A DNA stretch of 22,499 nucleotides, counting the filler, from an uncultured archaeon (GTDB taxonomy: Archaea; Iainarchaeota; Iainarchaeia; Iainarchaeales; 1-14-0-10-31-34): assembly GCA_964442255.1 (NCBI GenBank). It is 6 parts of 6 records of this genome, joined end to end, with 100 filler letters (N's around TTAATTAATTAA, not from the genome) between each part and the next. Parts side by side here need not be neighbours in the genome. Positions count along the whole stretch, not along the records: positions 4,522 to 8,587 come from CAYTYC010000044.1; 5 more parts are not named here. One strand, written 5' to 3'. Shown here piece after piece: positions 1-22,499 of the stretch. A program made the position numbers and the translations under genes. Each line of letters starts with the position of its first letter. The first letter of the stretch is position 1. The notes beneath the pieces are model-generated. The model did not search any database and had not been told where the DNA came from. It was given only the letters and a program-made list of their open reading frames with translations.

Positions 1-23
1 CATCATCACCAATGGGTAATATA

Positions 24-86
24 GGCAATGATGAGGTTAACACCTGCCGAGCGCAAGCGATGACGATTTAACCCATCCCTGAGCCC
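24..86 (+). ncRNA. Box C/D sRNA (archaeal 2'-O-methylation guide), compact type
   Basis: Box C ATGATGA 28-34, 12-nt guide 35-46, D' CCGA 47-50, GC-GCAA-GC mini-hairpin, C' CGATGA 58-63, 15-nt guide 64-78, D CTGA 79-82. GGC/GCC terminal stem and a T-tract at 89-100. Confidence 0.8.
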
Positions 87-123
87 GCTTTTTTCCTTTT
101 GCCGCAAGATTACGAAAAAAAAA

Positions 124-180
124 ATATGACATCCTTCCACGGCTAAAGCCGTGGGTTTCCCTGAATTCGTTGAGGATGTC
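124..180. repeat. Palindromic IS200/IS605-end-like element, family A, copy 1
   Basis: GACATCCT...AGGATGTC terminal inverted repeat enclosing the hairpin CCACGGC-TAAA-GCCGTGG. Near-identical copy at 4366-4421. Confidence 0.8.
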
Positions 181-196
181 TTTTTCCGTCAACGGA

Positions 197-248
197 AAGA
201 AATCCGCAAACCGCTGCCTAAAGGCAGCGGATTTCTTTGGGTTGTTAA
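197..248. repeat. Palindromic REP/IS605-end-like element, family B, copy 1
   Basis: AAGAAATCCGC...GCGGATTTCTT with inner CCGCTGCC-TAAA-GGCAGCGG. 50/52 identical to 22432-22483. Confidence 0.85.
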
Positions 249-528
249 TGATTTTGCACAACACTTTTTAATTGAACAAAAAAAAAGGGCCAAAACCGAA
301 ACGCCAGGGGGTTTTTGAATTGAGGGCACGCCAAAAAATCATGGAAAAAAGGAAAAAACAGGAAATAAGGAAAAAGAAAAAACAGGGGCAGGAAAGGACA
401 GGCAAGCGCCACACAGCAATCTCCAAAAACTGAAGCCAGACAACGAAAAAAAGCGGATTCTTTTTGCACGGGAAAAAAAAAACATAAAAATTTTTTCCCT
501 AAGCAGAATTTAAAAAAAAGCGATTGAA

Positions 529-2160
529 ATGGAAAAAAACACCGAAGAAAAACAGGAAAACGGAAACAAGGAAAAAATTGTGACAATCGAGGGAATCCTC
601 ACCGCACTGCACTTAAACCTCACCTTGCCGCTTCTTATCGCTTACGCTGTTTTATTGGGCGCGGAAACATTTCAGGTGGCCGCGCTGGTCACCGCGGGAG
701 CGGTTTCCTCAATGCTCGGCGGGCTTCCCTCCGCCTGGATAATTGAAAAAACAAATGCAATCAAAAAATCGTACCTTTTATCCTACTTCCTGGCGGGAAC
801 GGGATGGCTTTTCATTGCATTAATCCCTTTCCTGACCCAAAACTGGTTTCCTTTCCTCCTCGCAGCATACGCATGGACCGGCTTTATGGCTTCCTTTTCG
901 CTTATCGCGTGGACCACCTGGATGGGAAACACTTTCCCAAAAAAAAGGGGAACAATTTTTTCCCGGAGAAACTATTTGGTGGCAGTGTTTGCCTTAATTG
1001 CATTGCTTTTCTCAAACCTTTTCCTTGGAAGCTTTTCAGGGGAAAAAATCACCGGATTCCAGGTTCTCTTCGCCGGCTCGGTTTTCTTTTCATTTTTGGC
1101 TGCCGCGGCAATGGCAAGGCTGCCTGAAAAAAAGGTTCCTGTGCTTGTGGAAAAAAACCATTTTTTCCGAATAATAAGGTATGTTGCCGAAGAAAAAGGT
1201 TTCAAGCAATACGTTTTGTTCATGTTTGTCTTCAACCTCGGGTTATGGCTTACAGGCGCTTTCTTTGATGTTTACGCATTGAATGTCTTAAAGATTGGGG
1301 CGGAATGGATTCCGGCGTTCGCATTCGGTCTGGGGCTGGGGACAATCATCACAATGCGCGCATGGGGAACGCTTATTGACAGGCACGGAAGCAAAACCGT
1401 GCTCGTGATAAGCTCTTTTGGGGTGTCACTTACCCCCCTTTTCTGGGTTTTCATCCACGAACCAATGCACTTTTTTGCGGTAGCGGTTTTGTCCGGGCTT
1501 TTCCTGAACGGCTTCATGCTTTCATCCTTCAATTACCAGCTGGATTTGACTCCCGCAACAAAAAGGGCAAAATACCTGGCGCTTTTTTCATTTATGACGG
1601 GAATCCCCGTGGTAATCGCGCCTTTTTTGGCTTACGGAATCCTTCAGGTTTTTTCATTTTCCCCCCTTGGGCTGGGGCCCTTTCTCTGGCTTTTCCTTGT
1701 TTCCACGGGAACAAGGCTTTCCGCTGCTTTTGTTGCCGGAATGCTTAAGGAGCCAAGGCAGCACAGGATACGGGCAAAAGCGGTTTTCGGCGACCTTGTT
1801 TTTGAAACCGCCGGATACTGGCAGAGCACGGCATACAACCTGGTGCACATCCCGAACCTGAACGAAATAAAAAAAATTTTTCTTGCAAGAATAAAGAGAC
1901 GGCTTGAATCCGAAAAAAGGCTGACAAGCTTTGCGCTGAAAAAAATGCGTTTCCCGGGAAAGTCGCCCAAACTTTTTTACTACAAATATTTTACCCTGCT
2001 TTCCCTGTACAAAAGCCTCCTTAAGGCGGGAAAAAAAATGAGTTCGCAAAAAGAACAAAGGCTGGTTGAAAGCAAAAACTTTTTCAGGGCAATAAAATCG
2101 GCGCAAAGGAAGGCAAACCTGCTGAAAGAATTCAGGAAGGCAGCGGAAAAAAAGGCGTAA
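529..2160 (+). CDS. MFS transporter with a long basic C-terminal extension
   Basis: 543-aa ORF with about 12 hydrophobic segments and the MFS motif-A-like GTLIDRHGSK. The last ~130 aa are hydrophilic and Lys-rich. Confidence 0.85.
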   Translation: MEKNTEEKQENGNKEKIVTIEGILTALHLNLTLPLLIAYAVLLGAETFQVAALVTAGAVSSMLGGLPSAWIIEKTNAIKKSYLLSYFLAGTGWLFIALIPFLTQNWFPFLLAAYAWTGFMASFSLIAWTTWMGNTFPKKRGTIFSRRNYLVAVFALIALLFSNLFLGSFSGEKITGFQVLFAGSVFFSFLAAAAMARLPEKKVPVLVEKNHFFRIIRYVAEEKGFKQYVLFMFVFNLGLWLTGAFFDVYALNVLKIGAEWIPAFAFGLGLGTIITMRAWGTLIDRHGSKTVLVISSFGVSLTPLFWVFIHEPMHFFAVAVLSGLFLNGFMLSSFNYQLDLTPATKRAKYLALFSFMTGIPVVIAPFLAYGILQVFSFSPLGLGPFLWLFLVSTGTRLSAAFVAGMLKEPRQHRIRAKAVFGDLVFETAGYWQSTAYNLVHIPNLNEIKKIFLARIKRRLESEKRLTSFALKKMRFPGKSPKLFYYKYFTLLSLYKSLLKAGKKMSSQKEQRLVESKNFFRAIKSAQRKANLLKEFRKAAEKKA

Positions 2161-2205
2161 AACGCATGAAAAAGGCGCTTAATTTTTTTTTAGCTTTTCT
2201 TTCCT

Positions 2206-3353
2206 TTAAACAGGGGCTTCTTTCACAAAATAAAGCGCAACAAGCGCAACAACTGTAGCGGCAATCCCGAACAAAAAGGTGAGTTCCTGGCTTAAGCCCC
2301 ACAAATGGCCGGCAATTATTCCCCCAGGCAAAGCGGCAAGGCCCACCGAAAAATGGTATGCGCCCAAGGAAGTGCCTTTATAGTCTTCATCCGAAATGTT
2401 TGAAACAAAGGCGCGCTGCATGCTGTCAGTGACCGCATAAACCACCCCAAACATCACAAACAAAAGCAGAAAAAAGAAAAGCCCATGGAAGAAAATGAAC
2501 CCCAGGTTTGTGAAAATGTAGAGAATGTAAGCGAAAATGAGGAGCTTTTTCTGGCCAACCCTGTCGGAAAACCTGCCCGCAGGGTAGGCGGAAAGGCTTG
2601 ACGCAACCTGGTAAACAGTGTAAAGGGCAATAGGGGCTGCGATTGCAAGCGCCGCGGTGAAGGCGGACTGGCTCCTTAAAACAAAAAACATGTAACCGAA
2701 GTTTCCGAGCGCGAAAACCGCGGAAGAAAAGATAAGGATTTTCAGGGGAAAGGAAAGGCTTCCGATTCCTTTCCTGAAAGTGATTTTTTTTTGGTCTTTC
2801 CCTGTCTCCTTCACCCAAAGGAGGGGAACCACGGAAAAAAAGGCAATGATTCCAGCGAAAAGGAAAATCTGCTGGAAGCCGAGGCCAAGGAAATAAAACA
2901 AGATTAACGCGACAATTGACCCCAAAACAGCGCCCCCGAATCAAACGCCCTGTGAAACCCGAAGCCTGCGCCTTTTTCGCCTTTTTTTGCGGAATCCGAA
3001 ATCAGTGAATCAGCGGGCGCAGCCCTCAACCCTTTTCCAAGCCTTTCCCCTGAACGAAAAAACAGGACGGCGGGCCAGGAGGAAGCGAACGCAAACAACA
3101 GCTTGAATGCCGCGGAAAGCAGGTAGCCTCCGCCCACCAAAAGCCTTTTTGCGTTCACCCTGTCCGCAATGTGCCCTGAAGCAATTTTCATGAAGCTCAC
3201 AATCATTTCGCTTGCGCCATGCACCAACCCCACGGCAAGCCCTGTTCCCCCCAATGAAACAATGAAGAAAGGCAGGAGGGGAAGAATTATTTTGCTGGAC
3301 AGGTCGTTGATTAGGGAAACAAATGAAAGCATCCAGATGTTTCTTGAAGCCAT
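2206..3353 (-). pseudogene. MFS transporter split by a single-base frameshift (real or sequencing artefact)
   Basis: ORF 2904-3353 (SGHIADRV, ERLGKGLR, GFGFHRAFDS) and ORF 2206-2925 (GRFSDRVG) are the two halves of one MFS protein. One extra G in the G5 run at 2933-2937 restores ...FDSGGAVLGSIVA... Confidence 0.8.
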
Positions 3354-3379
3354 TGCTTAAAGCCTCTGCGGAGTTTTCT

Positions 3380-4126
3380 TTAAATTATTGCCATTCCCCC
3401 GTCAACCCCCAGCACCTGTCCCGTGATGTAATCGGCCTTGTCCGAAGCAAGGAAAATCACGGCACTGGCGATGTCCCTTGGCTCGCCGATCCTTCCCCAC
3501 GGGACAGAATCAACGATTTGCTTGAGGCTTTCGTCGTCCATTTCCCCTATTCCCGGCGTTTTAACCGGCCCGGGAGCAACCGCGTTAACGTTTATCCTGT
3601 GTTTTGCGAGCTCCACAGCCAAAGCGCGGGTGAACGCGTTCACCCCTCCCTTGGAAGCACAGTAATGCGCAAGGGAAGAGAATCCAAGTATGCCGGCAAC
3701 AGAGGAAATGTTCACAATTTTTCCCCCTTTCTTTTGGGCAATCATCTGCTTTGCGGCCTCATTTGAGCAAAGGAAAGTCCCCTTCAAATTTACGTCAATC
3801 ACTTTATCCCATTTTTCTTCAGTCATTTCCTCAAAGGAAACAAACGGGTAAATGCCTGCGTTGTTCACCAAAACATTCACCGAACCGAATTCCTTTGCCG
3901 CCGCGTCCACCAGTTTTTCCACGTCCTTTTTTATTGAAACATCGCATTCGGAGAAAATGGCTTTCCCCCCTGAAGCGATTATTTCCTGCAGCGTGGCTTC
4001 GCAGTCTTTTTCATTCAAGTCAGCCAAAACAACATTGGCTTTTGCGTCCGCAAACCGCAGCGCAATCTCTTTCCCAATTCCTTTCGCCGACCCAGTTACA
4101 AGGACGGTTTTTCCGGTGAAATCCAT
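3380..4126 (-). CDS. Short-chain dehydrogenase/reductase (FabG/glucose dehydrogenase-like)
   Basis: TGSAKGIG, NNAG, YCASK and VNAVAPG motifs. ATG at 4126 follows a GGGGG RBS-like sequence. Confidence 0.93.
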   Translation of the reverse strand: MDFTGKTVLVTGSAKGIGKEIALRFADAKANVVLADLNEKDCEATLQEIIASGGKAIFSECDVSIKKDVEKLVDAAAKEFGSVNVLVNNAGIYPFVSFEEMTEEKWDKVIDVNLKGTFLCSNEAAKQMIAQKKGGKIVNISSVAGILGFSSLAHYCASKGGVNAFTRALAVELAKHRINVNAVAPGPVKTPGIGEMDDESLKQIVDSVPWGRIGEPRDIASAVIFLASDKADYITGQVLGVDGGMAII

Positions 4127-4195
4127 TTTTATCGCCCCCAAAAGTTACCTGTTTTTTTAAAGGTTATGTAAGAAAGATTTTTAACCGCACCTGAT

Positions 4196-4365
4196 TTAAA
4201 TAATGTCTGCCTGCATTTTTTTTCCTTTTCCCGGGTTTTTCACCCCACGCCTGTTTTGGGGCCTTGAAAAGCTTGTCAAGTTTCCTTCAAATGCGACTAT
4301 TTCCCCGTCAGCCACAAAGTTTTTGCCCTGCTTTTTTGCTTCATCAAAGAGTTCAGGGTACCGGG
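4196..4365 (-). pseudogene. Fragment of an ATP-dependent DNA ligase (adenylation domain)
   Basis: Translates to SRYPELFDEAKKQGKNFVADGEIVAFEGNLTSFSRPQNRR..., matching the ligase RYPEL / DGEIVA (motif III) / SF..LQ.R pattern. No start codon, and there is an in-frame TAG inside the adjacent repeat. Confidence 0.7.
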
Positions 4366-4421
4366 ATATGACATCCTTCCACGGCTAAAGCAATGGGTTT
4401 CCCTGAATTCGTTGAGGATGT
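4366..4421. repeat. Palindromic IS200/IS605-end-like element, family A, copy 2 (at contig end)
   Basis: Matches 124-179 except CG>AA in the 3' arm of the inner hairpin. Confidence 0.8.
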
Positions 4422-4521
4422 NNNNNNNNNNNNNNNNNNNNNNNNNNNNNNNNNNNNNNNNNNNNTTAATTAATTAANNNNNNNNNNNNNNNNNNNNNNN
4501 NNNNNNNNNNNNNNNNNNNNN
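4422..4521. other. Artificial contig linker
   Basis: N44-TTAATTAATTAA-N44. The same linker occurs at 8588-8687, 12611-12710, 16613-16712 and 19557-19656. Confidence 0.99.
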
Positions 4522-4651
4522 GCGCCCTCAGTCCGCCCATCTGTCTTCATCGCCGTCTGCTCACGGCGGCAGAGCACCCTGTTTTCAACAGGACTGGCTC
4601 GCTTTCGCTCGCATTAAGCCGGCTCGGTGTCATCGTCAGTTCATCATCGGG
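4522..4651 (-). ncRNA. Extended box C/D sRNA, copy 1 (predicted 16S rRNA guide, including Cm1402)
   Basis: Minus strand: C ATGATGA (4647-4641), guide ACTGACGATGACA, D' CCGA (4627-4624), 71-nt structured insert, C' CGATGA (4552-4547), guide AGACAGATGGGCGGA, D CTGA (4531-4528). CCC/GGG terminal stem and a TATA-like TTTTTAA about 25 nt upstream. Confidence 0.78.
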
Positions 4652-4690
4652 TAAGGAAAATGTGCGCGGAAACGGTTAAAAAAGGGGTTT

Positions 4691-4870
4691 TCAGATGGAA
4701 AGCGAAACCCGTATGAACATCACTTCACTTGAAGCCAAAAGAAAAAGCAAAAACAGGCCCTGGGCTGAAAGCATGTTAGCCTTAAACGGATTAAACCCAA
4801 AAAAGGAAAGCACCAGCAAAGTCAAAACCATTGCAATGCCAACCGAAAAAATCTGCGAAACAATCTTCAC
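4691..4870 (-). CDS. Small hypothetical membrane protein (2 TM)
   Basis: Hydrophobic 59-aa ORF. GTG start follows a GGTGA RBS that overlaps the upstream stop. Confidence 0.6.
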   Translation of the reverse strand: MKIVSQIFSVGIAMVLTLLVLSFFGFNPFKANMLSAQGLFLLFLLASSEVMFIRVSLSI

Positions 4871-4874
4871 AAAA

Positions 4875-5240
4875 TCACCCTGCAATGAAAACATTGAATA
4901 CTACGAGAACGATGTAGACAAAACCCAATTCAACAAGCGGAAGCCTGCGGGAAAGCCTTGGATATGTTTCAGCGGAAATAAGGACACCAAACTCCAAAAT
5001 GAAATACAATGCAAGAAAGCCCCCGCCAAACAGCACCCAACCGGAAAAACCCGTGAACTCCTCCCAAACCAAAAGGCTAAATGGAACAACAATGAAAGCC
5101 AGCAAGGTTTTCTTTTTCTCAAATAAGATGTATGCAATCGCAAAGAAAATGAAAACCCACACAAGATTCAATGACACAAACTCCGCTAACCAAGAGAAAT
5201 CCAATTTCAGCAAATGCGAAACAATCTCAAGAAAAGCCAT
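4875..5240 (-). CDS. Hypothetical membrane protein
   Basis: 121-aa ORF with about 4 hydrophobic segments and an ATG start, with a TTTATATA box upstream. Confidence 0.75.
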   Translation of the reverse strand: MAFLEIVSHLLKLDFSWLAEFVSLNLVWVFIFFAIAYILFEKKKTLLAFIVVPFSLLVWEEFTGFSGWVLFGGGFLALYFILEFGVLISAETYPRLSRRLPLVELGFVYIVLVVFNVFIAG

Positions 5241-5358
5241 GTTATCTTATACATAAACGAATTTCCAATATATAAAACAAAAGAGCGGTTTTTCCGCTTT
5301 TAGATGGAAAAACTTAAATATAACCTTATAAAAGATAAATATTGGCAGTTGATTTTTC

Positions 5359-6396
5359 TTGAACGAAAAGGCCCCTTTGGATTCCAGGGATTTAACGATT
5401 CTCTATCATTTGTGCAGAAACTACCGCACAGGCTTTAAGGAATTGGCGAAGGTTACAAACCTTTCAAAGGATTCCGTGAAGTACAGGTTTGAACGAATGA
5501 AAAAACTGGGAATAATTAAGAACCAGCTTTTGTTGATTGACCCCTTGGAGCTTGGAATGGAAATGTTCCAGGTCTTTATACGGATCAAAAACCCTGACCC
5601 TGTAAAGGAAAAAAAACTTGAAAAGTTTTTGGAATCCAAGCCCGGGGTGCTGCAGCTCTTCAGGCTTACAGGCTCCTGGGATTACTTTGTATTGGTTTCC
5701 TCCAAGGATTCCGTTGCAATAGGCGGATTCTTTATGGAATTAAGGGAAAAATTCAGGGACCTGGTTGGGGAGACTTTTTTTCTTTTGGAATCCAAGGAAT
5801 ACAAGATAAGGGCGTTTCCTGACTTCTTTTTCTTTGAGGCAAAGAAAACCCCTTTAAGGCCAAAAAGGGATCTTTCTTTTTCCAAGGAGCTTGAGAAATA
5901 TTCGAGGCTGGAGTTTAAGCACGGCGGAAGGCTTTCACTGAATGAAGAAGAAATAAGGCTTTTAACCGCCTTAAACCAGGACTTAAGGGCAAGCGTTTCC
6001 GAGTTAGCCGTTAACATGGGGTTTTCCAAGGAAAAAACCAAGGCAATGATTTTATCGGTGATTAAAAAAAAGGCAATTAACGCCTTTTGGCCTGAACTGG
6101 ATTTTAAGCCCCTTGGATTAATGTCCCATTTTGCGTTAATCAAATTCAGTTTCATTGGAAAAGAAAAAGAAAAAGAGCTTGCCCGGCTCATAAAGCCAAT
6201 GCCTTTCATTGACCGTGCCGTGAGAACAATTGGGGACTTTGATTTGGCCTTGTACTACAAAACAAGAACTGTTGAAGAATTTTTTGACTCGCAGCGAAAA
6301 TTCAGGAAAATGCTTTCCCCTTTGATTGAAAAATATGTTTACTTTGAAGTGGTTAAGCAAGTCAAGTGGCAGACTGACCCGAAAATGCTGAAATAA
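5359..6396 (+). CDS. Tandem (two-module) Lrp/AsnC-family transcriptional regulator
   Basis: Two HTH+RAM repeats: LDSRDLTIL...ELAK...LTGSWDY and LNEEEIRLL...ELA...TIGDFDL. Confidence 0.88.
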   Translation: MNEKAPLDSRDLTILYHLCRNYRTGFKELAKVTNLSKDSVKYRFERMKKLGIIKNQLLLIDPLELGMEMFQVFIRIKNPDPVKEKKLEKFLESKPGVLQLFRLTGSWDYFVLVSSKDSVAIGGFFMELREKFRDLVGETFFLLESKEYKIRAFPDFFFFEAKKTPLRPKRDLSFSKELEKYSRLEFKHGGRLSLNEEEIRLLTALNQDLRASVSELAVNMGFSKEKTKAMILSVIKKKAINAFWPELDFKPLGLMSHFALIKFSFIGKEKEKELARLIKPMPFIDRAVRTIGDFDLALYYKTRTVEEFFDSQRKFRKMLSPLIEKYVYFEVVKQVKWQTDPKMLK

Positions 6397-6442
6397 GACT
6401 TTTAAGGTTTTACTCTCTCCTTTTCTGCAGGGCTGAGGCAAA

Positions 6443-7147
6443 ATGGACTCCGTAATCAGGCTTTCAAATGTTTTCAAGATTTACCCGATGGGGCAAACAG
6501 AGGTGAGGGCACTGGACGGCGTGAATTTGGAGATAAGGAAAGGCGGATTCATTTCCATTATGGGCCCAAGCGGAAGCGGAAAAACCACTCTCTTGGATGT
6601 CACAAGCGCATTGCTTCGCCCCACTAAAGGGGAGGTTTACATTAAGGGAAAGCCGATAAGCAAAATGGACGACAACCAGCTTGCAAGAATCCGCGGAAAA
6701 ACAATTGGCTTTGTTTTCCAGACATTTAATTTGATTTCAAGGATGACGGCAAAAGAAAACGTGATGCTTCCCTTGTGGTTTCAGGGCGTGAACAGGGCGG
6801 AAAGGGAGAAGACAGCTGAACACTATCTCCAGGAAGTCGGGTTGGGAAACAGGATTGGGCACAGGCCCGGGGAATTAAGCGGGGGCCAGAGGCAAAGGGT
6901 TGCAATCGCAAGGGCTTTGGCGGTTGAACCCGAGGCAATTTTTGCGGACGAACCCACGGGAAACCTTGATTCAGTTTCAGGGGACGTTGTATTGGACATT
7001 ATCTCGGATTTAAACAAAAAAATGGGGAAAACAATTGTGATGGTTACCCATGAAAAACATGTGGCGGAAAGGGCGAAAAGAATAATCCGCCTCAAGGACG
7101 GAAAGATTGTTAAAGATGAGCATAACAATAAAATCAGGAGGGCTTGA
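6443..7147 (+). CDS. ABC transporter ATP-binding protein (LolD/MacB/SalX-like)
   Basis: GPSGSGKT, IGFVFQTFNL, LSGGQRQRVAIARAL, ADEPTGNLD and VTH motifs. Confidence 0.96.
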   Translation: MDSVIRLSNVFKIYPMGQTEVRALDGVNLEIRKGGFISIMGPSGSGKTTLLDVTSALLRPTKGEVYIKGKPISKMDDNQLARIRGKTIGFVFQTFNLISRMTAKENVMLPLWFQGVNRAEREKTAEHYLQEVGLGNRIGHRPGELSGGQRQRVAIARALAVEPEAIFADEPTGNLDSVSGDVVLDIISDLNKKMGKTIVMVTHEKHVAERAKRIIRLKDGKIVKDEHNNKIRRA

Positions 7148-7148
7148 G

Positions 7149-8399
7149 ATGAAAAACAGGTTTTTGCTGCTTGCAGTTGCTTTATTTTCTTTAATTCTTA
7201 TGGGGGGAGCGGCTTTCGCGGGAAACCCTGAAATTGAGTCCGTAAACTATGACCCCAGTCCCGTGGAACCTGGACAGCCCTTCACTTTATGGGTCAGCGT
7301 GAAAAACGATTCCAGCCTTGACTCCACGAACATGGTTTTCGAGCTTGACTTAAGCGGAGGCGACCCCGCGAGAACAAACTTTCCTTTTTACCTGGGAAAA
7401 GACGATTCCCCGCGAAGGGAAGTAAAAACAGTCAAACCCTATAACACCCACTTATTCCAGTACAAGGTTTACGTTGACGGGGACGCGTTGGATGGAGAGT
7501 ACGCCATTGACTTCCGTTTCGGGGACTTCAACAAAATCCTAAGGTCACAGCCCTACACGATAACCGTTTTAAGCAGAAAACCCCAAATTGAATTGATTTC
7601 TTCTTTTCCCCTGCGCGCGCATCCGGGAGAAACAGTGGAAATGAATTTAACGCTGAAAAACACGGGAAGCAGCAACGCAATAAATGTTTTGGTTGGCTCG
7701 GAAGAAGACAGGACAGTGACTTCAACCGGCGTTGTCGTTGAAAGGCAGATTTACCCGTTGGGCAGCGGCTTTTCATATGTTTCAGGCCTTGCCCCCGGAA
7801 AGCAGGCAACCGCAAAACTAATGTTAAGCGTGAACTATGAGGCAAACATCCAGACTTACCTTGTTCCAATGACAGTGAAATGGCAGGACGAAAACAAGAC
7901 GGATTATTCCGTCACGCGTTACCTTGGGTTTAAGGTAACGGACGAACCGGCACTGGATTCAATTATAAGCGAAACTGAACCCTTGCCTTTCCCCGGAGGA
8001 AAGACAGAGGTAACGGTTGACCTGTTTAACAGAAGCCTTGCCGGAACCAGGAATGTCGTGGTTGAGGTCAGCTCTGAGGCTGCAACAAAAATTAATCCGC
8101 AAAAAATTTTTATTGGCTCGCTTGAATCGGATGACTTTGACTCCTTTAAAACCGACATCTGGCTGAAGCCGGGCACTCAGCCCGGAGAGCACCCCCTCAA
8201 TTTGAAAATCTCTTACAGGGGCTCTGACAATGAAGAGCTTGTTCTGGAAACTTCCCTGCCTTTGCAGGTTGTTTCCGCGGCGGAAGCCCAGGCCGCTGCA
8301 GGAGGCGACAGTTCAGGGCTGTTCCTTTTGCTGATAGTTGTTGTTGTGGTGGGCTTCTGGTGGTGGAGAAGAAGAAAAAAGAAAAAGGAAAAGCGCTAA
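7149..8399 (+). CDS. Secreted, membrane-anchored S-layer-domain (COG1361-like) protein
   Basis: Signal peptide MKNRFLLL...AFA, three Ig-like repeats (P.PG....L.+.N.G), a C-terminal TM helix and an RRRKKKK tail. Typical position after an archaeal ABC ATPase. Confidence 0.85.
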   Translation: MKNRFLLLAVALFSLILMGGAAFAGNPEIESVNYDPSPVEPGQPFTLWVSVKNDSSLDSTNMVFELDLSGGDPARTNFPFYLGKDDSPRREVKTVKPYNTHLFQYKVYVDGDALDGEYAIDFRFGDFNKILRSQPYTITVLSRKPQIELISSFPLRAHPGETVEMNLTLKNTGSSNAINVLVGSEEDRTVTSTGVVVERQIYPLGSGFSYVSGLAPGKQATAKLMLSVNYEANIQTYLVPMTVKWQDENKTDYSVTRYLGFKVTDEPALDSIISETEPLPFPGGKTEVTVDLFNRSLAGTRNVVVEVSSEAATKINPQKIFIGSLESDDFDSFKTDIWLKPGTQPGEHPLNLKISYRGSDNEELVLETSLPLQVVSAAEAQAAAGGDSSGLFLLLIVVVVVGFWWWRRRKKKKEKR

Positions 8400-8455
8400 T
8401 CCCTTTTTTCTCTCTTTCTTTTTTTTGGCCTTTTTTTTAACTGTGTATTATTTTA

Positions 8456-8587
8456 TTATCTCTCTTTTTCGCCGCCCGCAGCCCCTTCAATTTCTTTTGC
8501 TTGGTTTTCTAAACCAGCAATTTTTTCCGTTAATTCTTCGATTCTTTTCTCGGCTTTCGCGATGTTTTTGGTTTTGACCCTTCTTAG
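8456..8587 (-). CDS. 3' end of a gene truncated by the contig edge (coiled-coil-like)
   Basis: Open frame from the contig edge: LRRVKTKNIAKAEKRIEELTEKIAGLENQAKEIEGAAGGEKER*. Confidence 0.45.
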   Translation of the reverse strand, partial: LRRVKTKNIAKAEKRIEELTEKIAGLENQAKEIEGAAGGEKER

Positions 8588-8687
8588 NNNNNNNNNNNNN
8601 NNNNNNNNNNNNNNNNNNNNNNNNNNNNNNNTTAATTAATTAANNNNNNNNNNNNNNNNNNNNNNNNNNNNNNNNNNNNNNNNNNNN

Positions 8688-8742
8688 TGCTCTGCCGCCG
8701 TGAGCAGACGGCGATGAAGACAGATGGGCGGACTGAGGGCGC
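8688..8742 (+). ncRNA. 3' part (C', D guide, D box) of the extended C/D sRNA
   Basis: Exact 55-nt reverse complement of 4522-4576. Probably an assembly overlap with copy 1. Confidence 0.75.
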
Positions 8743-8766
8743 ATTTATTTTTATCGCAACAGCAGT

Positions 8767-9711
8767 TTACTGGATTTTCCGGATTATTTCAAAATCAGTG
8801 CAGAGAACAAAGTCGCCGATTTGCAGATTTGGAATTGAGTTCTTTATTTCAGCGACAGAATGGTTTCTGGCCACTTGGACCCTTGCCCCGTTTGGAAAAA
8901 TTTTCTTGATTTTGCCTTTGTAGGTTTGGTTCACCTGGCGGATTGTTTCGGATAATGCCGCATTGAAAGAGTTTGGCTGGACGCCGAGCAATGTTTCTGC
9001 TTCCTTTATTTCGGCTTGTGAAATTCCTTTCAGGCTTTGGAGTATCTTGTCTTTCCTCAAAACTTCAAACATTTTTGGCGGAGCATTTTCCTCTCTGGCA
9101 AAAAGCAATATTGCGGCGATGTCAGCGATATCCTTTTTCCGCTTGTCTTCTTTCTGCCTTCCCGGCAAGGATTTTGTTTTCATTGCCAGCAAAACCCAGG
9201 GCTTTGGAAGCCAGAGCTTTTTGTTGAATTCATCCAGCTCCGTGCGATTTTCCTTTTTTGCAAAAACATATTCGAGCAGGATTTCGTCAAGAAGCAGTTT
9301 GCGGTTTTTCTCGTCAAGCGATTTCGGAATATAATCAACCAGGAGGTCAACAAACATTTTGTGGATGTCAAAAAGAGGCTTTGCCTGCGCTTCTGCTTTT
9401 GAGAGTTCTTTGCCGGTTTCAAAGTCGAGCTCTTTTACCATTCTACCGCCAACTTCCCTAAAGCCTTCATCTTCAAGCTTTTTCATTGAATGGATAAACG
9501 CGGATTTGGAAAAATCCTTTCCCTCTTCCAAATGAAATCCCAAATCAATATCCCTTGAGCCCAGATAATCCCTGCCAGTGTTAGCCTTGTAATTCTTGTT
9601 GACTGCCAGGAAAATTGCCCAGCCGCCAAGCAGGCAAATCGGCTCTTCCAAAACAGAAACCACTTTTTGCAGATACTCATAAGACCGCGTGGTTTCCCTT
9701 CCGTCGTACAT
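8767..9711 (-). CDS. Nucleotidyltransferase, AbiEii/type IV toxin-like
   Basis: LLGGWAI...SRDIDL, VDLL and LAMK...R...KRKKDIAD motifs. Coupled to the upstream gene by a TAATG overlap. Confidence 0.75.
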   Translation of the reverse strand: MYDGRETTRSYEYLQKVVSVLEEPICLLGGWAIFLAVNKNYKANTGRDYLGSRDIDLGFHLEEGKDFSKSAFIHSMKKLEDEGFREVGGRMVKELDFETGKELSKAEAQAKPLFDIHKMFVDLLVDYIPKSLDEKNRKLLLDEILLEYVFAKKENRTELDEFNKKLWLPKPWVLLAMKTKSLPGRQKEDKRKKDIADIAAILLFAREENAPPKMFEVLRKDKILQSLKGISQAEIKEAETLLGVQPNSFNAALSETIRQVNQTYKGKIKKIFPNGARVQVARNHSVAEIKNSIPNLQIGDFVLCTDFEIIRKIQ

Positions 9712-10388
9712 TATTCTTTCCCCTTCAAGGTCTTCACGAGCTTTTCCAAAAGCATGTCAGCAGCCTCGGCAGCAGGCCCGCCTTCGGCATACAAATCAGA
9801 AATCAATTGGGGAAGATTGACAAGCCAGGGACCTTCACTCTCTTTTTTGTGTTTGCCCTTCTTCGCATCAAAAAATTTCTCGCCCGCTATTTTGCCATGT
9901 ATTCGTTTCTTGTTGAAAAGCTCATCATTTAAAGAAACAATAATCCGAACATTCCCGCCGCCATAGGTCCCGATTGCAGTTAATTGCTTGTGCCAATCTT
10001 CCAAGTCTTCCTTTTTTATGTAAGCCTCTGTCCGATGGCTGAACAAGTGCTTTTGCAGGATGTTCTCGGCAATATAAGTCGTGAAAGCATATTCCTTGTT
10101 GGATTTTTTGAACAGGTCAATCAATTTGTCCACGTTGTCAAGCGAATAAATAGAGTAGCTTCTCGAAATTGTCTTCTTGGGCCGGAGATTATGGAACAAC
10201 TCAAACAAACCCTTGGGATTAACCACTTTGCGGTCTTTTACAAGCTCTTTCTTTTCAAGCTTCTTAATTACATTAATTGCCCATGTGGGCGTACTTCCGG
10301 CATCTTTAGCAAGCCTGTATTTGCTCTCCAGCTTGTATTCCGGGTCAAGAAGGAGCGTAAGCATCCTCTTCATCTTGGTTCTAGCCAT
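9711..10388 (-). CDS. HTH-containing AbiEi/type IV antitoxin-like regulator
   Basis: N-terminal wHTH (KYRLAKDAGSTPTWAINVIKKLEKKELV), YAFT, GNV and VNLPQLISDLY..GG...EAA patterns. Upstream of the NTase. Confidence 0.72.
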   Translation of the reverse strand: MARTKMKRMLTLLLDPEYKLESKYRLAKDAGSTPTWAINVIKKLEKKELVKDRKVVNPKGLFELFHNLRPKKTISRSYSIYSLDNVDKLIDLFKKSNKEYAFTTYIAENILQKHLFSHRTEAYIKKEDLEDWHKQLTAIGTYGGGNVRIIVSLNDELFNKKRIHGKIAGEKFFDAKKGKHKKESEGPWLVNLPQLISDLYAEGGPAAEAADMLLEKLVKTLKGKE

Positions 10389-10399
10389 AAAAAAACCCA

Positions 10400-10515
10400 A
10401 TATATAACTAACTCAAACTATTTATAAATAGAAGTTATATATAACTAACTCAAACTATTTATAAATAGAAGTTATATATAACCAATTAAAGATCTTTATA
10501 AATCTCAGTTATATA
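10400..10515. repeat. 37-bp tandem array (2 exact units plus 1 degenerate) of palindromes; putative operator/promoter
   Basis: Unit ATATATAACTAACTCAAACTATTTATAAATAGAAGTT at 10400 and 10437, degenerate at 10474. Contains the perfect palindromes CTATTTATAAATAG and AGTTATATATAACT. Confidence 0.9.
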
Positions 10516-10740
10516 CCTGCCAAACAGATAAATTATAACGGTTCCGGTCAGGCACAAACCAGCCTTTGGCTTGCGACCGAATTTTAACCACTTTGCACAT
10601 AAAGAGCTTCTGTATTGGCAAGTTTTGCCCAAGGATTGTAGTAACATCTATAACTCGTATGAATGTTCAACTGACTTAATCCAAGGCGTTAACCCCACAG
10701 AAACGTTATATTTAAATATTTTGTGGGGTTAACTGTTTGT

Positions 10741-11682
10741 ATGGTTTATTTCTCCGAGAAAAAGATTAAAGGGAAAAAATACCTTTACGCAATCCACTCG
10801 GTCAGGCTGCAGAACGGAAAAATCGCCAAGCTAAGCAGGCGGGTTGAAAAAAAGTCGGTTACGCCCGAGCTCCGGAAGTACTTCTCCGAAAAGGAAGCGG
10901 AGGCCAGGGAAAAGAATGCGCTTGAGGTGTTTGAGGCGGACAGCGTTTTTTCAGGGGAACAACTGCTTAAGCTGGAGAAAACAAGGCAGGAATTCAAGAA
11001 AATCCTGAAAAGACTTTCAAAAAAACAGCTGCAGGACTTGTTTGACCGCTTCACGGTTAACTTCACTTACGAGTCAAACGCGTTGGAGGGAAACTCCCTT
11101 ACACTGAAAGATGTTGCAATTGTGATGTTTGAAAACCGCATGATAAAGGACAGGGATTTACGGGAAATTTATGAGACAAGAAACTCCAGGAAAGTAGTTG
11201 ACCTGATTCTGAAAAAGAAGTTCAGGGCAACGGAAAAGGACGCCATCAAAATGCATAAAATGCTTGTAAAAGACATGGACATAGCAACAGGCTACAAAAA
11301 GGTGCCGAATTATTTGCTTGGAAGCAATCTTGAAACAACTCCGCCTGAAGAAATCGGAAAGGAAATGGGAAAACTCTTTAAATGGTTTAAAAAAGAGAAA
11401 AAAATGCATCCCCTGCAGAAGGCGGCGCATTTCCATGGCCGGTTTGAAAAAATCCACCCATTTGAGGACGGAAACGGCAGGGTTGGAAGGTTTCTGATAA
11501 ATGTTTCCTTAATAACCGAGGGCTATGCGCCGCTTATAGTGAGAAAAAGCCAGCGGACAGCCTACCTGAAATGCCTGCAGGACTTTGACAACTCCTACAC
11601 GCAAAACCTTGAAAGATTCCTTTTGGACAAGTACAAGAAAACCTTCGAAAAATTCTTCCAAACCTACATGAAATACATTTAG
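10741..11682 (+). CDS. Fic-family protein with an N-terminal inhibitory motif (class II-like)
   Basis: Canonical HPFEDGNGRVGR motif, preceded by SNALEGN, which fits (S/T)xxxE(G/N). Confidence 0.93.
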   Translation: MVYFSEKKIKGKKYLYAIHSVRLQNGKIAKLSRRVEKKSVTPELRKYFSEKEAEAREKNALEVFEADSVFSGEQLLKLEKTRQEFKKILKRLSKKQLQDLFDRFTVNFTYESNALEGNSLTLKDVAIVMFENRMIKDRDLREIYETRNSRKVVDLILKKKFRATEKDAIKMHKMLVKDMDIATGYKKVPNYLLGSNLETTPPEEIGKEMGKLFKWFKKEKKMHPLQKAAHFHGRFEKIHPFEDGNGRVGRFLINVSLITEGYAPLIVRKSQRTAYLKCLQDFDNSYTQNLERFLLDKYKKTFEKFFQTYMKYI

Positions 11683-11749
11683 GAGCGGTTGCAAAAAAAT
11701 AGGCACAGCTTTCCCAAGTGCCAGATAGCCGGAACGACACAACATCATC

Positions 11750-12350
11750 TTAATCAGCTTTCCTTCCTTTTAATTTAGTTGTTTTTTTAAGATATGCAAT
11801 ACCGCCGTGCTTTTTTGAAGCCCGCCTTCTAGATTCAATTAACGCCTGATGAACATCCGGCGCATATCTTACTGCATACGATTTTTCTTCCCTAGTCTGT
11901 TTTATGGCGTCCTTCAATCTCTTTCGTGTCAATTCACCCCCATAAAAGCAATTGATATCCGGCTTCCAAAGGGAAATTACCTGTCTCGTGAATGATAGTT
12001 CCCTAACTAAGTTGCTGGTGTCAAGTGGAAGCCAATTAATCTGCAAACCAACTCGTTTCTCAAGCGCTTCAGCAATACTTTCATAGAATTTCTTGGGCCT
12101 GTCGCCAACATACCTCCCCCCTATGCGCGCGTTCATCAACCATTATAAGAACATCAACGTCTTTATGCAAAATATCAGGAACAGTTCCAAAAACCAAAAC
12201 CCCCTTCAAAGAAGGGTCTTTCGCCATTATTGGGTCAACGACTTCTTTTATGCCTTCTAAAACAGGTTCAAAATGAGGCCGGTCACTCCTCAGTCTTCTG
12301 CCCATCCGCACCCAGCTTTTTTGGAATGCTCCCAGCTTTCTCTTCCGCAT
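11750..12350 (-). pseudogene. Minimal nucleotidyltransferase (MNT)-like gene with a frameshift
   Basis: ORF 12081-12350 has GVLVFGT...KDVDVLI. ORF 11750-12139 has IAEALEKRVGLQINWLPL, resembling the MNT LE..LG..VDLV segment. Removing one G from the G6 run at 12116-12121 fuses them. Confidence 0.62.
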
Positions 12351-12530
12351 AACAGATAATTAGTTCCCTTGTTTTTAAGGCTTTGCAACCCCCCTTGCAG
12401 CAGCACCTCCATTTATAAAGACCCCAAATCCGCTTTAGGCATAATAACAGATGTCCCGATTCCATTCAAATTGTCCCGCAAATGTCCCGAAAATAATGGC
12501 ATTAAAACCTTTCCTCCAACAGTTTATAGT

Positions 12531-12610
12531 GCGGCCTTGATGAGCTGACGATGACACTGAGCCGGCTTAATGCGAGCGAAAGCGAGCCAGTCCTGTTGAA
12601 AACAGGGTGC
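12531..12610 (+). ncRNA. Extended box C/D sRNA, copy 2 (5' part, cut by the contig end)
   Basis: TGATGA 12538-12543, guide GCTGACGATGACA, D' CTGA 12557-12560. Differs from copy 1 at 2 positions and has a different upstream flank. Confidence 0.75.
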
Positions 12611-12710
12611 NNNNNNNNNNNNNNNNNNNNNNNNNNNNNNNNNNNNNNNNNNNNTTAATTAATTAANNNNNNNNNNNNNNNNNNNNNNNNNNNNNNNNNN
12701 NNNNNNNNNN

Positions 12711-12884
12711 TTGGGTGAATTGCAGAAAAACTGCATTCTACTGAACTCGTCAAAAAACGAAAAAATGCTGAAAAGGCATATTTTAAGCTGCAGGCAAAAA
12801 CAACTGTGCGGGTTTTTGGGAATCGACGAAGAGAAACATTTAAATGCCCTTCAAATTCTGAAATGCTTAAACAAAATTTTCTGA
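12711..12884 (+). CDS. 3' end of an unknown gene upstream in the hemA-like operon
   Basis: 57 open codons from the contig edge, ending 12 nt before the next start. Confidence 0.5.
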   Translation: MGELQKNCILLNSSKNEKMLKRHILSCRQKQLCGFLGIDEEKHLNALQILKCLNKIF

Positions 12885-12896
12885 AGGCGAAAACTT

Positions 12897-14117
12897 GTGA
12901 ACCGCTTTATAAGCCTGTCAGCTGACTTAAACCGGTTAAAAATTGGTTCGTTGGGCGACATCGGCTTTAGTGAGGTCGGCGAGGCGCTGCTGAAGCTGAA
13001 GGAACTGCCAGTAGTCCGGGAATCCATGATTGTGCAAAAATGCAATTGCACTGAGCTGTATGCCCTGGCCAAAGGCAGTGCAGACGGGGAACTGACTGAA
13101 GATTTAATGGAATTCTGGGAAAAAAATTCAGCGGATTTCAGGCAGGAGTACAGGGACTTGATTAGCGTAAGGCTCGACGAGGACGCAATAAGGCACTTGT
13201 TTGAGACTGCAGTGGGGCTGAAAAGCGTAACAGTGGGGGACGCGCAGGTGTATGGCCAGATAAGGAAGGCATTCAAAATATCCAATGAATGCGGAGCCTC
13301 TGGGCCGTTTCTAAAAACTTTACAGTACCACGTAAAGAAACTCTCGAAAAAAATTGATGATTCCACCAACTTTAGGCGCGGAAAGACTTCAGTCCCAAGG
13401 GTTGTTGCGGACATTATAAAAGACAGGTGCGGGAATGTGAACGTATTGGTTGTGGGCCTGGGGAAAATGGGTTCCCTTCTGGCGAAAGTATTGTCTGACA
13501 TGGGATATTGTGTGACAATAACGGACTTGAATGAAAGCAAATCTAAGAGTTTGTCAGTAAAGTATGGCTGCAGCTGCCGGGAACTGAAAGACTTGCCCAA
13601 GGCAATCGAAGAATCCGGTGTCGTTGTTTTTGCCACAAACAAAAAACACTTAATCAACAAAGGCAATCTGCAGGAAATTTCCTCTAAAAGCGGGAGCCCT
13701 GTTTTTGTTGACATCGGAAACCCGCCTAACATCGACCCGGACCTGCAAAACAGAATAAAAATAATCAACATGGACGCCATAGGCGACTACGCCAGGCGAA
13801 CACACGGCAACAGGCTGTCGGCATCCTCTAAAGTCAACAGGCTGATTAGTGATGAGGTGAGGAAGGCGGAGGCTTCCCTTTGCGTTAAATCCTTGTTCAA
13901 GGAGCTGAATTCCTTTGGCGCCAGAGAATCCAAAAAACTCCTTGACAGAATACTGTCCAAAGGGTTTTTCACAAAGTTTACCAGCGGGCGGGAGTTCCGG
14001 AAAATGGGGAAAGATTCTGACAAGCTGCAGTATTTGCTGAAAAAAAACATTTCAAACACAGTGTTTCTTGAAAAATTCAAGTATTATGTAAGGCAAATGG
14101 GGGACGAAAATGCGTGA
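12897..14117 (+). CDS. hemA: Glutamyl-tRNA reductase (HemA)-like protein, divergent
   Basis: KCNCTELY, HLFETAVGLKSVTVGDAQVYGQIRKAF, VVGLGKMG and VDIGNPPNID align with the HemA motif order. Confidence 0.8.
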   Translation: MNRFISLSADLNRLKIGSLGDIGFSEVGEALLKLKELPVVRESMIVQKCNCTELYALAKGSADGELTEDLMEFWEKNSADFRQEYRDLISVRLDEDAIRHLFETAVGLKSVTVGDAQVYGQIRKAFKISNECGASGPFLKTLQYHVKKLSKKIDDSTNFRRGKTSVPRVVADIIKDRCGNVNVLVVGLGKMGSLLAKVLSDMGYCVTITDLNESKSKSLSVKYGCSCRELKDLPKAIEESGVVVFATNKKHLINKGNLQEISSKSGSPVFVDIGNPPNIDPDLQNRIKIINMDAIGDYARRTHGNRLSASSKVNRLISDEVRKAEASLCVKSLFKELNSFGARESKKLLDRILSKGFFTKFTSGREFRKMGKDSDKLQYLLKKNISNTVFLEKFKYYVRQMGDENA

Positions 14118-14159
14118 AGCATTAAGATGTTTTGGTGTTAACTGTTACGGGGAGATGAA

Positions 14160-15005
14160 GTGAAACTAATGTTTCTTGGTTCAGGCGCCTGGGAAGGGAT
14201 TCCCGCACCGTTTTGCGGCTGCAGGGTCTGCGGGATTGCAAGGGAAAACCCATATTCAAGGGACAGCAGGACGAGAACCTCTATCCGGGTAACCGTTGGC
14301 AGGGAAAGCTTTTTGATTGAGTTAAGCCCTGACATCAGGCTTCAGTCCGTAATGCATGGACTGCGGCCCGTAAGTGATTTTGTTGTAAGCCATTGGCATT
14401 TTGACCACCTGTACGGGCTGCTGGAGCTGCAGGCGCGGGCAGAGTTCGCCAAAAAGCCGGTGCTGTACTGTTCACAAAAAACGGCTGACTGGATTGAAGG
14501 AAACTTTTCTCACATAAAAAAAAGAATTGTTGTCTTAAAGCCGTTTCAGGCATTCAAACTGAAAGGCCTGAAAATAACCCCTTTTCCGGTTTACCATATG
14601 TTTCAGGAGGATGAAGGCTTGTCTGCCAGCGAGCTTGAGAACACTTTCGGTTTTCTGCTGGAAAACGGAAGCAAAAAAATAGCTTACCTGGCGGATTACT
14701 TTAAAATCCCGGAAGAGTCTGCTGACTTGGTCAGGGGCTCCGACATTTTGATTGCGGACGGGACTTATTTGTTTGAAGAGCATTTCCCAAAAAAACCACA
14801 ACAGAATGCGGGGAAGCAAGATAAAAACCATTTGCACGGGAAAAAAATTCTTGACACAGTTAATGCCCTTGACCCAAAGCAGGCGATCTTCCATAGCATC
14901 TCGCATTTGACTGAGAAAACCAATAAAGAACTGCAGAAAATGCTGCCTAAAGGAATGACATGCGCTTACGACGGAATGGAAATAAGCCGGGGCGGTTCAG
15001 GGTGA
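14160..15005 (+). CDS. Metallo-beta-lactamase-fold hydrolase, PhnP-like
   Basis: FLGSG..GIP..CGCRVC zinc motif, RTRTS, SHWHFDHLYG, V.H, ADGT, NHL and HSISH. Confidence 0.9.
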   Translation: MKLMFLGSGAWEGIPAPFCGCRVCGIARENPYSRDSRTRTSIRVTVGRESFLIELSPDIRLQSVMHGLRPVSDFVVSHWHFDHLYGLLELQARAEFAKKPVLYCSQKTADWIEGNFSHIKKRIVVLKPFQAFKLKGLKITPFPVYHMFQEDEGLSASELENTFGFLLENGSKKIAYLADYFKIPEESADLVRGSDILIADGTYLFEEHFPKKPQQNAGKQDKNHLHGKKILDTVNALDPKQAIFHSISHLTEKTNKELQKMLPKGMTCAYDGMEISRGGSG

Positions 15006-16204
15006 AATTTAAAAACAGCCTGTTTCCTGCAAACCTTCATTTTGGCGAAGGGATTCTGGGAGAAATAGCAGGGGAAATAAGGCTGCACGGCGACAATGCG
15101 TTAATTGTTCCCGCAAAGGACAGCATGAAAAGGCTCGGATTTTTGGATAAACTCATTGAGACACTCGAGTATGGGCGCATAAAAACCGCTGTCTTTGAGG
15201 GAGCAGGCCAGAACCCGACATCAGGGGAAGTTGACAAAGGAGTAAAGGCTGCTTTGGATAATGGTTCCAATGTTGTTGTGGCGCTTGGCGGGGGTTCAGC
15301 CATTGACACAGCCAAGGGAATAGCGGTTGGGGCAACGCATTTTGAGGAAGGCGTTTCAACCATCTGGGATTTTGTGCCTGTCGGCGGAAAAAGCCCGCAG
15401 CCCGTAACCGCTAAAACCCTGCCTGTGGTTGCGGTTCCCTCAACTTCAGGCACAGGCAGCCACGTTACCCCGTACTTTGTCATAACAAACCCGAAAACGC
15501 ATGAAAAGCCTGGAGTATATAGCCCCCATGTTGTCCCAAAGGTTTCGGTGGTTGACATTGACATTGTTTCAACAATGCCCAAACAGCTTACCGCTGTCAC
15601 AGGATTTGACGCTTTAAGCCATGCAATGGAGTCTTTTGCAGCCAAAGGCGAACACCCAATATCAGACTTATTTGCGCTGAAGTCAGTTGAGCTTATCTCC
15701 AAGAATCTGGAGGAAGCCTGCAGCAACGGAGACAACAGGTCTGCAAGGGCAAATATGGCTTTGGCTGACACCCTGGCCGGGCTGGCTATCTCAACGTCCC
15801 GGAGCATCCTTCCGCATTCAATGGCGCATTCCATAAGCGGGCATTACCCCGGGATTCAGCATGGGCAGGCCGTGGCGTGCATGACAATTCCGGTTATGGG
15901 ATTTAACCTTGGGGCCAATGATTTGAATGCAGTTACGGAAAAGTATTCCCGGATTGCGGAGGCATTCGGCAGGCGCGGAAAAAACAGGAAGGACCTGGCA
16001 CTGAAATCAGTTGAAGCCGTGCTGGAATTGCAGGAGAAAATCGGTGTCCGGAAGACACTGGCAGACATAGGCGTGGACAGAATAAAAATCAGCGCAATGG
16101 CTGATGATGCATTTAGGGTAATGCGCTCAGGCATTGAAAGAAACCCAAGGGCAGCGGAAAAGAGTGACCTGGTTAAAATATGCGAAGAGGCATTTGAAGG
16201 CTAG
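15002..16204 (+). CDS. Iron-containing alcohol dehydrogenase
   Basis: GGGSAIDTAK, PSTSGTGS, DALSHAME, HSMAH and HG motifs. GTG start overlaps the upstream TGA (GTGA). Confidence 0.93.
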   Translation: MKFKNSLFPANLHFGEGILGEIAGEIRLHGDNALIVPAKDSMKRLGFLDKLIETLEYGRIKTAVFEGAGQNPTSGEVDKGVKAALDNGSNVVVALGGGSAIDTAKGIAVGATHFEEGVSTIWDFVPVGGKSPQPVTAKTLPVVAVPSTSGTGSHVTPYFVITNPKTHEKPGVYSPHVVPKVSVVDIDIVSTMPKQLTAVTGFDALSHAMESFAAKGEHPISDLFALKSVELISKNLEEACSNGDNRSARANMALADTLAGLAISTSRSILPHSMAHSISGHYPGIQHGQAVACMTIPVMGFNLGANDLNAVTEKYSRIAEAFGRRGKNRKDLALKSVEAVLELQEKIGVRKTLADIGVDRIKISAMADDAFRVMRSGIERNPRAAEKSDLVKICEEAFEG

Positions 16205-16814
16205 CTTGCCAAGGGCATTGGATAGTAGCATTATTTGTGGTTTGCGGATTTATCCTTTGAAATGCAGAATGTAAAAGCTTTTTTTATTCAAAGTTAGCGT
16301 ATTCTGATGGCTTTTTGCTTGATTTTCCAAAAAGCCGCAGCGTAGGCAGAAACCCAAAACCCCTAAAAAAAGCCAAGAAATGGCTGAAAAAGAAAAGTTT
16401 ACAAAAAACAGAGATAATTTATCAGCAAAGCCGGAAACCGTTTTTTTTCCATGAAAATTCTGCAGCGACGGCAGTGCAACAGCCAAAAAAACCGCAATTT
16501 TTTTTTAAATCCGCTTATTTGTTTTTTCGTCAAAAAACGAAAAAAAGTCTTTGGGGCTATGTTTAAATATACTTTAATAAGAGATATATTAGCTTTACCC
16601 AATTCCTGAGGTNNNNNNNNNNNNNNNNNNNNNNNNNNNNNNNNNNNNNNNNNNNNTTAATTAATTAANNNNNNNNNNNNNNNNNNNNNNNNNNNNNNNN
16701 NNNNNNNNNNNNCCATTGAATGGGGGTTGAAAGCCTTAAGTTCCTTTGCAGGGGGCGGATTTCCTGTGAAAAATGTGTGAGAAAAGCGGTTTTTTAATCC
16801 TCGTTATGTATATT

Positions 16815-16913
16815 TCATTCCTGCATTTTCCTGTATAGTTCGGGAAACTTTTTCTGGTATTTTTTCACGTATCCCCCGCACCACCCGAACTTGTGTGCTT
16901 TCACGGTCTTCAT
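16815..16913 (-). CDS. Possible 32-aa small protein
   Basis: MKTVKAHKFGWCGGYVKKYQKKFPELYRKMQE*, with a GGGGGGA RBS-like run and an AT-rich box upstream. Confidence 0.35.
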   Translation of the reverse strand: MKTVKAHKFGWCGGYVKKYQKKFPELYRKMQE

Positions 16914-16982
16914 TCAATCCCCCCCATAAAACTGCGCCTTCACGCTTAATAATATTTTTTGGTTGAATTATTCTTATTTGAA

Positions 16983-19556
16983 TTAGTTTCCTTCTTCCCT
17001 GCACTTTTGCGCCACGCACCGCCACAATGGCTCGTTTTTTTCTTCTTCCGCCAGCTCTTCAAGGAATTTTTCCGGATTGTTTTTCCATTCCACGAACTTC
17101 AGGAGTTTTCCGGAAACCGTGTTAAAAGCCGAACCGGCAGGCTGCCTGTCATCCAGTTTTGCTTTGATTGAGCCGTCGTTAATTGTTTTCCTTAAACCCA
17201 CATAGCCTATTGCAACTTTAATGTTTTCAAGCGGAACGCCTTTTGAAACCGAGTAAGCCCGTTTGTAAACTTCAAGCTGCTGCCTGTGCCCTGAAGAATA
17301 ATCGTCTCTTGAGTCGGTTTTCCAGTCCACAATCAGGTATTTTTCCCCTTTCCTGAAAATCCCGTCAATTTTTCCCTTGAACAGAATCCTGTCCTGTGTT
17401 TCAATGATTTTATTCAATGGAACCCTGAAATTTTCCTCTGCCTCAACAACCTCCGGAAACTCTTTTTTAATCCCTGAAACCAGGGTTTTCACGTTTTCAA
17501 TGAACGGTTCAAGTTCTTTGGATGCTTTCACGTTTTCCTTTTTAAGGATTTTTTCCGCCGCATTATGCACTTCGCTGCCTAAATTTAATGCGGTTGAAGG
17601 CTTTTGGATTTTGAGAATTCTGTCGCAAAAGTAATCGTACGGCTTGTCCTTTAACGCGGAAAAAGAAACGTGCTGTAATCCTTCAAAATGCTTTTTCACG
17701 TAATCCTTGAGCCAAGGCTGCCTTGCCTCCAGCAATTCTTTTGCTTTTTCGTAGTCCTTGTTCACGAAAAGGTTGAACGCCCTTTTCTCCAGCTCTTCCA
17801 GCCTTGTTTCCGCGGCCTGCCCGCCCAAAGGCTCCCTGGTTTCCGCGAATTCGTTTAAATAGTTTGACGGCTTGTCGGTTAAAATGCAGAGCCGGTTTTT
17901 TGCCCTTGTAACCGCCACAAAATCAGAGCGCAGTCCTTCTTCTTCCAGTTCTTCTTTTGCGTTTATTCCCTTGGACTGCAGAATGGCTTCCACAACCGAA
18001 TCCTGGAAGCTTGAATAATTCCTTGTCTTTTGCGGAACATAAATCACGGTGTCAAACTGCCTTCCTTTTGCCTTGTGGACAGTGGTTAAAACAACTTTTT
18101 GCTCAATGTCGGAGTCCTGCGCCAAAAGATCCGAGGACTCAATGAAGGCCGCAAACTCATTCAAGCTCTTGTCTTCCAGCAGTTTTATTGCTTCCCTGCA
18201 GGCTTCCTGCACGCTTAAAGCCGCAAACAAGTACTCTTTTCCGTAAGCCAAAGCCACTGGAATAATTTTTTCCCTGAACAAAATGTTAATGTCCTCTGTC
18301 CCTGAAACGCTTTCCCTTACCTTTTTTAATTCAGGGCATTTTTCCAGTATTTTTTCCACCGAAGGAGAACTGGAAGACAGCTCAAACGCTTCCTTTAAGG
18401 GAACCGGAAAGAACGGGGTAAACATCGCGTTTTTCACGTACTCTACGTCTGAACTGAAGACTCCCCTTAAAAAGTCCACAATGCTTTGCTTGGCTTCCAC
18501 TGACGCAGAAAAATGCGTGGAAGAATGCTTTATTCCCTGGTTAAAGAATTCCTTGGATAACCCCATTATCTGGCGGTTGGTTCTCGCGATAACCGCAATG
18601 CTTCCTTTTTCCTTTAAAAGCATTTTAACCATTTCAGCGGCCTCTGCCTCCATGTTTTCTTTTGCCTCAATTACCGCCGGCTTTTCGCCTTTCCTGCCGT
18701 CAAAACTGCTTAAGCCCTCTAAAGCCTTGCAGTAATCCTTGTTTCCTGTCTTGCTTGAAAACAGTTTTTTCGCGTAATCCAGTATTTCGTCAGTGCTTCT
18801 CCTGTTTTCAGTTAAAACAAATTCTTCATGGTTTCCTGGTTCCCTGAATTTTTCAAAATTCAGTATTGAGCCCCCCTGAAAACCGAAAATGGCTTGTTTT
18901 GCGTCCCCCACCGCAGTAAAGGTTTTCCCTGACTTTAACGCAATGTCTGCCTCCATTTTGTTTACGTCCTGGAGTTCGTCAACCAAAACGTGCCTGAATT
19001 TTTTGGTGTTTTTGAGCTTCAAGAATTCAATCAATAAGTCCGTGTAATCCAGTCCCCTTCCCTTTTTTGCCTTTTCATAGGCTTTAAAGATTTTCACGAA
19101 TTCCTCCAGAAAAGCCTCCAGTTCTTTTTTGCCGAATTTATCGGTTTCCTCCAGTTTTTCCTTTGCTTTTCCTGTTTCAATGTCTTCCGGCAGTATTCCA
19201 AAGCTTTTCAGGTACCTTAACAGGTTTTCTGTTTTTGGCACAATGTTTTCCAGCAGGTATTCGTCCCCGTAATTCAGCACTTCATTTTCCTTGAAATACC
19301 TGTAAATCGTGTATCTCAGCAGGTTTGAGGACACAATGCTTTGTTCGTCTATCCTGTCCAGCGCGAAAGAGTGAAACGTGAATACATTTAATCTGCTTGA
19401 ATCGAGTTCAATGCCTTCTGCTTTAAGCATTCCTGTTATGCGTTCCTCCATTTCCGTGCGGGCCTTGTTTGTGTAGGTCAGGCACAGTATTTCTTCGGGC
19501 TGAACGCCTTCTTGAATCAGTTCAGCGTATTTGCAGGCCAAAAGAAAGGTTTTTCC
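16983..19556 (-). CDS. UvrD/AddA-like SF1 helicase fused to a PD-(D/E)XK nuclease (5'-truncated)
   Basis: GKT at the contig edge, then LTYTNKA, TFHSF, VDELQD, VGDAKQAIFGFQG, ENRRS, TVHKAKG and VAVTRAK. C-terminal GKID...IVDWKT...QL..Y. Confidence 0.93.
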   Translation of the reverse strand, partial: GKTFLLACKYAELIQEGVQPEEILCLTYTNKARTEMEERITGMLKAEGIELDSSRLNVFTFHSFALDRIDEQSIVSSNLLRYTIYRYFKENEVLNYGDEYLLENIVPKTENLLRYLKSFGILPEDIETGKAKEKLEETDKFGKKELEAFLEEFVKIFKAYEKAKKGRGLDYTDLLIEFLKLKNTKKFRHVLVDELQDVNKMEADIALKSGKTFTAVGDAKQAIFGFQGGSILNFEKFREPGNHEEFVLTENRRSTDEILDYAKKLFSSKTGNKDYCKALEGLSSFDGRKGEKPAVIEAKENMEAEAAEMVKMLLKEKGSIAVIARTNRQIMGLSKEFFNQGIKHSSTHFSASVEAKQSIVDFLRGVFSSDVEYVKNAMFTPFFPVPLKEAFELSSSSPSVEKILEKCPELKKVRESVSGTEDINILFREKIIPVALAYGKEYLFAALSVQEACREAIKLLEDKSLNEFAAFIESSDLLAQDSDIEQKVVLTTVHKAKGRQFDTVIYVPQKTRNYSSFQDSVVEAILQSKGINAKEELEEEGLRSDFVAVTRAKNRLCILTDKPSNYLNEFAETREPLGGQAAETRLEELEKRAFNLFVNKDYEKAKELLEARQPWLKDYVKKHFEGLQHVSFSALKDKPYDYFCDRILKIQKPSTALNLGSEVHNAAEKILKKENVKASKELEPFIENVKTLVSGIKKEFPEVVEAEENFRVPLNKIIETQDRILFKGKIDGIFRKGEKYLIVDWKTDSRDDYSSGHRQQLEVYKRAYSVSKGVPLENIKVAIGYVGLRKTINDGSIKAKLDDRQPAGSAFNTVSGKLLKFVEWKNNPEKFLEELAEEEKNEPLWRCVAQKCREEGN

Positions 19557-19663
19557 NNNNNNNNNNNNNNNNNNNNNNNNNNNNNNNNNNNNNNNNNNNN
19601 TTAATTAATTAANNNNNNNNNNNNNNNNNNNNNNNNNNNNNNNNNNNNNNNNNNNNACAGGGT

Positions 19664-19682
19664 CAGGGGCTTTCAGCCCCTG
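19664..19682. repeat. REP-like hairpin directly 3' of tRNA-Ser
   Basis: CAGGGGCT-TTC-AGCCCCTG, 3 nt from the tRNA discriminator and next to a contig end. Confidence 0.6.
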
Positions 19683-19685
19683 TCA

Positions 19686-19900
19686 CGCAGCGGGTGAGAT
19701 TCGAACTCACGCGTCCAGAGGACAACAGCTCTCTCACAAACTTTTCTCAAAAGGCTGCGGCATCAGCCGCCTGGCGTAAGCCCGCCTTTTTTGACCAAAC
19801 CTTTTGGAAAAAAGTTTGAATGCCTTAAGGCATTTTTGCTCAAGCTTTTTGGAAAAGTTTGTCTCGAGGCTGCCGCGTTTAACCACTCCGCCACCGCTGC
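19686..19900 (-). tRNA. tRNA-Ser(CGA) with a 132-nt intron (19731-19862) at position 37/38
   Basis: Acceptor GCAGCGG/CCGCTGC plus G73, anticodon arm GCAGC-CTCGAG|A-GCTGT, variable arm GTCC-TCT-GGAC, T arm GTGAG-TTCGAAT-CTCAC. BHB formed by a CUCG/UGAG helix with AG|A bulges. CCA is not encoded. Confidence 0.95.
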
Positions 19901-19945
19901 ATTGTACAGAAAAATTTAGTGGAAAAAGGGTTTAAAAAAAGTGCT

Positions 19946-20224
19946 TTACGGCTTTATGTATTCCGCGACTTTTTCCGCGATTTTCCTGGATTCCTGCTCG
20001 CTTTTCGTGTCTTTCACGATTATTTTTCCCGAACGGAAAAAGCTCACGCTTTTTTCCTGCACATTAAGCATTAAAAGGAAAGGGGTTTCCGCTTCAACCC
20101 TTCCCCCCTTGCTTTTGATTTTAACCGCTACTTCCCCCAAAGAAAGGTTCAATTTTTTCCTGGGAATGAATTCAAAGGCTGCACTGCTTTTGCATGCTTT
20201 TCCCGTGAAATCCTTTAACTGCAT
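19946..20224 (-). CDS. Hypothetical 92-aa protein
   Basis: ATG lies 1 nt after the upstream stop. The VSFFRSGKIIVK...ESRKIAEK pattern suggests a TBP-like beta/alpha repeat (inference). Confidence 0.7.
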   Translation of the reverse strand: MQLKDFTGKACKSSAAFEFIPRKKLNLSLGEVAVKIKSKGGRVEAETPFLLMLNVQEKSVSFFRSGKIIVKDTKSEQESRKIAEKVAEYIKP

Positions 20225-20225
20225 T

Positions 20226-20861
20226 CTAACCAATTTCTTCCCGTCTACTTTTTTTAAGGCTTTCTTCAACCAGTTTTCCGGTTTCCAGCTTTTTTTCTTC
20301 TTCTTCAACCTCTTTTTCCGAGGACTTTGTGGCGGGCTTTTCCGGCACCAGACTGCAGCAGCCCGCACGCTGTATGGAGGTTTCAAACGTGCCGTAAGAG
20401 CGGGCAAGCGACTCTATTTCGGTTTTGTCCATTCCAAGCAGGGGCTTTAGAACGGGTGCACGTGTTGCATTGAATTCAGTGCGCAGGTTGCTTAAGGTTT
20501 GCGACGCCACCTGCCCAAGGGATTCTCCTGTAACCAAAAAATCCGCTCCCTCTTTTTCCCTCAATGCATCCGCTTTTTTCAGCATCATTCTCCTGCACAA
20601 AACGCAGTTCAGTTTCCTTGAACAGTTTTTGATTATTCCTTTTTGGCTTTCGCCGTTTGGAATGACAATGAATTCAATTTTTTTCCCGAATTTTTTTGCA
20701 AGCGTTTCCAGTATTTTCCGGCTTTTTTCCTCGTTTTTTCTGTCAGAGAAAGGGTAATTGTCAAGGTGCACCGCAAACACTTTAACGCCTTTTTCAAGAG
20801 CAAGCGCAGTTGAAACTGCGGAGTCAATTCCCCCTGAAAGCAGGGCAACGCATTTTAGTAT
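20226..20861 (-). CDS. thiI: ThiI/TtuI-like PP-loop tRNA sulfurtransferase, catalytic domain only
   Basis: LLSGGIDS, CVLCRRMM, TGESLGQVASQTLSNL, PLLGMDKTEI and CC...P..PAT. Start codon uncertain. Confidence 0.85.
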   Translation of the reverse strand: MLKCVALLSGGIDSAVSTALALEKGVKVFAVHLDNYPFSDRKNEEKSRKILETLAKKFGKKIEFIVIPNGESQKGIIKNCSRKLNCVLCRRMMLKKADALREKEGADFLVTGESLGQVASQTLSNLRTEFNATRAPVLKPLLGMDKTEIESLARSYGTFETSIQRAGCCSLVPEKPATKSSEKEVEEEEKKLETGKLVEESLKKSRREEIG

Positions 20862-20865
20862 GCCT

Positions 20866-21273
20866 TCACCCCATTTGCCCCTTGTCGTCCACCACCATTT
20901 CCAGGCTTGCGTGATGGCATTCAAGGCGCTTTATTTCTTTTTTGTAATGGGAGTAGCGTTTAACCCCGTAAACTGACAAGGCAAAGGAAAGTAAAAGGAT
21001 TGCGTAACCCATGTAATGGATTGCGCCCGCTTCAAAGAATTTCACCACCGCAAACCCCAGTGCCGCGAGGCCTATCGCGGTTTGCGCAATGGAAATTGAG
21101 GTGCGGAGCTTGGATTCAATTGTTCGTTCCTTTGAAAGAATTATTTCCAGCATCCGCGGATTTTTTGACATTAAGGTTTTTTCTTCCAGGAGCCTTTTTT
21201 TTTCGTATTCGCGCATCAAAAAAACCGCCTTTTTTTGGCTTTGTTTGCCGGAAATATTTTCAGCAGTAACCAA
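20866..21273 (-). CDS. DUF202 (YidH-like) membrane protein
   Basis: LSKERT...LRTSIS followed by two TM segments. Confidence 0.75.
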   Translation of the reverse strand: MVTAENISGKQSQKKAVFLMREYEKKRLLEEKTLMSKNPRMLEIILSKERTIESKLRTSISIAQTAIGLAALGFAVVKFFEAGAIHYMGYAILLLSFALSVYGVKRYSHYKKEIKRLECHHASLEMVVDDKGQMG

Positions 21274-21302
21274 TATAAATACTTTTTGGGCTGAATTATT
21301 TC

Positions 21303-22370
21303 ATGGCTGAACCTTTAAGCGCGCTTTTGTCGCTGGAGTTTGGGGGAAACGTTTTCCAGGACTACCTTGCAGCGGTGGTGGCCTTTGTTGTGGCGCTGGT
21401 TGTCCTGAGGATTGTAAAGTTTGTTGTAATCCACAGGCTTAAGGCTCTGGCAAAGAAAACCAAGTCAGAATTAGACGATGTGCTGATTGCGTTCATTGAC
21501 AGCCTTGGGTGGCCTTTTTACCTGGTTTTGTCCCTTTACACTGGCCTGAAATTTGTTTCAGTTCCCGCCCTGCTTGAACAGGGCGTTTACTTTGCCCTGC
21601 TTATTGCCGGCGTTTACTATATTTCACGCGGAGTCCATGAGGCGCTTACTTTTGCGGGAAAGGCTGTCGCCAAAAGAAAGGGAAAAGAGGGCCTGGAGGA
21701 AGCGGACACAACAATGATTGACTTGTTCAGGAAAATAATTAAGGGGCTTATCTGGCTTGCCGCATTCATTCTTGTTTTGAACGGATTGGGAATAGACCTT
21801 TCCGGAGTTGTTGTGGGGTTGGGTGTCACGGGAATTGTGATTGGCTTTGCGTTGCAGAACGTTTTGAACGACATTTTTGCCTCTTTTTCCATTTACTTTG
21901 ACAAGCCCTTCAGGAAAGGCGACTTCATTATAATCGGCGACGATTTGGGCACAGTGAAAAAAATCGGCATAAAGTCCACGCGGATTGCAACGCTTCAGGG
22001 GGAAGAGCTTGTTGTCTCAAACCGCGAGCTTACTGAAACCAGGGTTCACAATTACAAGAGAATGCGGAAAAGGAGAATCGCGTTTACAGTTGGGGTTACT
22101 TATGGGACGCCTTCCTCTAAAATGAAAAAAATTCCGCAGGTAATCAAGGAAATAATCAAAAAGGTTGATTTGGCTGAACCAGACAGGGTGCACTTCAAAA
22201 GCTTTGGGGACTTCAGCCTAAACTTTGAAATCGTTTATTACCTTAATTCCCCGGATTACAATGTTTACATGGACGTCCAGCAGGAAATAAACCTTGCGAT
22301 AAAGGAAAAATTCGAGAAAATGGGCGTTGAGATTGCTTTCCCGACTCAAACCATTTTTCTGGAGAAGTAA
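21303..22370 (+). CDS. mscS: Small-conductance mechanosensitive channel
   Basis: IGFALQ, DKPFRKGD, GTVKKIGIKST, V.N, VGVTY and IAFPTQ motifs, with N-terminal TM helices. Confidence 0.95.
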   Translation: MAEPLSALLSLEFGGNVFQDYLAAVVAFVVALVVLRIVKFVVIHRLKALAKKTKSELDDVLIAFIDSLGWPFYLVLSLYTGLKFVSVPALLEQGVYFALLIAGVYYISRGVHEALTFAGKAVAKRKGKEGLEEADTTMIDLFRKIIKGLIWLAAFILVLNGLGIDLSGVVVGLGVTGIVIGFALQNVLNDIFASFSIYFDKPFRKGDFIIIGDDLGTVKKIGIKSTRIATLQGEELVVSNRELTETRVHNYKRMRKRRIAFTVGVTYGTPSSKMKKIPQVIKEIIKKVDLAEPDRVHFKSFGDFSLNFEIVYYLNSPDYNVYMDVQQEINLAIKEKFEKMGVEIAFPTQTIFLEK

Positions 22371-22396
22371 GCTGTTTTTTCCTTTTTTTGGCGGGC

Positions 22397-22426
22397 TTTT
22401 GATAAAACTTTTTGGAAAAAAGTTTT
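22397..22426. repeat. AT-rich palindromic repeat, family C (also present twice in the tRNA intron)
   Basis: TTTTGATAAAACTTTTT-GGA-AAAAAGTTTT; compare 19787-19818 and 19833-19861. Confidence 0.7.
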
Positions 22427-22431
22427 TTGGG

Positions 22432-22483
22432 AAGAAATCCGCAGACCGCTGCCTGAAGGCAGCGGATTTCTTTGGGTTGTTAA
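22432..22483. repeat. Palindromic element, family B, copy 2
   Basis: 50/52 identical to 197-248. Both differences lie outside the paired stems. Confidence 0.85.
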
Positions 22484-22499
22484 AAGTTTTATTCCCTGA

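Follow-up and report, generated by a model that had tools for sequence, protein, structure and literature searches.

A conserved box C/D guide RNA gene in a DPANN archaeon carries, between its D' and C' boxes, a copy of a three-hairpin repeat that recurs across the same genome. We regard this gene, on the minus strand at 4522..4651, as probably a working, conserved methylation guide that harbors a tolerated, mobile passenger. The window, meaning the whole stretch of DNA analyzed (22,499 bases), consists of six small contigs (C43 to C46, C48 and C49) joined by five N-run linkers. Its source genome (G000; Iainarchaeota) is assembled into 51 contigs of 1.28 Mb in total and is 93.8% complete. The 130-nt gene, which we call copy A, comprises the first bases of contig C44 and was aligned with its orthologues (alignment A1). 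An initial annotation had proposed an oversized box C/D guide RNA at this position. This proposal stands: boxes, spacings, and stem are all in place and are conserved or covarying in 17 orthologues of other genomes.

Anatomy, orthologues, and rRNA targets of the guide RNA

The guide RNA retains the layout of its class around an unusually long linker. From its 5' end, and throughout on the minus strand, it comprises a C box (4641..4647), a 13-nt D' guide (4628..4640), a D' box (4624..4627), a 73-nt insert (4551..4623), a C' box (4544..4550), a 12-nt D guide (4532..4543), a D box (4528..4531), and a 6-nt 3' tail (4522..4527). The first three bases of this tail can pair with the three bases preceding the C box, and the resulting 3-bp terminal stem would bring together the C box, near the 5' end, and the D box, near the 3' end. 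The four boxes originally recognized are therefore confirmed, with guides of 13 and 12 nt and a short terminal stem, while the insert proves to be 73 nt long rather than the 71 nt first given. The D' box of copy A has a variant form, and the C' box also deviates from consensus. Upstream of the gene, about 28 nt before the C box, lies an A/T-rich box (4676..4683, minus strand). The orthologues, like both G000 copies, have a similar box that precedes the C box by some 28-38 nt, and we consider it a candidate TATA-type promoter element.

Standard family models do not capture this RNA. No Rfam family matched in the window at gathering thresholds; with lax thresholds, there were sub-threshold matches to guide RNA families, the best being that of its 3' half to Pyrococcus sR1 (E = 0.1). 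Folded as a single sequence, the 130 nt do not outperform shuffled sequences (z = 0.37). With a 73-nt D'-C' linker and a length of about 130 nt, the RNA also departs from the short K-loop of compact archaeal sRNAs (~50-70 nt).

The guide RNA is widely conserved among relatives, mostly in compact form. We searched the 130 nt against 41 genomes (G000 and 40 relatives), 32 of which matched at E <= 1. Among the 19 loci inspected, 17 hold this decoding-site guide RNA and two hold a second guide family. Alignment A1 (18 rows) shows that the boxes and both guides are conserved, the D' guide being nearly invariant, whereas differences in the terminal stem and the linker come as paired changes; the spacing of the guides is the same in all 17 orthologues. 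Fifteen of the 17 loci are compact, with a D'-C' linker of 3-16 nt that often forms a mini-hairpin, and two are expanded. Expansions at the same site were found in G000 (73 nt) and in G031, G015, and G176 (74-76 nt), although the 76-nt insert of G015 was missed by our covariance model (R1, below) at E <= 1e-4. At four loci with a compact guide RNA (L009 in G026, L011 in G018, L016 in G025, and L022 in G001), the 3' end of the guide RNA is repeated downstream over 16-34 nt, with hairpin elements between.

Could the expanded copies be disabled, decaying relics, killed by insertion? The off-consensus D' box of copy A and C' box would fit such decay, as would the third hairpin of the insert, which competes with a stem needed by the internal kink-turn. 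However, compact orthologues have variant D' and C' boxes of the same kinds, and both guides of the expanded RNA are intact and identical, or nearly so, to those of compact orthologues. Expanded forms also persist in related genomes, both of this guide RNA (G031 and G176) and of the second family (G007 and G004). Furthermore, our searches of G000, which is 93.8% complete, yielded this guide RNA in no compact form, and the expanded one has presumably been kept for that reason. We therefore consider decay extremely unlikely.

Both guides match the organism's own 16S rRNA. G000 encodes one archaeal 16S (C17:1481-3155) and one 23S (C17:4235-7220). The 16S gene spans 1675 nt against a model of 1478 positions and so contains about 200 nt of extra sequence, in which, as in the rest of the gene, no R1 unit was found. 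The D guide forms nine contiguous Watson-Crick pairs with 16S positions 1545-1553, and the fifth guide nucleotide, counted from the D box, pairs with C1548, which we take to be the equivalent of E. coli C1402. The predicted targeting of the decoding site, with the N+5 rule falling on C1402, thus agrees with the host's 16S. The G-U pair that accompanied this prediction is an A-U pair here: the host has an A where E. coli has G1405, and the 9-bp duplex is consequently fully Watson-Crick. The D' guide was proposed to match helix 34, and it does so with 11 contiguous pairs at 1197-1207 in copy A and 12 of 12 at 1197-1208 in copy B. Its N+5 nucleotide is A1200 in helix 34, presumably at about E. 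coli position 1061.

The statistical weight of the two matches differs. When the guides were shuffled, the observed pair count was reached somewhere in the rRNAs by 18 of 500 D' guides for copy A and 4 of 500 for copy B, and by 325 of 500 D guides, in a test on total pair counts that is weak for short guides. The D' match is unusual by this measure. The 9-bp match of the D guide (9 of 12 pairs) is at chance level by itself, and its weight comes from conservation. Genes for fibrillarin, Nop5, and L7Ae are present in G000, all above Pfam cut-offs. By analogy with its family, the guide RNA would assemble with these three proteins. Judging from the pairing to the host's 16S, the D guide would then direct 2'-O-methylation to the decoding-site C and the D' guide would direct it to the helix 34 nucleotide. 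Bacteria and eukaryotes, too, carry a 2'-O-methyl group on the decoding-site C (C1402).

A second guide RNA family of G000 carries a homologous insert with different guides (contig C33, about 2920-3048; L005/L067). The predicted targets are two 23S sites 29 nt apart, near positions 2602-2611 (10 pairs) and near 2631-2640 (10 pairs, including one G-U); in the shuffle test of its two guides, 84 and 429 of 500 shuffled versions reached the observed counts. This family is compact in eight genomes and expanded in four (G000, G007, G004, and G106), with the insert at the same place. G007 and G004 belong to the same family of genomes as G000, and the second-family insert is kept in two genera within a single family. 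The G106 orthologue has its guides in swapped order, which amounts to a circular permutation.

Two gene copies around a 3.9-kb segment

G000 contains a second copy of the guide RNA gene, which is split across contig ends. The 5' part of this copy B lies on the plus strand at 12538..12610, at the end of contig C45, and runs from the C box through the D' guide and a D' box of consensus form into the insert, of which it includes the first 49 nt. Its identity to copy A is 97%, with three differences in the 73 aligned positions, including the D' box (CTGA in place of CCGA) and the first guide base. The two copies and their D' difference are thus as initially reported, apart from the splitting of copy B. 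The start of contig C45 holds the 3' 55 nt of a guide RNA on the plus strand (8688..8742), comprising the insert end, C' box, D guide, D box, and tail. Contig C30 starts with identical bases, and this 55-nt 3' piece is common to both guide RNA copies. The copies lie at contig ends, which indicates that the element is a repeat that broke the assembly. A few recurring sequences are found at the starts or ends of many G000 contigs, which means that it is broken by further repeat families as well. Short repeats likewise occur near contig ends within the window, at 124-179 and 4366-4421 and at 194-255 and 22429-22490 (56 and 62 nt, 90-96% identical).

The public sequencing runs listed as containing this stretch are all DNA runs, with no RNA run among them. 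Read depth fits two guide RNA copies per genome. Among contigs of run X1, which is possibly the source sample itself, a shared 104-nt piece has a depth of 14.7, compared with 7.2 for the C44 flank and about 8 (7.9-8.3) for contig C45. The same contig joint at the guide RNA copies was seen again in a second sample of the same study. The arrangement may be a tandem (C44 reversed, then C45, then C30) or a chromosome plus a 3.9-kb circle; the assembly graph is symmetric and fits either.

The 3.9-kb segment flanked by the two copies (8688-12610, contig C45) has the depth of the chromosome flank and looks like a small toxin-antitoxin or defense islet. Three genes were recognized in its body (8767..11682): an AbiEii-like nucleotidyltransferase gene encoding a 314-aa protein (8767-9711, minus strand), an adjacent gene for a 229-aa protein of no known type (9711-10400, minus strand), and a Fic/DOC gene (10723-11682, plus strand). 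Contig C45 additionally holds two small ORFs. The AbiE-like gene pair is separated from the Fic gene by three tandem 37-nt A/T-rich repeats (10387-10497). Searches of the contig with Pfam, PHROGs, and NCBIfam recognized neither an integrase nor a replication gene. The two guide RNA copies probably represent a duplication that brackets, or recombines out, this toxin-antitoxin-type segment.

Structure, distribution, and mobility of the three-hairpin repeat

The insert consists of a three-hairpin repeat unit (4551-4615, minus strand) preceded by an extra 8-nt 5' piece (4616-4623, minus strand) that could pair with the last bases of the unit. We aligned 14 units from eight genomes (alignment A3), seven from guide RNAs and seven free-standing; the alignment leaves out the G015 insert, copy B (split over contig ends), and several further G000 units. 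A covariance model of 65 positions built from A3 (R1) scores the insert of copy A at 82.2 bits, the insert having been part of the seed alignment.

Comparative analysis supports three consecutive hairpins. On A3, the model is 94.8% paired, has compensatory changes in 11 of 18 pairs, and is equaled by none of 500 shuffles; pairing in slid controls is 28-44%. In hairpin 1, a short helix containing two tandem G.A pairs encloses a variable inner stem. Hairpin 2 has a variable sequence with compensatory changes in six of its eight pairs, which bears out the middle hairpin of the initial annotation. Hairpin 3 (99% paired; three of six pairs compensatory) has a G+C-rich stem of 6 bp, capped by a loop whose 6 bases are conserved. 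RNAalifold recovers the same hairpins 2 and 3 from eight expanded guide RNAs. All of the evidence for the insert structure is comparative.

The three-way junction that had been drawn for the insert is not supported by this comparison. Its first hairpin was right in its core, although this is a helix with two tandem G.A pairs, while the outer stem is 80% paired in eight sequences, a level that 276 of 500 shuffles reach. The earlier third hairpin was rejected (71% paired, no compensatory pairs, and 449 of 500 shuffles as good). The closing stem is possible (90% paired) but invariant, and it competes with the supported hairpin 3 for the same 3' strand. Hairpin 3 also takes the strand needed for the canonical stem of the C'/D' kink-turn, so the insert might hinder assembly of the internal RNP. 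In our preferred reading, of a working guide with a passenger, the insert would be tolerated because the linker presumably projects away from the two guide/box modules and leaves their 12-13 nt spacings untouched.

The unit is repetitive in G000 and patchy among its relatives. Searches with nhmmer revealed weak copies of the insert all over G000. With R1 (E <= 0.01), we obtained 32 matches in this genome, equivalent to about 28 units at some 14 loci, many of them in tandem arrays and only three in guide RNAs. Across the order (E <= 1e-4), R1 matched 25 of 151 genomes from 11 families, G000 having more matches than any other; a plain DNA search with the insert matched 18 of 196 genomes. A free copy in G129, which belongs to another family, is 90% identical to the G000 insert. 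The initial annotation had named a high-copy repeat as a finding that would speak against the guide RNA. This description is true of the insert only, not of the guide RNA.

Units outside guide RNAs are associated with other stable RNA genes. Among the 29 units listed for G000, 17 lie within 350 nt of a tRNA predicted by aragorn. Five tandem arrays end 2-3 nt from the end of a tRNA gene (C9:29663-30058, C47:50-343, C12:38337-38612, C28:12555-12686, and C24:7832-7900), and one unit lies inside a predicted 147-nt tRNA intron (contig C38). In relatives, units lie directly before the tRNA 5' end, including that of rRNA operon spacer tRNAs, or abut the tRNA 3' end on the opposite strand. These placements follow a polarity rule: the 3' end of the unit faces the tRNA in 13 of 14 such cases in relatives, and likewise in the G000 arrays, which are on the same strand before the tRNA 5' end and on the opposite strand after the tRNA 3' end. 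The RNase P RNAs of three related genomes (G123, G120, and G006) contain a unit on the sense strand in place of helix P12 (genes at L087 1159-1486, L089 1356-1685, and L094 1470-1853); the RNase P RNA of G000 contains none. Rfam searches around seven other G000 unit loci detected no known RNA family except one tRNA. The link of this repeat to guide RNAs and RNase P RNA is new, as is the polarity rule.

The insert may instead be an extra functional domain, the other reading offered at the outset. The three-hairpin unit would then be a functional RNA module, for protein docking or as an aid to folding and assembly, shared by stable RNPs and tRNA precursors. Its loop and linker bases, which are unpaired, are invariant across the 14 sequences and eight genomes of A3, and its structure is maintained through compensatory changes. 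The unit is in sense orientation in eight of eight guide RNAs and three of three RNase P RNAs, and its host sites, the C'/D' motif and RNase P P12, adjoin L7Ae-binding kink-turns (PMC5499556). The invariant unpaired bases, the sense-only orientation, and retention between genera, as for the second-family insert, would fit function better than a neutral passenger. Nevertheless, most orthologues of both guide RNAs lack the unit, as does the G000 RNase P RNA, and its distribution among the 151 genomes is patchy. Beside tRNA 3' ends, where the unit lies in the opposite orientation, the complement of the unit would be present in the tRNA transcript. Its first hairpin is without the 3-nt bulge of a kink-turn, and its tandem arrays and fresh flank duplications resemble a spreading repeat. 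On balance, we think it unlikely that a functional module accounts for the insert.

Flank duplications point to insertion at the DNA level. Four of 31 units, all four from a single family of genomes, have exact duplications of 12, 22, 25, and 38 nt that begin at the 3' end of the unit. Among 464 control places, 3 have a flank duplication of 12 nt or more, the longest being 14 nt. Visual inspection of G018 and G026 shows the guide RNA 3' end duplicated over 16 nt and 34 nt, and between the duplicates lies a unit or a related hairpin element. The guide RNA gene seems to serve repeatedly as a landing place. Around the insert of the guide RNA itself, we saw no flank duplication. Of the two readings initially offered for the insert, these data favor an inserted mini-element: G000 holds about 28 repeat units, the repeat recurs in relatives, and some units have long flank duplications. 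The unit would have entered the D'-C' linker by DNA-level insertion.

The agent of this mobility was sought among known enzymes. No reverse transcriptase was found in the five genomes searched. Two matches to Y1 transposase were found in G000, and none in four other unit-bearing genomes searched (63-94% complete), which have fresh copies. A miniature inverted-repeat transposable element (MITE) was considered and rejected: the ends of the unit are not inverted copies of each other in A3, and the duplications (12, 22, 25, and 38 nt) are not of fixed length.

The insert could instead be removed from the transcript, as an intron or through endonuclease cuts, leaving a mature guide RNA that is compact or in two pieces. 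The unit does occur in parts of transcripts that are discarded, namely the predicted tRNA intron on C38 and tRNA leaders. Two-piece box C/D RNAs assemble in vitro (PMC7994747), and the swapped guides of one second-family orthologue are as expected after a circular intermediate (compare PMC6009581 and PMC3491384). However, when six expanded guide RNAs were scanned under strict criteria for the bulge-helix-bulge motif of archaeal introns, with two 3-nt bulges flanking a 4-bp helix, none was found where homologous inserts begin and end, and copy A gave no candidate. We judge removal very unlikely and retain the reading of a guide RNA that carries its passenger.

Relation to known systems and biological significance

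The guide RNA is canonical in most respects other than its linker. Published work on archaea describes compact guide RNAs with a K-loop and guides of 10-12 nt, guide RNA genes that are permuted or mobile, and sites for L7Ae in P12 (PMC7994747, PMC6009581, PMC3491384, PMC4644070, and PMC5499556). Like canonical archaeal box C/D sRNAs (PMC7994747 and PMC6009581), the RNA described here has four boxes, guides of 12-13 nt, the N+5 rule, a terminal stem, rRNA targets that are close together, and a host that encodes L7Ae, Nop5, and fibrillarin. It differs from them in having a 73-nt structured linker instead of a short K-loop and in being duplicated around a 3.9-kb segment. Eukaryotic box C/D snoRNAs share the long, partly folded internal region, and an internal stem can join D' and C' in them. 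Here, by contrast, the host is archaeal, the orthologues are otherwise compact, and what fills the internal region is one copy of a genomic repeat rather than lineage-specific sequence.

The repeat has partial counterparts among mobile and structural elements. In Pyrobaculum calidifontis, MITE-like elements resemble sRNAs, and circularly permuted sRNA families have also been described (PMC6009581 and PMC3491384). The shared features are small non-coding repeats tied to guide RNA genes and guide RNAs that behave as mobile or rearranging genes, including the permuted G106 orthologue. In Pyrobaculum, however, the repeat itself resembles a guide RNA and has inverted ends, whereas here a three-hairpin unit with neither boxes nor inverted ends lies inside a guide RNA. 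The double kink-turn of helix P12 in euryarchaeal RNase P RNA, which binds L7Ae (PMC5499556), has the same host position as the unit in three Iainarchaeota RNase P RNAs, and the unit's first hairpin contains tandem G.A pairs. Unlike the kink-turns, the unit has its G.A pairs in a continuous helix with no 3-nt bulge.

Bacterial REP, BIME, and REPIN elements are also short G+C-rich hairpin units that form tandem mosaics between genes. REP/REPIN repeats occur together with a Y1 (RAYT-like) transposase; of the five unit-bearing genomes searched, G000 has a Y1-type transposase gene, and the other four yielded none. The present units differ from them in lying inside RNA genes, in their fixed polarity at tRNA ends, and in their long variable flank duplications. 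In the open-access texts searched, we found no report of a long structured D'-C' insert or of this three-hairpin repeat. The polarity rule and the long variable flank duplications fit no described archaeal mobile element, and the repeat therefore provides a handle on RNA expansions in small DPANN genomes.

The archaeal box C/D guide RNA is a textbook case of a compact, strictly spaced molecule. Two conserved guide families, one of them directed at the decoding-site C, nonetheless carry a 73-nt folded insert exactly at the apex of the internal kink-turn. The D'-C' site thus tolerates, or exploits, large additions in vivo, and the expanded genes constitute a natural experiment for C'/D' RNP assembly. 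Furthermore, a single repeat family links guide RNAs, RNase P RNA, and tRNA genes.

A bolder account, which we offer as speculation and to which we assign a low probability, would unite these observations. The ~65-nt unit might be a small self-propagating RNA module confined to stable RNA genes and their immediate surroundings. It would enter guide linkers, P12, and tRNA introns in sense orientation; elsewhere, its 3' end would point at a tRNA or mirror-tRNA, so that trimming by RNase P would follow. Guide RNAs and RNase P RNA would have co-opted the unit as an extra RNP domain beside L7Ae sites. If this is true, the repeat would represent a new class of RNA-gene-colonizing element in DPANN archaea, and this guide RNA would be its clearest domesticated case.

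What the first reader, a model, noticed from the sequence alone, without database searches (positions are those of the whole stretch)
8688..12610. Toxin/defence island bracketed by direct copies of a C/D box sRNA gene
Seen: this contig starts with the 3' 55 nt of the sRNA (an exact overlap with the end of the 4522-8587 contig) and ends with the 5' part of a second, 2-nt-different copy in the same orientation. Between them are only an AbiEii/AbiEi-like pair, a Fic gene and an MNT-like gene, so three nucleotide-transferring enzymes. Inference: the layout is sRNA copy 1 - island - sRNA copy 2. A guide-RNA gene would then serve as an integration or recombination site, as tRNA genes usually do, or flank an excisable cassette. 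The contig ends also join through TGC into one intact sRNA, so a 3.9-kb circle is formally possible. No integrase is present in the contig.
Basis: partly seen in the sequence, partly recalled or inferred. Interest (0 to 1): 0.78.

Follow-up and report, generated by a model that had tools for sequence, protein, structure and literature searches.

The report
Defence island docked at guide-RNA gene
A small block of toxin-antitoxin-type genes in a tiny archaeon lies between two copies of a ribosome-methylation guide RNA gene, and related genomes show that the end of this RNA gene is a regular docking site where mobile gene cassettes pile up, as they do at tRNA genes.

Summary
The window is a chain of small contigs from one 51-contig genome. 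The 55-base sRNA end that opens the finding's contig (C45) also ends contig C44 (reverse strand) and opens a third contig, C30. This is a k=55 assembly branch. It fits C44-sRNA-island-sRNA-C30, or C44-sRNA-C30 plus a 3.9-kb circle.

Public contigs of two runs give the same four-way branch. The island is at about chromosomal depth (7.9-8.3 against 7.2; repeat 14.7).

Related genomes support integration:
- The sRNA's 3' end (D guide plus D box, AGATGGGCGGACTGAGG) occurs in 102 of 196 genomes of the order. In 25 of them it occurs two to eleven times, always as direct repeats.
- These repeats bound small cassettes that carry MNT-HEPN, MazF, HicA, MqsA-like, Fic and AbiEii-like genes.
- The island's AbiEii-like pair sits at this sRNA in four other contiguous loci.
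- A tyrosine integrase starts about 55 bases after the sRNA in two relatives. More distant members of that integrase family sit after tRNA genes.

The 'MNT-like' gene is not.

The parts
4522..4651 (-). sRNA copy A: a complete long-form C/D box sRNA (C box, D' guide, degenerate D' box CCGA, about 73-nt insert, C' box, D guide, D box) at the start of contig C44
   Evidence: The D guide pairs 9 of 9 with 16S CCGCCCATC. The D' guide pairs 10 of 10 with 16S position 1198. No Rfam hit at E<=1.
4526..4542 (-). att core in copy A (AGATGGGCGGACTGAGG = D guide plus D box)
8688..8742 (+). 3' 55 bases of the sRNA. This is the k=55 node shared by C44 (reverse strand), C45 and C30.
8722..8738 (+). att core at the left border of the island
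   Evidence: The same core occurs in 102 of 196 genomes of the order.
8767..9711 (-). 314-aa nucleotidyltransferase, a divergent AbiEii-like protein (motifs GGWA and GSRDIDL)
   Evidence: 17 of 31 family members hit PF08843; the protein itself has no hit
9711..10400 (-). Partner gene of about 225-229 aa. It is a conserved neighbour of the NTase and a presumed DNA-binding antitoxin. No family hit.
   Evidence: 71 homologues, several on the same contigs as NTase homologues; searches give no family
10400..10473 (.). Perfect 37-nt tandem repeat upstream of the pair. Each copy holds the palindrome CTATTTATAAATAG (10418-10431 and 10455-10468). Presumed TATA box or operator.
   Evidence: The function is inferred.
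10573..10675 (+). Conserved non-coding element of about 95 nt. It ends in a stub of the sRNA 5' end (ATGTTCAACTGAC, 10663-10675) and probably marks an internal cassette border.
   Evidence: Identity is 76-83% to G132, G114 and G015, where it runs into a sRNA copy that lacks the C box.
10723..11682 (+). Fic-domain protein (319 aa from GTG; an ATG lies at 10743)
   Evidence: PF02661, E 8.9e-21; PADLOC PDC-S04 and SoFic
11750..12350 (-). Broken ORF in two overlapping frames (89 aa and 129 aa).
12531..12610 (+). sRNA copy B, 5' part (C box TTGATGA, D' guide, canonical D' box CTGA, insert). It continues into the shared 3' end.

Best explanation
Contig C45 is a 3.9-kb integrase-less cargo island. 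It is made of at least two cassette modules: (1) the AbiEii-like pair, and (2) Fic plus a broken ORF. It is integrated in the chromosome at the 3' end of a conserved C/D box sRNA gene, in the order C44(reverse)-sRNA A-island-sRNA B-C30.

The attachment core is the sRNA's D guide plus D box (AGATGGGCGGACTGAGG). This sequence is held constant because it must pair with the 16S decoding site. It therefore offers mobile DNA the same stable, widely shared target that tRNA genes offer.

Shown:
- The repeat structure in G000.
- Arrays of cassettes bounded by this core in relatives.
- Exchange of cassettes between families.
- Integrase genes directly 3' of the core in two relatives.

Inferred:
- A tyrosine integrase of that clade catalyses core-by-core recombination between circular cassettes and the sRNA end. 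It acts in trans for cassettes that lack it.
- The crossover lies at about GATG|GGCGG.
- The G000 island is now fixed or only rarely excised.
For: Assembly and depth:
1. Assembly graph: the 55-mer is shared by C44, C45 and C30.
2. Public contigs of runs X1 and X2 show loose ends that are exactly the C30 start and the C44 upstream sequence.
3. Depth in X1: the repeat unitig (104 nt) is at 14.7, the island at 7.9 and 8.34, and the C44 flank at 7.24. That is one island per chromosome. C45 has no replication gene.

Flanks:
4. Homologues of C30 genes lie downstream of the sRNA in 9 of 17 related loci.
5. In G022 a single sRNA lies between C44-like ABC transporter genes (65% and 40% identity) and a C30-like gene (54%).

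The same cassette elsewhere:
6. C45 positions 210-1779 are 79% identical in DNA to G026. There the pair lies between a truncated and an intact sRNA copy inside a 91-kb contig.
7. Three of four metagenome loci with the NTase have it at this sRNA in the same orientation. The fourth is a 2-kb contig.

Arrays:
8. The core occurs in 102 of 196 genomes, and the reversed control in none. 25 genomes have at least 2 copies, up to 11 in G052. On all 26 contigs with several copies they share one strand.
9. Of 75 core sites in 25 loci, 22 follow the sRNA's 5' guide and 53 end cassettes. 28 of the 51 unique ends share the motif ..TCATCTTTC..G..AGATGGGCGGACTGAGGC.

Cargo and mobility:
10. Cargo includes MNT-HEPN, MqsA-like, RHH-PemK, HicA, Fic, AbiEii-like and GT2 genes.
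11. Of 38 cassettes, 17 pairs are alike. They include a GT2 cassette at 92.7% DNA identity between two families and a Fic cassette at 75-86% among four families.

Integrase:
12. In G049 a 414-aa integrase starts about 55 nt after the core.
13. Its closest homologue (G143, 62%) has the same layout.
14. In G146 a C-terminal integrase fragment (66%) abuts the core.
15. More distant members (42% identity or less) sit directly after tRNA-Ser, tRNA-Cys and tRNA-Glu.
Against: - No read or contig joins C44 to C45 or C45 to C30 across the 104-nt repeat. Only k=31 contigs were on hand, and they give the same ambiguity.
- In run X2 the repeat unitig (4.82) is not twice the island pieces (2.8-5.7), though coverage is low.
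- G000 and G026 have no integrase other than XerA. None of the arrays examined holds one.
- The cognate integrase is next to the sRNA in only 2 full cases plus 1 fragment among 196 genomes.
- In G000 and G026 whole or nearly whole sRNA copies of the host's own type are duplicated, not just the 17-nt core. This needs gene conversion or another route.
- Recombination has not been tested. The crossover point rests on two junctions (G026; G102 contig C55).
Confidence: 0.7

Rival explanations
1. C45 is a free 3.9-kb circle, either an excised cassette circle or a mini-plasmid, that carries its own sRNA copy B. The chromosome reads C44-sRNA A-C30.
For: - The contig ends close through TGC into an intact sRNA. 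The repeat unitig maps to both ends ('goes back 3920').
- The graph allows this solution equally well.
- Copy B's 5' end (GCGGCC) pairs better with the shared 3' end (GGGCGC) than copy A's does (by eye).
- In X2 the repeat depth is about the same as the island depth.
Against: - C45 has no replication or partition gene.
- Depth in X1 is about 1:1 with the chromosome flank and the repeat is at twice that. A replicon without a replication gene would have to hold this ratio by chance.
- The same cassette is chromosomally integrated at this sRNA in G026 and in loci L080-L082.
- The 'joint' is only the 104-nt repeat unitig and is expected under both models.
Confidence: 0.12
2. This is an ordinary local duplication. 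The sRNA gene was duplicated by unequal homologous recombination or replication slippage, and the genes between the copies are incidental. No site-specific recombinase is involved.
For: - In G000 (about 125 nt) and G026 (57 nt) the repeats are host-type sRNA sequence far longer than the core.
- G000 and G026 have only XerA.
- Duplication of C/D sRNA genes is described in Pyrobaculum (PMC6009581, passages read).
Against: - 53 of the 75 core sites are not preceded by the sRNA's 5' (D') guide. 28 of the 51 unique ends among them keep only the core plus a non-sRNA motif.
- The same cassettes recur in different families and in different array positions.
- Integrases sit at the core in G049 and G143.
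- The cassette is 79-81% identical in DNA between GTDB families.
Confidence: 0.1
3. This is an assembly artefact. The second sRNA copy or the contig ends are chimeric, and no real second copy exists.
For: - The genome is fragmented at many short repeats.
- Contigs end exactly at k-mer overlaps.
Against: - Copies A and B differ at two positions and in their upstream flanks.
- Independent k=31 contigs of two runs reproduce both flanks, and the repeat is at double depth in X1.
Confidence: 0.03

Closest known systems
Archaeal integrative elements with tyrosine integrases that target tRNA genes (review PMC8371274, passages read)
   Same: - The att core lies at the 3' end of a small stable RNA gene.
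- Direct repeats flank the insert.
- The RNA gene is regenerated.
- In G049 and G143 the integrase lies directly 3' of the core, as it lies 3' of tRNA genes in more distant members of the same integrase family.
   Different: - The target is a C/D box methylation-guide sRNA. That review has 0 occurrences of 'sRNA' or 'snoRNA'.
- Most inserts are cassettes of 0.1-2 kb without an integrase, stacked up to 11 deep.
Integrons and integrase-less attC clusters (CALINs), including archaeal integrons (PMC9668308; term search only)
   Same: - Arrays of small cassettes, each ending in a recombination site.
- Cargo rich in toxin-antitoxin genes.
- The same cassettes appear in different orders in different genomes.
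   Different: - No IntI next to the array.
- No attC-type R/L boxes with a GTTRRRY core. The shared core is 17-18 nt of a guide RNA.
- Cassettes carry their own TATA-like promoters and lie in either orientation.
IMEX elements that use the host XerCD/dif machinery
   Same: - Integrase-less elements that stack in tandem at one chromosomal site.
- G000 and G026 have only XerA.
   Different: - The site is a guide-RNA end and is not shown to be dif.
- A dedicated integrase clade sits at the site in relatives.
AbiE type IV toxin-antitoxin (AbiEi/AbiEii, PF08843)
   Same: - A two-gene operon of a small DNA-binding-like protein and a Pol-beta-type NTase with GG..GSRDID motifs.
- A repeated palindrome in the promoter.
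   Different: - The G000 NTase is below every Pfam threshold.
- The partner has no AbiEi hit.
Earlier scan note e1-7431268 (same genome, another locus)
   Same: Integrase-less cassettes with att sites derived from a C/D sRNA gene; also read as integron-like.
   Different: That note concerns the START of a different sRNA gene. Here the site is the 3' end (D guide plus D box) of the decoding-site guide.

Membership tests
Integrative element at a small-RNA gene (tRNA-type integration) | Direct repeats of the att core flank the insert | tested here: met
   The core lies at window 4526-4542 (copy A) and 8722-8738. Copy B runs into the same shared 3' end. Physical linkage across the repeat is not shown.
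Integrative element at a small-RNA gene (tRNA-type integration) | An integrase is encoded at the att-proximal end of the element | tested here: not met
   None in C45. G000 has only XerA on C3. The feature is met in relatives G049 and G143, with a remnant in G146.
Integrative element at a small-RNA gene (tRNA-type integration) | Empty sites exist in related genomes | tested here: met
   77 of the 102 genomes with the core have a single copy. G022 has one sRNA between C44-like and C30-like genes.
Integron | An IntI integrase lies next to attI | tested here: not met
   No tyrosine recombinase in or beside the arrays examined. The integrases of the genomes that hold arrays lie on other contigs or about 90 kb away, and no core lies near those fetched.
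Integron | attC sites with R''/L''/L'/R' boxes and a GTTRRRY core | tested here: not met
   The consensus of 51 cassette ends is ..TCATCTTTC..G..AGATGGGCGGACTGAGGC. No attC model was run.
Box C/D sRNA | C, D', C' and D boxes in order, with guides complementary to rRNA | tested here: met
   Boxes read from the sequence. The D guide pairs 9 of 9 with the 16S decoding site. The D' guide pairs 10 of 10 with 16S. There is no Rfam hit, and the 73-nt insert is atypical.
AbiEii (PF08843) | A match to the family profile | tested here: inconclusive
   P0002 has no hit even at E<=10. 17 of 31 aligned relatives hit PF08843, best E 6.5e-7. 3 of the 120 listed homologues carry a precomputed PF08843 hit.
AbiEi antitoxin | A match to an AbiEi profile | tested here: not met
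   P0003 has no Pfam, PADLOC or NCBIfam family.
Fic/DOC (PF02661) | A match above the curated cut-off | tested here: met
   75 bits against a cut-off of 24.
MNT (minimal nucleotidyltransferase, PF01909) | A match to the profile or to a bona fide MNT | tested here: not met
   No hit. The Atlas gave nothing relevant.

The most novel reading that the evidence does not exclude
DPANN archaea of this order run a gene-capture platform anchored on an essential guide RNA. The D-guide/D-box end of the sRNA that directs methylation of the 16S decoding site is the primary att site. Cassettes carry a structured att of about 45 nt (GTAAYTAA-CCTCATCTTT-loop-AGATG|GGCGGACTGAGGC) or a decoy sRNA copy. A dedicated clade of tRNA-type tyrosine integrases, retargeted to this sRNA, moves them in trans. 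The result is stacks of toxin-antitoxin and defence cassettes that are exchanged between families.
Probability: 0.45. Interest if true: 0.85.

Novelty: new variant of a known kind. Interest (0 to 1): 0.72.

Why it matters
Integration into tRNA and tmRNA genes is textbook knowledge. Use of a C/D box methylation-guide RNA gene as a conserved attachment site did not appear in the papers I could search:
- the archaeal tyrosine-recombinase review (0 mentions of sRNA);
- the main comparative paper on C/D sRNA evolution (0 mentions of integrase or integration);
- the paper on archaeal integrons;
- two full-text searches.

'C/D' itself could not be used as a search term, so the literature check is weak.

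If the reading holds, it would:
- explain how genome-reduced DPANN archaea collect and exchange defence and toxin-antitoxin genes;
- give a simple sequence handle (the 17-nt core) for finding their mobile gene pool in metagenomes;
- offer a compact integrase/att pair for a group that has no genetic tools.

Tried and rejected
- Rfam over the whole window at E<=1 gave no family for this sRNA. The only hits were weak sR1 and sR14 matches elsewhere.
- ARAGORN found no tRNA in the window.
C45 alone was laid instead. Only k=31 contigs exist for the two runs that hold the stretch, so the 104-nt repeat cannot be bridged. The 'goes back 3920' joint is the repeat unitig and is not evidence for a circle.
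- I looked by eye for a decayed core after Fic (window about 11722-11745). One search found no core in C45 with 4 or fewer mismatches other than the one at its start, so I dropped this.
- I asked whether the extra integrases of G052, G005, G033 and G015 sit by this core. None of 10 loci had a core with 3 or fewer mismatches.
- A scan of genome contigs for close relatives of the G049 integrase returned 5 loci, one of them the query itself. Of the other four, one has a tRNA-Thr upstream, and I saw no sRNA upstream of the gene in any.
- A profile of the NTase family against PDB sequences gave only weak, spurious Sec18 hits.
- All 'MNT-like' searches were negative.
- I examined by eye whether the CATCTT/AAGATG dyad in cassette ends is a conserved hairpin. 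One common variant (CCTTGGTCTT...AGGATG) pairs poorly. It is therefore unresolved whether this is a hairpin or a protein-binding sequence motif. No covariation test was run.
- Structure prediction and complex prediction were not used.


Full report
WHAT THE WINDOW IS

The 22.5-kb window is not one piece of DNA. It is six small contigs (C43, C44, C45, C46, C48, C49) of a 51-contig, 1.28-Mb genome, ordered by size and joined by N/TTAATTAATTAA spacers. The finding is contig C45 (window 8688-12610). Being next to C44 in the window therefore means nothing in itself.

THE OBSERVATION

- The first 55 bases of C45 are identical to the first 55 bases of C44 read on the other strand (window 4522-4576).
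- Across this assembly many contig ends share exact ends of this kind (31-base end probes). This is the signature of a k=55 assembly graph cut at branch points.
- C44 (reverse strand) carries a complete 130-nt C/D box sRNA, copy A (window 4651 down to 4522).
- C45 ends with the 5' 80 bases of a second copy, B. Over the last 73 bases B differs from A at two positions, one of them in the D' box. B also has a different C-box flank and a different upstream sequence.
- From just after the D'-box difference to the end of the gene, 104 bases are identical in both copies.
- The graph thus has two ways in (C44rev and the C45 end) and two ways out (the C45 start and the C30 start). Two solutions fit equally well: C44rev-A-C45-B-C30, or C44rev-A-C30 plus a circular C45.

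WHAT PUBLIC DATA ADD

- Two runs of one study hold the island, with 0.99 and 0.64 of its sampled words. One of them may be the source sample. Only k=31 contigs are kept for these runs.
- Laid on C45, they reproduce the same four-way branch. The loose ends are the C30 continuation and the C44 upstream sequence, in both runs.
- The only 'joint' is a 104-nt unitig that is the repeat itself.
- In X1 its depth is 14.7. The two long island contigs are at 7.9 and 8.34, and the C44-side contig is at 7.24. So the repeat is present twice and the island once per chromosome.
- In X2 coverage is low (pieces at 2.8-5.7; repeat at 4.82) and the two-fold relation is not seen.
- These data cannot tell integrated from circular.
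- C45 has no replication gene. This makes a stable one-copy replicon unlikely.

THE GENES

- Fic is certain (PF02661, 75 bits).
- The 314-aa protein has Pol-beta-type motifs (GGWA, GSRDIDL) but no Pfam hit of its own.
  - It has 415 homologues at E<=1e-5, mostly from DPANN archaea. Some sources name the closest ones 'Candidatus Diapherotrites archaeon'.
  - 17 of 31 aligned relatives hit PF08843 AbiEii.
- The 229-aa upstream gene is a conserved partner (71 homologues) without any family hit.
- In front of the pair lies a perfect 37-nt tandem repeat. Each copy contains the palindrome CTATTTATAAATAG. I read this as a TATA box or operator, by inference only.
- The 'MNT-like' gene is two overlapping frames with no detectable relative.

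THE sRNA

- Its D' guide has a perfect 10-base complement in the genome's 16S rRNA.
- Its D guide has a perfect 9-base complement at the decoding site, CCGCCCATC.
- By the usual N+5 rule (recalled), the D guide would direct methylation of the C that corresponds to E. coli C1402.
- This agrees with earlier scan note e1-7431371, which also described the 73-nt insert between D' and C' as a copy of a small hairpin repeat. I saw the same insert in a paralogue on C33.
- Most relatives have a short form of about 65-70 nt with the same guides.

COMPARATIVE EVIDENCE 1: THE SAME CASSETTE ELSEWHERE

- C45 positions 210-1779 (the pair and its promoter) are 79% identical in DNA to a stretch of G026, a genome of another GTDB family.
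- In G026, inside a 91-kb contig and read along the sRNA strand, the order is as follows:
  1. a sRNA copy that breaks off after CAGATG in the D guide;
  2. the NTase gene (antisense);
  3. its partner (antisense);
  4. an intact sRNA;
  5. two 100-nt tandem units that each end in GGCGGACTGAGGG.
- A scan of metagenome contigs for the NTase gave four loci. In three of them the sRNA core lies beside the pair in the same relative orientation, once in a 23.9-kb contig. The fourth is a 2-kb contig with no room for it.

COMPARATIVE EVIDENCE 2: FLANKS

- Homologues of two C30 genes lie a few kb downstream of the sRNA in 9 of the 17 loci examined.
- In G022 (97% complete, 2 contigs) a single short-form sRNA lies between homologues of the C44 ABC transporter genes (65% and 40% identity) and a C30 gene (54%).
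- This is the empty-site arrangement. It makes C44 and C30 the natural neighbours of one sRNA locus.

COMPARATIVE EVIDENCE 3: ARRAYS

- The 14-base pattern GATGGGCGRRCTGA occurs in 102 of 196 genomes of the order. Its reversed control occurs in none.
- 25 genomes have two or more copies, up to 11 on one contig of G052. On all 26 contigs with several copies, the copies share one strand.
- I fetched 25 such loci. Of their 75 core sites, 22 are preceded by the sRNA's own 5' guide and 53 are not.
- The 51 unique non-sRNA ends fall into groups by a simple pattern sort:
  - 28 share the motif GTAAYTAA..CCTCATCTTTC-loop-AGATG followed by the core;
  - 10 end short units of 74-105 nt that resemble the hairpin repeat;
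  - 6 keep a C' box;
  - 7 are 'other', and four of these look like the first group by eye.
- A further kind of cassette end is a conserved element of about 95 nt fused to a sRNA copy without a C box. C45 has this element at window 10573-10675. It ends in a 13-base stub of the sRNA's start. So the island consists of at least two modules.

CARGO AND MOBILITY

- Between the cores lie these genes:
  - MNT-HEPN pairs;
  - MqsA-like pairs;
  - RHH-PemK/MazF;
  - HicA with a partner;
  - Fic;
  - AbiEii-like pairs;
  - a GT2 glycosyltransferase;
  - many unknowns.
- Of 38 cassettes of 300 nt or more, 17 pairs are alike over at least 60% of their length. Examples are a GT2 cassette at 92.7% DNA identity between genomes of two families, and a Fic cassette at 75-86% among four families. 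They sit at different positions in the arrays.
- Cassettes have their own TATA-like boxes and lie in either orientation.

THE ENZYME

- C45 has no recombinase. G000 and G026 each have a single PF00589 gene, of XerA type.
None lies in the arrays.
- In G049, however, a 414-aa tyrosine recombinase starts about 55 nt after the sRNA's D box, on the same strand, behind a TATA-like box.
- Searched over the order, its closest relative (G143, 62%) has the same layout next to a sRNA that has the same D guide but another D' guide.
- A C-terminal fragment (G146, 66%) abuts the core directly.
- Members at 42% identity or less that I checked lie directly 3' of tRNA-Ser, tRNA-Cys and tRNA-Glu genes.
- This looks like a tRNA-type integrase family with one branch retargeted to this sRNA. 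No tree was built.
- The cognate integrase is thus seen at the site in only three of 196 genomes. Its action on the cassettes is inferred.

WHERE THE EXCHANGE HAPPENS

Two junctions keep one side of the core only:
- in G026, the left part is kept up to CAGATG;
- on G102 contig C55, the right part is kept from GGCGGACTGA.

Both point to a crossover near GATG|GGCGG. This is an inference from two cases.

MOST LIKELY MECHANISM

- Circular cassettes carry the core, preceded either by the CATCTTT motif or by a decoy sRNA copy. They recombine with the identical core at the 3' end of the chromosomal sRNA.
- The sRNA is regenerated, and the cassette's own core becomes the next docking point, so cassettes stack.
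- G000's island is such an insertion, whose right end is a full sRNA copy.
- That copy is of the host's own long form, and in G026 it is of the host's own short form. This requires homogenisation by gene conversion, or movement within a population by homologous recombination. It is the weakest point of the model.

COMPARISON WITH WHAT IS KNOWN

- The closest known systems are tRNA-gene-targeting integrative elements of archaea and, for the stacking of small cassettes rich in toxin-antitoxin genes, integrons and integrase-less attC clusters.
- It is not an integron by definition. It has no IntI and no attC architecture, and the cassettes have their own promoters.
- Literature:
  - The review of archaeal tyrosine recombinases has no occurrence of 'sRNA' or 'snoRNA'. 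It lists tRNA genes, protein-coding genes and intergenic sites as targets (term search and passages).
  - The Pyrobaculum C/D sRNA paper describes duplications and MITE-like copies but has no occurrence of 'integrase', 'integration' or 'recombination'.
  - The archaeal integron paper has no occurrence of 'sRNA', 'guide RNA' or 'tRNA'.
  - Of two full-text searches, one found 0 papers. The other found 11, and none of the 10 listed looked relevant by title.
  - 'C/D' could not be used as a search term, so absence from print is not established.
- Within this scan, note e1-7431268 reports a similar arrangement at the start of another sRNA gene of this genome. Note e1-2058550 reports tRNA-Lys cassette arrays in Saccharibacteria (summaries only).

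VERDICT

- The physical state in this genome (integrated, about 0.7; circle, about 0.12) still needs reads that span the repeat.
- It is a new variant of a known kind of system, and of good interest.

Noticed in passing
window 24-84 (start of C43): A canonical C/D box sRNA of about 61 nt (weak Rfam sR1 hit, E 0.2). Its first guide (GGTTAACACCTG) resembles that of a long-form paralogue on C33:2943-3026, which carries the same kind of insert as the sRNA studied here.
   Followed up: partly
G000 contig ends (for example window 148-178, 4391-4421, 22428-22499): Several families of short dispersed repeats sit at many contig ends and evidently break the assembly. Examples are TTTTGAAAAGTTTCTCCGCCGAAGGCGGCCC... 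and GAAGAAATCCGCAGACCGCTGCCTGAAGGCAGCGG. The weak Rfam 'ncS025' hit at window 163-239 is two such hairpins.
   Followed up: no
window 19657-19720 (start of C49): The contig starts with a hairpin and then the reverse strand of a tRNA-like T-arm/3' end (Rfam tmRNA T-arm hit, E 0.15). The same words occur at the C11 start and at C17:24782.
   Followed up: no
G000 C17:1481-3155 (L073): The 16S rRNA gene spans 1675 nt against a 1478-position model, so it carries insertions. Its decoding site reads CCGCCCATCA, with A where E. coli (recalled) has G1405. The sRNA's D guide matches this A version exactly.
   Followed up: partly
window 10400-10473: A perfect 37-nt tandem duplication in the promoter of the AbiEii-like pair, with two copies of the palindrome CTATTTATAAATAG. 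The G026 orthologue has a related TTTATAAATAG region.
   Followed up: partly
L021 6108-6322 (G026), L062 and L066 (G163, G149), L065 (G116): Tandem non-coding units of 74-105 nt, each ending in the att core. They resemble the three-hairpin insert of the long-form sRNA, and look like a MITE-like rider on the same recombination site.
   Followed up: partly
L023 and L024 (G055 contigs C64 and C22): Two contigs share the same upstream sequence of at least 140 nt plus the sRNA, and then diverge. One runs into the conserved downstream genes. The other runs into a small cassette of about 590 nt, a second sRNA copy with a changed D' guide, and a distant homologue (23%) of the 229-aa partner. This may be population variation with and without cassettes.
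   Followed up: partly
L025 (G015:C15:88000-100000): Three sRNA-type copies (truncated, long-form with altered guides, and short-form) bracket an APH-like gene and a 5.6-kb block. The block holds Fic, MNT-HEPN, a methyltransferase, DsrE, ArsR and a periplasmic-binding protein.
   Followed up: partly
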